In this document: positions 1 through 64,000 of the stretch, one piece after another
Layout of the letters: each line of letters begins with the position of its first letter
Position numbering within the stretch: the stretch's first letter is position 1
Assembly: GCF_006345805.1 (NCBI RefSeq)
Contig: NC_043000.1
Span: forward strand, 27,342,001 to 27,406,000
DNA: 64,000 nucleotides
Reading direction: 5' to 3'
DNA from: Octopus sinensis
Taxonomy: Eukaryota
The notes under the pieces: generated by a model
What the model saw: the letters and a program-made list of their open reading frames with translations, nothing else
What the model was told of the DNA's origin: nothing
Database searches by the model: none
Program-made: the position numbers and the translations under genes

Positions 1-372
1 GTAATTTACTAAATTTAATCACATATCGCTTATTATGAAAGACAGTTCCTTTATAATTACGCAATTATTTATGAAATTATTCGAATGTAACAATTTGAAG
101 TATGTCACACCCATAAGCGAGACGATGATATACAGAATTATTAGTTGCATTTTCATTATACTGCAACAATGATTTCTTAATGAATGTTTTGCTACAACTG
201 GATTCAAGGTTCGATCTCACGCAGCAGAATATTGTGTTGTTGTTTTTTTCCATGGTATATGTTTAGTTAGTTTGCTAAAAATGTAATTTTGCAGACGGAA
301 ACTACGAAGAAACCTATCGCATATGTTTTTACCTATACTCAAATAAATGTACGTGAATGTGCATGAATTTAT

Positions 373-455
373 CTGTCTATCTGTCAATCTATCTATCTAT
401 ATATCAATCTATCTATCTAACTATCTATATATCTATCTATCTATTTGTCTCTCTG

Positions 456-509
<54 letters not shown>

Positions 510-513
510 TGTT

Positions 514-575
<62 letters not shown>

Positions 576-585
576 CATACATACA

Positions 586-612
<27 letters not shown>
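373..612. repeat. Compound microsatellite (TCTA)n-(TA)n-(CATA)n
   Basis: Read directly; source of the spurious YI/IY-rich ORFs at 347-915. Confidence 0.95.
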
Positions 613-618
<6 letters not shown>

Positions 619-626
619 TCCAAAAT

Positions 627-824
627 GTAACCACATGTGAATCGTTGGTGAAGTTTTCCCTTCCTCACCTTTCCTCTTGGACTTTCGTCTGGCTCCTGTT
701 TCTGAAGAAACGTAAAACATCCATTTTTTTCTTCCTGAACGTCTGCTAATACTTTTGCATGCACCACATCTTCGTGTTGTTGTTTTCTCCCTGTGCTTCT
801 TCTTAGTTTCCTTTCTTGGGTATT

Positions 825-827
<3 letters not shown>
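627..827 (+). mobile_element. Short PLE-terminus-like element (family P1) with collapsed hammerhead relic
   Basis: Reverse complement aligns with 22283-22483 and 34993-35188; GTTT-CTGAAGAAAC-GTA-AAAC at 698-718 (stem II deleted). Confidence 0.6.
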
Positions 828-881
<54 letters not shown>

Positions 882-946
882 AATTTCTTTTCGTAATGAG
901 ATAAGAAAAAAACAAGGCAGTGTAAATTTTAGAACATTTATAAGAA

Positions 947-997
947 GGTCTTACATCTGTTTCTAGGATATTTATTATATCCCTTCATCGGAGACGG
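947..997 (-). ncRNA. Minimal type I hammerhead ribozyme motif (left arm)
   Basis: Minus strand reads (C)GTCT-CCGATGA-AGGGATA..TATCCTA-GAAAC-AGAT-GTA-AGACC. Confidence 0.6.
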
Positions 998-1073
998 TGC
1001 GTGAAGATCGTTAAGCAATAGTTAATTTAGTCAATCTATCTAGATTAACTATTACTTAACGATCTTATCACAC

Positions 1074-1123
1074 GGTCTCCGATGAAGGGATATAATAAAT
1101 ATCCTAGAAACAGCTGTAAAACC
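1074..1123 (+). ncRNA. Minimal type I hammerhead ribozyme motif (right arm)
   Basis: GGTCT-CCGATGA-stem II (GGATAT/ATATCC)-GAAAC-AGCT-GTA-AAACC; palindromic stem III ACAGCTGT; core U4 replaced by C. Confidence 0.7.
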
Positions 1124-1332
1124 TTCTTATAAATGTTCTAAAATCTACACTGCCTTGTTTTTCCTCATCTCATTACGAAAAATTTTTTTATATACACACG
1201 CTGATATATGACTTACGTTGGCCCCCCTATTTGCATAATCAGCGAACATGGAACTTAACTATGGTCTATCAGTAGTACTTATGCAGCATTACCTGACATA
1301 TTTGGGTCTCACTGACACCATTACCTCTCACA

Positions 1333-1335
<3 letters not shown>

Positions 1336-1416
<81 letters not shown>

Positions 1417-1422
1417 TATATA
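1336..1422. repeat. (CT)n-(TA)n microsatellite
   Basis: Read directly. Confidence 0.95.
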
Positions 1423-3576
1423 TTAATCAACATAGACTATTTTGTGTCATTTGTTTATTCAATTGTTAAGACATGTGATTTCACTGCTGCGTGGAGTTTA
1501 TTTGATTGAGTGTCTGTACCTTTATCATGTTAAATGAAGTATGATTTTGAATAAGGATGATGCATTTCGTTGAATGTTTATTGCTCGGAAAATCGTGTTT
1601 TTCTCAATTGTTGTTGTAGCTTAAGTATTTAGATATATGTTTGTACGTTTTAACAAATTCACATATAACTACCATGTATCTGTGCGTCTGATGAAATGTA
1701 TTGGTATTTTATTTTTTATATGGTATAAGTCCAAACGGCCGGCTGATAGTTAATGTATGCAGTTATTAACAGGAAATAAACATCTCTGTTTTCTGTTTTT
1801 GAAAGCGAGCTATATTAAAGGAAATAATTTGATGCAATTATTGAATTACTACTTCTTTGTTTATTTGGGAAACCATCAAATAGTTACTTGCAAGAGGAGG
1901 CAGCTCTGATCTCATTATTAGTTATTGCCAAAACTATTTTTTGAAAAGAATAACGAACAATGTTGTATTCTATTCATAATTCATGTTAATGCTGTATTTA
2001 ACGTATATAATTTATATATTTAAAGCTATATGTATAAATATCAGGATATGAAGTAATGACATCTGATTTCGCCAGTTGTCCATGGTCGCTCGACGTTGAT
2101 GCCTTGTTCAGCTTTGAACAAAACGCCTTTGGACGCTGAGTAAGGCACGTGATGTCCCCATCCTCCCAGCTTGCCTCTCTAGGTCTCGACGCGAAGAGTC
2201 ATGTGGTGTACAACAGTGTAATGAGCATGGTGGACGATGAGGCTACCTCGCAGTAGCAGCTCACTCGCTAGTTGACGCCCACCTGTTGTTTGGTGATGCA
2301 GATCTAACATTGGCCGGAATAACCTTCAAATGTTTGGTCTTGGACTCATCTGCCTCGGTGGTTATCCAACGTCATATCTCTGGCACGGGAGGCTAAGTGG
2401 TGGCTAGCACTTTCCCTAGTCTACAGACGGATGAGGCGACGTACCCTCATTTTTATGGCCCGCCACCCAACGTGTATACAAATATATACATCATGCCTTT
2501 AAAGGTATATACCGACACAGGAATCCTGCAAGTATGATTTCTATTGAAAATGACTTAATAATCCCAATAAACCACACTCAATATAGAAGGGGTTATCTAC
2601 ATCAGATATTAATCTATGAAGGCGGCAGAATATGGCTTAGTGTAAATTACCTAAGGATCTACCTTTTAATAAAACATATCCCTTTTGCTTTACACACACG
2701 TGCACACACACACACACACACACACACTGGCACACACACTCATAAAGTGACACTTCAGCTTGATGGTGATATTTAAATCTGACAACGACCCTTATTATGC
2801 CAACGCGGAATTATCTTGTCGGTTAATAGAATTTTATATAATAGTTGTGTCAAGTTATTGGAGTTGATGCAATACAGTAAACCATTCGACGGCGCTGCCT
2901 CTAGCAAAGTTGCAGCTCAAGAATACTGAAAACAATAAAAGAATAACTTATTGACAATATTCAAACTTAACGGTCCCATTTCTCATACAAATATTGTAAT
3001 AGTTGGATACTAAACATGTAAGACACAGAAGAGGTAAAGTCTTCTGTTGAGTTCTGCCAGATTTCTAGTCTCACAAACAGCGATCGTGTATTCGCCGATC
3101 TTCCATTGTTTAGTTAGTTCTAAATGTGCTTGTACATTTATGCAGAAAGTGCGCGGTAAATCCTATCACACTCATTCCGACCATGTCAATTTTAGTAGAT
3201 TTAAGAATCAAGAAGAGCGACCACATTTTACCTTACGTTGAACATTTTTCCATGAAGGCGATCTGTTTCGATCCTAACATCTTCTACTCTCTCAATCTCT
3301 TTAACCGACAACCACCTTTCACATGTGGCTGAATCTCTCCTTTCTTAGTTACATGCAACATGGTTTTCGTAGATCTCAAAGTATTGGGAACTTTAGCAAA
3401 AGCAATGCATCTTATTCCGGCTATCACTAAATATTTAAACTAATAGATGGCTATTCTGGGCCTCAAGCTTAACTCACTTATATGCACCTATCGTTTTTTA
3501 TCAGTCAGCTACATCGCTGTATAGCAAAAACCCTACGAATCTTTTGGTATTTCAACGTGGACTATACCATCAATTA

Positions 3577-3721
3577 TCATCATCATCCTTCAACCAACCC
3601 ATGGTTGTTCGGAACTCCATTGACAATCCCTTTCCACACTACATGATCCTGCATGGCTGCGTTCAGATCTCTAATATCCAGCCGTGAATCCTGAGATATA
3701 GCGTCTGGAAATGTTAGTTTC
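3577..3721 (-). mobile_element. RTE-type LINE 3' end fragment
   Basis: Minus translation FPDAISQDSRLDIRDLNAAMQDHVVWKGIV resembles RTE/RTE-X C-termini; ends in a (GAT)n tail. Confidence 0.5.
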
Positions 3722-3820
3722 CTGGAGAAAACACTTGCCTAATATGCCACGCGATGAGACCGAATCGAGGACCACGTTGTTTGCAGCGAACTTTTTAACC
3801 AGACAGCAATGCTTGCGCAT
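3722..3820 (-). mobile_element. tRNA-derived SINE-B head fragment
   Basis: Reverse complement similar to 10348-10445 (box A/B-like motifs, ggcaagtgt.ttct). Confidence 0.6.
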
Positions 3821-5059
3821 AAATAATACACAAAATCTAAAAATCTCTGTAAAATTTCCTTCTCAATAATATACTTGCTCTCATAATCTTTTATGGTGAT
3901 CTCGTATACATATATACATTGCAAAAATTGCGTCTCAAACAATACAATTTACTGTTCAGTAAAGAACTATCATAAAACCGGATCATTAGCTGGACTTCTC
4001 CGACAGCTACTTGACATATTTATTAAAGTACTGAACACATCTACTGGTGCATTACTGTTTCTACATCCACAACCATTTTGAACTTTATTTAAAACTCCGT
4101 TCAGCTTATTGACAATGATTCACTCAATCACACAATATAACAGTCATCTCTTCGTTATCATACGCTACCGATCATAAGCTACTGTAGCAGCTTGTTTTAC
4201 TCTTTTAGACACAGAGATATATAAACACATATATATGTAAATGTATGTGTAAACACACACAGATATATACATATATTGTGTATGTGTATATATACATATG
4301 TGTGTGTGTGTATGTATGCAAAGAGAGAGAGAGAGAGAGAGAAAGAGATGAAGGAGCAATGATAAGATGACAGATTGCTTGTATGTAGATCTATGCATCT
4401 ATCCAGTCATACAGGCATTCATATATTCATAGATACGTTCATGTTCTATGCTGAATGAATGAATGGAAATAATCGATATAAAAATTAATCAGCAGAACTT
4501 CACGTACAGCCACAAAATCAATAACAAACCTACACTACACCAGACCCTGGAGGAAAGCTGGAAATTCTCTTCCAGTTTATCTCTCCTATTATATACGAAA
4601 TTTACAATAGCGGAAAATGTTTTTATCTGAAGGGGATATTTTGGTTCGTATAAGAAAAATAAACGGCATCTTTTAGATAATGATTATAGAACTGATAGAA
4701 TTATTATTAGTAGCAGTTGTATGTAATTGGTTGTGCAAAAGTCGAAATGTTAGTTTTAGTATTATTGTTGTTGGAATAACAGAATTGTTGGGGGGTCCGA
4801 AGAAAACGTGGCGTAGTATGTTTTCATGTTTAGATACCGTTACGGTCAACTTTGTTATTCATTCTTCTGGTGTCGATAAAATGTACTACTAGTCAAACAG
4901 TACAGTCAATTGTGTGGACTACCTCACTACCCTCAAAGCTGTTGTCTTTGTTCTTAAATTAGAAATAAGGCGGTATGTTTGCAGGATCGCGAGGTGAGCT
5001 CCAGTTAATAAGCATCTGACAGAAAAATCTAATTGCTCCTTGTTATGGTATAAACAAAA

Positions 5060-5296
5060 TACCTATTTCTTTACTACCCACAAGGGGCTAAACACAGAGA
5101 GGACAAAAAAGGACAGACAAACGGATTAAGTTGATTATATCGACCCCAGTGCGTAACTGGTACTTATTTAATCGACCCCGGAAGGATGAAAGGCAAAGTC
5201 GACCTCGGCGGAATTTGAACTCAGAACGTAACGGCAGACGAAATACTGCTAAGCATTTCGCCCGGCGTGTTAACGTTTCTTCCAGCTCGCCGCCTT
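5060..5296 (-). mobile_element. tRNA-derived SINE-A, full length
   Basis: Head AAGGCGGCGAGCTGG, B-box GAGTTCAAATTCC, central GCCTTTCATCCTTCCGGGGTCGA; homologous to 13226, 25925 and 51787. Confidence 0.85.
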
Positions 5297-7515
5297 GTAT
5301 AAACAGAATACCATTAATGAACCTAGGTCTGATACAATGTATAAATCTCACTCTTATTAATTATGTGTCGTATTTTTATTATTTTTATCAAGTTATTCTT
5401 CCCAAATTGTATTTCATAAGGCACTAACTTATTACTTATTCATAGTCATAGAAATACCATGAAGTAGAGATATATTCAATGAAAAGACATATTCTCTATG
5501 GGTGATTGTTAAATTCAGATGAAAGGAAAGGAGTAAAGGGATAAGAACGGTGAAAAATGAAAGAAAATAAACCGATATCAAATAGGAAACAACTTTAAGT
5601 TGAGTAAAAAATGGAAATATGGAGTTTGGATGTCTAGGCATTCCGAACAGTAAATAACAATGCAAAGAAACGGTAACAATATTATTGTCGCTGTGAGCTG
5701 ATGACCTTTTGCTACACAAGACAACTGACTACGATAATATTGTTATATAAGCATATGCATATGCACAACCATATTTCATAAATGCAATTCATATTTATAC
5801 ACACAATCGGCAATGCGTCATTCAGACACATATTCACATGTATAATTCAAGTTATTGATATTAGCTGTTTCTTAAATGTCGCATCGTTCATATTTAAAAC
5901 ATCGACTATATTTCGTCTTCGTCTCACCGTTGTCTAGCAATTGTACTACACCATCCAGATTCCGCTAAACCAAGAAATATATTTCTTTGGAACATACTCG
6001 TAGTTTGTATTTATTTGATCTGTAGTAGTTATGATTAGGAATAATGTGAAAGTCACGTGTTTCATTTGCAGTTATTTTGAAAATAACGATAGGAAAATGC
6101 AAAGATTCAGGTTCTAACTACTGACAGGAGACGCATTCGAAGCACCAGATGTTCCACAAGTCAGCTCTTCTGAAACCAAACATTATATTCTTGAAGTGGG
6201 CAGACTGCAAGCAACCTCGTCTTTGAAACTGTATTCTACACTCCTGGATATTTCCCGACAGGGATTTAAAAAATTTTCACATACATCCTATCTCCCAAAC
6301 ACCACTAAAAGTTTTGTCAATTTTAGTTCCAGTGTCAGTCTTAACACACAATATAGTATTCATAAACTACCCTTCAGTCAATATAACTACTCTTAACACA
6401 CATAAGCTACCTTTCTGCCTGTTTCACTTCTAACTTATACATAGATGCAAACTGTAAAACTTTCTCTCATCGTCCAACCCAACAAAAATAAACGGTCCCT
6501 ATGACCTTGTTGATACTATCAAATGATACGTTTCGGTACTAGTCTATATTCTTTCCAATCTTTTAAAGGATCAAATCCGTTCTTTGCACATGTGAAAATG
6601 TTTTTCACCTTTTCTTGACCATGTAAATCTATTCAGTCTCTCACAAATCTCGAATACAAGTTTAGTATGGCCATAATTACGGAAGATTTACACGGCCACG
6701 TCACACTCCACTCATATATTCAACCCATGGAACTAAAAAAAGAATTATGTTGTCTGTGGTTGACATCTGACATACGACATTTCTACGTATATTGATTGCC
6801 TAAATTTGGCATTTAACTGATTTTTATGTCGTCTCATACCATATTCCTTTTATAAATTAATAATCTTCTTCCTGTTACTTCTTACAATATACATTCCCTT
6901 ATAGATATAATATCAATTTTCACCCACCCTTCTACAAACGTCATTTCAGCCAACCGCCTACAAGCGTCAACCATTACACTTCATGCAAAACGTACACTTC
7001 TTCCATGAAATTTCACACCCGATACACTCGTCACATTCAGTGTCTCACTTCTCATATTCAGCGCTAAACGTTTCGTTCATCGTATCACCCCGAAGTTGGA
7101 ACCTTCTGGAATTACTTATGTGCCAATATAATTCCTACAGAGGTCATTACAGCAATTCGCATTAAAAATTAACTACATCATCCTCTAAGCAGTCTGGACG
7201 AACACCTTCGTCTCTCATTAATTAATAATGAAAAACACTCGTCACCATTTCTACTCAGATATACAAATATTATGAACCAGTACACCTTGTCTTCACACTT
7301 TCCAATGAAGAACTTAGTGTTTATACATACACAAATGCACGTACGCATACTTACACACTCGGAGCAATGTATTATGTTTCATATTAATTACGCACACGCA
7401 CACACACACACATTCATACACACATACGCATGCATACATACTCGCAGGCACACAAAATACACATACACACAAACACACATACACGGGCACACACGTTTTA
7501 TTACACTGCAATATA

Positions 7516-7907
7516 TCTCTCTATATATAAAGCTGAAGTTGTCTGTGTATGACAAGTTTGGTAGCCTTCAACTAACACTATCTCCTCCGAGACCCTGCGG
7601 CGCAAGTTGACCAAAATTGAAAGTATGATAGAAGAAGGTTTGCTCTTCCTTCTGTAGTAGAAAAATTGCAAATCGGACTATATTAATACCAAAAATTATT
7701 TACATCAAAAAGCTGCTATGTTTTCTCTGAAAATACCTGTTTTATGATTTTTTTTACTGCCGTGTCGCCATTTTTCGGTGTATTTCAACCAAAAAAATGT
7801 TCAGTTAAAGAGAATAACAAGCTACATAATGCAAAAGTTTTACTTTTCAAAAATTCCAATTCTAAAAGGTCGAAACAAACCCGAGCAACACCGGGCGATA
7901 CTGCTAG
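7516..7907 (+). mobile_element. Non-autonomous Helitron-type element
   Basis: 5' TC-TCTCTATATATAAAGC...GTCTGTGT; 3' hairpin CCCG..CCGGG followed by CTAG|T; between A and T. Confidence 0.7.
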
Positions 7908-8238
7908 TCTACTATAAAAAATGCTGTGTAATACTGTACACTACGTGCGTGTGCTTTTGTACAATTTATAAATTTAACCAAAGGCTAAAAACAACCACCA
8001 TTCAATGTAATAATGAATACATCCGAAACGATAAGACATGATAACATGCCAATTGTTTCGTCTTCAGTGCCTAAAATGACTTTACAGAAATATTACACGA
8101 TGCTTACATAAATCATAATTAAAGAAAGTAACAATCGAAAACAATTACACAAAATATTTATGTCAGAAATAATATGATGCACTTAGGTGTAAAGGTATAT
8201 CGGATTGTGTAATTATATTTGGTATTTTCGGTGTAATA

Positions 8239-8779
8239 TATTGGATTGTCCGGAAAATTGGTGCCGAATTTTAAAGGAAATGATAAAGGTCAATAAATAC
8301 TTGCCATTACATTTCCGATCAACCAAATATGAAACATTTTGTTGCACAATGCGTCTCCATCTTTCCTTTCACTTGAAAATACCCTCTTCCCAGAATTGAG
8401 GTATCTTTTTACCTCATCCAAGCAATTGAAATTTTTATCATTAAGACTATACTGCAGAGACCCGAATAAGTAGAAATCCGAAGGAGCAATATCTGGTGAA
8501 TATGGAGGTGGGGGTAACACATCCCAGCTGAGCTGCAGCAATTTTTGTCTGGTTCCCAAAGTATCAAGTGCCGAAAATGAACTTTCTTATCTTCCATTTT
8601 AAAGGGTTACAGAATTAACACATTATAGGAACCTAAAACTTCTTCCACGAAAAGATAGCTTAAACTGCGCTATAAATGGAAGTGTAGTCAAATCCTATTT
8701 TATGGACTCAACCATGTTCTAAAATAAGTCGAAAGATAAGCTACTATAAATCGGCACGAACTTTCCGGACAACCCAATA
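8239..8779 (-). mobile_element. Internally deleted mariner transposon
   Basis: TIRs TATTGGATTGTCCGGAAAATTGGTGCCGA / TCGGCACGAACTTTCCGGACAACCCAATA, TA TSDs; N-terminal MEDKKVHFRHL joined to C-terminal WDVLPPPPYSPDIAPSDFYLF. Confidence 0.9.
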
Positions 8780-9074
8780 TATAGAGAAAGGTATAGAAAG
8801 AAAAGAGGGAGCTAAGAAGAAATAAACAAAAGAAGAACTGAAGAATGACCGAATATACTCCTCTCATATAAATATACACATTGGTAAGATCGAGGAGTTA
8901 TTCAGTTTTACGTGGGAATCCTTCTGTGATTTTATTCTCAACCCAGAGTAACCACTACATATACAAAAGAAAGAAGCTTATTAATATCAATAAAATAAAT
9001 GACTCCCGACTGAAAATAACTTCTACTTTATGTATGTACGATAGAACAAAACCCTAAACATCCGTCCTTTAAAC

Positions 9075-9385
9075 CAGAGTTTTTCAAACATTTTGGCCCC
9101 TCTCATGGCCGCATAATACCCTCAGTGCCTCAACTCCTATTTTTATGCATAAATAGGTATTTTATATTTTACTAATATATATATACTATGAATCATTTGA
9201 TATTCAATATATTATATAATTTGTATACAATAGTATAATAATATAATAAATTCGTCGCGTCTCCCCCAGACCACTGCCTTCCTCACAACGCTTCCTTTTT
9301 CTCTCCCACCCCTTAGGCCTCAACACACACCTGGACCGTCTTAACGCCCACCGGAGGGTGGTAGTGCTTACTTGTAGAACCTATG
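9075..9385. mobile_element. hAT (Charlie-like) MITE
   Basis: Perfect 8-bp TSD CTTTAAAC (9067-9074 and 9386-9393); degenerate CAG/CAT-type TIRs. Confidence 0.75.
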
Positions 9386-10347
9386 CTTTAAACTGACAGA
9401 ACAGGATGTATACATTAATATAAATAGCAGTATTAAATAATGTAACTAGATGCAAGATATGTAGACTTGTTAATTACATCGATGGTAGAATATTATCTAT
9501 TACTAAATGCGGAGCAATTATAATTATGAATAAATACACAAAGAATTATTAATAGATTCTGTAATATCAGTAATAAGCAGAATACTAAGTTTTTCCCATT
9601 CACCCATTTAATATGAAAGATTACTTTTCTTCGCTATTACTGTTATCAAAAATGAAAAGAGTAATCTAATCTTACAAATGTGAGGCTTAATGGAAATATC
9701 GCTGAATACCTATTGATGTATGACTAAATGTTTTCGACACTTCTGCGAATGAAGAACTTTTAATGAATATTCATCGTGTTAAAATAAGGTCTTAAGAGTG
9801 GCTTAAAAGATAACATATCCTACAGTCCAACTTCTAGACGGGTTAGGAAAGCTCACTGTTTTAATTTCACTCATAACTTAGTAATAATTCTAACAGCCAA
9901 TATGTTGTTTCTTTGTTTAATAAGCAATTCGATTCTGCGCACCTAAATACATACAAAAAAATGGAATAGTACATGAAACTTTCTAAATCAAGTATATTCA
10001 CTTAACAAAAATAGCTCTTTTAGGATAGCTAAACTCCGTAGTTGTTATAAGACCACCAGTGAACTTTTGCGAATAAAATCTCACTTGAAAAATGTTTTCT
10101 AAGCATCTCTAATTCATCAGGAATTTGAAGAGAATTCTTGAAAACAAAACAGCATACAAAACAAATATGCGCTATTAACTACTATTATACGAAGATAGTT
10201 AAATTCTCTTATCTATGTTTTACCTACGTAATTTATTGAACATAAATGTACAACTGGATAGGAATTTAACGCCTCAATAATGATTATCCCATATCATTCT
10301 TTTCTAAAAGGAAATGTTACTCAAGATACATTTAAAATTTTCACTTT

Positions 10348-10549
10348 AAGGCGTAGGAGTGGCTGTGTGGTAAGTATCTTGCTTACGAACCCCATGGCTC
10401 CAGTTTCAGTCCCACTGCGTGGCACCTTGGACAAGTGTCTTCTACTACAGCCTCGGGCTGACCAAAGCCTGTGAGTGGATTTGGTAGATGGAAACTGAAA
10501 GAAGCCCGTCGTATATATGTATATATATATTATATATATATATATTATA

Positions 10550-10592
<43 letters not shown>

Positions 10593-10825
10593 ATATGTAT
10601 GTATGTGTGTGTGTGCGTGTGTGTATGTTTGTGTGTCTGTGCTTGTCCCGCCAACATCACTTGACAAGTGGTGTGTTTAAGTCCCCGTAACTTAGCGGTT
10701 CGGCAAAAGAGACAGATCGAATAAGTACTAGGCTTACAAAGAATAAGTCCTGGGGTCGATTTGCTCGACTAAAGGTGGTGCTCCAGCATGACCACAGTCA
10801 AATGACTGAAACATGTAAAAGAGTA
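10348..10825 (+). mobile_element. tRNA-derived SINE-B, full length with internal (TA)n(TG)n tract
   Basis: Head GGCGTAGGAGTGGCTGTGTGG, body ...GGAAACTGAAAGAAGCCC, microsatellite, tail ...GCTCCAGCATG..TGACTGAAACA..TAAAAGA; multiple homologs in the window. Confidence 0.85.
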
Positions 10826-11649
10826 TTTAAAAAAAATTTGTTATTTTTTTCCTGTTTAAAACAATCACCGAATTTCTATCACTCTTTCACCCATTCGCGC
10901 AAGTAGCGCTCGTTCAAAACATTTCGCTTGAAACCACTTGAGCATTTCATGTTTTTAGTAATCACACGTCCATGCGCTACTAAAAATATAACATTGAGAA
11001 GCCTATATTAAAATGTAGATAAGAGATGACAATTAGCGAATGCTTATATATTTCTCTGGCTAAAATAATATTTCTACGGAGTTTTCGTTTCAACTCAGAT
11101 ATTTTAAATATGTACCGTTATAAATCCTTAGACGCCTTTGATAACGATTAATTTCGAAAAAAGATTGCTTTCTAATATATGTAAATTTAGCATTGGCAGT
11201 GAGAAGTCGAATGCATTATGATGCCGATATGAGAATAATTACTTCCCACACATAGCGAAACATCGATATTACTACCAAATTCTACACGATTTTCAAGTCT
11301 TGTTAGATTCGGATAACAGCGTATAATTTACAAAATTTTACAGAATACCCCGAGGCAGTATTTCTTGAACGAATATCTTTGAGCCTTAGCAAGGAATTTA
11401 CATTCCGCAACGCTAAAAATTCAAGCCCTTATTACTTAGAATAAAGAGTATATCTATGTCGTTAGTAATAATGGTTGGAATTTAAAACGCCTGTTGTAAA
11501 CTGTTGGAGGCGGTTTATGCAAAAACAAGAGAATGAGGATGATAATAAGGCACTCTTCAGAGGATAGAGAGGATGGCAAGTTGGGATTGGAGGAAAGTGG
11601 CGCAGTTCTGTTGTTTGATATAAAAATGTTTAATGTTCGTGCTCAGTAA

Positions 11650-11840
11650 AGAAAGAGAGAGAGAGAGAAGGACAGGGAGAGAGAGAGAGAGAGAGGGAGA
11701 GAGAGAGAGAGAAAGAAAGAAAGAGAGAAAGAAAGAAAGAAAGAAAGATAGAAAGAGAAAAAGAAAGAGAGAAAGAAAAAAGAAAGAAAGAAAGAAAGAA
11801 AGAGAAAAAGAAAGAAAGAAAGAAAGAGAAAAAGAAAGAG

Positions 11841-11887
<47 letters not shown>

Positions 11888-12260
11888 AAAAAGAAGGAAA
11901 GGAATGAAGTCAGAAAGGAAGAAAGAAAGACAGACAGAAAGAAAGAAAGAAAGACAAGCAAAAAGAAAGAAAGGCAGAAAGATAGAAAGAAAGAAAGAAA
12001 GAAAGACAGACAAGCAGAAAGAAAGAAAGGAAGAAATACAGAAAGAAAGAAAGAGAGAGAGAAAACATGAAACAAGTTAGACTTCATAACGTTGTGCGAT
12101 ATGAAATATGAATGAGAAAAATTTTTAAACAGAAAAGAGAGGAATATCGTGTAATTATATTAATATTTGGCTTTTGGGAAAGAATTGAATTCGAAGAAAT
12201 GTTAATCGAATAACATTGCGCAAGGAAAGGAGATCAACAGAAAGGGAGAGAGAGAGAGAG

Positions 12261-12297
<37 letters not shown>

Positions 12298-12760
12298 TTA
12301 GTATAAGTGTGTGTATTAGAAGAAGATTAAAGAGAGAAAATGATTGTGTGTGAGAGAGAGGGGGGAAGAGATAAAGAGAGTGAGAGAGAGATAAAGAGAG
12401 AAAGAGAGAGAAAAAGAGAAAGGAGGGAGATAGAGAGCGAGAAGGAGACAAAAAGAGTGAAAGATAGTGAGAGAAAGAGAGAGAGAGACAAAGAGAGAAA
12501 GAAAGAGAGGGAGAAAGAGAGAGAGAGAGTGGGATGGAGATAAAGAGAGTGAAAGAGAGTGAAAAAGAGAGAGAGAAACAAAGAGAGAAAGAAAGAGAGG
12601 GAGGGAGAGAGAGAGAGCGGGAAGGAGACAAAGAGAGAGAGAAAAAAGAGAGAGAGAGAAAAAAAGAGAGATGGGGAGAGGGAAAGAAGGAGAGAGAGAA
12701 AGAGAGAGAGAGAGCGAGAGAGAGATAGAGAGAGATTAGAGAGAGAGAGAGAGAGCGAAA
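11650..12760 (+). repeat. Two long polypurine tracts, (GAAA)n at 11650-12066 and (GA)n-rich at 12245-12760
   Basis: Read directly; source of the E/R/K and F/L/S ORFs. Confidence 0.95.
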
Positions 12761-13225
12761 ACGAACAACAGGCGAAACAGGCGATCTATTGTGGAGATAT
12801 TTTGCAAGGAACTTGCAGATGTAAGTGTTAGAAGTTAAAAAGCTCCGCATCCCGGATGCCAGCAGATTTATGTGTACATCACCAGAGAATGTGCGCCGTC
12901 TCTGATTTATAGTACACAATATATTAGCATCATCTTATTTTTGAAGTGAGAAGCTGCTGCACCAATGTTTACTTTCGGAGAGACTAAAAAAAAATAAAAT
13001 AAATAAAAAAACAAAAACAGAAAAAGCATTTAGCTTTGTTCTGAAAAGTAAACAAACTGACCGCAACAAGACTTATTCTACATTTATGAACAGAAAACGG
13101 GGCTGAGTTAATTCCTGGCTTCGTATATTCCCATGATAACTATATTGCCCATAAATTTTCTGACTGAGGAACCAAATTTCTTATCGTTTTTGTTTGGTAT
13201 CTTATACAGTATAACTAGTATAAGT

Positions 13226-13640
13226 AGGCGGCGAGCTGGCAGAAACTTTAGCACGCCGGGCGAAGTGCGTAGCCGTATTTCGTCTGTCGTTACGTTCTGA
13301 TTTCAAATTCTGCCGAGGTCGACTTTGCCTTTCATCCTTTCGGGGTCAATAAATGAAGTACCAGTTTCGCACTGGGGTCGATATAATCGACTTAATCCGT
13401 TTGTCTGTTCTTGTTTGTCCTCTGTGTTTAGCCCCTTGTTGGTAGTAAAGAAACGGGTATTTCGTCTGCCGTTACGTTCTGAGTTCAAATTCCGCCGAGA
13501 TCGACTTTGCATTTCATCCTTTCGGGGTCGATTAAATAAGTACCAGTTACGCACTGGAGTCGATGTAATCGACATAATCCGTTTGTTTGTCCTTGTTTGT
13601 CCCGTCTATGTTTAGCCCCTTGCGGGCAATAAAGAAATAA
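13226..13640 (+). mobile_element. SINE-A with tandemly duplicated 182-bp body
   Basis: GTATTTCGTCTG starts at 13275 and 13457; flanked by 21-bp direct repeat TCTTATACAGT(A/T)TAACTAGTA at 13200-13220 and 13641-13661. Confidence 0.85.
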
Positions 13641-14159
13641 TCTTATACAGTTTAACTAGTAGCACAGTAGTGAAAAGGATGCTGCATTTCACAACGTATT
13701 ACTTAAGTGATGATTTTTCATCGAAGAATGGTACATTGGCGAGCTGTTTAGTATCTACAAAGGACACAATGTAGTAAGTAATTAGTTAAACTCTTTCAAA
13801 ACTCCGAGTCCAAATCATGTTGACATTTTGCCTTAGCCTCCATTTTTCCAAGATCGATATATTATGTAGCGGTTGATTGCTACGTTCGATATAATCGATT
13901 GTATTTTCACCTCAACATATTGGCCTTGTGTAATACGCTAGAAATCATTCTGAAAGACATGAAGATTTCTCCACTCTTTCCTTTGATAATCATGTTAGCG
14001 AAAAGCAACTCACTACAAATGAATGTTTTCTGTTAGAGAAATCCAGGCCACAGACTTTCGTCGAACGATTTTAATATGGCTTTCTAAGCTAAAAATCCGC
14101 ACAGTTACAGGGATAATCTTAAGTAGTTTCTTGTCTTCAGCCCATTTACGAACGTCAAT

Positions 14160-14182
14160 ACGCAGGCACACAAATACACGCT

Positions 14183-14263
<81 letters not shown>

Positions 14264-14610
14264 ACACATACATACACACAAACACACACATGAACGCACG
14301 TGCACACAAGTACACACGGTGAATATTTGCAACCATATTTCTACATGTTAAAAACACATGCACACAGCTAAGACAATATAAGCAGCATTTGTGTGTGTGT
14401 GTGTTTATGTGTGTGTGTGTGTGAGTTAGTGTGTATGTGGGTTCGTGTGCGAGGTGTGTGAGTGTGTGATTAAATGTATGTATACGTAAAATAACTCGTG
14501 TGTTAGTATATATCAATCCAGAGGGGATCAGCTGTTATATCTACTCTGGCAGGCTTTGAAATCCTATTAAGGCACAAAGAGAAAATCCACAGAACGCCAC
14601 ACAAAGATAT

Positions 14611-14703
<93 letters not shown>

Positions 14704-14748
14704 TGCATATGTTTATATATATATATTATATATATATATATATTATAT

Positions 14749-14783
<35 letters not shown>

Positions 14784-14790
14784 TCAGATA
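14160..14790. repeat. (CA)n, (TG)n and (TA)n microsatellite cluster
   Basis: Read directly. Confidence 0.9.
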
Positions 14791-15461
14791 TATGTATATG
14801 TGCGTGCGTAGAGAAAATATAGATTTTTGTTTTGCATTTATATATATATACATACATATACATATATATATAGGGATATTATAATTTATTAGGGTGATAT
14901 GGAATGGCGAAACCATCTCATTGCGGTTGATTATTTACCGTTATCAGCACATGAAGAAATGAAAGACAATAAATATAAACGGCAACGCACAGCTTTTTAG
15001 AAGCGCCTGGCACCATGTTAGGTTGGTATCGATATCAGTAAATAATTGAATGATTTTTAGTTGCCAGGCACGGTTTCCAGAGTCCGATTCTGATGCTTCA
15101 TGCGGCTTTCAGAGATTATTAATCAATATTGATAGTCAGATAAATAAATATGGGTATTAAACAAGCGGGCAATATTAACCAAATATTTTGTCTGGATACG
15201 TCTGCACAATATCAGATAGCATTTAGGTGCATGTCATCTTATGAACCTTCGTTTGGGCGTATAGTCTTTTTTGTACGTCTATGTGCGTTTTTATGCGCGT
15301 TTCTGCATACGTGTCTGCCTGTATAGTATATAGTAGACACACATAGATTTATAAACGCGCGTGCGCACGCACATGTGTGTATATATGTTTGTATATATAT
15401 ACATGTATATATAAATATGTGTGTGTTGATATACTTAGATATATGTATATGTATATGAATA

Positions 15462-15480
<19 letters not shown>

Positions 15481-15496
<16 letters not shown>

Positions 15497-15758
15497 TTGT
15501 ATATAGATGGATAGGTCAATGGTTAAATACATGCAAACATTTACATATATATATACAGTCATACCTACATACATAAATACACACACACACGCATATATAT
15601 ATATACATACAGGCATTATGTATATATATATATATGTGTGTGTGTATGTGTATGTATGTAGGTATGACCGTATGTATATATATATATATATATGTAAATG
15701 TTTGCATGTATTTAACCATTGACCTATCCATCTATATCCAAATATATATATATATATA
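15481..15758. repeat. Fold-back inverted duplication inside a TA/CA-rich tract
   Basis: ORFs 15507+ and 15516- translate nearly identically; loop caggcat at 15610-15616. Confidence 0.9.
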
Positions 15759-15866
15759 TTATATATATATATATACAGTCATAGCTCCATACATATATAC
15801 ACACACATATCTGTATATCTATCTATATATCTCTCTGACTGTCTATCTATCATTATCTGTCCATCA

Positions 15867-15929
<63 letters not shown>

Positions 15930-16589
15930 ATATATATGTATGTATGTATATATATATATATATATATATGGATTTACCTTATACTTACATATCATTTTAC
16001 ATAGCGTATATGCATATTTGTGCTCGTATGCTTATAGGTATGTGTTGGCATATGCTTGTGTATGACTTGTTAAATAATTTCCTCTAACATACATTTGTGT
16101 ATGTACCACTTACCTCCACGTCTCCATATTCTGATAGGTTTAAGCACGAATATCTCTAATAGAGAGTATATAAATGGATATTGGATGGAATGATTGAAAG
16201 TATGAATGGATACTTGTAGATAGAATGTTCTGTGCATGTCTATTTTATTATATGTGATATTAAAATTGAGATCATATTATCTATGAGAAGCGATCGGCCA
16301 ATTCTGACGTCAGCCGAATTCGATGATACAAGACTAAGAATAAATTTATCCTAGTAACATTGGTAATAATTGGAGATAGTTCTATCCATCAACGTCCACC
16401 AGTTTTAATAAGAACCAGCGTCATCTATCAATGCAAACAGACAATTACACATAGGCCTAAATGTCTTCGCAAATACCATATGTCGACGTATACACACAGA
16501 TACGTATATATACACACACGCACACTCATACACACACAAACACTCCCACGCACACACACATAATGTATCTATATACATATATGCCCATA

Positions 16590-16596
16590 ATATAAT

Positions 16597-16627
<31 letters not shown>

Positions 16628-16636
16628 GTATGTATG

Positions 16637-16691
<55 letters not shown>

Positions 16692-17027
16692 ATGTATGTA
16701 TGTATACGCATGCAAGTATGAAATTGGGTATATTATATTTCACTCTCATAGGGATTTTTTCAGTAGGAATGTCGGATAAAATATTTCCTGTCATGCTCAT
16801 ATTTGCTTGCTTACGTGATATTTAACAATTGTCTCTCGATCGGTCTTCAAACTGTATCGGCAAATTTTAACATATGCAATTAAATTGGTGTGCAGTGTGT
16901 ATGCATGTGTTTAAAAGTACTTTCAAGAGTAGACATATATGTCTATGTATGACTATGTATGTGGGTATCTGTCTACCTATCCACATACTCATACACACAC
17001 ACATATATATATATTCATATGTATATA

Positions 17028-17074
<47 letters not shown>

Positions 17075-17102
17075 GTATATATATACATATATATTTACAT
17101 AC

Positions 17103-17151
<49 letters not shown>

Positions 17152-17250
17152 CATCACACACGCACACATATATATACACATACGCACACACACTGGCGCA
17201 TGCATATATATATCTATATCTCTCTCTCTATATATATATATATACATGTT
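16590..17250. repeat. (TA)n/(TG)n/(CA)n microsatellite clusters
   Basis: Read directly (16590-16710 and 16985-17250). Confidence 0.9.
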
Positions 17251-17665
17251 GTTGTGCGAGCGTGTACGCATGCGTGCGCATATATGTTAATTTATATATG
17301 CGCATGATGCATTGCACTTTATATGAAATCTATGGGACTTCAGCTGATAAGGCGTAATAACGCATACGGGACTTGAAGTGACGCTGTAGATGGGGGAAAT
17401 ACGGACCAGTTTCAATCTTTCCATTGTGATCCGATGATCGACAGAGTGTTTAACCGTTGGAAGGGATTTTTTAATATATCCAGCAGTAATAAAAATTTTG
17501 CGAACAAGTACAGCACTTTCAGTCCTTCTATTTCTTTTCCTTTCTATAAAGGCTCTGCATGAAAGACCAGCAATTTACATATGGTTACTCGCAGATTGTT
17601 GGCTAAACATCCATAGAGCTATTCTCATATTTACCGTAATTTCATAAGACTTGCATGCAATATAT

Positions 17666-17850
17666 GTTTCAAATTTTTGCACAGAGCAACCAATTTCGGA
17701 GAGAGGGGCTGAGTCGATAACATCGACCCCAGTGTCCAATTGGTACTTATGTTATCGACCCCGAAAGGATGAAAGGCAAACTTGGGACGGAAAGTGGATG
17801 AGATGCAGCGAAGCATTTTTCTGGCATGATAACGATTCTTCCAGCTACCC
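17666..17850 (-). mobile_element. SINE-A variant, degenerate
   Basis: Contains tcgaccccgaaaggatgaaaggcaaa central segment. Confidence 0.7.
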
Positions 17851-18787
17851 TTTTTAAACTTGTCTGTAATATTGACATGGCCAAATATTCATACGTTAAC
17901 GCATACTTGACTACTATTTCTTTAATATAAAACTTGCCTGTAAAATATTACAAAACTAATCGCGAAGACTAAGTTAACGCATGCAAATCCGTTTGTTCTA
18001 TTTATATGATCATCTGATATTGATATATTAACAACTTTTCGGTGGCCAGTTAATGATATTAACATCTCTGTAAAAGGAGACATTATATTTTGGAAAAAAA
18101 CAGAAGTTGTTTACTTATGTCAATTCAGAATATTATAAAAATTCTATAGAGTAATTTTGTTTTTTTTATCATCGTAGCATTAGAAAAAAATTCAACATAG
18201 ACAAGCAAGCTGTATAATTTACGCCACAAACTATTAAATTGGACTGAAAAGCAAAATACATTCACATCAGTTGTATTTGCAAAACGAAGCCATCACAAGT
18301 CGTTATAGTTCTTTATAAAACATATTGCCGGACAGAAAACCAGTAATTGAGAGTACGACAATTTTCTATATGATTTCGCAAAGTGTAAGAACGTCTATTA
18401 AAGAAACTACTATTTTCAAAATGCAGACTAAATTAAACAGAGAGGCACAGGAGACATAAAATAGATCCTCAAATATAAGATAACTTACAAATTCGTAATG
18501 TTCAATCTGGTCTTAAGAATAATTTTCCCAAGATCTTTGAAACTTAGTGTAAAGCGAGTGAGAATCGTGGCATTATTAGAATCACTTTAGTTTGAAAATA
18601 TATGGCGTCGAAATATTTGCAAATAATTGATTTTGGAAAGTAATTTTTCGATGTTTAACTAAAGACCAATAAACATCTTCATGATCAAGCTTCTATACAG
18701 AGTTATCCTTTAAACATACATACATACATAATACATACAGGCATACATATATCCACGCATACATACATAGATATGTCTATCTATCTG

Positions 18788-18860
<73 letters not shown>

Positions 18861-18861
18861 A

Positions 18862-19020
18862 TTCTTTCTTTCTCTTTATTCTTTTATTTGTTTCCGTTAT
18901 ATGACTGCGGTCAGGCTGGAGCACTGCCTTTAGTCGAACAAATCGACCCCAGATCTTATTCTTTATAAGCCTAGTACTTATTCTATTGGAGCTTTTCGCC
19001 GAACCTCTAAGATACGTAAC
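18862..19020 (-). mobile_element. SINE-B 3' half
   Basis: Reverse complement of the 10690-10825 region; flanked by (CTAT)n and (CATA)n. Confidence 0.75.
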
Positions 19021-19264
19021 ATACATAGATACATACATACATACATGCATACATACATACATACATACACACATACATACATGCATACATGCATACATAC
19101 ATGCATACATACATACATACATACGTACATACATACATGCATACATATATATATATCTTTAATACTATCAGAGTAATAAAGATTTTAGAAATGTTTACTA
19201 CCAGTGGCCTGGCGTATAGAAGAATTAGTCAATAGACTATATATTATTCATATAAAATACAGTG

Positions 19265-19517
19265 TACATTAAAACACATTAAGAGGCTTCCATCATAGGA
19301 ATCCTTTATGCTAGAAAGGGCAGTTGAAGTCCAAACCACTGATTAGGGATAAATTCGCGAATGGAATGAAAAATAAAAAACATAGATGGTAAATGTTTTT
19401 ATTTTTTATTTTACATTCCCTTGGAGAATTTATCCCTAATTAGTGGTTTGGACTTTAACTATTCTTTCTAGCATAAAGGATTCCTATGGTGGAAGCATCT
19501 TAATGTATTTTAATGTA
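19265..19517. mobile_element. Palindromic MITE (Tc1/mariner-like)
   Basis: ~120-bp imperfect inverted arms, loop agatggtaa at 19384-19392; TA-rich ends, preceded by TACAGTG. Confidence 0.7.
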
Positions 19518-19835
19518 TATATATATATATATATATATAGATATATATATGTCAAGCGGTGAGCGGTACAAACGCAGACTTAGAGAGACACAAGACACGC
19601 ACATGCACACACATGCAGTCCCCCCACACACGCCCACACACGCACGCAAACACATACAAACAAACACATACACATACATAACATAATCACCCACGCGTAC
19701 ACACACAAACACAAGCGCACGCACACACACTCACACAAGTGTGTGTGTGTACAACGCGACTCCATACATCTTCTGTCTTGCAGATTCACTAACAAGGTTT
19801 TGATCAGCTCAAAGCCACTGTACAAGACGCTTGAC

Positions 19836-20130
19836 CAAGACTGGCCAACTCGAATTACATTGCGGGGCACTTTAATCGCAAAACATTTTTTGAGGGTCGC
19901 TTGTATACTGCCAAAATTGAAATCATTTTGCTTTTTCATGCTATTACTACAATAATGAATGAATGGTCGTTGATTCAACATGATAACAGTAGTATCTTCC
20001 TTTTTGACTTTTCCTTATAATCTTCAGTTTTAGATAGAATATTTGTTTAAATAAGCCCTTATCAAGAAAAAATCCACCGGGCCGCAAACTAGAAGTCGGC
20101 GGCCCGCAGGCCTCAGGTTAGCCAGTTCTG
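19836..20130. mobile_element. Probable hAT MITE
   Basis: TIR-like CAAGACTGGCCAACT / AGGTTAGCCAGTTCTG; subterminal GGCCCGC motifs; 6/8 TSD match (cgcttgac/caattgac). Confidence 0.5.
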
Positions 20131-20880
20131 CAATTGACCAAAGTACTGCTCACTAGTTCTCAATCAGAAACAATGAATACATGTATTACATTCTCAATAA
20201 AAATTCATTTAGGATCTGAAATGCTGATAACAAACTACCAGAATCAGCCTCACTGCACGATTCTCCATCAACTGAATTATCAATCCTTGTACGTAGTTCT
20301 GCAACATTGTATTTGTGAAGTAATAAAACACTCTGTACACACAAAATGGCTGTTATCAAAAATATGCCTGAGTGGTTAATGTTATTGATATGATTGTATG
20401 ACGGTTAGTTTTATGTTCGCTGAAATTAAACTATTTCTTTCAACAATATCCGGTGTTTCACATCATTCAATGTGTCATTGCAATTAAAAATAGAACTATC
20501 AAGTAAAAATTGTAGAGATATTGAAGCCACAAATGAAGCCGCAGAGTCAATGTTATTCCTGCATTGACAGCATGTCGATATGGAAATATATCAGCAAACT
20601 AATATTACGTAATAAAAAAAAAGGAAATAAGGTAGCCATGTCAAAATCGACATATTGAAGCAGTACAACTGTTGTAAGTGGACACAATATCAGGCACCGA
20701 TAAAAAGAAGAAAAGTATGAGATATTGAAATGGTACATAGAATGTACCATATAATTTTTAACATATATATATTCCTTATTCAAGCTTTCCCCGATGTACT
20801 TGTTTGAAGTATTATACATGGATTGCCATTTTAAACTAATACTGCTTTTATTGTACATAACGAATATATATGAATATATA

Positions 20881-21965
20881 TCTACTATATATGTTGAAAA
20901 TCGGTGTGCGTTTGTTTGTAGCGTATTTAGCTAACTCCTACATCGTTTTATTGATTTTGATGAAACTTGCCAAGTGAGTAGAACTAATTTCTGGAAAACT
21001 CGTGACATACTTAGATTGTTGAAAAAATTGATAATACGGCCCTGGAAGGGACCTTCATATCTACGTCATATAACTAATTTTTTAAACACCCAAGAGAAAT
21101 AACCCATAGTATTTGTACAATATTTTTAAACGCTTAGGGGAAATAACCCATTTCATTGTTTATGTTCGATTACTTTGAATATTGATTTTTTGTGTGTCCT
21201 ATTTCTAATTTTTGCAGACAATATCACTTTTATACTTTATTTCACACGTGAGTAGGACTCATGTCTGGAAAGCTCGTGACATGCTTAGATTGTTGAAAAA
21301 ACAATTGATAATAGTGCCCTTGCAATGGATCCTTCTATCTTCTACATATTACTAATATTATATTTAAACAACCCAAGGGAAAGAACCAATACCACCTGCA
21401 GATTTTTGCGAAACGATCAATATCTGATTCTCACGATCAGCCAACATCATTCTGCATTTCATTACTCACCTTCATACATTTCTATACATACATACTTTTT
21501 TTAAATGATCATTACTCCGATAATTCTGCATTTTTACATTTACACATTTTCCATGAACGTATTTGTAGTGGCTTCATGCACGCATAGCGTGGATTCGATC
21601 TTCGATTGCCAAATTCCACTTAACACTTTAACAGCGTATTTTCACGGCAAGACAATAGCTTTTCTGTGAATGACAAGTTATACATTTCCCAGATTCCTTC
21701 GCTAAGAAGAATAATCTCTTTGCCTCTCGCCAACCTCCGATAAACTCTCTCACCAACTTCAGACAATCTTTGTCGCCAACCTTCGAAAAGCTTTCTCACC
21801 AACATTCAACAATCTCTCCTTCCTCCAGCTGACAGTTTTATGTACTTTTTCGTGATAGAAAATAATCTTTTTTGGCAGTTATAACGAAATTTATTTCTTA
21901 TATCAGAGAAATAAAGCATTTCAATAGAACATCTTTACGCCCAGGAACTACCGGGTACATCGGCT

Positions 21966-21967
<2 letters not shown>
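20881..21967 (+). mobile_element. Non-autonomous Helitron-type element with internal direct repeat
   Basis: 5' TCTACTATATAT...TTTGTTTGT; 3' GCCCAGG..CCGGGT hairpin plus CTTG|T; ~130-bp imperfect direct repeat near 20990 and 21265. Confidence 0.65.
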
Positions 21968-22038
<71 letters not shown>

Positions 22039-22042
22039 CTAG

Positions 22043-22148
22043 GTACTTGCTTCGAAAGTACATATACTAAAAATTGGAACGATACAGAGAAGAATAACAT
22101 GGCCCCTGCGGGAGAATGACGCGCAAATTCGTGAAGCGTTCCATATTT
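22043..22148 (+). pseudogene. U6: U6 snRNA retropseudogene, full length
   Basis: GTACTTGCTTCG...CATATACTAAAAATTGGAACGATACAGAGAAG...GAAGCGTTCCATATTT; ACAGAGA box at 22084-22090; about 9 differences from canonical U6 as recalled, including catalytic AGC to AAC; no upstream promoter. Confidence 0.95.
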
Positions 22149-22220
22149 CTCTAGCCAGGTGGTGCTAACTTAATACACATGGCCTGGGCCAATACTGGCC
22201 AAAATACTGGCTAAGTTTTA
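22149..22220 (+). mobile_element. CR1 3' tail fused to U6
   Basis: CAGGTGGTGCTA..ACATGGCCTGGGCCAAT..TGGCC.AAA..CTAAGTTTTA matches the CR1 terminus at 42721-42790 (reverse complement). Confidence 0.8.
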
Positions 22221-22234
22221 TATGTATATATATA

Positions 22235-22278
<44 letters not shown>

Positions 22279-22282
22279 TATA

Positions 22283-22483
22283 GTTCATCCAAACATGAAC
22301 AAGAACGAAAAAACATCGCGAGAAATAAGCACGTGGAATAAGCAGTCTTATTGGACACTCAGGAAAGGATAGAAAAGAAAGATCATTGCACGTTTTGAGC
22401 GGAGCTTCTCATCAGAAATACAGAAAAAGTCCCAAAAAGGGAAGACGGAGAAACAAAATCGCCAACGATACACACGCAGTCAC
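22283..22483 (-). mobile_element. Family P1 short element with degenerate hammerhead
   Basis: Minus strand TTT-CTGATGA-GAAGC-TCC-GCTC-AAAAC-GTG at ~22386-22420. Confidence 0.65.
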
Positions 22484-22790
22484 GAGCCATTGTGCCCGAG
22501 ATATGACTAAAAGACTTCAGCAGTTGGTGCTTTTAAGTTAGATATGGGTTGGGCCTATAATGGCCCAAAGCTTAGCAAATTATATATATATATATATGTA
22601 TATATGTATGAATATATACACATACACAGACATATATATATATATATATATTATAATGTGCATAATATATATATATATATATCAGGATTTTGAGACCCAG
22701 TCGCAGTACCTGGCCCGCCTGTTAAGGCATCAAGTATACCTCCAACCCTTTTCCAAACACATACATATATATATCTTTATATAGAATATA

Positions 22791-22869
22791 GACTTAATCT
22801 TTGTAAGCCTAGTACTTATAACGGCCTCATTTGCCGAACCGCGAGCTTAGGGGGACAAACACAGACATA
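22791..22869 (-). mobile_element. SINE-B fragment
   Basis: tttgtaagcctagtactta...gccgaaccgc matches SINE-B 3' half. Confidence 0.6.
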
Positions 22870-22897
22870 ATTACATACATACATGCATATATATATA

Positions 22898-23145
22898 TAA
22901 AACTTAGATAAAACTTAGATATGTTTCGACCAGAGATTGGTCCAGGCCATGTCTAACTTAATAGCACCACCTGATAGGATTATTCGAATCCTGTTTAAGT
23001 CAAGTTTTGTTCAAGTAGTGAGTTCTTGTCGGGTGAGTTGTATCCAATTATGGGTGGCTTATCTGGTATTCTTTGAAGGAATCTATCCAGACTCTGTTTG
23101 AAGTTGATGGGATCTTTTTCCTCTTTGATCTCCCTCGGGACAATG

Positions 23146-23149
<4 letters not shown>
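22898..23149 (-). mobile_element. 5'-truncated CR1 LINE (3' 250 bp) in (TA)n
   Basis: Near-identical to 42721-43005; (TA)n on both sides; terminal TCTAAGTTTTA unit doubled. Confidence 0.9.
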
Positions 23150-23195
<46 letters not shown>

Positions 23196-23618
23196 AATTG
23201 AGATAGGGGTTGTAAATGCAACCCTCTATGGGATAACGTATATTCAATATACTGCTAGGGAAGTACCCAACAAAGTTAATACATAAATGTTAATGATTGC
23301 GATGCAATCAATTCATTTACTGTATTATATGGGCAAAGGTAAAGTGATTTACCACAAATTACTAATACAAGATAAGAAAATGGAGAAATACATCTAAATC
23401 AAATATCAATTACCAGATAATACTCAATCACATACCTTATTAAACCACCACATAAGAGACTGTAGGGTTAAATATAAAAAGCAAAAGCAGAACAAATCAG
23501 TGTACATAAAAGAATGTACATGTAAAAGTGTACATAAAAGAGTGATGTTGTATAATAATTAGAATATATATAAAAAAGAATATAAATACAAGTAAATATA
23601 AATATAAGTATACATTAG

Positions 23619-23745
23619 ATCTTACAGCTGTTTCGGCCATGTCGATAATTTTGTCTCATTTTACCAATATTAGCCCTTTATGGTTGGTCAATATATAGAT
23701 ATAAATGTGACATTAACAAAAATATCACAAGGCCTCTTCGGAGAT
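23619..23745 (-). ncRNA. Minimal hammerhead motif with long extended stem II
   Basis: ATCT-CCGAAGA-GGCC[92 nt]GGCC-GAAAC-AGCT-GTA-AGAT; the insert pairs as TGTGATA.TTTTGT / ACAAAA.TATC.ACA. Confidence 0.65.
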
Positions 23746-23980
23746 TATGTAATATAACACAGTCTACACATATACCCATATGGGTGTGGGTGTGTACCCA
23801 CAATGCAACATATATATATATGCATATGAGTGCATATACTCACACTCCTATACACATAAAAAATATACATATACATAATGATATTAATAAAAAATATAAA
23901 TTAGTAAACATATATATGTGTTCCACACCCAATGTCTCAGTTTTTCGACTTAATATTGTGATAATAAAGATACACAAATT

Positions 23981-24142
23981 AATACCTAGATGTAAATATA
24001 CATAGTCAATAGTACATTATATTACTTCAATATATCGTCATTATATTGACAACGATAATGATACTAACTTTAATGACACTTTGGAAACTATTATGAAGTA
24101 ATATGATGTACTATTGACTATGTATATTTACATCTAGGTATT
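23981..24142. repeat. Inverted repeat, 49-bp arms, 64-bp spacer
   Basis: Arms 23981-24029 and 24094-24142 with one mismatch. Confidence 0.85.
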
Positions 24143-24256
24143 TACATCTACTATATTTACATCTAGTTTTTCATTGTATAATTTGCCTAATAGTGGTTTT
24201 ATATCTAATTTAATATTATATATATATATATATATATATGTACATACAGGAGCATG

Positions 24257-24458
24257 TGCGGGAGCGTGGTGAAAAATTCCGGGCGTTAAGAGTATTACGA
24301 AAGACCGTATTGAAGGGCTTATAAAAATAAAGTACTGCTGAAATAATTGTGTAAATTTGAGAGGGGAGTATGTTGGATTAAATCATAATTAACTGATCCT
24401 CCTGTATTTATTTTTATTCCCAAAGCCAGAAACTTTTCAGCCCACCTCCCTTCGTGTA
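24257..24458. mobile_element. Mariner-derived MITE, degenerate
   Basis: TIR-like GGTGAAAAATTCCGGGCGTT / AAAGCCAGAAACTTTTCAGCCCACCTCCCTTCGT. Confidence 0.5.
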
Positions 24459-24668
24459 CATGAATTTCGTATAATGCGTTTATGGTCGCATGTATGTATG
24501 GCGTTCTATAATGGTATTCTTTATAAATTAAAATACCGGTATTACAGGCTGGAATATCTTTGAACATAATTCTGCTCATTCAGAGTTGGCAGGCAGCTAA
24601 ACAGCATCGATTATACCTTACAAAGTTTTATACACTTATTCATCGTATAGTTATTCAATGTACTGATA

Positions 24669-24715
<47 letters not shown>

Positions 24716-24940
24716 CACACACACACACACAAACACTCACACAAACACACAGATACAGGTACACACACAAACACACACACACACACAGAGGTGCACACAC
24801 AAACACACACACACACGCAGGTACACACACAAACACACACACGCAGGTACACACACAAACAGGCACATACGCAGGTACACACACAAACACACACACACGG
24901 AGGTACACTCAGAAGCATACACACACACGTAGGTACACAC
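24669..24940. repeat. (CA)n-derived minisatellite with recurring CAGGTACACACACAAAC unit
   Basis: Read directly. Confidence 0.9.
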
Positions 24941-25924
24941 AAACATCAAGAGTCAGATGTTAATATTTGTTTTTTTATGAAAAGTTATATATAAAAATAA
25001 TTTATATATGTGTGTGTATTGGTGTGTGTATGTGTGTATGTGTGTGTGTGTGTGTGTGTGTGTTTGTGGATGTGTGTGTCTGTGTGCATGCGCACATTTA
25101 AAAATCTATCTTGTAAATAACATGAAGTGAAGGAGAATATACTGTTTACAGTTTCGCACTTTTTACGTTTCGACATCTTTAAATATCTAGCTTTAAAAAA
25201 TGCATAAAGAGCTTATGAAGAAGGAATCAAACAAACAAAAAAATGGAGATAAGGAAAGCGTATGAGAAAGGAAAAAACAGCTGTGTAAGGAAACTCTGTT
25301 TGTGTGTAGGTGTGTTTCATGATTAATGTGATGTCGGTGACACATTTTGTAGGTGCTTAAATTTTTTATTCATCAGTGAGAAAAAGGCGTAAAATATGAA
25401 TGGTAGCGTAGACGTTTGACAGCTATGTGAGGAGAGAGTCTGAGGCAAGATAGGAATAGAATATTTAGAGAAAGAGTAAATTAGTAAACAGAAAAGTTGA
25501 GTAAATATGGTTAGTGCAAACTCTAAGTTTCGGAGGAAGGGGCAGAGTTTCAGGAGAATAGAGCATTAAAACTCTGTTTTCGATGAAAAAACACCTCCCA
25601 GTCTAGAGAAGATGTTTGAAAATAAGATAACACTAATCCTAGAGTACCATAATTTCGATTTACAGTATACATTGAGATGCTCATTATGAACCACTTTAAA
25701 TATCCATTAGCATTAATTTTAATTGATCGCTTTACTTTATTTAAACCCACTTATTACCTATTATATATTCTTAGAGAAAGTTCCTAAATAAATCATAATT
25801 TTGTTAAGGTTATTTCTTTGTGAATTATAGCCAGCACTGAGCTTTTCCTACAACGTTTCGTATCGAAACGTTAAATGAAATCCGAGACAAAAATGGGTAA
25901 TAACAGTATATACGTGTTTGTTTC

Positions 25925-26151
25925 TATATATCTTATGTTTTTTACTGTCCACAGAGGGGAGAAACAATGACAGACAAACGGATTGTCGATTATATCGACC
26001 CCAGTGCGTAAGTGGTACTTATCTAATCGACCCCCAAAAGATGAAAGGCAAAGTCGACCTCGGCAGAATTTAAACTCGGAACGTAAGGACAAACGAAATA
26101 CTGTTAAGCATTTCGCCCGGCGTGTTATCGTTTCTGCCAGCTCGCCGCCTT
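25925..26151 (-). mobile_element. SINE-A
   Basis: Homologous to 5060-5296. Confidence 0.85.
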
Positions 26152-27139
26152 ATAGTGGAATATATATATCAAGGCATCTAGTCTTGTAGTCTTGCATATC
26201 CGTCAATCCGCAGTATTCGATTGTCACTTTTATATCGACTTGAGCATGATTTGAACTTTAAGAATAGAGATTCAAAACAAATACTCCGATGCTTTCAGTT
26301 TTCTACCTTGCCGACCATCTCTCCTGTCCATCGACAGCACATTCCTTTAACAGGCACCACCAAATTTATAATAATACCTCATCCTTGAAATTTCTCCCAC
26401 CTCACCTTTCAGTTCCCATTCTCACCTGACTTCCTATCAATATTCGCCATTCATCACCCGTGTGTTCTACTCTTTGCTATCAGCTTTTAAGCTCGTCCAC
26501 ATTAGCTCTGAATCCTTTACTCCAACCATTTCTCTATCATCCTTTCTACTTCCTGTTCCCTCTCCCTTCAGCCTGACACCACAGCAAACCCGCACCCTAA
26601 TTTCTGCTATTACTCCTTTCCTCACTTCTGTCTCTTCGACTCCCTTCTTTTCATCTTACCTCACACAATCACCGATATTTCTTTATTAACGACCAACCTT
26701 TCACTTCTCCATCTTTCTATCTCTCTGTCGTTTTCGTTTTTCTTTTCCCACCGCCATCTCTTCCTTCACAATCTGTCCACTCATAAAACTGCATTTAGCG
26801 CCTCTATTAATTAAAAATTTACATTACACGCACTCATCAGGCCGGTAGTAATTATTGGTTAACCATGAATTCTCCTCCTACCCTACAATTATTTAACTAT
26901 TTTAATTTAAATATTAAATTGCTTTTATATCTTTCTACAGCAGTTTGAATTAAATTTTAAATGTTTAATTTTTTCCAAATTTTGCAGAAAATTTGCCTTT
27001 AAACTTTTTTTAGCAATAAATTAAACAATACCCCCCTCTCTCTCTCTCTCTCAAAATTTCCAGGCCTGTACCTCCAGTAAAAAGGATTATTATTATTATT
27101 ATTATTATTATATTATTATTATTTATTATTATTATTATT

Positions 27140-27228
27140 ATTATTATTCCTTCGTAACACAGTGATGTGCGCTGTGCCCAATAAGGTTGCTTTTTGCAAG
27201 ACATCAATTTTGCATGGGATTTCCATGG

Positions 27229-27232
<4 letters not shown>
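27140..27232 (-). mobile_element. R4/Dong LINE C-terminal fragment between (ATT)n tracts
   Basis: Minus translation KIDVLQKATLLGTAHITVLRR. Confidence 0.6.
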
Positions 27233-27269
<37 letters not shown>

Positions 27270-27274
27270 TATTA

Positions 27275-29376
27275 TTTTATTGTCTTTGCATAGCTTCTAA
27301 CGCTAGAGATGTACTGCGGTGTCAGCTGTTCACTGTGAACTAAGGTAACACCCTTATTTTTCGGGCGCCATCCGGAGTATTCAAGCGGTTCGAAGCAGTG
27401 CGGTTTTCTACAAGTACTCCACCCTTATTGCAGCCCCTATTTGTTCCATGTACTTCTCAAGATTTTTGCTCATTGTTCATAGGGCTCCGACAATTATTGG
27501 TACTACTATCACCTTTTCATCGACCACAACTGCTTAATCTCCCAAGCTAACCTCTCATATCTATCGATTTTCTTTCTTCCTTATCGCATACATTGTTGTC
27601 AGCTGGGCATGCTATATCTATGATCCAGTATTGTTTGCTTTCGTTCACTATTAACACTACGTCTGGTTTCCTATTCTCTATCTCATGGTCGTACTGAATC
27701 ATAAAATCCCATAGGATTTTTGCGTTATCATTTTCGATTATGCCTTCGGGTTTATGTTCGTACTACGTTTTTGTTCTGTCAAGTCTATACTTGTTGTAAA
27801 GTATCCAATGGACAATCGTTGCTATATTGGCATGACGTCTCTTATATTATTTCTGGTCTAGTGGCGTACATTGACTAATAATATGCCATACGCTTCACCG
27901 TTTTATCCACAAATTCTGCACTTATCACTTTCAAATATGTTGTCTATTCTGTGGTTTGTTCTTAATGCTCGCTCTTGGGCAACACAGATTAGAGCATCTG
28001 TTTACGGTTTTAAATCACTTTTAGTCATCCATAGCCATCTTTTCTTCTCAGTCTGTCTTGCCTTGAACATCCCTATGAGATTGTCCATGTATTCTTTTCT
28101 TTATCCAACTATTTTCAGTTTCATTCATTCTCAAATTCTTGTACAGTGCTTTATCTTTGCAAGCTTCCATCCTTCACAAGCCTGACCCTCTTATTTTCAG
28201 TAATAGCTGTTCTGTGGCATATTTTACATACCATGCTATGTTGTTTTCTTCTGCTCTAACGCAGTGTTCGCATCCAATCGGTCCTCTTCCCGCCTTTTTC
28301 TTGGTACATACAGTCTCTCTGTATGTATCCCATATCTAGTCAGCAACTTCCTTGTATTTCTGTCTAAGCAGTTTAGTTCGTCTACTGTCCATGTGATTAC
28401 CTCTGCTCCATACCCAAGGAATGAAGCCGCCCAGGTGTTGATAGCTTCAATCTTATTCCATTCATTTAATTTTAACTTAAAGATCAGTATCAGTATGCGC
28501 ATGTACCCCACATTAACTTTCTCTGTAATTTCTTTCTCCATCAATTTATTCATTTCCAATATTCCCAAGTACTTATAGCCTATCTCTTCTATCTGCTTCA
28601 TAACCTCGCCCCGATGGTATCGCTAGCCCGTCCATACATTTGATGTTGCTTCTGTTGAAGCCCAACTCACCACGCATTTTCAGTTCGAACTACTAATGTT
28701 TGATAGTATACACTGTGTCAACGAGGGAACTGACTTGTAATTCATCTTTACCATAAAATTTGAGGTTTTCTATGTATAACAAGTGGTTGAATTTTAACCG
28801 GGGGCTTTTCAATATATACCAAGTCTTTGGTTTCCTCAGAATCATTGTTAGTGGTATCATGCACAGTACAAAGGTCAGTGGGGACAGGCAGACCCCTTGG
28901 AAGATGCCCCTCCTGATTTCTATTTCCCTAAACTTCTTCCATATGCTGTCAGTTCCGTCCACCACTTCGCCATACTTTTTCCAAGCATTAGCTCAACATT
29001 CGATGCAATACCAAATAGGTTCATACATTCCATAATCCAAGAATCTGGGATCACATCCTATGCCTTACGATAAGCGATCTATGACATGGCTGAATTAGTC
29101 TTCCTCCTCTTGCAGTCTCTAAGTACAGTTTTGTCTATCGGGAGTTGATGCTTGCTCATGTGGCTGGACTCAATTTCTCTTTCCAAATGTTCGTACATTG
29201 ACTCTGCGACTATTCCAGGCAATAATTTCAACATAAGTCGTAAGCAGGATGTCGGCCTCTAATTGTCTATCGTATTGCCTTTAGCGATGTTTTGCAAGCA
29301 CAGCTCTGTCCTACGCATTGTCATCCACTCTGGTGTCACTCAGTCGGCATTTAACAAGGTGTTGAGCTGTGCAGCT
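27275..29376 (-). mobile_element. R4/Dong-clade RLE LINE, 5'-truncated and degenerate
   Basis: RGIFQGVCLSPLTFVLCMIPL, YKYLGILE, KIEAINTWA, RKLLT motifs (ORFs 28236-28601 and 28693-28965); (ATT)n at the 3' end. Confidence 0.85.
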
Positions 29377-29530
29377 AATAATAACATCGAAAATTACCTT
29401 AGGAATGAGAAACCAGGTTCAAAATTTCTCCAAGACACCTGATGAAGGCTGGAGGGTATATCAGCCGAAACTTTATGCTAACCATAAACAAGCTGCTAAC
29501 TACAAATATCCGTCAAATGTAAATAATGTA
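29377..29530 (+). mobile_element. Family P3 short hammerhead-bearing element
   Basis: Starts AATAATAACATCGAAAA; GACAC-CTGATGA-A-GGCTG-loop-CAGCC-GAAAC at 29434-29471; homologs at 54991 and 58414. Confidence 0.75.
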
Positions 29531-29569
29531 AGTAACTGAGTTAGTTTTAAAATTTGAGATTACATAAGC

Positions 29570-29874
<305 letters not shown>

Positions 29875-29875
<1 letters not shown>

Positions 29876-30260
29876 TTTTATTGCCTTTACACAGCTTCTA
29901 ACGCTTGAGATGAATTACAGTGTCAGCTGTTCACTACCAGTGACCGAAGGTAATACCTCTTATTTTTCGAGGCCCTTCCGGAGTATTCGAGCGGTTCCAA
30001 GCAGTGCTGTTTTCTGCTAGTGTCCCACCCTTATTGCAGCCCCTATTTGTTCCACGTACTTCTCGAGATTTTTGCTCACTGTCCCCAGGGCTCCGACAAT
30101 TAATGGTACTACTACTACCTTTTTCATTGACCATAACTGCTTAACTTCCCAAGCTAACACGTCATATCTTTTGCCTTTTCTTTCCTCTTTATCGCATATC
30201 TTGTTGTCAGTTGGGCATGCCATATTTATAATACAGCATAGTTTGCTTTATTTCTCAATT
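29875..30260 (-). mobile_element. Dong LINE 3' fragment (same subfamily as 27275)
   Basis: RYDVLAWEVKQLWSMKKVVVVPLIVGALGTVSK; 3' UTR matches 27275-27340. Confidence 0.85.
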
Positions 30261-30285
30261 AAGTCTCCGTATTATTATTATTATT

Positions 30286-32200
30286 CTATGTTTGACTTTT
30301 GCTTTATGTCTGTACAAGTTGGCTCCAAGTCTCACCCAGAGACCTCAAGAGACAACAGGTTTGAAGTTCTGTACCACATATTTGTTTTTTTTTCCTTTCT
30401 TGGTGTACTAGTGAACAATTAAAAAAAAAAAAAGGTCTGTTTTAAACCTTGGGATTACATAGAGAGTATTTTGCGTAGGATATGAGCAGTTCCCATGAGC
30501 ACTATCTTTTGAATTTCTGCCATTTTGGGGTTTCCTGGTATCTGAGTTAGGTAGCAATTAGTCCCTTTCGCTATCACTCCCAGGGCACCTATGACAACAG
30601 GTATTGTTTTAGTCTTCAGGTTCCAGATTTTGCTGATTTCTATTTCAAGATCTTTATATTTGCTCAGTTTTTGGTAGGTCTTGACAGATACGTTTATATC
30701 GATTGGGACAGTCATCTCAATGAGGAGGCATGTTCTTTGTCTGAAGTCTTTCAATATGATGTCTGGCCTATTTGCATCTATCTTCCTGTCAGTTTGAATG
30801 GTGAAGTTCCAGAGGAGTGAGATGTGGTCCTTTTCAAGCGCTGGAGGTGGATTGTGTTCCCACCAGTTTTTTTCATGGGGCAAATCCAGGTTTTTGCAAA
30901 TTACCCAGTGAATATATTGTGCAGCTCTATTATGCCTATTGAGGTACTCTGTAGGCGCTAGAAGACTGCATTTGGAGACAACATGGTCAATGGTTTCATT
31001 TTGTTGTCGGCATACACGACATGTTGGGCTACTGCCGTTCTTTAATATGTTGGCCTGGTAGTTTCTTGTTGGTAGGCATTGATCTTGAGCTGCTATGATA
31101 AACCCCTCTGTTTCAGATTTTAAGCCAGAGGCCATTAGCCATTGATGGGCCAGGGCTTTGTCAATATCTGCATTATTCGCTCTCTTTGGGTATTTGCCAT
31201 AGAGAGGTTTTTCTTGCCATTTATTATTTAGAATATCTAAGGCCGCAGTTTTGGCACGGGTTTTCATGCGCCTAGCTTTTTCTGTGCTTGTTTCTTGTAT
31301 GTCTATCTCTAATTCCGAGATTGGTTGTATTCGGAATTCACTTAGATATTCCTTTGCCTGTTTTGTGACTGAGTATGATGCTTTCTTGTTTTCATGTTTT
31401 GAGACAAGTTTTAACATCCAGTCCTCAGAGTTTTTCAGGTAGGTGTCTAGGCCAATTGTAGCAATCTTCATTGTTATTGCCAGTTGCAAAAGACCACGGC
31501 CTCCCTCTTTTCTTGGCAGATAGAGTCGTTCTGTATCTGCTTAGGGTGGTGCATTCTATGCATTGTCAACAGTTTCCTTATTTTTCTGTCGAGCTGACAT
31601 ATTTCAGTAATTGACCAGTTAACAATATTGAAACTGTAAGTCACGACTGCTATGGCTAATGCATTGATCGCTTCGATCCTGTTTCTTGCATTCAGCTCTG
31701 TCTTGAGTATTGCTCTCACTCTTCGATAGCATTCTCTCCTGATCCTTTCCTTCATCTCTGAATGCCTTATTCCGTTCCCTTCAATTACCCCTAGGTACTT
31801 GTAGCTCTCCGCTGGGTCTAGTTCTTTTATGACATTCTGCTGGTCAAGGTTAACGTTAGATGTTTCTGTTATTTTTCCTTTGATAAAGGTAGTTTTTGCA
31901 CATTTATCGAGGCCGAATTGCATTCTGATGCCGTCACTGAATTGTTTGATTATCGCTAGTAAGCCCTTGAGTTGTTGGTCATTTTTTGCAAAAAGCTTTA
32001 AATCATCAAAGTAAATGAGATGATTTATATTTTTATCAAACATTTTATACCCGTACTGCGCGTCATTGAGCAGCTTTGAGAGAGGTATTAAGGATAAACA
32101 AAAGAGGAGTGGTGACAGTGAGTCACCCTGGAAAATGCCACACGAAATTTTTACATCACCAGCATATAGGGATTCATTGTCACTGTTCAGAGTTAGTGTG
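30286..32200 (-). mobile_element. R4/Dong-clade RLE LINE, young, 5'-truncated
   Basis: RT (GIFQGDSLSP, YFDD, YKYLG), CCHC knuckle CRVCRQQNETIDHVVSKC, RLE RPDIIL..LIEMTVP..KLSKY; frameshift near 31541; (ATT)n on both sides. Confidence 0.95.
30455..31489 (-). CDS. Dong ORF C-terminal part (zinc knuckle + restriction-like endonuclease), pseudogenised
   Basis: 344-aa ORF in the track; continues upstream RT ORF 31474-32043 after a frameshift. Confidence 0.85.
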   Translation of the reverse strand: MQLAITMKIATIGLDTYLKNSEDWMLKLVSKHENKKASYSVTKQAKEYLSEFRIQPISELEIDIQETSTEKARRMKTRAKTAALDILNNKWQEKPLYGKYPKRANNADIDKALAHQWLMASGLKSETEGFIIAAQDQCLPTRNYQANILKNGSSPTCRVCRQQNETIDHVVSKCSLLAPTEYLNRHNRAAQYIHWVICKNLDLPHEKNWWEHNPPPALEKDHISLLWNFTIQTDRKIDANRPDIILKDFRQRTCLLIEMTVPIDINVSVKTYQKLSKYKDLEIEISKIWNLKTKTIPVVIGALGVIAKGTNCYLTQIPGNPKMAEIQKIVLMGTAHILRKILSM

Positions 32201-32271
32201 ATTATTATTATTATATTATTATTATATTATTATTATATATAATAATGATGATGATGATGATGATGATGATG

Positions 32272-32331
<60 letters not shown>
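32201..32331. repeat. (ATT)n-(GAT)n-(AAT)n strand-switching array
   Basis: Read directly. Confidence 0.95.
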
Positions 32332-32334
<3 letters not shown>

Positions 32335-32889
32335 GTCCTGATGCAGTCCAAGGCAGTGGCTCTCGTGGCTTCTGACCTTAACTGATTGGAAGTATTATCA
32401 TGTACTTTATTTTGCCTTGGTATAAAAGATGGGCTTCAGTAAATATTCTGCTCAATACCACAGATTTGCTTATTAGTTTTCTGACCATAACCAGTTGAGC
32501 ATGTCCCTTAGTGGCTGACGATATGTGCATCTCTGATCATGAGCAGAAGTAGTGGTGAGGCATCATACCCATGTGTTGAGACGGATTCCTTGGGGTTTGA
32601 ATAATTCATCTCTGGAAACATGGGTGTTTCGTTCAGCATCCTTAAACAATCCTTATTCAGGGACCTTTTGAGCAGGATGGGTTACTCGACAAGAAGAAAA
32701 TTCTAACTGGTCCCCACCTGCAAGGTCATATGCTGTTTACCTTGATATGAGATCACTAAGTCGCGCACATATGGTTGTGATGTATGTACCTAGTGTACCC
32801 TTATCAGACGGGTAGTCATGATGGGTATACTGCTCTTCGTACATTTGTACTCCAGTGTCACTTCGAAGGCATGCACTGCTCTCTCATTC
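32332..32889 (+). mobile_element. Non-coding ~560-bp interspersed element bounded by (AAT)n
   Basis: Complex sequence with higher GC, sharply bounded by (AAT)n on both sides; no ORF; resembles a recalled cephalopod repeat (unverified). Confidence 0.5.
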
Positions 32890-32968
<79 letters not shown>

Positions 32969-33559
32969 GTCATACTTTGCTTTTCATCTGCATGTTTGTT
33001 ACAGTTACTTGCCGAGACACACCCAGTGCCCTGGGGGTGATTATAATAATAATAATGATAATGCATTCTTGTCGTTCATAGAAGTTGAACCTAGATTCCA
33101 ACACATGACAGTTATTAAAATAATTATGTGTCATCAACTAATAGCAGAACAAGAATCTGGTCGCATATTTTAGTTGAAACCAATCCACAAACAATGACGT
33201 ACTCTTGAGGATTATTATTACCATCAATATAGATTTAAGAGGAGTTTATCCGATCGATAGTATATCTGACATTTAGCCATGGCATAAACAAAAGAAAACA
33301 AAGCATATTTTGATAGGCATGACTTACAGCAACGAACAAGATTGAATGTCATCAGATATATTAAAACATATCAATCTTTCATATGAATACCAGTGAAATT
33401 GTTTGAATATCAGATTTTTCACGACGTGGTCTCTGAACTTTCTAAAATGTATTAAGTATTAAGTATTAAGGGACAACGAAAGATATCGACGCTGTATTTT
33501 CTGACGCTGTATTTGTTTGACTTTTTCAGAAGGAAACAATGATACATACGCGCGTGCAT

Positions 33560-33637
33560 GCATAAACACATATATACATATACACGTATACATGTATATA
33601 TATATATGTATATATATACATGCATATATGTATATTT

Positions 33638-33694
<57 letters not shown>

Positions 33695-33751
33695 ATATGT
33701 ATATATATACATGTAGATATGTATATACATATACAGGTGTGTATGTATATA

Positions 33752-33803
<52 letters not shown>

Positions 33804-33966
33804 TGTGTGTGTCTGTGTATATGCATATAAATATATATACATATACACACAAACTCACACACACACACACACATATATATATATACATACATGTATATAC
33901 ATGTGTGTGCATATATCACTGTTGTATAGAAAAGGTTTCTCTTTGTAAACTAGTGAGGTGGAGGAT

Positions 33967-34048
<82 letters not shown>

Positions 34049-34300
34049 TAATAATAATAATAATTTCTCACTGAGATTATAAGTGGTATCAAGATGTTGA
34101 CTTTACTGTTCACGATTATTATGCCTATACTCAGGGGATAAATGAGAAGCTGGTGACCATGTGATTGGTGTTATCGCTGTTGTTGATGGTGCTGATGTAG
34201 ATGATGGTGTAGTAGAGGCAAAGAGGTGAAGTTAGGGTTGTTGTTTTTTGGTGATGGTGGTGATGATGTTGGTGGTAGCAGTGATGTTGATGGTGGAAGT
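33560..34300. repeat. (TA)n/(TG)n, (AAT)n and (GGT/GAT)n microsatellites
   Basis: Read directly. Confidence 0.9.
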
Positions 34301-34743
34301 TTGTAATGTTAGACAAACACGTAGATTAATTTGCTGAATAGCTATTTGTAATTGTTTATTTATTTATTCATTTATTTATTTATTTTTTGAATGTCAAATG
34401 ATTCGTAATAACAATAAACGAAAGGTTGAAAGGTGACATTTCAACATTAATAAGTGGAATGAAGATTTTTTTTCAGAAAAAATATGAAAAATGAGAATAA
34501 TCTGGATGCATGCAGTAAAGAGGACAAGCGAAGGAAAAATAAATGAAAACACTTAAAATATTAAAACCAAGTAAAGGCCATTAATGTGATGTTGTTTTTC
34601 TGCTACATGTCAAATGTTATGACACCAATAAAAGTTATTACTTGTTATCATATTGAATGATTTTCCTTGAGCTTACGTTTGTTGTGCGGTTTCTGTTGTT
34701 TTAACATTGTTCAAGGGTTTTGTTTCTCACCAGCATTTTATTG

Positions 34744-34776
<33 letters not shown>

Positions 34777-34952
34777 ATGTTTTAATTTTAAGGCCAGAAA
34801 TAAAAGGGCAAATATCTACAAAAGAATTGATGTTAGGGATGATATAAGGAGAATGAAGTCGCATCGACAACAATCATAATTTTTTGTTACAAATGATATA
34901 TATGGTGATGGTAATCAAAATAACGGATGGATATAGTAACCTTAGATGCAAC

Positions 34953-34992
<40 letters not shown>

Positions 34993-34996
<4 letters not shown>

Positions 34997-35185
34997 TAAT
35001 CCAAACAAGAAAGCACAAAAAACACAACAATGCGAGGACGTGGAACAAATATAGTATTATTGGACGCTCAGGAAAGAAGGAGAGTTTAACGTTTCGAGCA
35101 GAGCTCTTCGGCGGAAACAGATGAGAAGGAAAGATCCAGAGAAGGGAAGGCAGAGGAAAAAAATCGCCAACGGTACACACGAGGT

Positions 35186-35188
<3 letters not shown>
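34993..35188 (-). mobile_element. Family P1 short element with hammerhead-like motif
   Basis: Minus strand GTTT-CCGCCGAA-GAGC-TCT-GCTC-GAAAC-GTT-AAAC at 35084-35119. Confidence 0.7.
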
Positions 35189-35230
<42 letters not shown>

Positions 35231-35829
35231 GTGTATATATATATTTATATGTATATTTATATGTATGGGGCTAAAAAGTCACATTCGATCACAGCACCAG
35301 TAACAGTTAAGCTTCGTGCAATGGCCATACTCGATAACGAGGGGGCAGCCATAATAATATATGTATATGGATATGTGTATGTATGTGTGTATATGTATGT
35401 TAAAAGAAGAAACATGTACAGTTTACATAGTTTTGATATATCTTGAATGAAAGAAGATTGTGGTTGCCGACCAGTTTCGTTTTCGCTAAAGATGACATTG
35501 AAAATATAGTAATTTTGCATTTTCTTAAAATTTTAGTCCAAGTTCCTGTATGAGAGTTTGTGAATGAATCAACAAGTAGAAAAATGTAAGGGGAGGTAAC
35601 TGGTGATAGTTATCATTCGGGGCAGGGCAAATAATTACTCAATTTTTGTTTCGGATATATAAACATTCAAAACTCATAAGTTAAAATAGTGAGATGGATA
35701 TGTGGTCAGGAAATAAAATATATACTGAGACCAAAGTTGGTTATACGTTCATATTTAGGCGTGTTCTGTATTTTACGTAAATAAGTATTCTTTATTTTAA
35801 CGTTCTTGTACAGAAATTGCTTCTTTGCA

Positions 35830-38235
35830 TTGGTAGATGGGGAAAACTGTGAAATTTGGTTGGAGATTCCCTGCACATCTCTCTATGTGTTCATTCGAAT
35901 GTATCTCTTTTTACCTTGGGAACCACAACAGTTTCATATGCAGTGTGATTCTCTATCTAAGTGACATATTTGTCTGTCCTATATAGAATCCTATATAGTT
36001 TTGTCTACAACCTGAACAAGTTATAATATAAATTAAATTCTCGGATGTAGAAGTCAAGTTGGTCTTAATTGTGAACCACTCTTCCTGTTTGAATTGGAAT
36101 TGCGAACCTTCCAATAGGTTGGGGCATGTTCCACAGGTTGAGCACCCACATTTTTTAACAATTGGTTTCGTGGTTGCTGTGTAAAGTTTCGAATTTGTCG
36201 GAGTTTGTTCAGCGATTTTTTCTGCTTTTTACATTTTATGACTTTATGTGTTTTCAAAATGTTGTTCATTTTTGGATACCTTGAGAAAATTGGTAGATTT
36301 TGTACAATGGTGCTGTATGCCTCATTGTTTTAGGGTTGTGAATTGATATAGACAGTAATATTTTGAGATGAGATGTGGTGTTTCGTTTCGTTTCCCTTAG
36401 TGTTTTAATGCGTATTTTCTTGGCACGTTTAATCCCATCATCTATAAGTGATGATGGATAGTGTCTCTCAGTGTTTTCCTGGGGTGTTCAAGACGAGGTC
36501 CTGAGTATTCCCATCAGACACTATTGTGAAAATCTTTTTAGCTAAATTAAAGGGAATATTTCTTTTTATGTGTTCGGGTGACATGAGCTAAGCAGAAGAT
36601 ATTGCTTCGAGTCCGTTGATTTATTATAAATGTCAGTTACAATTTGGCTGTTGAGGTTTTTTTTTTAATCAGAATATCTAAGAAAGGGAGCTGTTCTTTG
36701 CTATATTTCATTGTAAACTAAATATTAGGGTTCATACTATTTAGTATTGACTAAAATTCCAAAACTTTATCAATGGCCTCATCCCAAATGATAAAACAGT
36801 CATCCAGATATCTTTTCCTGTTCTCTCTGATATCATGGTCAAATGACTATTCATATTTTTGCAGTGACACTTCATATATGGCGAATTCAAAATATCCAAT
36901 TATTAGTTTCCCATCTTCGCAATTCCGTATTTTTAACGATCGTAGGTGTCATCAATTAGGGAATAATTATTCTGAAGTATAGATTTTAAAGTTTCGATAA
37001 TAAATTCCTAGTATATGCATTCCAGAAATTCTTCGGGTTACTTTTCCAGTCAGAATGTTATGGTTTGTATTCAATATTCATGTGAGATATTCGTGTAAAT
37101 ATTAATATCATCGAAGGAATCAAACAACGTGTCTTCATTAGTTGCTTTTCGTAGGTGGTTAAGCATATCTAGATCGTATGTAATGAAATGCTTGATGTAT
37201 TTCAGCCAAGTTTTCAGTAGGATGTCTAGAAAGCTGCTTAGACAGTAGGTTTCACAGGCTAGGCCAGCTATAATAGGTCTTTAAATTGTCTGGCTCTAGG
37301 AAATTTCTGTATTTGCTTGGTGATTGTTTGCAGGCCTCATTAATTATCTTGCTCTTCTGTATTTTAGGGAGGTCGTAAAAATGACAAACTTTACATTTAA
37401 ATTTCGTGATATAATCTATTTATCTTTCTGTCAAGCCTTTTCCATGTACATGAATAATATCAGATTTTTGCAGTATTCTGCGTCCATCAGGACTACAGCA
37501 CTTCCTTTCTCTGCTTCTTTGAGTGTCAGTTCTTGGTCGTTTTGAAGACCAATTAGATTTTTCCATGGATAATATCAGATTTTTGCAGTATTCTGCGTCC
37601 ATCAGGACTACAGCACTTCCTTTGTCTGCTTCTTTGAGTGTCAGTTCTTGGTCGTTTTGCAGACCAATTAGATTTTTCCATTCTAGATTTTTGAGGGTTG
37701 AACTAATTTTTCACTTATGGAAAGTATTTTGGAAATTTTGGATATGGTCGCAGAAGTCATCTAGAATTTTATTCCAACACTTAGGTAGAAGATAATTGCT
37801 TTTGATTTAAAGCAGGGATTCATCTGCGTTGTTATAGTCAGTTTGTGCTTCTGTGAGTTTTAGTTTTCTGCAGAATTCCAAAATATTGTCATTAATTATT
37901 TCCTTCTGGTTAGATCTTCGAGGGGTCGGGGTAATTTTTTTTCCTTTAGTTAGTATAGGGATTTTTGTTGCTGAGAGAATATTCTGTGATAAAGTTATTA
38001 CCTTGGGCTTCTCTTGTATGTTTTGTTCCAACTTCAGTCCCTGTTTCTCTCCACTTGGTCTAAAAAATGTTTACAGTAATTTGGTTGGTAGAAATTGGCA
38101 GTGTTATTGATTATATTAAGATCGCTAGGAGGTTGGTTTCGCTGTCTGGGTAAATTGGTTGGAATTACGTGGTTTGAGTTTCTTCTTATAAGCTATCAGG
38201 GTTATTAATTAGATTTGAAGTGCTGGGGTTGGTTT
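35830..38235 (-). mobile_element. Penelope-like element body (RT + GIY-YIG), decayed
   Basis: KG..ITPTP N-terminus, EADKGSAVVLMD (~37615), RYLDDCFIIW (36799-36813), FTMKYSKEQLPFLDI, YIITCSGCRQNYIG (35991-36030); stops and frameshifts; 115-bp tandem duplication. Confidence 0.85.
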
Positions 38236-38280
38236 ATACATACACACACAGACAGACTCTCGCTCATACACACTCAAACG

Positions 38281-38315
<35 letters not shown>

Positions 38316-38469
38316 TTATAGATATATAGATAAGTAGAGAGATAGATAATTAGATATATAGATAGATGGACGATAGATATATGCACACATGCATACACAC
38401 ATACATATGTGTGTATGCGGTGCATACGTATGTGTGTGTGTGTCTCTGTGTATACATGCATATTTACAA

Positions 38470-38745
38470 TCTTAATATATAAAACTGGTAAGTGCGTCTG
38501 TCTGTGTGAAGCCCTACAACTGGAGAACTACACAAACGACTACATTCAAATTTTACACATGCCAAAATATTTTTGAACTTTTTCACTAATGCGAGCCCAG
38601 AACAATCTCTTATCTCTTACACTATTTCAGTATTAGATGTGAAAAATTAAAACATCTCTGTCGTAATGAGAGATACCATCTGTTTAATAGTTTAACTATT
38701 AATACTGAACCTATTAAAATGAAACTATTATCTCATATACACAGA
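38470..38745 (+). mobile_element. Helitron-type 5' end fragment
   Basis: TCTTAATATATAAAACTGGTAAGTGCGTCTGTCTGTGT; 3' end not found. Confidence 0.4.
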
Positions 38746-39145
38746 AATGCATATATATGTATATATATGCATGTATATATGTATATTTATATGTATATAT
38801 ATATGTATATATATATATATATATATATAAAAGTAAATAAATGGTACAACGAAGTACCGATATTTACTGGAAAATAGCGATCGTAATAAATACGACGCTA
38901 TTGTATAGCTTCACTGTGTATATACTAGCAAAGACGTATGTGTGCAACAAACATGAAAAAAATTAGTCTTACCTCTAGGAAGAACATCTGAAAAATGAAA
39001 AACCTAGAAACGGATAATGCAGGACCGGTTTCAGACTCTTCAAATACGTTTGACAACCTAGATTAGATTCGTCCTCATCAGCTGTATTATACCTAGACAA
39101 AATTTCAAATGTACATATATATAAGTATATATACATACATATATA

Positions 39146-39193
<48 letters not shown>

Positions 39194-39199
39194 CTATAC

Positions 39200-39293
<94 letters not shown>

Positions 39294-39382
39294 GTATGTA
39301 TGCATGTATGTATATATATGCATATACATATCTATATATACGTATAGACATGTATATATATATATATATATACATATATACA

Positions 39383-39755
39383 TAAAAACTTATATAAGAA
39401 TTAAATATCTTTCGACCGAAGATTGGTCCAGGCCACGGCTAACTTAATACCACTATCTGATAGGATTATATAAGTCCATTTTAAGTCAAGTTTGGTGGTA
39501 TCGTGGTCCATTTGAGTAGGGACTTCTTGTTAAGTGAGTTGTATGCAAGTATAGATGGCTTATCTGGTATTCCTTGAAGACATTTGTCCAGATTCCGTTG
39601 AAAGGTGATGCGGTCATATTACCCTTTGATCAGTTTTGGAAGTATGTTGCCGTGTAAATTATGCGTTGTGATCCTGCATTGGGTAGGGGCCATGGTCCTT
39701 GCCTTGGATGAATTTTGAAGATAAGTGTCCTTTGGGCATTGCTAGCGGTATATTC
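39383..39755 (-). mobile_element. CR1 3' fragment, diverged subfamily
   Basis: Aligns to 42721-43140; GGCCTGGACCAAT..GGTCGAAA tail; abuts (TA)n. Confidence 0.85.
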
Positions 39756-39877
39756 TCCAATTCGCTTAAACTATGTATCGCTCGCGGTGGTGCAGGAGAG
39801 AATAGTTACAATATCGTAAGGCGGATATATACATACATACATACATACATACATACATACATACATACATACATACA

Positions 39878-39913
<36 letters not shown>

Positions 39914-40060
39914 TATATAATATATATATATATATACATACATACATACATATACATACATACATACATGCATACATACATACATACATACATATATATA
40001 TATTATGTATATATATATATATATATATAAGTATATATGTATATATACATATATATTATA

Positions 40061-40147
40061 GTCTTTATCGTTTCGAACTCAAGCTCTTCCAGAGAAAGGA
40101 ACACAGAAAGAAACAAGGAGAGAAAGTATAGAATGTGTAGTGGCTAG
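40061..40147 (-). mobile_element. Family P2 short element, degenerate hammerhead
   Basis: Reverse complement of 45430-45525; CTTT-CTCTGGAA-GAGC-TTGA-GTTC-GAAAC-GAT-AAAG. Confidence 0.6.
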
Positions 40148-40175
40148 GCATATATATATATATCTATATATATTT

Positions 40176-40237
<62 letters not shown>

Positions 40238-40286
40238 CTTATATATATATATATGTATACATATATATACAAACATATATATATAT

Positions 40287-40338
<52 letters not shown>

Positions 40339-40355
40339 GGTATATATATATACAT

Positions 40356-40402
<47 letters not shown>

Positions 40403-40404
40403 TG

Positions 40405-40825
40405 TGGGGTTTATCTACTCCTTATACAGAGTTTGACCACCTCCTGTACCTACAGCTTGGCACCATCATGGTGTCTGATGTGGCTTTGTTAACCAGACAA
40501 TGTTCCAAAACGACACCCACATAGTGTGTACCTCCGATTATGACCACCAATACGAGCAGATAAGGTTTGTTCACTGTTTATTTTCACATGTCCTTTGAGA
40601 CCTCTGTTGAATTTGCAAACCTTCTGGCATACACTGCCTTCAAAGGGGTGCACAGACATATAGTCAGAATAGTTGGTGGGTGTTCGTTTTCTATGTGTTC
40701 GATGTTGAGTTTTGAGGCCACCCAAAGACAGGCATGGACTGTCACAGACAGTGCACACATAAAGATCATTGTCATACACCTTCTCGATCGTTAGATTCTT
40801 CCTTAATTCTCTTTTGTAAGGTATG
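40405..40825 (-). mobile_element. RTE-type LINE 3' fragment with C2H2-like zinc fingers
   Basis: YVCTVCDSPCLSLGGLKTQHRTH and VCQKVCKFNRGLKGH in ORF 40489-40848. Confidence 0.55.
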
Positions 40826-41135
40826 TACAAATACATATATATGTACATATAAATATATATATATGTATATGTATATACATATACCTGTATAAATATATAT
40901 ATACATATAAATATAGATTTATAAATATATATATATATATATACATATAGATATATATGTACATATAAATGTCAATATATATGTATATATATGTTTATGT
41001 ATATATTTGTATACATATATATGTATATATGTATACATATGTATATACATATATATATGTATGTATATATGTACATATATATATTATATGTGTATACATA
41101 TATATTTTTATATCTATATATATATGCATATATAT

Positions 41136-41174
<39 letters not shown>

Positions 41175-42574
41175 ATATATATATATATATATAAGTATAC
41201 ATGTATATACATTTATACATAAATATATATATATGTATGCATATATATAAATATTTATATATATATATATTATATATATATATAAATATATGCATACATA
41301 CATACATACATACATACATACATACATACATACATGCATACATATAAGTGTTTATGGATTGAAGATTGCATGAAGTTTTAAAGATGTATCCATGAGAAAT
41401 CGAAGATTATATTCAAAACAGATTAGAGTTCCCTGTGAAAGTTAGCAATACAACCATTGGAAAGAATTCTTAAAACTGACTGCGCTTAGTGTATGAAACT
41501 AATGGTGTGATGTACCGTAGAACGTTAGAGAAATCATCACAATTCATTGCAGCTTCTTTCAGATCTTAAGATTGAAATCTAAACTCTAATACATATTGCT
41601 AGCGATATTCGAAGAAAGATGGAAAAAAAGTTTTTTTTAATTTTTTATTGAGGACTCATTTCTAATTACATATAAAAGGAAAGCTTTCGACGTGTGTGTC
41701 GATCTTTTATATCTCAAAACTATAATTTAATTCAATGAAGACTGACGAGCAACTGTGTAAGATTTGTTGAGATAGAAATAACTTTTAGCCAGTATAATTT
41801 GCATAATTAAAGACAAAACGAAATAATTGAAACAATACAAAGTAGCCGACCGCATGAATTTGGATAAATTTGGATAATTAAGAGTATTGGACTGAGTTTC
41901 GAATGCATAATTCTTTTTAATTAATTAAAATTTTCTCCTCAGTTGGAGACAGACACTGAAAGCCTTGCAGCTATTGTTAGTTGCCCTCAATGAAAATCGG
42001 AAATGAATTTCAAGAAATTTCAACAATTTGTTGCGTAGTAGAAGGATATATACGACAACCACCACGTATTTTGGTTGACTATAACGATTAATTTTTGACT
42101 CATCTAAAATTAATTATAACATGTTATCGCCATATTTACAATAATCTATTACATATCGCATGCGGCAGAAATTATCAAGAATGGGACTAGTTTATGTGAC
42201 ACCCGTTACCCAAAAGTGTACAATCTCTATAATCTTTGATACCGCTTTGTAACGTGTGAAATCTTTTGTTGTAATAGACCTGCCGATCAGATCTTTTAAA
42301 CGGAAATACATTCATGGGTCTATATAGCCTGGAAACAAAGATCACACATTCCTTCATTGTGAAGTAAATTAATCTTGAGAGAATAATTAATTCATATCTT
42401 CTTCTCCCCGTGTTTGAAAACCACCGATACATGCCAGTAGGATTTTCCATTCCTTTCATGAATTAATGAGGGACAGTTTTGGCGCACATCATTTACTATA
42501 TAAAATTTACAATTCCGCTAGTGACACAATTTTTTTTTGCCCGTCATGTGTGTGTGCATATGATTGTGCTTATA

Positions 42575-45429
<2,855 letters not shown>

Positions 45430-45607
45430 TTAGCCACTACACACATTTTTCTCTATCCTTCTTTCTCTCCTTGCTTTTTCTGTGTCCCTTTCTGTAGAAG
45501 TGCGTAAGCTCGAAACGTAAAAGACATTCCTGAGCGTTATACTAATACATCTGTTTGTCTTGTACCCCACCTGTCTTTGTCTTTTGTTTTTTTCGTAAAC
45601 TCTCCCT
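45430..45607 (+). mobile_element. Family P2 short element with zero-loop hammerhead motif
   Basis: CTTT-CTGTAGAA-GTGC-GTAA-GCTC-GAAAC-GTA-AAAG at 45488-45523. Confidence 0.65.
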
Positions 45608-45738
45608 ATATATATATTTATATACATACACACGCAGGCACACACACATATATTAGATAATAAATCGCATGTTATACACCTGGTAACTTACCCGTAAACA
45701 CGTTCACTGTCACAGTGTTTCTTGGAATTTGATTATTT

Positions 45739-46075
45739 GAGAGAAACAGAAGATGGAAGATATGAGAATGTTTATTAAATACTACAATTATTTCGACCAA
45801 ACTAGCAACAATCCCTCACGGATGGGATATTTAACAACTGGTTTAGGAGTAATCGTCGGTGTAGATGTATCTCTTAAGGTGATGAAAAGATATCTTACGG
45901 AACAGTCGTTATTTTAACGAGGTACATCTTATTATCACATGAAGAGACACATCTACACCGATAAATACTCCTAAATCAGTTAAGCATCCCACCTGCGAGG
46001 GATTGATGCGAGATTGAGAAAAACAAATGTAGTATTTAATAATAGTTCTCGTTTCTTCTATATTCTGTCTTTCTC
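45739..46075. repeat. Old fold-back palindrome with degenerate hammerhead-like arms
   Basis: ~155-bp arms, visibly diverged; CCAC-CTGCGAG..AAAAAC-AAAT-GTAG in the right arm. Confidence 0.75.
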
Positions 46076-47208
46076 ATTAATAATAACCATAATAAGAATT
46101 ATATAAATAAAAATTATATATATATATATATATACATATATATGTTTATATATATAATGGGCAAGTTACAAAGTTTTCGATATGTATACATGAATAGCTC
46201 AATAAAATGTTGCATGCAAATCGAGAATTATTTATGTCAGACGAACTTAAATAAATTTTTCTAGCTGTCAGTTGGTCGAAGCAAATTAAATTTTAATTTA
46301 TGGACTTGAAACAGCTTTTATATAAAATTGATTGAGAAAAATTCTATATATAGCAGCTCTTATATATAAATAGTACGGAAACAAGAAATTTATACGATTC
46401 TGACTAAAGGAAATACAGTATTATTTAAAGTATAAAGATCAAATTAAATTGACTGATCTTTAAGTTTGATTCATGAATATAATTCATATACCCAAGCATA
46501 CTGGCAATGCCACTTTACCTACAATATATTAGCCAGTATTTATAGACTTTATTTCTCTTTTGCTACATCTGTATAGAGTCCATTTGCAACACGATAAATT
46601 AAAATTTAATTTAGTTCATATATCTGACAGCAAGTCAGATATATGTTCAAAATTCATCTTGAGTTAGTAAATCTTTACCCGTCTCGCAATGACCTTCATC
46701 ACTCTAAAGAATTTTTTTCAAGTAAAGATATTTGCAAACCTCATTCTAATTTCACTGATTGAAAACGAACATGGAGAAGAAAAGGAGCTACAGTGAATCA
46801 TTATATAGCAAAACAGGCGAGAGCGCAACCCCACACACAGTTACACACACGTGCATTTTTATACATATTTGAATATTTTGAACGGGATAACGTCAATGTT
46901 GTATTTCCCCGCACATTATAAACAAACACCTAACTGCACCAGCTGGAGATAGGCATATGATATGGGGATCACTGCAGCACTAAGAAAGAAGTACAAATAT
47001 TTGTATCTCAAGGTGGGTGGATGTAAATTTTAACAAAAAAAAAGAAAAAAAAAGAAACAAACAACACAAAATCTGAGTCAGATGACTTTGCACGAGATGT
47101 TTAAACAATAAACTTCACAAGATATCACATGCCTATTTAGATGTCTCTCAATGTTGCCGTTGAATAAATTGTTGATAAACTTGAATCTGGGATTCTTGAA
47201 CATTTTGC

Positions 47209-47273
47209 GCGTACGTATCCAGAATGCGTACTAAAACGGAATGCGTACGTATCCGGAATGCGTACTAAAACGG
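47209..47273. repeat. 34-bp tandem duplication
   Basis: gcgtacgtatcc(a/g)gaatgcgtactaaaacgg twice. Confidence 0.85.
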
Positions 47274-47319
47274 GTGTGTACTTCACCGGGAGGTTACTCT
47301 ATTTTGTTTTTATAGTTGT

Positions 47320-47950
47320 TTGTGGTCAGGTAGTGGTCTTGTGCAGCGAGAATCAGTCATTATGTTATAGCTTTTAGTCCAGAGTTTTGATCCATTCTTG
47401 GCTTTTACAAGGCTGAAAGGCAGGGTGACAGCGAGTCTCCTTGGAAAATCCCCTCCTTTTATGAGTATAGGACAGGTTTTAATGGCTTGTGATTCATTTT
47501 TCATTATTATTCTGATATTCCAGTTTGCTATCACATGGTTGATATATTTTAGTATTGTTGGGGCTACCTTATTTGTGTGGAGAGAGTCAATTATTCACGA
47601 GTGGGGAACACTGTCGAATGCGTTCTGGTACTCGATCCAAGTCATGTTGAGGTTTGTCTTTCTTACAGTCCTCTATAATGGCTCGATTTACCAGAAGCTA
47701 TTCATTACAACCATACATCCCTCTTCAACTCTTTTGATCTTTTGGTAATACATTATTGTTTTCCAGTCACACTACTAACCTCTTATACATCACCGATGTG
47801 AGAGGTTCGTAGGATGTTGATTATCGTGATATTAACCTATAATATTTTGGGTGTACGATGTCCTTGTTTGGAGTATTTTTGGGTAGTTTTTGGATGATTT
47901 GGCCTTCCAGCATCTAGTTTCGTATTGATTCTGGCTTGCTTAATATTAAA
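47320..47950 (-). mobile_element. Old R4/Dong-like RT fragment
   Basis: Minus translation TNLNMTWIEYQNAFDSVPHSWII and GIFQGDSLSP-like segment. Confidence 0.7.
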
Positions 47951-48044
47951 TTAAATGTGCCGCCATATGAATATGGGTACAGATGAGGTATTTCTTTCAG
48001 AAGTTAGGCCGTTGTCTATCCCAGGATTCTCCAGTTACTGTTAG

Positions 48045-48180
48045 TCTCCAGCAGGTCAACTTTACATTTCATCCTTCCAAGGTCGATAAATTAAGTACAA
48101 GCTGGATACTGGGGTCGATGCAACCGACTTACCTCCTTCCCCAGAATTTCAGGCATTGCGCCTTCATTAGAAAGGATTCG
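48045..48180 (+). mobile_element. SINE-A variant 3' part
   Basis: tttcatccttccaaggtcgataaattaagtac...ggggtcgatg. Confidence 0.65.
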
Positions 48181-48235
48181 GTATTATAGTGGTAAGTATC
48201 CCCGCCTGTCACGCGGGAGACCGGGGTTGGATTCG
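48181..48235 (+). pseudogene. tRNA-Asp-GTC: Truncated (tailless) tRNA-Asp(GTC) retrocopy
   Basis: TATAGTGGTAAGTATCCCCGCCTGTCACGCGGGAGACCGGGGTT matches conserved metazoan tRNA-Asp; acceptor stem absent; GGATTCG repeated at 48174-48180 and 48229-48235. Confidence 0.9.
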
Positions 48236-48299
48236 AAGTAATCGGCTTATCCCTCCTCTAAAGTTTCAGGTGCTCTGGCTAGTGTAGAAATAATAATTA

Positions 48300-48506
48300 T
48301 TATGGAAGGTGATGATCTCGTAGATTCGATAGCTGTATTTCGTCCATTTAAACGAGCTGAGTTCAAATTCTGCCGCGATCCACTTTGCCTTTTATCATTT
48401 TGGGGTCGATGAAATAAGCACCAGTTGCGCTCGGGGAGGGGGTTAATTTGATCGACTGCCCTTTCCTACCTAATTTCAGGCCTTGCGCCAACAATAGAAA
48501 TTATTG

Positions 48507-48510
<4 letters not shown>
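48300..48510 (+). mobile_element. SINE-A variant, degenerate
   Basis: ctgagttcaaattctgccg...ttttggggtcgatgaaataagcaccag. Confidence 0.65.
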
Positions 48511-48553
<43 letters not shown>

Positions 48554-49254
48554 TCCGTTGAAGATAATAATGTAATTGCTAGACTACCTTTAAGTACATG
48601 CATCAGGAGAAATATTGATACAGCGATCGATATAACCTGAAAGAAAGAAATTGAAGGAAAAACATGAAAGTAAATAAGCGAAAAATATATGTACATAAAT
48701 AACGAAACGAGAGTGAATTTCAGAGAAAAATCATCACAACGTTTCCAATATTCTATGAAATATTCAAAATAAATGCATTCAGTTGTTGAATAGTTTTACT
48801 AAATGCAAATGAAAATTCAAATTTTTTGTCCATATCGAATCTAGTTGAACACGTGAATTAATGGCGGAAATCGGACATATTCACAAGTATGCAAATATCT
48901 TCAGTTTATCGATACGTTTCCTTCAGCCCTTAATCCCCCTCTCAAATATACGCCCTTAGGTATGTATTCTATGCAGCAACATTCATTTCATTCTAATGCA
49001 GGAATTTTCCACTTCGGATCTCGATGTAAGCCGTCTATATTGGAGAGATATATCGTGAGGCAATTTTAGATGCAAACAAATATGTGACGAGCTTTGAATT
49101 GACATCGTCTTAATGGAAACTGCTGCACGAAGAACGAAGACAAAAACTGCTAGTTATATATATAAATAGCTTGATAAATAGAGACGCATACTAATCAGCA
49201 GGTACGCGCAGATGGAAGCTGAAATACAGAGAGACACATTAGTGTGCGTAGGTG

Positions 49255-49327
49255 CATGTGCACTAATGTATATATGTATGTGTGTACTATGTATAAATAT
49301 ACATAGTGTGTATATAAATATATATTG

Positions 49328-49396
<69 letters not shown>

Positions 49397-49405
49397 AATA
49401 AATAA

Positions 49406-49465
<60 letters not shown>

Positions 49466-49477
49466 TATATATATATT

Positions 49478-49554
<77 letters not shown>

Positions 49555-49910
49555 GTATATTATATATGTATGCATATATATATATATATACATGTATATA
49601 TATACACACACACATATATATGTATGTGTACATATATATAATTACATATATATATGCGTGTGTGTGTCTGTGTGTGTGTGTGTGTGTGCATGCACACATA
49701 TATACGCCTGTGCTGGTTCCATTTTGTGTTTATATGTAAGTCCTCTATAAGTGCTTCGTCAGTATACGTTCAAATGCTAGAATTTCGTTCCATCTTAAAC
49801 TCTGAAACTTTTCTCGTCTCTCTTTCTCTTTCTCTTTCTATCTCATGTATTTCCCTACACATGCATAGATGCATGCATACCTGTGTGTGTAACATTTGTA
49901 TATATATATA

Positions 49911-49949
<39 letters not shown>

Positions 49950-49987
49950 TACATATATATATATTATATATATATATATATATATGT

Positions 49988-50060
<73 letters not shown>
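49255..50060. repeat. (TA)n/(TG)n fields
   Basis: Read directly (49255-49700 and 49890-50060). Confidence 0.9.
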
Positions 50061-50384
50061 TCTATGTGGGTAAGTATACATGTATGTGTATACAAATGTA
50101 TGTATGAATGTGTGTATACATACAACTTATACAAACTTGCATTTATTGAAACAGATACACGGGAATGCATTATATAGGAGCAAGTACATCGCTATACACA
50201 TTCACCTTGCGAATTCTGTTTCTCCTTTGTATGCAGGTATTTGGCGTTCCGCAAACCAATACGTAAACACAAACGTAACCATGCATACGCACGCACACAC
50301 ACACACACCGTATAGATTTAGTGATACATTTACTTGTATACAGGTTGTTGATTTTACGAGCGTTTAGAAAGATATCCTCATTTT

Positions 50385-50500
50385 TATTATCGTTTTCTTG
50401 TTGCAGTCATTTTAGAATGCGGCCACGCTGGGGCACCAACTTGAAGAATATTAGTCGAATGAATTGACCCCCAATCTTTTTTAAATCCTGGTACTTATTG
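50385..50500 (-). mobile_element. SINE-B 3' fragment
   Basis: gcagtcatt...gcggccacgctggggcacc...ttagtcga. Confidence 0.6.
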
Positions 50501-50501
50501 T

Positions 50502-50537
<36 letters not shown>

Positions 50538-51290
50538 TAAACAGTAAAAATAATTACAGACATGGACAAGAACATGAAACACCACAGAGACGACACAAGA
50601 ACCACAGGACGGGACATTTGAAGCCCTCAGTCATCAGTCAAGAACCAGATCATCTTAGCAATTTCGGCTGATTAATCTTGAGATTGCTCCGATATGGCCA
50701 GCCCGCCAAGGGAAATCTAAGCCAAGCGCATTAGATCCCCTGGAAGAAAGCTTCGAATGTATACAACGCGAGGACGGAAAACGAACGAAGTACACAACCA
50801 AAAATACAGAATACGTGACACCAATAAGAATACAAAAACGTAAAAACAATAACGGTAAAAATAAAAAATAAAAAATAAACAACAAAACAAAACCAGGACG
50901 TAGGACAAGGGTCTTTCGACAGGACGAGTTGAGTATGGGGCTGGCTTGTGAAGTTGTGCCTAATGGCCACGGGGAGACGAACAAATACGTGTTGCTTCTG
51001 CGACTGCTGAAACGAAAAGAGCGCTCAACAGCGGCTAGCGGTCACGTGAGAACAAAAGACAGGAGAAAGGGACAGATGAAAAGAGAGAGAAGGTGGACGA
51101 GGGAGGAGAAGAAAGAGACAGATCGAGGGGGCTGGAGGTGAGAGAGATAGAGAAACGTAGAAGGGGGAAGACGGATATATATATATATACATATATAAAA
51201 TATTATTAGAGACAAAACCACTATTTTGCAAAACAAACAAGGAAAGACTTAATCAATACATAAAATTTTAATAAATAGTCAAAAAAACCG

Positions 51291-51333
51291 CCACTACAAT
51301 TGTTTCTTGTCTTGATCGACAATCTTCAGGTGG
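51291..51333 (-). ncRNA. Minimal type I hammerhead ribozyme, intact core
   Basis: CCAC-CTGAAGA-TTGTC-GATCAA-GACAA-GAAAC-AATT-GTA-GTGG: perfect stems I and II, invariant core, palindromic stem III ACAATTGT. Confidence 0.85.
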
Positions 51334-51786
51334 ACTTCCAATAGTTGAAGCTTCGCATGGGGCTACTTGTTTGGTAAAATCCACGTGTATATTCCACATG
51401 TATAAAGAAAAGTCTACATGTATAAACTGTTGTGGTGAGAGTCATTGGCACCCCTATGGGATTGAATGAATGGACTAGCAAAACTCTTATAACAAAAACT
51501 AGCATATTGGTTGAGACAAAGAGAGTCATAAGAGTCATTGGGAGTTCATGGAAGTTGTTGACGTTGTTCAGAGTTTGTATTTATTGGAGTAATCTGAAGT
51601 AGGTTGTGTGAAGACAGTTGTGTCTATCCCCGCTTCATGAAATTTGTATATCCAACATATAGAAGGATATAAGATAAACAAAAGTCTGCATGTAAACCCA
51701 TAAGTGTAATCATTCATTTTTTAACCAAAAAATTTCCAGTGAAAAACACGACAAATATTTCCAGGTTGAAGAAATTCCCGCTGTTT

Positions 51787-52038
51787 AACGGAAGACGAAA
51801 TACCTGTAACTATTTCTTTAGTATCCACAAGGAGCTAAACATAGAGAGGACAAACATGGACAGACAACCGAATAAAGTCGATTATATCGACCTCAGTGCG
51901 TAACTGGTACTTAACTTATCGACGCTGAAAGAATGAAAGGCAAAGTCGACCTCAGCGGAATTTGAACTCAGAACGTAACGGTAGACAAAATACAGCTAAG
52001 CATTTCGCCCGGCGTGTTAACGTATCTGCCAGCTCGCT
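51787..52038 (-). mobile_element. SINE-A with start of a second body unit
   Basis: Homologous to 5060-5296; extra aacggaagacgaaatacc beyond the tail. Confidence 0.8.
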
Positions 52039-52045
52039 TTCTTTA

Positions 52046-52160
52046 TTTTCTGTCTACCAGAACCACACACAATGCTTTGGTCGACCCGGACATATTGTAG
52101 AGGAGACATGCCCATGGTGCTACACAGTGGGAATGAACCAGGAACCACGTGGTCAGGAAG
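52046..52160 (-). mobile_element. SINE-B 5' fragment
   Basis: ctaccag..ctttggtcgaccc..cagtgggaatgaacc. Confidence 0.65.
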
Positions 52161-53243
52161 TATTCCTTTAAGAAAATATTTGTATGATTTGTTTAGAATG
52201 ATACATAATGTACAATGTTTCTTGAGTTATAAATTGCAATTCGATATTTTTATCCTTCTATGATGGACAAAATCTCATAAGGTCTACGCTTCAAAAAGAT
52301 ATTTCCTTTTGTTGCAGTTACAGACTATAGGCTACAAACTATGAAGCACTCATGCAGATGTCTGATCGTCAGATGACTTGAACTGATACCTTATTCATTA
52401 ATGATTGATCACTATATTTTATCATATACAGATATATATATATATTTTTGCTACCCTAAATTGACTAATTGATAATTTTCTGAATAATTCTGAGATTGAA
52501 TCGGCAGTTTATATTTACTGCTGATAAGTTTGGCGCGAATACGTCGGTCTTGAAAATTTTAAGACAGATATTCCGGAGGCATCGATACAGACGCCTCGTG
52601 TATATTTGTCTCTCCCAGGTTTTTTACTGATGAAGTGTGACCTATGGTAGATTAGCTTAATTTAATTTAATTAAGCTAATTTAATCATTAATAACACAGA
52701 AACGATGCACCGTCTAAAAGTTGAATTAGGGTAAATGTTTTTAAATTTTCACCTAATTTCTGAATTACTACTACTTGGCGGTGTGAGTTATGGCTGCTCT
52801 TTCTGGTGGACGAATGGCCTGTTAAGGGTCACTCCTAAATTGTTATATATATATATATATATATATATTTATGTGTAAAACAATTTAGATTCAAATGAAT
52901 ATGGTACTTAATTTAGATGCACCAGAATTTTTTATGGTATTACCCATAAAGTTATGTGGGGTGATTATAACCCAAAAATATATTTGCTGTAATATTTGCA
53001 GCTTTAATAAATTGTTATAGTATGAAACAGTTGTACTAAATTACCGGATCCATTCTTGTTGTTTATTTTTGGGTTATATATATATATATATATTTTGTGA
53101 AATAGAAAGATGAATAATCTTGTTGCAGATTAATCAAAAGTTTAACCGATACCTTGGTAGCAAAAATCACAGCAGAAGACAGCACGGCTGGAGGTACAAC
53201 CATATGGTGTTGCAACCGTGCGTTGGTGCGGATAATTGAATTT

Positions 53244-53496
53244 TAATATTATTAGTGAATTGAAGAAATGGAGTTGAACGAAGATTGAACAGAAATCGTT
53301 TTATTGCATTCTACACGTGTTTCGAAAGGCACAATTTACCAAACTCCGATTGAATAAGGAGACCATATAAGAGAAAGACAATATGGTCTCCTATTCAATC
53401 GGAATTTGGTAAATTGTGCCTTTCGAAACACGTGTAGAATGCAATAAAACGATTTCTGTTCAATCTTCGTTCAACTCCATTTCTTCAATTCACTAA

Positions 53497-53504
<8 letters not shown>
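53244..53504. repeat. Near-perfect fold-back (125/124-bp arms, 12-nt loop) with the 3' half of a hammerhead
   Basis: Only two arm differences seen; GAAAC-ACGT-GTA-GAATG in the right arm; abuts (TA)n. Confidence 0.9.
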
Positions 53505-53577
<73 letters not shown>

Positions 53578-53582
53578 CCCAC

Positions 53583-53657
53583 GGGCATATGGCGTAGTGG
53601 TTAAGAGCGCGGTTACAAACCCCAACATTCCGAGTTCAATTCCAGGCAGTGAACTGA
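53583..53657 (+). mobile_element. Minimal tRNA-derived SINE-D with (AAT)n tail
   Basis: GGGCATATGGCGTAGTGG (box A), GAGTTCAATTCC (box B), then (AAT)n; homolog at 57043. Confidence 0.75.
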
Positions 53658-53663
53658 ATAATA

Positions 53664-53779
<116 letters not shown>

Positions 53780-53801
53780 TATTATTATTATTATTATTAT
53801 T

Positions 53802-54095
53802 ATGATAGGAATGATAAAAGAAGGTGCTGAAACTTATTTGAAAAAGATACCAGGTTTACCATCCCTACAGGAAGTACAAAAAATCGTGTTAAATGGAACG
53901 ACTCATGTACTAAGAAGGACATTATCGCGGTGAAAACAACATCCATTCATGAATTTATTTATTTTTTTAAATACATATTTTACCTGTGAATTTGCGTCTA
54001 CAATTTGGGAATGCATACAATGTGCCTTTCTACCCTAGGTGTACAGAAAACACTCGTCGAGAGATAGAACAAAATTTGAAGAAAGAAGGAAAACA
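53802..54095 (+). mobile_element. Dong LINE 3' fragment
   Basis: MIKEGAETYLKKIPGLPSLQEVQKIVLNGTTHVLRRTLS* plus 3' UTR and (AAT)n. Confidence 0.85.
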
Positions 54096-54116
54096 ACGAC
54101 AACAACAAAAAAAAAC

Positions 54117-54169
<53 letters not shown>

Positions 54170-54174
54170 CAATG

Positions 54175-54234
<60 letters not shown>

Positions 54235-54297
54235 GTAATTGAACCGCCCACCGGTTCGACGCATCAGCGGATTCCGGACGACCGCCCCCTATTCGAA

Positions 54298-54940
54298 GCC
54301 AGCTGGGGCAATAAGTCTACACTGGCTAGTAAGTCGGCTTTACAATATCAAAACTGCCGACAAGTGGTATAATCACCACCCTGACGCTGTAACTGAAGGA
54401 GAAAATGTAACCATTCTGTGGGACTTTCCAGTACATACAGACCGAACCGTCAAGGCCAATAAACCAGATGTTGTGAAAGACCAAAACAATAAAGTTTGCT
54501 TATTGATCGACATGAGCATCCCTGTGATCATAATATCTCAGCGAAAGAGTTTGACAAGCTCAGAAAATATAAAGACCTACTCATTGAAATTGAGAAAATG
54601 TGGCATCTCAAGGCGGTTACAATACCAGTGATCGTAGGAGCACTAGGAATGATCAAGAAGGGAACCGAAAATTATATGAGAATGATCCCTGGCTTACCAT
54701 CCCTGCAAGAAGTGCAAAAGATTGTCTTCACTGGTACATCACACGTATTGAGAAGAGCATTGTCGATGTGAGAACTGTTGCTGCTCATGTATTTTAATTT
54801 AACTTTAAAAAAAAAAAATGAACGAACTATTGAGTTTGGTTTAATGGCCTACCAATATATACTATGAGTTTCTTTGCCCTAGGAGTCGGGAAGACACTCG
54901 GCAAGAAATGGAAGCAAATTTGAAAGAAGGAAAAAAAATA
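54298..54940 (+). mobile_element. Dong LINE 3' fragment (RLE domain)
   Basis: ILWDFPVHTDRTVKANKPD, KYKDLLIEIEKMW, PVIVGALG; (AAT)n/(AAG)n tail. Confidence 0.9.
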
Positions 54941-54990
54941 ATAATAATAATGATAATAATAAGAATAAGAATAAGAATAAGAATAAGAAT

Positions 54991-55142
54991 AATAATAACA
55001 TCGAAAATTACCTTAGGAATGAGAACTCAGGTTCGAAATTTCCCCAAGACACCTGATGAAGTTTGCAGTTTCCATCAAATGTAAATAATATAAATAATAT
55101 AAATAATGCACATAATTCCTCATCTCTTAAATAGAGAACTGT
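54991..55142 (+). mobile_element. Family P3 element, internally deleted
   Basis: Same start as 29377; GACAC-CTGATGAA retained, stem II and GAAAC lost. Confidence 0.7.
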
Positions 55143-55220
55143 AAGTGGATCTAGTAATTAAACTACAACGGTTTCATCCAAATATTAAAACAATATTATG
55201 AATTTGTTCAATATTATGTA

Positions 55221-55430
55221 TTTACTCTTTTTCTCCTTTACGCGTTTCAGTCACTTCACTTGCGGCCATGCTGGAGCACCGCTTTTAGTCGACGGAATCG
55301 ACCGCAGAACGTATTCCTTGTAAGCCTAGTACTTATTCTCTCGGTTTCGGGGATATAAACACACCAACACCGGTTGTCATGCGATGGTGGGGTGGGGGGA
55401 CAAAAACAAACACAAAAACACACGCACACA
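55221..55430 (-). mobile_element. SINE-B 3' half
   Basis: gtttcagtca..gcggccatgctggagcaccgc..gtaagcctagtactta. Confidence 0.8.
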
Positions 55431-56080
55431 TAAATATATTTGTATATACATACATGTCCCCGAAATATGTGATCCACAAGAGTTCGGCTCTATCACACAA
55501 TGTGAAAATTAGTATATTAATAGCTGACTTAGAATAATGAAAAACATACCCCACTCCCTGTGCAAACATTGGGAGGAATAGAAACACACACAAGACTTCA
55601 TGCATCTTCATGCAAAGAAAACAAAGAGAAAACCAACACTGCTATCTTATGCATACGAAAAATAACATAGTATTTAAAACACGCACACACACTCACACAC
55701 ACATACGTATGCAAACACTTATGGATAAACACACGCACATTCAGACATATGCAGACATACACACACTCACATACTTATCTCGGACAGATCTCGGACAAAT
55801 CCCAACAGTAGAACATAAGTTCAACGGAAATGGCAGTAGAGGAGATTGCGACAATGCGATGAAACAATTATTTGACAAAGAAATGAAAACACTAACAATA
55901 CTGAACATTGGAACGATTAACTGTTTGACCAAAGTGTTTGACCAAAGTGTTTGAAAAACTAGTAAAAAAACGGCTGATCGATAAATTGGTTAACTAAGTA
56001 ACTAACCCATTAACTAACAATAACAGAAAAGGACCAAACCAGTGCATGTGTTTATTAATACCGGAAATAATGCCGCTAAC

Positions 56081-56252
56081 ACACGACGGGCTACTTTCAG
56101 CTTCCATCTGCCAAACCCACACAAAAGGCTTTGGTCGGCTCGAGGCTATATTAAAACAACACACTTGCCCAAGATGTTCCACGCAGTGGGATTGAAGCCG
56201 GAAACGTGCGGTTGGGAAGTAAGCTTCTTACCACACAGCTTCGCTTGCACCT
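56081..56252 (-). mobile_element. SINE-B 5' half
   Basis: acgacgggct..ctttggtcggctcgaggctata..cttcttaccacacagc. Confidence 0.8.
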
Positions 56253-56599
56253 TTGTTCAGAGACATTAAGTTTCAAATATATAATATATAGAAGTAAAAT
56301 TTAATCTGAAAGAACGAGTATCTTAAAGAGGATAACGCCACTCAGTACACACGGTATTACAGAGATTATTCGTCACGCAGCAGTGACACAATCTAGTCAG
56401 AGATTAAAAAATCATATTGAGAATTAAAACGTGAAACCAAAGAAGACAAATACAATTTGTGACATAAAAACTATTTGCATTTTCCATTCTCGGCCAATTT
56501 TTAAAAAGTTCCAATCAACGATAAATATTTAGAAAAATATGATTAAAAAAAGGACAGGAAAAAATAGAAAAATATGCGAAAAAGATTTTGTAGGAAATT

Positions 56600-56992
56600 T
56601 CTTTTCTTTTCATTTAATTCTTGCAGTCATTTGACGGTGGCCATGCTGTATGATCGTCTTTCGTCGAGCAAATCGACCCCAGAGTTTATTCTTTGTAAGA
56701 CAAGTACGTATTTTATCGGTATCTTTCGCCGAACCACTAGGTTAGGGGGACGCAAACAAACTAGCATTGGTTGTTGTCAAGCAATGGCGGTGGGACAAAC
56801 ACAGGTACACGAACACGCGCACGCGCACACACAAATATCTTTTAGTTTCCGTCTGCCAAATCCACACACAAGGCTTTGGTCGACACGAGGCTGAAGCAGA
56901 AGACACTTGCCCAAGTTGCTAAGCAGTGGGACTTAACCCGGATCCATGTGGTTGGTGAATAAGCCACTTACTACAAAGCCACCCCTGCGCCT
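56600..56992 (-). mobile_element. SINE-B, full length
   Basis: Reverse complement aligns with 10348-10825. Confidence 0.8.
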
Positions 56993-57042
56993 ATATGTCT
57001 AATATTTCAGTTGTGTATTTAACCACTACGCCATATGCCCAT

Positions 57043-57118
57043 GGGCATATGGCGTAGTGGTTAACAGCGCGGGCTATTAACCCCAAGATTTCGAGTTCGA
57101 ATCCATGCAGTGATCGGA
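57043..57118 (+). mobile_element. Minimal tRNA-derived SINE-D with (AAT)n tail
   Basis: Homologous to 53583; preceded by an inverted copy of its first 22 nt. Confidence 0.75.
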
Positions 57119-57129
57119 ATAATAATAAC

Positions 57130-57180
<51 letters not shown>

Positions 57181-57204
57181 GTGAAGAAAAAAGTGAAAAA
57201 GAAA

Positions 57205-58324
57205 AGGGAAAAAAGTGAAGAAACAAATGAACCAAAAAACTATAGCCCATAACCTGCTTAACAACTATGTACAAAACACTAACATCTGTCCTGACGGAAT
57301 ATACCTATAGTTTTTTAACAGGCAGCAGCATATTCCCTAATGAACAGAAAGGATGTAAACGTGGATCCTACGGCTGTAAAGACCAACTACTCATCAATAA
57401 GATGATCTTAGAAGATTGTCACAAACGACACAAAAACTTATCAATAGCCTGGATAGACTATAAAAAGGCTTTTGATAGCCTACCACATAGCTGGATTAGG
57501 AAATGCCTGGAAATGTATAAGATAGCACCTACTCTGCGAAACTTCTTGACTGTAAGTATGAGATCATGGAGAACCACACTAACTCTGAACAGTGACAATG
57601 AATCCCTAAATGCTGGTGATGTAAAAATTTCGTGTGGCATTTTCCAGGGTGACTCACTGTCACCACTCCTCTTTTGTTTATCCTTAATACCTCTCTCAAA
57701 GCTCTCAATGACGCGCAGTACGGGTATAAAATGTTTGATAAAAATATAAATCATCTCGTTTACATGGATGATTTAAAGCTTTTTGCAAAAAATGACGAAC
57801 AACTCAAGGGCTTACTAGCGATAGTCAAACAATTCAGTGACGACATCAGAATGCAATTCGGCCTCGATAAATGTGCAAAGGCTACCTTTATCAAAGGAAA
57901 AATGACAGAAACATCTAACGTTAACCTTGACCAACAGAATGTCATAAAAGAACTAGACCCAGCGGAGAGCTACAAGTACCTAGGGGTAATTGAAGGGAAC
58001 GGAATAAGGCATTCAGAGATGAAGGAAAGGATCAGGAGAGAATGCTATCGATGATTGCATTCAAAAGATAGTGCTCATGGGAACTGCTCATATCCTACGC
58101 AAAATACTCTCTATGTAATCCCAAGGTTAAAAAAAAACTTATTTATTTATTTATTTATTATTTTTTTTTATGTATTAGACATTCACTAGTACAACACCAA
58201 AAAAAAAAAGAAAGGAAAATAAAAACAAATATATGGCACAGAACTTCCAACCTGTTGTCTCTTGAGGTCTCTGGGTGAGACTTGGAGCCAACTTGTACAG
58301 ACATAAAGCAAAAGTCAAACATAG
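57205..58324 (+). mobile_element. Dong LINE (same subfamily as 30286), 5'-truncated and internally deleted
   Basis: TNEPKNY.PITCL, AWIDYKKAFDSLPHSW, YMDD; RT joined at ECYR to the last ~20 codons; 3' UTR near-identical to 30286-30450. Confidence 0.95.
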
Positions 58325-58343
58325 AATAATAATAATAATAATA

Positions 58344-58412
<69 letters not shown>

Positions 58413-58413
58413 C

Positions 58414-58562
58414 AATAACATCGAAAAATACCTTAGGAATGAGAACCCAGGTTCGAAATTTCCCCAACACACCTGATGAATGCCGAGGTATATCAGCCGA
58501 AACGTTCTGTTAACAACAAACAAGATGAGGACAAATATCCGTCAAATGTAAATAATGTAAAC
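58414..58562 (+). mobile_element. Family P3 hammerhead-bearing element
   Basis: CACAC-CTGATGA-A..CAGCC-GAAAC-GTT-CTGTT at 58468-58511; follows the Dong (AAT)n tail. Confidence 0.75.
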
Positions 58563-58768
58563 AATGTCTAGTTTTTGTTTCAAACATTGATACCAATACC
58601 ATGGCCATGACACACATTAACCAGAAAGTCTTTTTTCTTCTCAAATATTCCAAGTTTAAGTCCACATCGCATAGATTGTACAGTTATCAATTCAAATAAT
58701 GGGCATATAATGTTTATATGCACACACACACACATATGTGTGTGTATATATATATGTATATATATATA

Positions 58769-58889
<121 letters not shown>

Positions 58890-58892
58890 AGA

Positions 58893-59223
58893 AGGCGCAT
58901 GGCTCAGTGGTTAGAGCGTCGAGCTTACCATCGTGAGGTTGTGAGCTCGAATCCCGGACCGGGCTGCGTGTTGTGTTCTCGAGCAAGGCACTTTATTTCA
59001 CGTTGCTCCAGTTCACTCAGCTGTAGAAATGAGTTGCGACGTCACTGGTGCCAAGCTGTATCGACCTTGGATAACACTGGTGGCGTAGAGAGGGGAGGCT
59101 GGTATGCATGGGCGACTGCTGGCCTTCCATAAAAAACAACCTTGCCCGGACTTGTGTCTAGGAGGGTAACTTTCTAAGTGCAATCCCATGGTCATTCATG
59201 ACCGAAGGGGGTCTTTACCTTAC

Positions 59224-59226
<3 letters not shown>
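58893..59226 (+). mobile_element. tRNA-derived SINE-C inserted in (TA)n
   Basis: GGCGCATGGCTCAGTGG, GCTCGAATCCC, central GTGTTCTCGAGCAAGGCAC; (TA)n on both sides. Confidence 0.75.
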
Positions 59227-59312
<86 letters not shown>

Positions 59313-59682
59313 GATAGATACATAGATAGATAGATAGATAGATAGAACAAAACCGCAATTGATGGTATTTACTCGTTCAGAGTTAGACGATACAAAGGCA
59401 GACAAGAGAAACAACAATTGGAAAGAGAGGCAAAAAAGAGACGGGTCATTCTGGTTTTCTTTCATCAGTCAAGTCCTAGATACCCCGACCATTTCGGGCA
59501 GTTACACTTGAGAGGGTTCGATCTAGTTATCCACTAAAACTTCTAAAAAAAGCTAGCGAATATGACCAGCAACAAAGACAAGAAATTAAATAAACAAAAG
59601 AAAACGGAGTACATGGTACACACACGCACACACACACACATACACACACACACACATACACACACACACACACACATGTATG

Positions 59683-60940
59683 TATTGGGTTGGCAACTAA
59701 GTTCCCACCGTTTTTTAAAATTTGAATTTTTGAAAAAGCCCCATTAAAAAAGAACAACTAATTAATCAATAATGTATTCATTCTTGTTGTTTACAACTTC
59801 TCAAAGTTCATCACGATTTTCAATACCTCATTGGTAGAAATCACCCGATTGCGACTTGAAAAATTGATCCATCCAAGCTCTCAATTCTACATCAGTATTG
59901 AACCAAACTCCGCGCATAGAATTTGAAAGAGATCTATGGAGGTGGAAATCCGTTGGTGCCAAACCAAGAGAGTGTGATGGGTGTGTCAGCACTTCCCAGC
60001 CATACGTTTGAATGACTTCCTAGGTCATATTGGCGATATGGGGGCGGACGTTGCCGAGCAACAGAAGAACTCCATGCTGCCGATTAGGTCTTTTCTCTTG
60101 AATAGCCGTGTTGATTCGTTCCATCTGTTGAACATAGAGTTCCGCCTTGACCGTTTGGTTCCGTTTAAGCAATTCGTAATGGATAATCCCTTCCCAGTCC
60201 CACTATACGCACAACATCGTTTTACGTGGATGACTGTATTGTTTCACGCGCGGTGTCGCTTGTTTACCGGGGTTAAGCAATTCCTTACGCTGTTTCATAC
60301 TATTCGGTAAAGAAATCGTTGTTTGTAACCATGAGTTGAGCAGTGACGAGCAAGCAAACCAGCGGATATTGTGACACGTTGATTTTTGTCGTAATCACTT
60401 AAAGCATGCGGAATCCATGCTCCATACTTCTGAACCTTTCCCATCGAGTGACGATGCTCCTCTATAGTGGTGTGGGGGCATTCAATTTTCATTCCATTTC
60501 CCTTGTCGTTTGACGAGATTTTCGTGCAAATTTGGTTCAATCGCTCTGCATCGAACTCAACTGGACGACCAGAACGAGGTGCTTTTTTGAGGTCAAAATT
60601 TCGATTTTTGAACTTGGAATACGAATCACGAGCAGTTATTTCAGCTATTGCATACACAGCACAAATATCGCGAATAGATTTTGCGGCCTTAGAACCTTGA
60701 TAAAAAAGCAAAAAGAAGGAGGCGTCGAAAATGCTCATTTTTTCTTAATTTGACATTCCATTTTAAGGATCTGAAAATAAACAAAAATTTACTAAAATTA
60801 ACTAGAAAAAAAGCAACAAAATAGATTCGAAAATGATTCAAAAATAGAATTTGCGGAAAAAATAGATTCAAAATTTTTTAAAATGCAATAAATTCCAAAA
60901 TCAAGAATAAAATAGCGGGAACTTAGTTGTCAACCCAATA
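59683..60940 (-). mobile_element. Mariner transposon, full length, degenerate
   Basis: TIRs TATTGGGTTGGCAACTAAGTTCCC / GGGAACTTAGTTGTCAACCCAATA; transposase PRSGRP and WIPHAL motifs; frameshifted. Confidence 0.9.
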
Positions 60941-61182
60941 TATTATGCGTGTTGAAAAACACGTGCACTCTGATGTAGGGAACCTAATTTACGTATATCG
61001 ATAAATACGTAGGATGTTTCAGCGGAAGGATGGACCGCATTACTGTAGCATGCAGAACTTAAAGGTAACCATGGTCGTGCCCGACAAAAGAAAGCCATCT
61101 AGTAAATTATTGGAGGCATAAATTCTGTCTCATACTTTCTCTATCTCGCTCTTCCTTCTCTTGATACTTTATCTTCTACAGT

Positions 61183-61226
<44 letters not shown>

Positions 61227-61739
61227 TATCTATACTCAAACCCCTCCACACACACACGCATATAACTGTTAATAGAAGCTGGTGTGCATTGCATTCAGTT
61301 ACTTAATAAATGAAAAAAATATATCGTAAATAGACAACGACAAGGTGAAAACGTCCAACTTATAGTAAGTGCACAACCGGATGGGAGACAGACACAGAAG
61401 GTCCCTATTCAACCTGGCTGATAACTGATAAAGTATTAAGGCTCTTCTTTGTATGTTTTCAGTCCGTTTGAACATTCAGTATGCGTTGTACGTTTTTTCC
61501 CCGTTGTTTTTTTGCAATACATTTTTTTCATATATTAAATATATATATATATATATAATCAAAATGAGGGTGAAAAAACTGGATATTAATTTGATAACAT
61601 TAATTTTAACACAAGTGGTCTAGCATATAAAAAAAACTAAGATTCTGTAAAATGTATTTCATACATAAATATAAGAGGGAATTTTTTAACCACTATGTGG
61701 AAACCATTATACTAGAAGAAAATCCGCTGTGGTCTTCAC

Positions 61740-61742
<3 letters not shown>

Positions 61743-61805
<63 letters not shown>

Positions 61806-63000
61806 ATATTTCGGAATGGTCATATTGCCAGTTTAGCCAATAAACGTACATATATATATATATATATATAATCGTTTATAGGTATTACTAAAATATCTAT
61901 ACATATGTGAGTTTATGTCTATGTATTTGGTTCTGTCTGTATGTGTAAGGTTTCTATGCATTTCTGTAACTTCATGCATGGAAATCACTCACGCTTTCAT
62001 AAGGTTTAAAAGGTGTTGAAACATTTAAGATTTTTAATCAAATATTTACGTTAAAAATATTTTCTATACCTTGTCTCAGATATATAATCGTTGCAAAGAA
62101 TATCTGCAATTAAACGTTCGTTTAATTCCGTTATAATCTAACATCTGCTACTTACATACAAGCGTAATAGCGGTCTTATGTCAGACAAACCATGAAATGC
62201 CATCCTGGAAGTGAAGTTTGTTCAAGGGAAGCTATTAAACATCTTCCGCTCCAATTAACCGGAAGTTGTAAACAAGTAAGAAAAAAGAAAAATGACTCAG
62301 GCTTGAATAGCGAATTAAATTGGAAATTGGCAAGTAGTTACGTAGTCTACAAAATCTCTCTTAGGAAAGTGAATAAACAGATCACAGAGAACCACTGATA
62401 AAATGTCATTTATTTTGTATTGGCTTGTCATTTTTTCCGGTGGTATTTCATGTATCATTACAGGCTCGAAATGATGTCCTGGTTAATAAAGAAATGCTAT
62501 GATAGGCAGATTTGTGAAGGTTTCTACTGCCATTATAAAAATAGCTCGGATCACATCTGCATATATCATATATGCACAGGAGCTATTATAATGAGGCAAT
62601 TTATATACGATGCCCCAGTCATTCGCCCACAAACTTATTGATAAATGAAGGACAGAGACTGAAGTTTTCTCATGTTTATATTTATTCATCTAAAACCATG
62701 TAATAATTTTTCCCTCGTCTACCGTTTCCGGCGGGATAGCAATTTTTAGAAACTCTTCTATGATTAATATGAGGCTTGAAAGAAATTGCGACTTAATATG
62801 TATAAATACATAGACAAGAGAATACATACATACATATATAATATATATATTCGCATACACATGCACCTCACACACACGCACACACACATATACATATATA
62901 TGAGTATAAAAATGCAACTCTAGGTACACACACATGCATATACACACTAACACAAACGCATATATATATATATACATGTGTGTATATATATATGTATATA

Positions 63001-63037
<37 letters not shown>

Positions 63038-63070
63038 CATGTGTGTATATATATAGTATATATATATATA

Positions 63071-63142
<72 letters not shown>

Positions 63143-63331
63143 ATATATATATCCATATATATTATATATACATATATATATGTATAGGAAACTAGATGGT
63201 AAAATATTTTTCATTCCGTTCCTGTCGAATTTTATTCCTAATTTTGTGGTTATAGAAATTAGCTGTTCTTTCTAGCGTGTTGAATCCTATGAGTGGATTC
63301 CTCATGTGTTTAAATGTACACTGTGTCTTAT

Positions 63332-63376
<45 letters not shown>

Positions 63377-63510
63377 ATATATAATACAAATATCTATATA
63401 TAATTTAAAAATCATTGCGTATGTAAGTGCAATACGCACGTGTGAATGCATATATACAGGTTTGCATGTGTGCATGTGTGTGTGCGTATATGTATGTATG
63501 TGTGAATGAG
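61743..63510. repeat. (TA)n/(CA)n/(TG)n tracts separated by unique AT-rich DNA
   Basis: Tracts at 61743-61800, 62830-63190 and 63335-63510. Confidence 0.85.
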
Positions 63511-63938
63511 GGAGTGAGTGTACTGTCATGCGATGGTTTTTCAGAAACCAGTTTCGTTCCTCTATTGTTAATATACTTTTTTATTCTTATAATGTACTCT
63601 GTGTAAAGTTTGAGTGTTTACCATGTGTCTGATGTATTTATATTTCGTTTCTATTGTTCCGTGATTTCGCCTTACAATATCTATTATTGAGTAGTGTATT
63701 TTTTATGGAAGTTCATGTATCTAGTGACTCCCTTTCAGAGGAGAATATTGGTACTCTTCTCAGAAAAGATTTTTACCGTTGAAATATTTTGTTGGCGTTG
63801 GTATTAGTTACCTTCCTCAAGGCACTGCTAGTAATTTCTAATCTCAGCAACAGTAGTCACAGAATAATTTAATGTATAGACACCACTCTGTAGTAAATCC
63901 AATCATTCTAGCTGCGAACATATTATTTATATCAGATA

Positions 63939-64000
63939 CAGAATTTCCTCCCCATATCGCGGTTCACCTATCGCGCACTCAATACATCGCGGATTTTTCT
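63939..64000 (+). mobile_element. Tigger/pogo-like MITE left end (runs off the window)
   Basis: TA|CAGAATTTCCTCCCCATATCGCGG with repeated ATCGCG subterminal motifs. Confidence 0.5.

What the first reader, a model, noticed from the sequence alone, without database searches (positions are those of the whole stretch)
22043..22220. U6 snRNA-CR1 chimeric retrogene (possible U6-headed SINE)
Seen: a complete U6 joined at its 3' U-tract (TTT-CT) to ~70 bp homologous to the CR1 3' terminus, ending CTAAGTTTTA and embedded in (TA)n like the CR1 copies here. Established: U6-L1 chimeras are known in mammals and attributed to template switching or RtcB ligation of U6 2',3'-cyclic phosphate to 5'-OH L1 RNA; snRNA-headed SINEs (SINEU, from U1/U2) occur in crocodilians. 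Inference: a CR1-clade equivalent in a mollusc, which I have not seen described. With a constant junction it would be a new SINE class; with variable junctions it would be recurrent chimera formation. HHR cleavage yields the same end chemistry, so RtcB could link this to the HHR system. Caveat: CTAG occurs on both sides of U6, so U6 insertion into a pre-existing CR1 stub is an alternative.
Basis: partly seen in the sequence, partly recalled or inferred. Interest (0 to 1): 0.9.

Follow-up and report, generated by a model that had tools for sequence, protein, structure and literature searches.

The report
U6 snRNA fused to LINE tail
A dead copy of the spliceosomal U6 RNA is joined head-to-tail to the last ~67 bases of an octopus CR1-like jumping gene. 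This kind of by-product of LINE reverse transcription is already known from vertebrates, so it is a modest extension to a new animal group, and no evidence here shows it to be a new class of mobile element.

Summary
Window 22043-22150 (+) is a complete U6 (Rfam 87.3 bits, model 1-105). It runs without a Pol III terminator (TTTCT) into about 67 nt (22154-22220) homologous to the 3' end of a CR1-like LINE family. That family has intact and truncated copies in the same window (86% identity, z = 17 against shuffles). Its Octopus sinensis relative shares an identical 27-nt hairpin block. The tail keeps both conserved hairpins and the terminal CTAAGTTTTA unit. Like every LINE copy here, it sits inside (TA)n.

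The U6 part is decayed: 9 substitutions and 1 insertion, AGC triad now AAC, no upstream promoter. It is a retro-pseudogene, most simply made in one event by the LINE reverse transcriptase, through template switch or a pre-ligated RNA.

SINE status could not be tested. There is one copy in 64 kb, none in about 42 kb of other octopod DNA, and no access to a whole genome.

The novelty claim is overstated. U6 chimeras with tail-specific ("stringent") LINEs are published: L2 in platypus, L2 and RTE in Anolis, and one uncertain CR1 case in turkey. None is reported from molluscs in the library searched. I found no evidence for the proposed hammerhead/RtcB link.

Verdict: a new member of a known kind, moderate interest.

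The parts
21968..22038 (.). Upstream (TA)36 microsatellite: the target-site flank.
   Evidence: TRF. All LINE-family copies in the window are embedded in (TA)n, although only 3-5% of the window is (TA)n.
22039..22042 (+). CTAG filler between (TA)n and U6 nucleotide 1. Origin unknown: extra nucleotides at the 5' junction, or chance.
   Evidence: Sequence. The same 4-mer recurs at 22151-22154.
22043..22150 (+). Full-length but decayed U6 snRNA copy (the head).
   Evidence: Rfam RF00026, 87.3 bits, model 1-105. It differs from a natural U6 with the same 5' stem (L009) by 9 substitutions and 1 insertion. These include AGC to AAC, GC to AA in the upper 5' stem, four changes in the ISL region, and TTTTT to TTTCT.
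22151..22153 (+). Junction nucleotides CTA of uncertain origin.
   Evidence: Octopod LINEs read ...ACTTC-GCCAGG at this point. Homology is secure only from G22154.
22154..22220 (+). CR1-like LINE 3' module (the tail). Hairpin 1 pairs 22155-22164 with 22178-22187. Hairpin 2 pairs GGCCA 22187-22191 with TGGCC 22196-22200. The terminal unit CTAAGTTTTA lies at 22211-22220 and holds the first T4 run after U6.
   Evidence: Identity is 86% to window LINE tails and 86% to the O. sinensis LINE tail, with 27 nt identical. Across six tails, 94.6% of cells are paired in the two-hairpin model, against 19-38% when partners are slid.
22221..22282 (.). Downstream (TA)32 microsatellite flank, shared with the next element (B).
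   Evidence: TRF; sequence.
22284..22583 (+). Comparator B: a short non-autonomous derivative of the same LINE group, made of LINE leader-like body plus CR1-type tail. A second copy, B2, lies at 34994-35187.
22898..23147 (-). Comparator C: a 5'-truncated LINE copy with (TA)n on both sides. The terminal unit TCTAAGTTTTA is repeated 2.3 times.
42721..45605 (-). Comparator D: the longest copy of the partner LINE, with an ORF at 43128-45446 carrying EEP and RT domains. Its tail is identical to C's.
39396..39800 (-). Comparator E: an older, degenerate copy of the same LINE family. Its 5' limit is approximate.

Best explanation
This is a processed chimeric pseudogene made in one retrotransposition event by a CR1-like, tail-specific LINE of an octopod.

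Proposed sequence of events:
1. The LINE reverse transcriptase began target-primed reverse transcription on the 3' module of its own RNA (two hairpins plus the terminal CTAAGTTTTA unit), at a nick in a (TA)n microsatellite.
2. About 67 nt in, it continued onto the 3' oligo-U end of a mature U6 snRNA. Either it switched templates, or the two RNAs had been ligated beforehand.
3. It copied U6 to its first nucleotide, and the cDNA was joined to the upstream (TA)n.

The copy has no promoter of its own. It has since decayed by about 10% and is not a working U6 gene. It is most likely one of a scattered set of independent chimeras, as in platypus and Anolis, and not a member of an amplifying family.

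Shown: the architecture, the homology of both halves, the retention of the LINE hairpins, the shared (TA)n context and the decay. Inferred: the single-event origin, the switch-or-ligation step, and non-amplification.
For: - Complete U6 in sense orientation, abutting the LINE tail within 3-5 nt, with no poly(A), no (TA)n and no LINE sequence between them or upstream.
- The tail is homologous to the authentic 3' terminus of the LINE family present in the window. That family has EEP and RT domains and near-identical young copies C and D. Its relatives occur in O. sinensis and Argonauta.
- The two-hairpin module is conserved, with compensatory G-C/A-U changes, and the chimera keeps it.
- The chimera has the same insertion context as the LINE copies: (TA)n on both sides of A, B, C and D, where 3-5% is expected by chance.
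- Head divergence (9 substitutions plus 1 indel in 107 nt) and tail divergence (9/66 plus indels) are similar. This is what one event followed by neutral decay would give.
- The catalytic AGC triad and the upper 5' stem are broken, so there has been no selection for U6 function.
- Published precedent: U6 chimeras formed by stringent LINEs, with short LINE parts and tiny or no TSDs (PMC4476161).
- No second copy in the window or in L001 and L007.
Against: - No target-site duplication can be read, because both flanks are (TA)n. The single-event origin is therefore inferred and not demonstrated.
- The LINE part is exactly the minimal recognition module. There is no terminator between head and tail, and a T4 sits at the very end of the tail. 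That is also what a Pol III-driven SINE would look like.
- An automated Octopus vulgaris repeat annotation lists uncharacterised 'SINE/U' (369 kb) and 'SINE/U-L1' (53 kb) families. For U-L1, two recent insertions total 353 bp, about 176 bp each, close to this element's 178 bp (PMC13282606).
- Only about 106 kb of octopod DNA could be examined, so the absence of further copies is weak evidence.
Confidence: 0.6

Rival explanations
1. It is one copy of an amplifying U6-headed, CR1-tailed SINE family. A master copy is transcribed from U6 nucleotide 1 through the mutated terminator to the T4 in the LINE terminal unit. The CR1-like LINE then mobilises that RNA through the two hairpins.
For: - The tail is just the minimal LINE module (about 67 nt), as in CR1-tailed tRNA SINEs (PMC5729268).
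- There is no T4 until the last bases of the tail.
- (TA)n upstream gives a TATA-like sequence around -30.
- The O. vulgaris annotation lists SINE/U and SINE/U-L1 families, the latter with a per-copy size close to this element.
- Octopus genomes hold more than 1,000 unclassified SINE families.
- snRNA-headed SINEs exist (SINEU, PMC4494074).
Against: - Only one copy was seen in about 106 kb of octopod DNA, whereas the non-autonomous B element occurs twice in the window.
- Animal U6 promoters lie upstream and are not carried by a retrocopy (established knowledge). Upstream of this copy there is only (TA)n.
- The single T-to-C change in the terminator is one of about 10 apparently random changes. 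At 9% divergence, a hit on one of the three central Ts is expected roughly 25% of the time (my estimate).
- The 5'-stem 'compensatory' pair is a natural U6 variant, found in 86 metagenome contigs, and so is no sign of selection.
- The held library has no paper containing the phrase 'U6-derived SINE'.
Confidence: 0.25
2. Two independent events. A 67-bp 5'-truncated LINE stub was already in the (TA)n tract. A U6 retro-pseudogene later inserted at its 5' edge, duplicating CTAG.
For: - CTAG occurs immediately before U6 and immediately after it (22039-22042 and 22151-22154).
- Short truncated LINE copies exist here: C is 250 bp.
Against: - U6 carries no poly(A), microsatellite or LINE tail of its own that a LINE enzyme could have primed on.
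- No LINE sequence lies upstream of U6, so the insertion would have had to hit the first 4 nt of the stub, in the same orientation.
- G22154 of the second CTAG is part of the LINE homology (GCCAGG in O. sinensis). The apparent repeat is therefore partly LINE sequence, and a 4-nt match is weak.
- Stringent LINEs are reported to form U6 pseudogenes only as chimeras (PMC4476161).
Confidence: 0.07
3. It is a functional variant U6 gene, or a misassembly, that happens to lie next to a LINE fragment.
For: - Full-length U6 with an intact ACAGAGA box and 3' half.
- A TATA-like (TA)n lies upstream.
Against: - AGC triad mutated to AAC, four changes in the ISL region, upper 5' stem broken, and no T4 terminator.
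- The 75 bp upstream are pure (TA)n, with no room for a proximal sequence element.
- The junction is clean, and the tail has the same context as other LINE copies, which argues against an assembly artefact.
Confidence: 0.02

Closest known systems
U6/LINE chimeric retro-pseudogenes formed by stringent LINEs in vertebrates: U6-L2/Mon-1 in platypus, U6-L2, U6-RTE and U6-AnolisSINE2 in Anolis, and one unresolved U6-CR1 case in turkey (Doucet et al. 2015, PMC4476161).
   Same: - U6 in sense orientation directly 5' of a short 3'-terminal piece of a tail-specific LINE.
- No poly(A).
- The LINE ends in a simple repeat.
- TSDs are tiny or unreadable.
- Best explained by the LINE RT continuing from its own RNA onto U6.
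   Different: - The host is a cephalopod mollusc and the partner is an octopod LINE with CR1-type architecture that inserts in (TA)n.
- U6 here is full length, whereas nearly all platypus U6-L2 chimeras have 5'-truncated U6.
- The only CR1 case in that paper was left unresolved.
U6/L1 chimeras of mammals (Buzdin 2002; Garcia-Perez 2007; Cell Genomics 2026, PMC13174262).
   Same: - Full-length U6 in sense orientation, joined at its 3' U-tract to a 5'-truncated LINE.
- The same two candidate mechanisms apply: template switching, or RtcB ligation before reverse transcription.
   Different: - L1 is a relaxed, poly(A)-dependent LINE with clear 7-20 bp TSDs and a TT/AAAA target.
- Here the partner recognises its own hairpin tail and the target is (TA)n.
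SINEU of crocodilians (Kojima 2015, PMC4494074).
   Same: - An snRNA-derived head on a LINE-mobilised short retroposon.
- The head carries no internal promoter.
- Target preference is shared with the partner LINE.
   Different: - SINEU heads are U1 and U2 (Pol II genes), and the partner is Tx1-Mar of the L1/Tx1 group.
- SINEU are proven multi-copy families with subfamilies and shared deletions. None of that is shown here.
CR1-tailed tRNA SINEs of passerines, TguSINE1 and PittSINE (Suh et al. 2017, PMC5729268).
   Same: - The tail is a CR1 hairpin (RT binding site) plus a terminal short repeat.
- The head is proposed to have been acquired by template switching.
   Different: Those heads are tRNAs with internal A and B boxes, and thousands of copies exist.

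Membership tests
U6/LINE template-switch chimeric retro-pseudogene | U6 in sense orientation immediately 5' of a 5'-truncated LINE 3' end. | tested here: met
   U6 spans 22043-22150 (+) and the LINE tail 22154-22220 (+), with 3 nt between them.
U6/LINE template-switch chimeric retro-pseudogene | The U6 part reaches its native 3' oligo-U end, so there was no internal initiation. | tested here: met
   The Rfam alignment runs to model position 105/105. The sequence ends ...CCATATTTCT.
U6/LINE template-switch chimeric retro-pseudogene | The LINE part runs to the authentic LINE 3' terminus. | tested here: met
   It ends CTAAGTTTTA followed by (TA)n, exactly as LINE copies C and D do.
U6/LINE template-switch chimeric retro-pseudogene | The whole unit is bounded by one target-site duplication or one insertion signature. 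| tested here: inconclusive
   Both flanks are (TA)n. This matches the LINE family's insertion context but hides any TSD.
U6/LINE template-switch chimeric retro-pseudogene | An empty orthologous or allelic site lacks both parts together. | not testable with these tools
   No genome of the source species or a sister species is searchable by DNA. Scans of metagenome, GTDB and viral collections found nothing.
SINE (snRNA-headed, SINEU-like) | Many copies with a constant head-tail junction and shared diagnostic mutations. | tested here: inconclusive
   One copy in the 64-kb window and none in 42 kb of Argonauta and O. sinensis DNA. This sample is far too small to exclude a family with fewer than about 10,000 copies.
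SINE (snRNA-headed, SINEU-like) | The tail is shared with a partner LINE in the same genome. | tested here: met
SINE (snRNA-headed, SINEU-like) | The element carries or acquires a promoter, classically an internal Pol III promoter. | tested here: inconclusive
   Animal U6 genes use upstream promoter elements (established knowledge). Here only (TA)n lies upstream. No transcription data are available.
Functional U6 snRNA gene | Invariant catalytic elements (ACAGAGA, the AGC triad, the ISL) and a T4-5 terminator. | tested here: not met
   ACAGAGA is intact, but AGC is now AAC, there are four changes in the ISL region, and TTTTT is now TTTCT.
CR1-clade LINE (the partner element) | An ORF2 with an EEP endonuclease and a reverse transcriptase. 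| tested here: met
   Pfam PF14529, PF03372 and PF00078 on 43128-45446 (-). It is 47% identical over 746 aa to 1000-aa relatives.
CR1-clade LINE (the partner element) | A 3' UTR hairpin followed by a short tandem repeat at the terminus, with no poly(A). | tested here: met
   The two hairpins are conserved across six tails. The terminal unit is repeated: TCTAAGTTTTA x2.3 in the window, (TCTAAGTA)3 in Argonauta and (TTCTAAGTTA)2 in O. sinensis.
CR1-clade LINE (the partner element) | RT phylogeny places it with CR1 reference elements and not with L2, Rex1 or other related clades. | not tested
   No reference set of classified LINE RTs was available. 'CR1-like' therefore rests on domain content and tail architecture only.

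The most novel reading that the evidence does not exclude
The element could be a copy of a true U6-headed SINE whose life cycle depends on its partner's target choice. Because the CR1-like LINE inserts into (TA)n, every new copy would land with a TATA-like tract about 5-75 bp upstream of U6 nucleotide 1. That could partly replace the external U6 promoter. The lost U6 terminator would let Pol III read into the LINE hairpins, and the T4 in the terminal CTAAGTTTTA unit would end the transcript at the LINE's own 3' end. This would be the first SINE class built on a type-3 Pol III gene.
Probability: 0.15. Interest if true: 0.75.

Novelty: new member of a known kind. Interest (0 to 1): 0.38.

Why it matters
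If confirmed as a single-event chimera, it extends the pairing of U6 with stringent LINEs from amniotes to a lophotrochozoan. It would also give the first clean case with a LINE of CR1-type architecture, since the turkey case was left unresolved. That supports the view that U6 capture is a general, ancient side-reaction of non-LTR reverse transcription, and that it supplies raw material for SINE birth.

Counts of such chimeras could serve as markers of LINE activity in cephalopod genomes, where LINE activity in the brain is under discussion.

Only if a constant-junction family exists would this become a new SINE class. That question is cheap to settle with one genome-wide search.

Tried and rejected
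Searches that found nothing:
- The U6-tail junction as a gapped pattern in JGI metagenome contigs, IMG/VR and GTDB genomes: 0 hits.
- The 27-nt octopod tail block in GTDB and IMG/VR: 0 hits. No octopod DNA is reachable by DNA pattern.
- A protein-route trick, using the open frame through U6 and the junction as a query against 5.8 billion predicted proteins: no candidate.
- A look-up of the window's own LINE ORF: not on record. The source genome is not in the collection.

Searches that gave little:
- Contigs fetched via LINE protein hits yielded only about 42 kb of octopod DNA (Argonauta L001, O. sinensis L007). The other contigs came from unrelated animals with different tails. None holds a U6.

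Ideas rejected:
- That the A3-U17 pair in the 5' stem is a compensatory change showing selection. The same stem is a natural U6 variant in 86 metagenome contigs.
- That element B carries a hammerhead ribozyme on its antisense strand. Rfam finds nothing there even at E = 10.
- The Rfam low-threshold scan of the window. It gave only microsatellite-driven miRNA false positives besides U6.

Literature:
- The held library has no paper with the phrase 'U6-derived SINE' and none combining U6 snRNA, chimera, non-LTR and mollusc terms.

Full report
**What is there**

Rfam finds exactly one RNA family above threshold in the 64-kb window. It is a complete U6 snRNA at 22043-22150 on the + strand (87.3 bits, gathering score 44, model positions 1-105 of 105). 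A permissive re-scan adds only microsatellite-driven miRNA false positives.

The U6 ends ...CCATATTTCT instead of the usual TTTTT. After three bases (CTA) it continues into GCCAGGTGGTGCTAACTTAATACACATGGCCTGGGCCAATACTGGCCAAAATACTGGCTAAGTTTTA, which is followed by (TA)32. A (TA)36 tract plus CTAG lies directly upstream of U6 nucleotide 1.

**The tail is a real LINE 3' end**

The window holds a 2.9-kb LINE copy, D (42721-45605, -). Its 772-aa ORF has Exo_endo_phos_2, Exo_endo_phos and RVT_1 domains and is 47% identical over 746 residues to 1000-aa relatives.

A 250-bp 5'-truncated copy, C, lies at 22898-23147 (-). Apart from a 43-bp duplication in D, it differs from D by 3 mismatches in about 240 aligned bases. 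The last 70 bases of the two copies are identical. An older copy, E, lies near 39396-39800.

The chimera's tail aligns colinearly with the C/D terminus at 57/66 positions. The alignment score is 36, against 4.1 +/- 1.9 for 2000 dinucleotide shuffles (z = 16.9). A profile of the tails finds five tails in the window and nothing else.

The same tail type ends a related LINE in Argonauta hians (L001, 75% identity) and in Octopus sinensis (L007, 86% over 66 nt). In O. sinensis the 27-nt block CATGGCCTGGGCCAATACTGGCCAAAA is identical to the chimera.

In all these LINEs the terminus is a short tandem unit: TCTAAGTTTTA x2.3 in the window, (TCTAAGTA)3 in Argonauta and (TTCTAAGTTA)2 in O. sinensis. Two hairpins precede it. 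On six distinct tails, 94.6% of cells pair in the two-hairpin model, against 19-38% when partners are slid. Two pairs show changes on both sides.

This is the hairpin-plus-microsatellite architecture described for CR1 (PMC5729268). I did not run an RT phylogeny, so 'CR1-like' rests on domains and tail architecture alone.

**Organism**

The best named protein relatives come from Argonauta hians and Octopus sinensis. Several short repeats in the window are 85-89% identical to copies on an O. sinensis scaffold. The window is therefore from an octopod. The species' own genome is not in the protein or contig collection.

**Insertion context**

Only 3-5% of the window is (TA)n. Even so, the chimera, the short element B, and LINE copies C and D have (TA)n on both sides, and B2 has it on its 5' side. 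Three insertions (chimera, B and C) sit within 1.1 kb of one (TA)n-rich stretch.

The LINE family therefore inserts preferentially into (TA)n, and the U6 chimera shares that signature. The drawback is that no target-site duplication can be read.

**State of the U6 part**

I compared it with a natural U6 that has the same 5' stem (metagenome locus L009). The copy has 9 substitutions and 1 insertion in 107 nt:

- GC to AA in the upper 5' stem.
- An extra A in the A-run.
- AUUAGC to AAUAAC, which destroys the AGC triad.
- Four changes in the GCGCAAGGAUGACACGC region.
- U to C in the terminator.

The A3-U17 pair looks compensatory against human U6. It is in fact a common natural variant: 86 metagenome contigs carry exactly that 5' half, most of them ordinary genes ending in TTTTT. 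It says nothing about selection.

Head divergence (about 9%) and tail divergence (about 14% plus indels) are of the same order. This fits one event followed by neutral decay.

**How it most likely arose**

Three facts matter here. U6 has no tail of its own. No LINE sequence lies upstream of it. A stringent LINE enzyme needs its own 3' module to start. The economical reading is therefore a single target-primed reverse transcription. It began on the LINE 3' module and continued onto U6, either by template switch or because the RNAs had been ligated first. The sequence cannot distinguish these two routes.

The 3-5 junction bases and the upstream CTAG are unexplained. They could be extra nucleotides added at template jumps, diverged LINE sequence (octopod LINEs read ACTTCGCCAGG at this point), or chance.

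That requires a tail-less U6 cDNA to land in the first four bases of a 67-bp stub, in the same orientation. The final G of the second CTAG also belongs to the LINE homology. I give this about 7%.

**SINE or not**

Features that would suit a SINE:

- A minimal tail.
- No terminator between head and tail.
- A T4 at the extreme 3' end.
- A TATA-like tract upstream.
- An automated O. vulgaris repeat annotation listing uncharacterised 'SINE/U' (369,490 bp) and 'SINE/U-L1' (52,753 bp) families. For U-L1, two recent insertions total 353 bp, close to twice this element's 178 bp.

Points against:

- There is a single, decayed copy in the window and none in the other 42 kb of octopod DNA I could fetch.
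- U6 promoters are external.
- The terminator change is one of about ten apparently random substitutions.

Kojima's criteria for telling a family from a sum of independent chimeras are shared internal changes, subfamilies, and a tail not matched by abundant LINE copies (PMC4494074). They cannot be applied without a genome. Here the tail does match abundant LINE copies, which by his argument favours independent chimeras. I put the SINE reading at about 25%.

**Comparison with what is known**

Doucet et al. 2015 (PMC4476161) already showed otherwise:

- 40 U6 chimeras with L2 or its SINE Mon-1 in platypus, with short L2 parts and TSDs of 1-9 bp.
- U6 chimeras with L1, L2, RTE and AnolisSINE2 in Anolis.
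- One unresolved U6-CR1 case in turkey.

The present element fits that class on every feature I could test. What is new is the phylum, a clean case with a LINE of CR1-type architecture, and a full-length U6. I found no paper in the held library describing U6-LINE chimeras in molluscs.

**The proposed hammerhead/RtcB connection**

No evidence bears on it. The only hammerhead-like cores in the window are at 29439-29471 and 58473-58503. They are kilobases away and fall below Rfam's gathering scores. A hammerhead-like motif I suspected on the antisense strand of element B is not supported.

**Verdict**

The interpretation as a U6-LINE chimeric retrocopy is supported. SINE status is untested and less likely. 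The claimed novelty shrinks to a new member of a known kind. One genome-wide U6 search would settle the open point.

Noticed in passing
window 22284-22583 (+) and 34994-35187 (+): These are two copies of a short non-autonomous element with the same 5' end. The body is homologous to the ~160-bp leader upstream of LINE D's start codon, and it is joined directly to a CR1-type tail. This is an internally deleted LINE derivative of the Bov-A kind. The second copy has lost its tail to a (CA)n/(TA)n tract.
   Followed up: partly
window 42721-45605 (-): The longest LINE copy is only 2.9 kb. Its ORF starts at about residue 117 of 1000-aa relatives, so the first half of the endonuclease is missing. It has a frameshift near the C-terminus and a 43-bp tandem duplication. 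Even so, its tail is identical to that of truncated copy C, and the two copies are almost identical overall. This suggests recent activity of a defective lineage, presumably mobilised in trans.
   Followed up: partly
window 21968-23193, 34950-35240, 42660-42720, 45605-45640: Every copy of this LINE family and its derivatives lies inside (TA)n, although (TA)n covers only 3-5% of the window. The family appears to target (TA)n microsatellites.
   Followed up: partly
window 29439-29471 (+) and 58473-58503 (+): Two hammerhead-like cores (CTGATGA...CAGCCGAAAC) sit in nearly identical flanking sequence, so they are probably part of a repeated element. Neither reaches an Rfam gathering score.
   Followed up: no
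L017 (PJEL010091600.1) and L023 (PJEL010160271.1): In two metagenome contigs a U6 with a perfect 5' half breaks off at about nt 65-70 and continues into unrelated sequence. They may be 3'-truncated U6 retrocopies or chimeras in an unidentified eukaryote.
   Followed up: no
L035, L049, L060, L062, L081, L085-L087 (JAAUXU/JAAUYM/JAAUYK/JAAUYG contigs): Several contigs of one metagenome project begin or end within a few bases of a U6 gene. This suggests U6 sits in a repeated unit there that breaks the assembly.
   Followed up: no
window 10350-10830 and other sites (5130-5300, 13230-13580, 25985-26150, 51880-52040, 56080-57020): Multi-copy short repeats are 77-89% identical to repeats on an Octopus sinensis scaffold (L007). 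This was the best clue to the window's origin.
   Followed up: partly
window 60295-60738 (-): A 147-aa ORF whose sequence looks, by eye, like the N-terminus of a mariner-type transposase. It has no Pfam hit at E <= 0.001.
   Followed up: no

What the first reader, a model, noticed from the sequence alone, without database searches (positions are those of the whole stretch)
48174..48235. Tailless tRNA-Asp retrocopy primed at the T-loop
Seen: ~45 nt of pristine tRNA-Asp(GUC) with no acceptor stem and no A-tail, flanked by a 7-bp repeat GGATTCG. The downstream copy overlaps the T-loop and explains the single mismatch (TTGGATTC for TTCGATTC). Established: tailless retropseudogenes primed by target microhomology were described as a mammalian L1 product (Schmitz and colleagues). 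Inference: the same mechanism operates with a non-L1 LINE in a mollusc.
Basis: partly seen in the sequence, partly recalled or inferred. Interest (0 to 1): 0.75.

Follow-up and report, generated by a model that had tools for sequence, protein, structure and literature searches.

The report
Partial tRNA-Asp retrocopy nested between SINEs
A 48-base, almost perfect piece of tRNA-Asp sits between two copies of GGATTCG at the junction of two old SINE elements in what is probably a cephalopod genome. It is most likely a reverse-transcribed tRNA fragment primed by a 5-base match to the T-loop, but this single locus cannot prove that mechanism.

Summary
Window 48185-48228 (44 nt) is identical to at least 129 real tRNA-Asp(GUC) genes. 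Window 48178-48234 equals tRNA positions 4-61 at 55/57. GGATTCG flanks the piece at 48174-48180 and 48229-48235. There is no 3' acceptor strand, no T-stem 3' strand and no A-tail.

The piece lies inside a head-to-tail cluster of three SINE units. The left heptamer directly follows the tail of SINE unit A. The right heptamer is the first 7 nt of a 5'-truncated, degenerate SINE 3' module (B'), where 14 paralogous SINE cores read GGGGTCG once.

Main rival (about 0.27): one event that fused the tRNA piece to the SINE 3' module. A U6/LINE-tail chimera at 22043-22222 in the same window shows such fusions occur here.

A SINE-family head (about 0.1) could not be tested, because no tool gave access to cephalopod genomic DNA from a close relative. 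"Non-L1 LINE" and "mollusc" are plausible but not shown.

Verdict: a new member of a known kind, of moderate interest.

The parts
47985..48173 (+). SINE unit A: a diverged tRNA-derived SINE whose 3' module ends ...TTTCAGGCATTGCGCCTTCATTAGAAA at 48173, with no microsatellite tail left. The 5' boundary is approximate.
   Evidence: Alignment with other SINE copies of the window. The tail motif is shared with unit C.
48174..48180 (+). Left GGATTCG: the putative 5' copy of the target-site duplication. Its last 3 nt (TCG) equal tRNA-Asp positions 4-6, giving microhomology at the 5' junction.
48181..48228 (+). tRNA-Asp(GUC) positions 7-55: D-arm, anticodon arm, variable loop and the 5' strand of the T-stem up to T55. 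There is 1 mismatch (G10->T at 48184). Positions 48185-48228 are identical to real genes.
48229..48235 (+). Right GGATTCG. It is both the first 7 nt of SINE module B' (homologous to GGGGTCG of the SINE core) and the putative primer or 3' duplication copy. Its GATTC equals T-loop positions 57-61. Its first G accounts for the C56->G mismatch.
48236..48290 (+). The rest of the 5'-truncated SINE 3' module B' (AAGTAATCGGCTTATCC...GTTTCAGGTGCTCTGGCTAGTGTAGAAA). It is degenerate at near-invariant core positions.
   Evidence: 64-71% colinear identity to modules A, C and the 17730 copy, with z = 8.1 and 7.1 against shuffles for A and 17730 and z = 3.9 for C. Core alignment A2.
48291..48303 (+). TAATAATTATTAT microsatellite-like tail of B', or the remainder of A's tail.
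48304..48550 (+). SINE unit C (head, body, tail ...CAACAATAGAAA) plus an (ATT)n tail. It is flanked by ATT repeats on both sides, so it inserted into the preceding tail.

Best explanation
An RNA-derived partial copy of tRNA-Asp(GUC) was inserted later into an older, already degenerate SINE cluster by target-primed reverse transcription without a tail.

Inferred steps:
1. A LINE endonuclease nicked the bottom strand between the end of SINE unit A (...TAGAAA) and the first base of the truncated SINE module B' (GGATTCG...).
2. The freed 3' end (5'-CGAATCC-3') annealed by 5 bp to GAUUC in the T-loop/T-stem (positions 57-61) of a tRNA-Asp molecule. That molecule was probably hypomodified or a nuclear precursor, because m1A58 would disturb this pairing.
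3. Reverse transcription ran from position 55 towards the 5' end.
4. The top strand was cut 7 nt downstream. Its end (...GGATTCG-3') paired through TCG with the cDNA of positions 4-6 and primed second-strand synthesis.

The result is GGATTCG - tRNA positions 7-55 - GGATTCG, with the target's G in place of C56.

Shown: the tRNA identity, the two heptamers, the microhomology at both junctions, and the SINE nature and degeneracy of the flanks.
Inferred: the RNA intermediate, the order of events, and the enzyme.
For: (1) 44/44 identity to real tRNA-Asp genes and 55/57 over positions 4-61.
(2) A perfect 7-nt direct repeat lies exactly where tRNA homology ends on both sides. Its chance is at most about 2% even with generous windows.
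(3) Paralogous empty sites: joining the flanks gives ...TAGAAA|GGATTCG|AAGTAATCGGCTTA. This is colinear without a gap with 14 other SINE cores in the window, which read GGGGTCG|AT..AATCGACT once and carry no insert.
(4) Age contrast: B' departs from conserved core positions at 4/17 sites, including 3 of the 6 near-invariant columns. The tRNA piece plus both heptamers shows 1 change in 62 (Fisher p = 0.007). The two heptamers share the derived A and T, so B' had already diverged when the duplication arose.
(5) One of the two mismatches (C56) is explained by a target-derived primer; the other (G10) lies 3 nt from the 5' junction and is unexplained.
(6) Truncation in a loop, target complementarity of 2-18 nt and absence of a tail are the published hallmarks of tailless retropseudogenes (PMC5322556).
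(7) LINEs with endonuclease and reverse-transcriptase domains are present, one only 2.7 kb away.
Against: - The left edge of the duplication falls exactly on the A|B' junction, which an independent insertion would hit in roughly 1% of cases. A single event that brought the tRNA and B' together explains this for free.
- The tRNA piece has the same orientation as the SINEs.
- Seven bp is short compared with the 17-20 bp duplications of type-1 SINEs here, and is below Noll et al.'s 8-nt cut-off.
- The priming model requires extension from a terminal C:C mismatch.
- No second example was found in the window.
- No orthologous empty site or genome-wide copy count could be obtained.
- LINEs that share tails with SINEs are usually of the 'stringent' type, which needs its own 3' tail. 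Such enzymes are not known to make tailless copies (PMC5322556).
Confidence: 0.5

Rival explanations
1. Single-event chimera. A tRNA-Asp fragment and the 3' module of a SINE RNA were joined in one retrotransposition. The join came either from reverse-transcriptase template switching at the T-loop/SINE-core microhomology, or from RNA ligation of a cleaved tRNA to a cleaved SINE RNA. The product was integrated through the SINE tail into the microsatellite tail of unit A. The left GGATTCG would then be either chance or the trace of a second jump back onto the 5' end of the SINE RNA via the UCG microhomology.
For: - B' starts exactly where the tRNA ends, and the block starts exactly where unit A ends, so one insertion suffices.
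- The tRNA piece and B' have the same orientation.
- The same window holds a U6 snRNA copy fused directly to about 70 nt of the 3' tail of the local LINE, inside a (TA)n tract.
- A SINE dimer is enclosed by one duplication of about 20 bp.
- Unit C inserted into a tail microsatellite.
- Published precedents: double template jumps (PMC2104539, seen as title and abstract), RtcB ligation of U6 to L1 RNA (PMC6789731), and tRNA/L1 chimeras in primates (bioRxiv 10.1101/2025.02.02.635956).
Against: - The left heptamer needs chance (about 0.2-2%) or an extra, ad hoc jump.
- No duplication flanks the composite block.
- B' is degenerate at near-invariant core positions, and its conserved inverted repeat GTCGA/TCGAC is broken. 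The tRNA part is pristine, which is unexpected if both are the same age and B' had to be a recognisable template.
- In primate tRNA/L1 chimeras the tRNA is mostly a 5' half and antisense, unlike here.
Confidence: 0.27
2. Head of a SINE family. The unit 48174-48303 (tRNA-Asp-like head, short body, LINE-type tail, TAA repeat) is one copy of a multicopy tRNA-Asp-derived SINE.
For: - The layout of head, body, tail and microsatellite is that of a SINE.
- SINEs are dense here, with 14 cores in 64 kb.
- New SINEs are thought to arise from exactly such fusions (PMC4494074).
- Genome-wide copy number could not be checked.
Against: - It is single-copy in the window.
- The head lacks tRNA positions 1-3.
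- The head carries changes at conserved promoter positions G10 (A box) and C56/C62 (B box). The consensus positions come from my own knowledge.
- A head identical to the tRNA next to a degenerate tail is not what same-age copies show.
- The left heptamer is unexplained.
- None of the papers retrieved by the searches names a tRNA-Asp-headed cephalopod SINE.
- The absence of the junction in bacterial, viral and metagenome collections is uninformative, because those collections hold no DNA carrying the window's SINE families.
Confidence: 0.1
3. Endonuclease-independent capture. A tRNA-Asp cDNA or RNA fragment was used as filler during microhomology-mediated repair of a break at the A|B' junction, possibly the unresolved 5' end of the B' integration itself.
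For: Microhomology at both junctions (3 nt and 5 nt) is typical of alternative end joining. The site is a former integration junction.
Against: A clean 7-bp duplication points to staggered nicks rather than a simple break. Endonuclease-independent LINE insertions usually lack duplications (own knowledge). The sequence cannot separate this reading from target-primed reverse transcription.
Confidence: 0.08
4. Remnant of a genuine tRNA-Asp gene whose two ends were destroyed at the DNA level by SINE insertions or deletions.
For: The core is identical to functional genes.
Against: - Both ends are replaced exactly at identical heptamers.
- There is no 3' half, no T-run terminator and no gene-like 5' flank (compared).
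- The decay is not uniform: 47/48 in the middle against complete loss at the ends.
- ARAGORN finds nothing and Rfam is below threshold.
Confidence: 0.05

Closest known systems
Tailless retropseudogenes of therian mammals (Schmitz et al. 2004; Noll et al. 2015, PMC5322556)
   Same: A sense copy of a small RNA that is 3'-truncated in a loop, has no oligo(A), is flanked by direct repeats, and has a target complementary to the last nucleotides copied (5 nt here; 2-18 nt published).
   Different: - The repeat is 7 bp, below their 8-35 nt.
- The target is ...GAAA|GGATTCG, not TT/WAAAA.
- The priming site is not A-rich.
- The host is probably a cephalopod, in which RTE elements are the LINEs reported as active or expressed.
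- Noll et al. found such copies only in therians and the anole lizard (plus a few in maize) and tied them to 'relaxed' L1.
- Here there is one locus, not a class.
U6/L1-type chimeric retrocopies and tRNA/L1 chimeras (Buzdin 2002, cited in PMC4494074; PMC6789731; bioRxiv 10.1101/2025.02.02.635956)
   Same: A small Pol III RNA lies 5' of a truncated retroelement 3' end in the same orientation. The same window contains a clear U6/LINE-tail example.
   Different: - Those chimeras are enclosed as a whole by one duplication, and the small RNA is not itself bracketed by a repeat.
- Primate tRNA/L1 chimeras mostly hold antisense 5' halves.
- Here the partner is a degenerate SINE module rather than a LINE.
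tRNA-derived SINEs, including the SINE families of this window
   Same: A tRNA-like 5' part followed by a conserved body motif and a LINE-type tail with a microsatellite.
   Different: It is single-copy in the window. The 5' end and promoter boxes are damaged. The head is identical to the present-day tRNA while the tail is decayed.

Membership tests
Tailless retropseudogene (Schmitz/Noll) | Sense copy of a cellular small RNA, 3'-truncated by at least 10 nt | tested here: met
   tRNA-Asp positions 4/7-55/61 are present. Positions 62-73 and CCA are absent.
Tailless retropseudogene (Schmitz/Noll) | No oligo(A) tail at the 3' end of the copy | tested here: met
   The copy is followed by GGATTCGAAGTAATCGG.
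Tailless retropseudogene (Schmitz/Noll) | Flanking target-site duplication (8-35 nt, at least 70% identity in their screen) | tested here: inconclusive
   The repeat is a perfect 7 nt, one short of their cut-off. Its chance is at most about 2%. Its left edge coincides with a SINE/SINE junction.
Tailless retropseudogene (Schmitz/Noll) | Truncation point in a single-stranded region, with the target complementary to the terminal 2-18 nt of the RNA | tested here: met
   The end lies in the T-loop. GATTC of the right heptamer equals positions 57-61.
Tailless retropseudogene (Schmitz/Noll) | 5' end (almost) complete, with at most 5 nt missing | tested here: met
   Homology starts at position 4. Positions 1-3 do not match.
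Tailless retropseudogene (Schmitz/Noll) | L1-type target TT/WAAAA and dependence on L1 | tested here: not met
   The site reads GAAA|GGATTCG. The responsible LINE cannot be identified. The LINE clades of the window were not assigned.
Tailless retropseudogene (Schmitz/Noll) | Empty site in relatives (presence/absence) | not testable with these tools
   No genomic DNA of this or a closely related species was reachable. Only paralogous SINE cores served as surrogate empty sites.
Small-RNA/LINE-or-SINE chimeric retrocopy | Small RNA directly fused 5' of a truncated retroelement 3' end, same orientation, with the element's own tail | tested here: met
   The tRNA piece abuts B', which ends in TAGAAA plus a TAA repeat.
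Small-RNA/LINE-or-SINE chimeric retrocopy | One duplication enclosing the whole chimera | tested here: inconclusive
   No shared k-mer of 7 nt or more lies upstream of unit A and downstream of B' or C. The block lies in microsatellite tails, where duplications cannot be read.
SINE family | Many dispersed copies with the same head-tail junction | not testable with these tools
   There is one copy in 64 kb. The source genome is not available.
SINE family | Intact internal Pol III promoter (A and B boxes) | tested here: not met
   G10->T lies in the A box; C56->G and C62->G lie in the B box. The box consensus is from my own knowledge.
Functional tRNA gene | Complete cloverleaf that passes tRNA detectors | tested here: not met
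   ARAGORN finds 0 genes. Rfam tRNA scores 18.9 bits against a 29-bit threshold, with the T-arm deleted.

The most novel reading that the evidence does not exclude
The LINE machinery of cephalopods (RTE or another non-L1 clade that shares tails with SINEs) can start reverse transcription on an untailed cellular RNA with only about 5 nt of target microhomology. Tailless retroposition would then not be a speciality of 'relaxed' L1 elements of amniotes. Together with the U6/LINE-tail chimera, this would mean that small Pol III RNAs are routinely drawn into retrotransposition in these genomes.
Probability: 0.25. Interest if true: 0.55.

Novelty: new member of a known kind. Interest (0 to 1): 0.35.

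Why it matters
Noll et al. (PMC5322556) concluded that tailless retropseudogenes track the 'relaxed' L1 lineage of therians and lizards and are absent where L1 is not active.

A genuine tailless tRNA retrocopy in a cephalopod would argue otherwise. RTE elements are the LINEs reported as active or expressed in octopus genomes. Microhomology-primed initiation on arbitrary RNAs would then be a more general property of LINE reverse transcriptases.

It would also add a source of tRNA-like sequence, and of possible new SINE heads, in genomes that are about half repeats.

On its own, one 48-nt fragment is an anecdote. Its value is as a search image for a genome-wide census.

Tried and rejected
(1) I looked for the junk reading frames that span the fragment (32 aa, 68 aa) and the neighbouring 772-aa LINE frame in the contig index. 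None is on record.

(2) I searched the 5.8-billion-protein collection with the translated tRNA/B' junction to find other copies. No candidate came back.

(3) An exact-pattern scan for the junction GCGGGAGACCGGGGTTGGATTCG in bacterial/archaeal genomes and viral contigs gave 0 hits. A scan for the abundant SINE of the window also gave 0. These collections therefore show no DNA carrying the window's SINE families, and the zeros say nothing about copy number.

(4) The metagenome scan for the 44-nt core returned only ordinary tRNA-Asp genes. None of those 120 loci carries the window's SINEs.

(5) The Rfam scan at permissive E-value over the whole window was swamped by microsatellite 'miRNA' hits and was useless for finding further small-RNA fragments. 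I replaced it with a BLAST of 177 eukaryotic tRNAs, which found only this locus plus a weak SINE head.

(6) A 22-kb Argonauta hians locus, fetched through the best named LINE homologue, shares only the LINE tail and the type-2 SINE tail. It has no type-1 or type-3 SINE and no tRNA-Asp/B' unit, so it is too distant to help.

(7) A search for a duplication enclosing A+tRNA+B' or A..C found nothing except ATT repeats around C.

(8) Misincorporation at modified bases: the only strong reverse-transcriptase block expected in tRNA-Asp, m1A58 (own knowledge), lies in the primer-annealed part. G10->T cannot be assigned to a modification. This test is uninformative.

(9) The conserved inverted repeat GTCGA/TCGAC in the SINE cores pairs in 93% of cells but shows no covariation. 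It is used only as a marker of B' decay.

Full report
**1. What is there**

The window reads ...CATTAGAAA|GGATTCG|GTATTATAGTGGTAAGTATCCCCGCCTGTCACGCGGGAGACCGGGGTT|GGATTCG|AAGTAATCGGCTTATCC... The heptamers lie at 48174-48180 and 48229-48235.

- An exact-match scan of metagenome contigs with the 44 nt at 48185-48228 returned 120 loci with 129 matches. Almost all are ordinary tRNA-Asp(GTC) genes of the form TCCTCG(A/G/T)TAG + core + C(G/A)ATTCCCCG(N)CGGGGAG + T-run. None reads GGGGTTGGATTCG.
- Against the genes with G at position 7, BLAST aligns window 48178-48234 with tRNA positions 4-61 at 55/57. The mismatches are G10->T (48184) and C56->G (48229).
- ARAGORN finds no tRNA in the window. Rfam's tRNA model scores 18.9 bits against a 29-bit cut-off, recognising the D-arm and a GUC anticodon arm but no T-arm.
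- The fragment is single-copy in the window. A library of 177 eukaryotic tRNAs hits nothing else of note.

One correction applies: positions 4-7 of the 5' acceptor strand are present.

**2.

Both flanks are SINEs. The window holds at least 14 copies of a conserved SINE body motif, GGGGTCGAT..(A)TCGACT. They belong to families with three kinds of tail.

- Unit A (about 47985-48173) ends ...TTTCAGGCATTGCGCCTTCATTAGAAA at 48173.
- Unit C (48304-48500 plus (ATT)n) has the same kind of tail. It is flanked by ATT repeats on both sides, so it inserted into a tail microsatellite.
- B' is the stretch after the tRNA piece: GGATTCGAAGTAATCGGCTTATCC...GTTTCAGGTGCTCTGGCTAGTGTAGAAA + TAATAATTATTAT (48229-48303). 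It is colinear with the 3' modules of unit A (65% identity, z = 8.1 against shuffles), of the copy at 17730 (71%, z = 7.1) and of unit C (64%, z = 3.9).

The right heptamer is therefore the first seven bases of a 5'-truncated SINE module, homologous to GGGGTCG. The left heptamer directly follows the last base of unit A.

**3. Surrogate empty site**

Joining the flanks and keeping one heptamer gives ...TAGAAA|GGATTCG|AAGTAATCGGCTTA. This aligns without a gap to all 14 paralogous cores, each of which has the heptamer position once and no insert.

B' is degenerate:
- It is the deviant sequence in 3 of the 6 near-invariant core columns.
- It differs at 4 of 17 conserved positions, against 1 change in 62 positions for the tRNA piece plus both heptamers (Fisher p = 0.007).
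- Both heptamers share the derived A and T. B' had therefore already diverged from the consensus when the repeat arose, and little has changed since.

**4. Significance of the repeat**

With 20- and 22-nt windows around the two homology ends, and the tRNA-matching bases held fixed, a shared 7-mer appears in 1.6% of simulations. It appears in 2.0% of comparable non-repetitive positions in the window. For a repeat placed exactly at the ends of homology, my own estimate, not simulated, is a lower figure of 0.1-0.5%. The repeat is real evidence but not overwhelming.

**5. Best mechanism (confidence about 0.5)**

The proposed mechanism is tailless target-primed reverse transcription.

1. The bottom strand is nicked between A's TAGAAA and B'.
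2. The primer 5'-CGAATCC-3' pairs with GAUUC at positions 57-61, leaving its terminal C opposite C56.
3. cDNA synthesis runs from position 55 towards the 5' end.
4. The top strand is nicked 7 nt downstream.
5. Second-strand priming uses the TCG microhomology with positions 4-6.

This accounts for every base, for the C56->G mismatch and for the youth of the tRNA piece relative to B'. It also matches the published hallmarks of tailless retropseudogenes: truncation in loops, complementarity of the target to the terminal 2-18 nt, and no tail (PMC5322556).

From my own knowledge, m1A58 blocks reverse transcriptases and Watson-Crick pairing. The template was therefore probably a hypomodified or precursor tRNA, as Schmitz et al. 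noted for some of their cases (quoted in PMC5322556).

**6. Weak points**

- The left edge of the duplication coincides to the base with the A|B' junction. I estimate a random independent insertion would do this about 1% of the time.
- The tRNA piece and the SINEs share orientation.
- The repeat is short compared with the 17-20 bp duplications of type-1 SINEs in the window.
- The target does not look like an L1 site.
- LINEs that share tails with SINEs are usually of the stringent type, which needs its own 3' tail.

**7. Main rival (about 0.27)**

The rival is one event that fused the tRNA fragment to the SINE 3' module, by template switching or by RNA ligation, and integrated the product through the SINE tail into A's tail.

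Support from the same window is direct.
- The Rfam U6 hit (22043-22150, 87 bits) is not a plain gene. Its 3' end runs straight into about 70 nt that align with the 3' tail of the LINE at 42730-45446(-), followed by (TA)n. It also has (TA)n upstream.
- A SINE dimer at 13227-~13640 is enclosed by a single duplication of about 20 bp.

Published precedents exist: double template jumps (PMC2104539), RtcB ligation of U6 to L1 RNA (PMC6789731) and tRNA/L1 chimeras (bioRxiv 10.1101/2025.02.02.635956).

This rival explains the junction coincidence. It leaves the left heptamer to chance or to an extra jump. It also requires a degenerate SINE RNA, with its conserved inverted repeat already weakened, as the template.

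**8. Other rivals**

- A tRNA-Asp-headed SINE family (about 0.1). It is untestable here. The damaged A and B boxes, the missing positions 1-3 and the head/tail age contrast argue against it.
- Filler capture during end joining (about 0.08).
- A decayed genuine gene (about 0.05).

**9. Host and enzyme**

The 772-aa frame at 43128-45446(-) carries endonuclease and reverse-transcriptase domains. Its best named homologue is from the octopod Argonauta hians at 53% identity. A 22-kb Argonauta locus shares the LINE tail and the type-2 SINE tail but none of the other elements.

A cephalopod origin is therefore plausible, not proven. An RTE and a Dong element were the two intact full-length LINEs found in the O. 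bimaculoides repeat library, and RTE elements show recent activity or expression in O. bimaculoides and O. vulgaris (PMC9115989). 'Non-L1' is thus reasonable. However, the clade of the window's LINEs and the owner of the ...TAGAAA(TAA)n tail were not determined.

**10. What could not be done**

No collection at hand holds genomic DNA of this or a closely related species.

**11. Verdict**

- The locus is best filed as a probable tailless, microhomology-primed tRNA-Asp retrocopy nested in old SINEs, with a single-event tRNA/SINE chimera as a serious alternative.
- It is a new member of a known kind and of moderate interest.
- The U6/LINE-tail chimera found in passing is at least as clear an example of small-RNA capture by this genome's LINE machinery.

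Noticed in passing
window 22043-22222 (+): U6 snRNA copy (Rfam 87 bits, model 1-105) fused at its 3' end to about 70 nt that align with the 3' tail of the LINE at 42730-45446(-). It is followed and preceded by (TA)n, and no U6 promoter elements are visible upstream. It is either a U6/LINE-tail chimeric retrocopy like the mammalian U6/L1 chimeras, or a U6-headed SINE.
   Followed up: partly
window 42730-45446 (-): LINE with a 772-aa open frame (endonuclease plus reverse transcriptase, N-terminally truncated). Its tail is ...AGGTGGTGCT..CATGGCCTGG..GTCGAAAC..AAGTTTTA(TA)n. The type-2 SINE copies at 10752, 18950, 55305 and 56680 carry a related tail. The best named homologue is from Argonauta hians at 53% identity.
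   Followed up: partly
window 13227-~13640 (+): SINE dimer (one full unit plus a 5'-truncated unit) enclosed by one target-site duplication of about 20 bp, CTTATACAGT(A/T)TAACTAGTA. It was therefore made in one event, presumably by template switching. The copy at 5294-~5070 (-) has a duplication of about 17 bp.
   Followed up: partly
window: 14 sites, e.g. 5129-5147, 13374-13392, 48111-48129: All SINE families of the window share the body motif GGGGTCGAT..(A)TCGACT, which contains a conserved 5-6-bp inverted repeat (GTCGA/TCGAC). It pairs in 93% of cells but shows no covariation. It may be a hairpin recognised by the reverse transcriptase.
   Followed up: partly
window 58850-59150 (+): Another tRNA-like SINE head (a weak tRNA-Ile-like 25-nt match at 58902-58925). 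The overlapping reading frame translates to ...MAQWLERRAY..VVSSNPGPG, typical of a tRNA-derived head.
   Followed up: no
window 30455-32043 (-), 57267-58054 (+), 54239-54631 (+), 60295-60738 (-): Further transposon reading frames: two related reverse-transcriptase fragments (one with a zf-RVT domain) and a mariner-type HTH_48 fragment.
   Followed up: no
window, many sites (e.g. 15553-15673, 33766-33892, 49567-49637): Long (TA)n/(CA)n-type microsatellites give about 200 sub-threshold 'miRNA' hits (mir-297, mir-466, mir-3149...) in a permissive Rfam scan. These are composition artefacts.
   Followed up: no
loci L009, L095, L100, L101 (metagenome contigs): In these contigs the tRNA-Asp core has a non-gene 5' flank and is followed by ...GGGGAGCCATTTGTAGTA...GGGGGTTCAAGT. 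This suggests a tRNA-Asp-derived repeat or tandem tRNA-like array in some unidentified marine eukaryote, unrelated to the window's SINEs.
   Followed up: no
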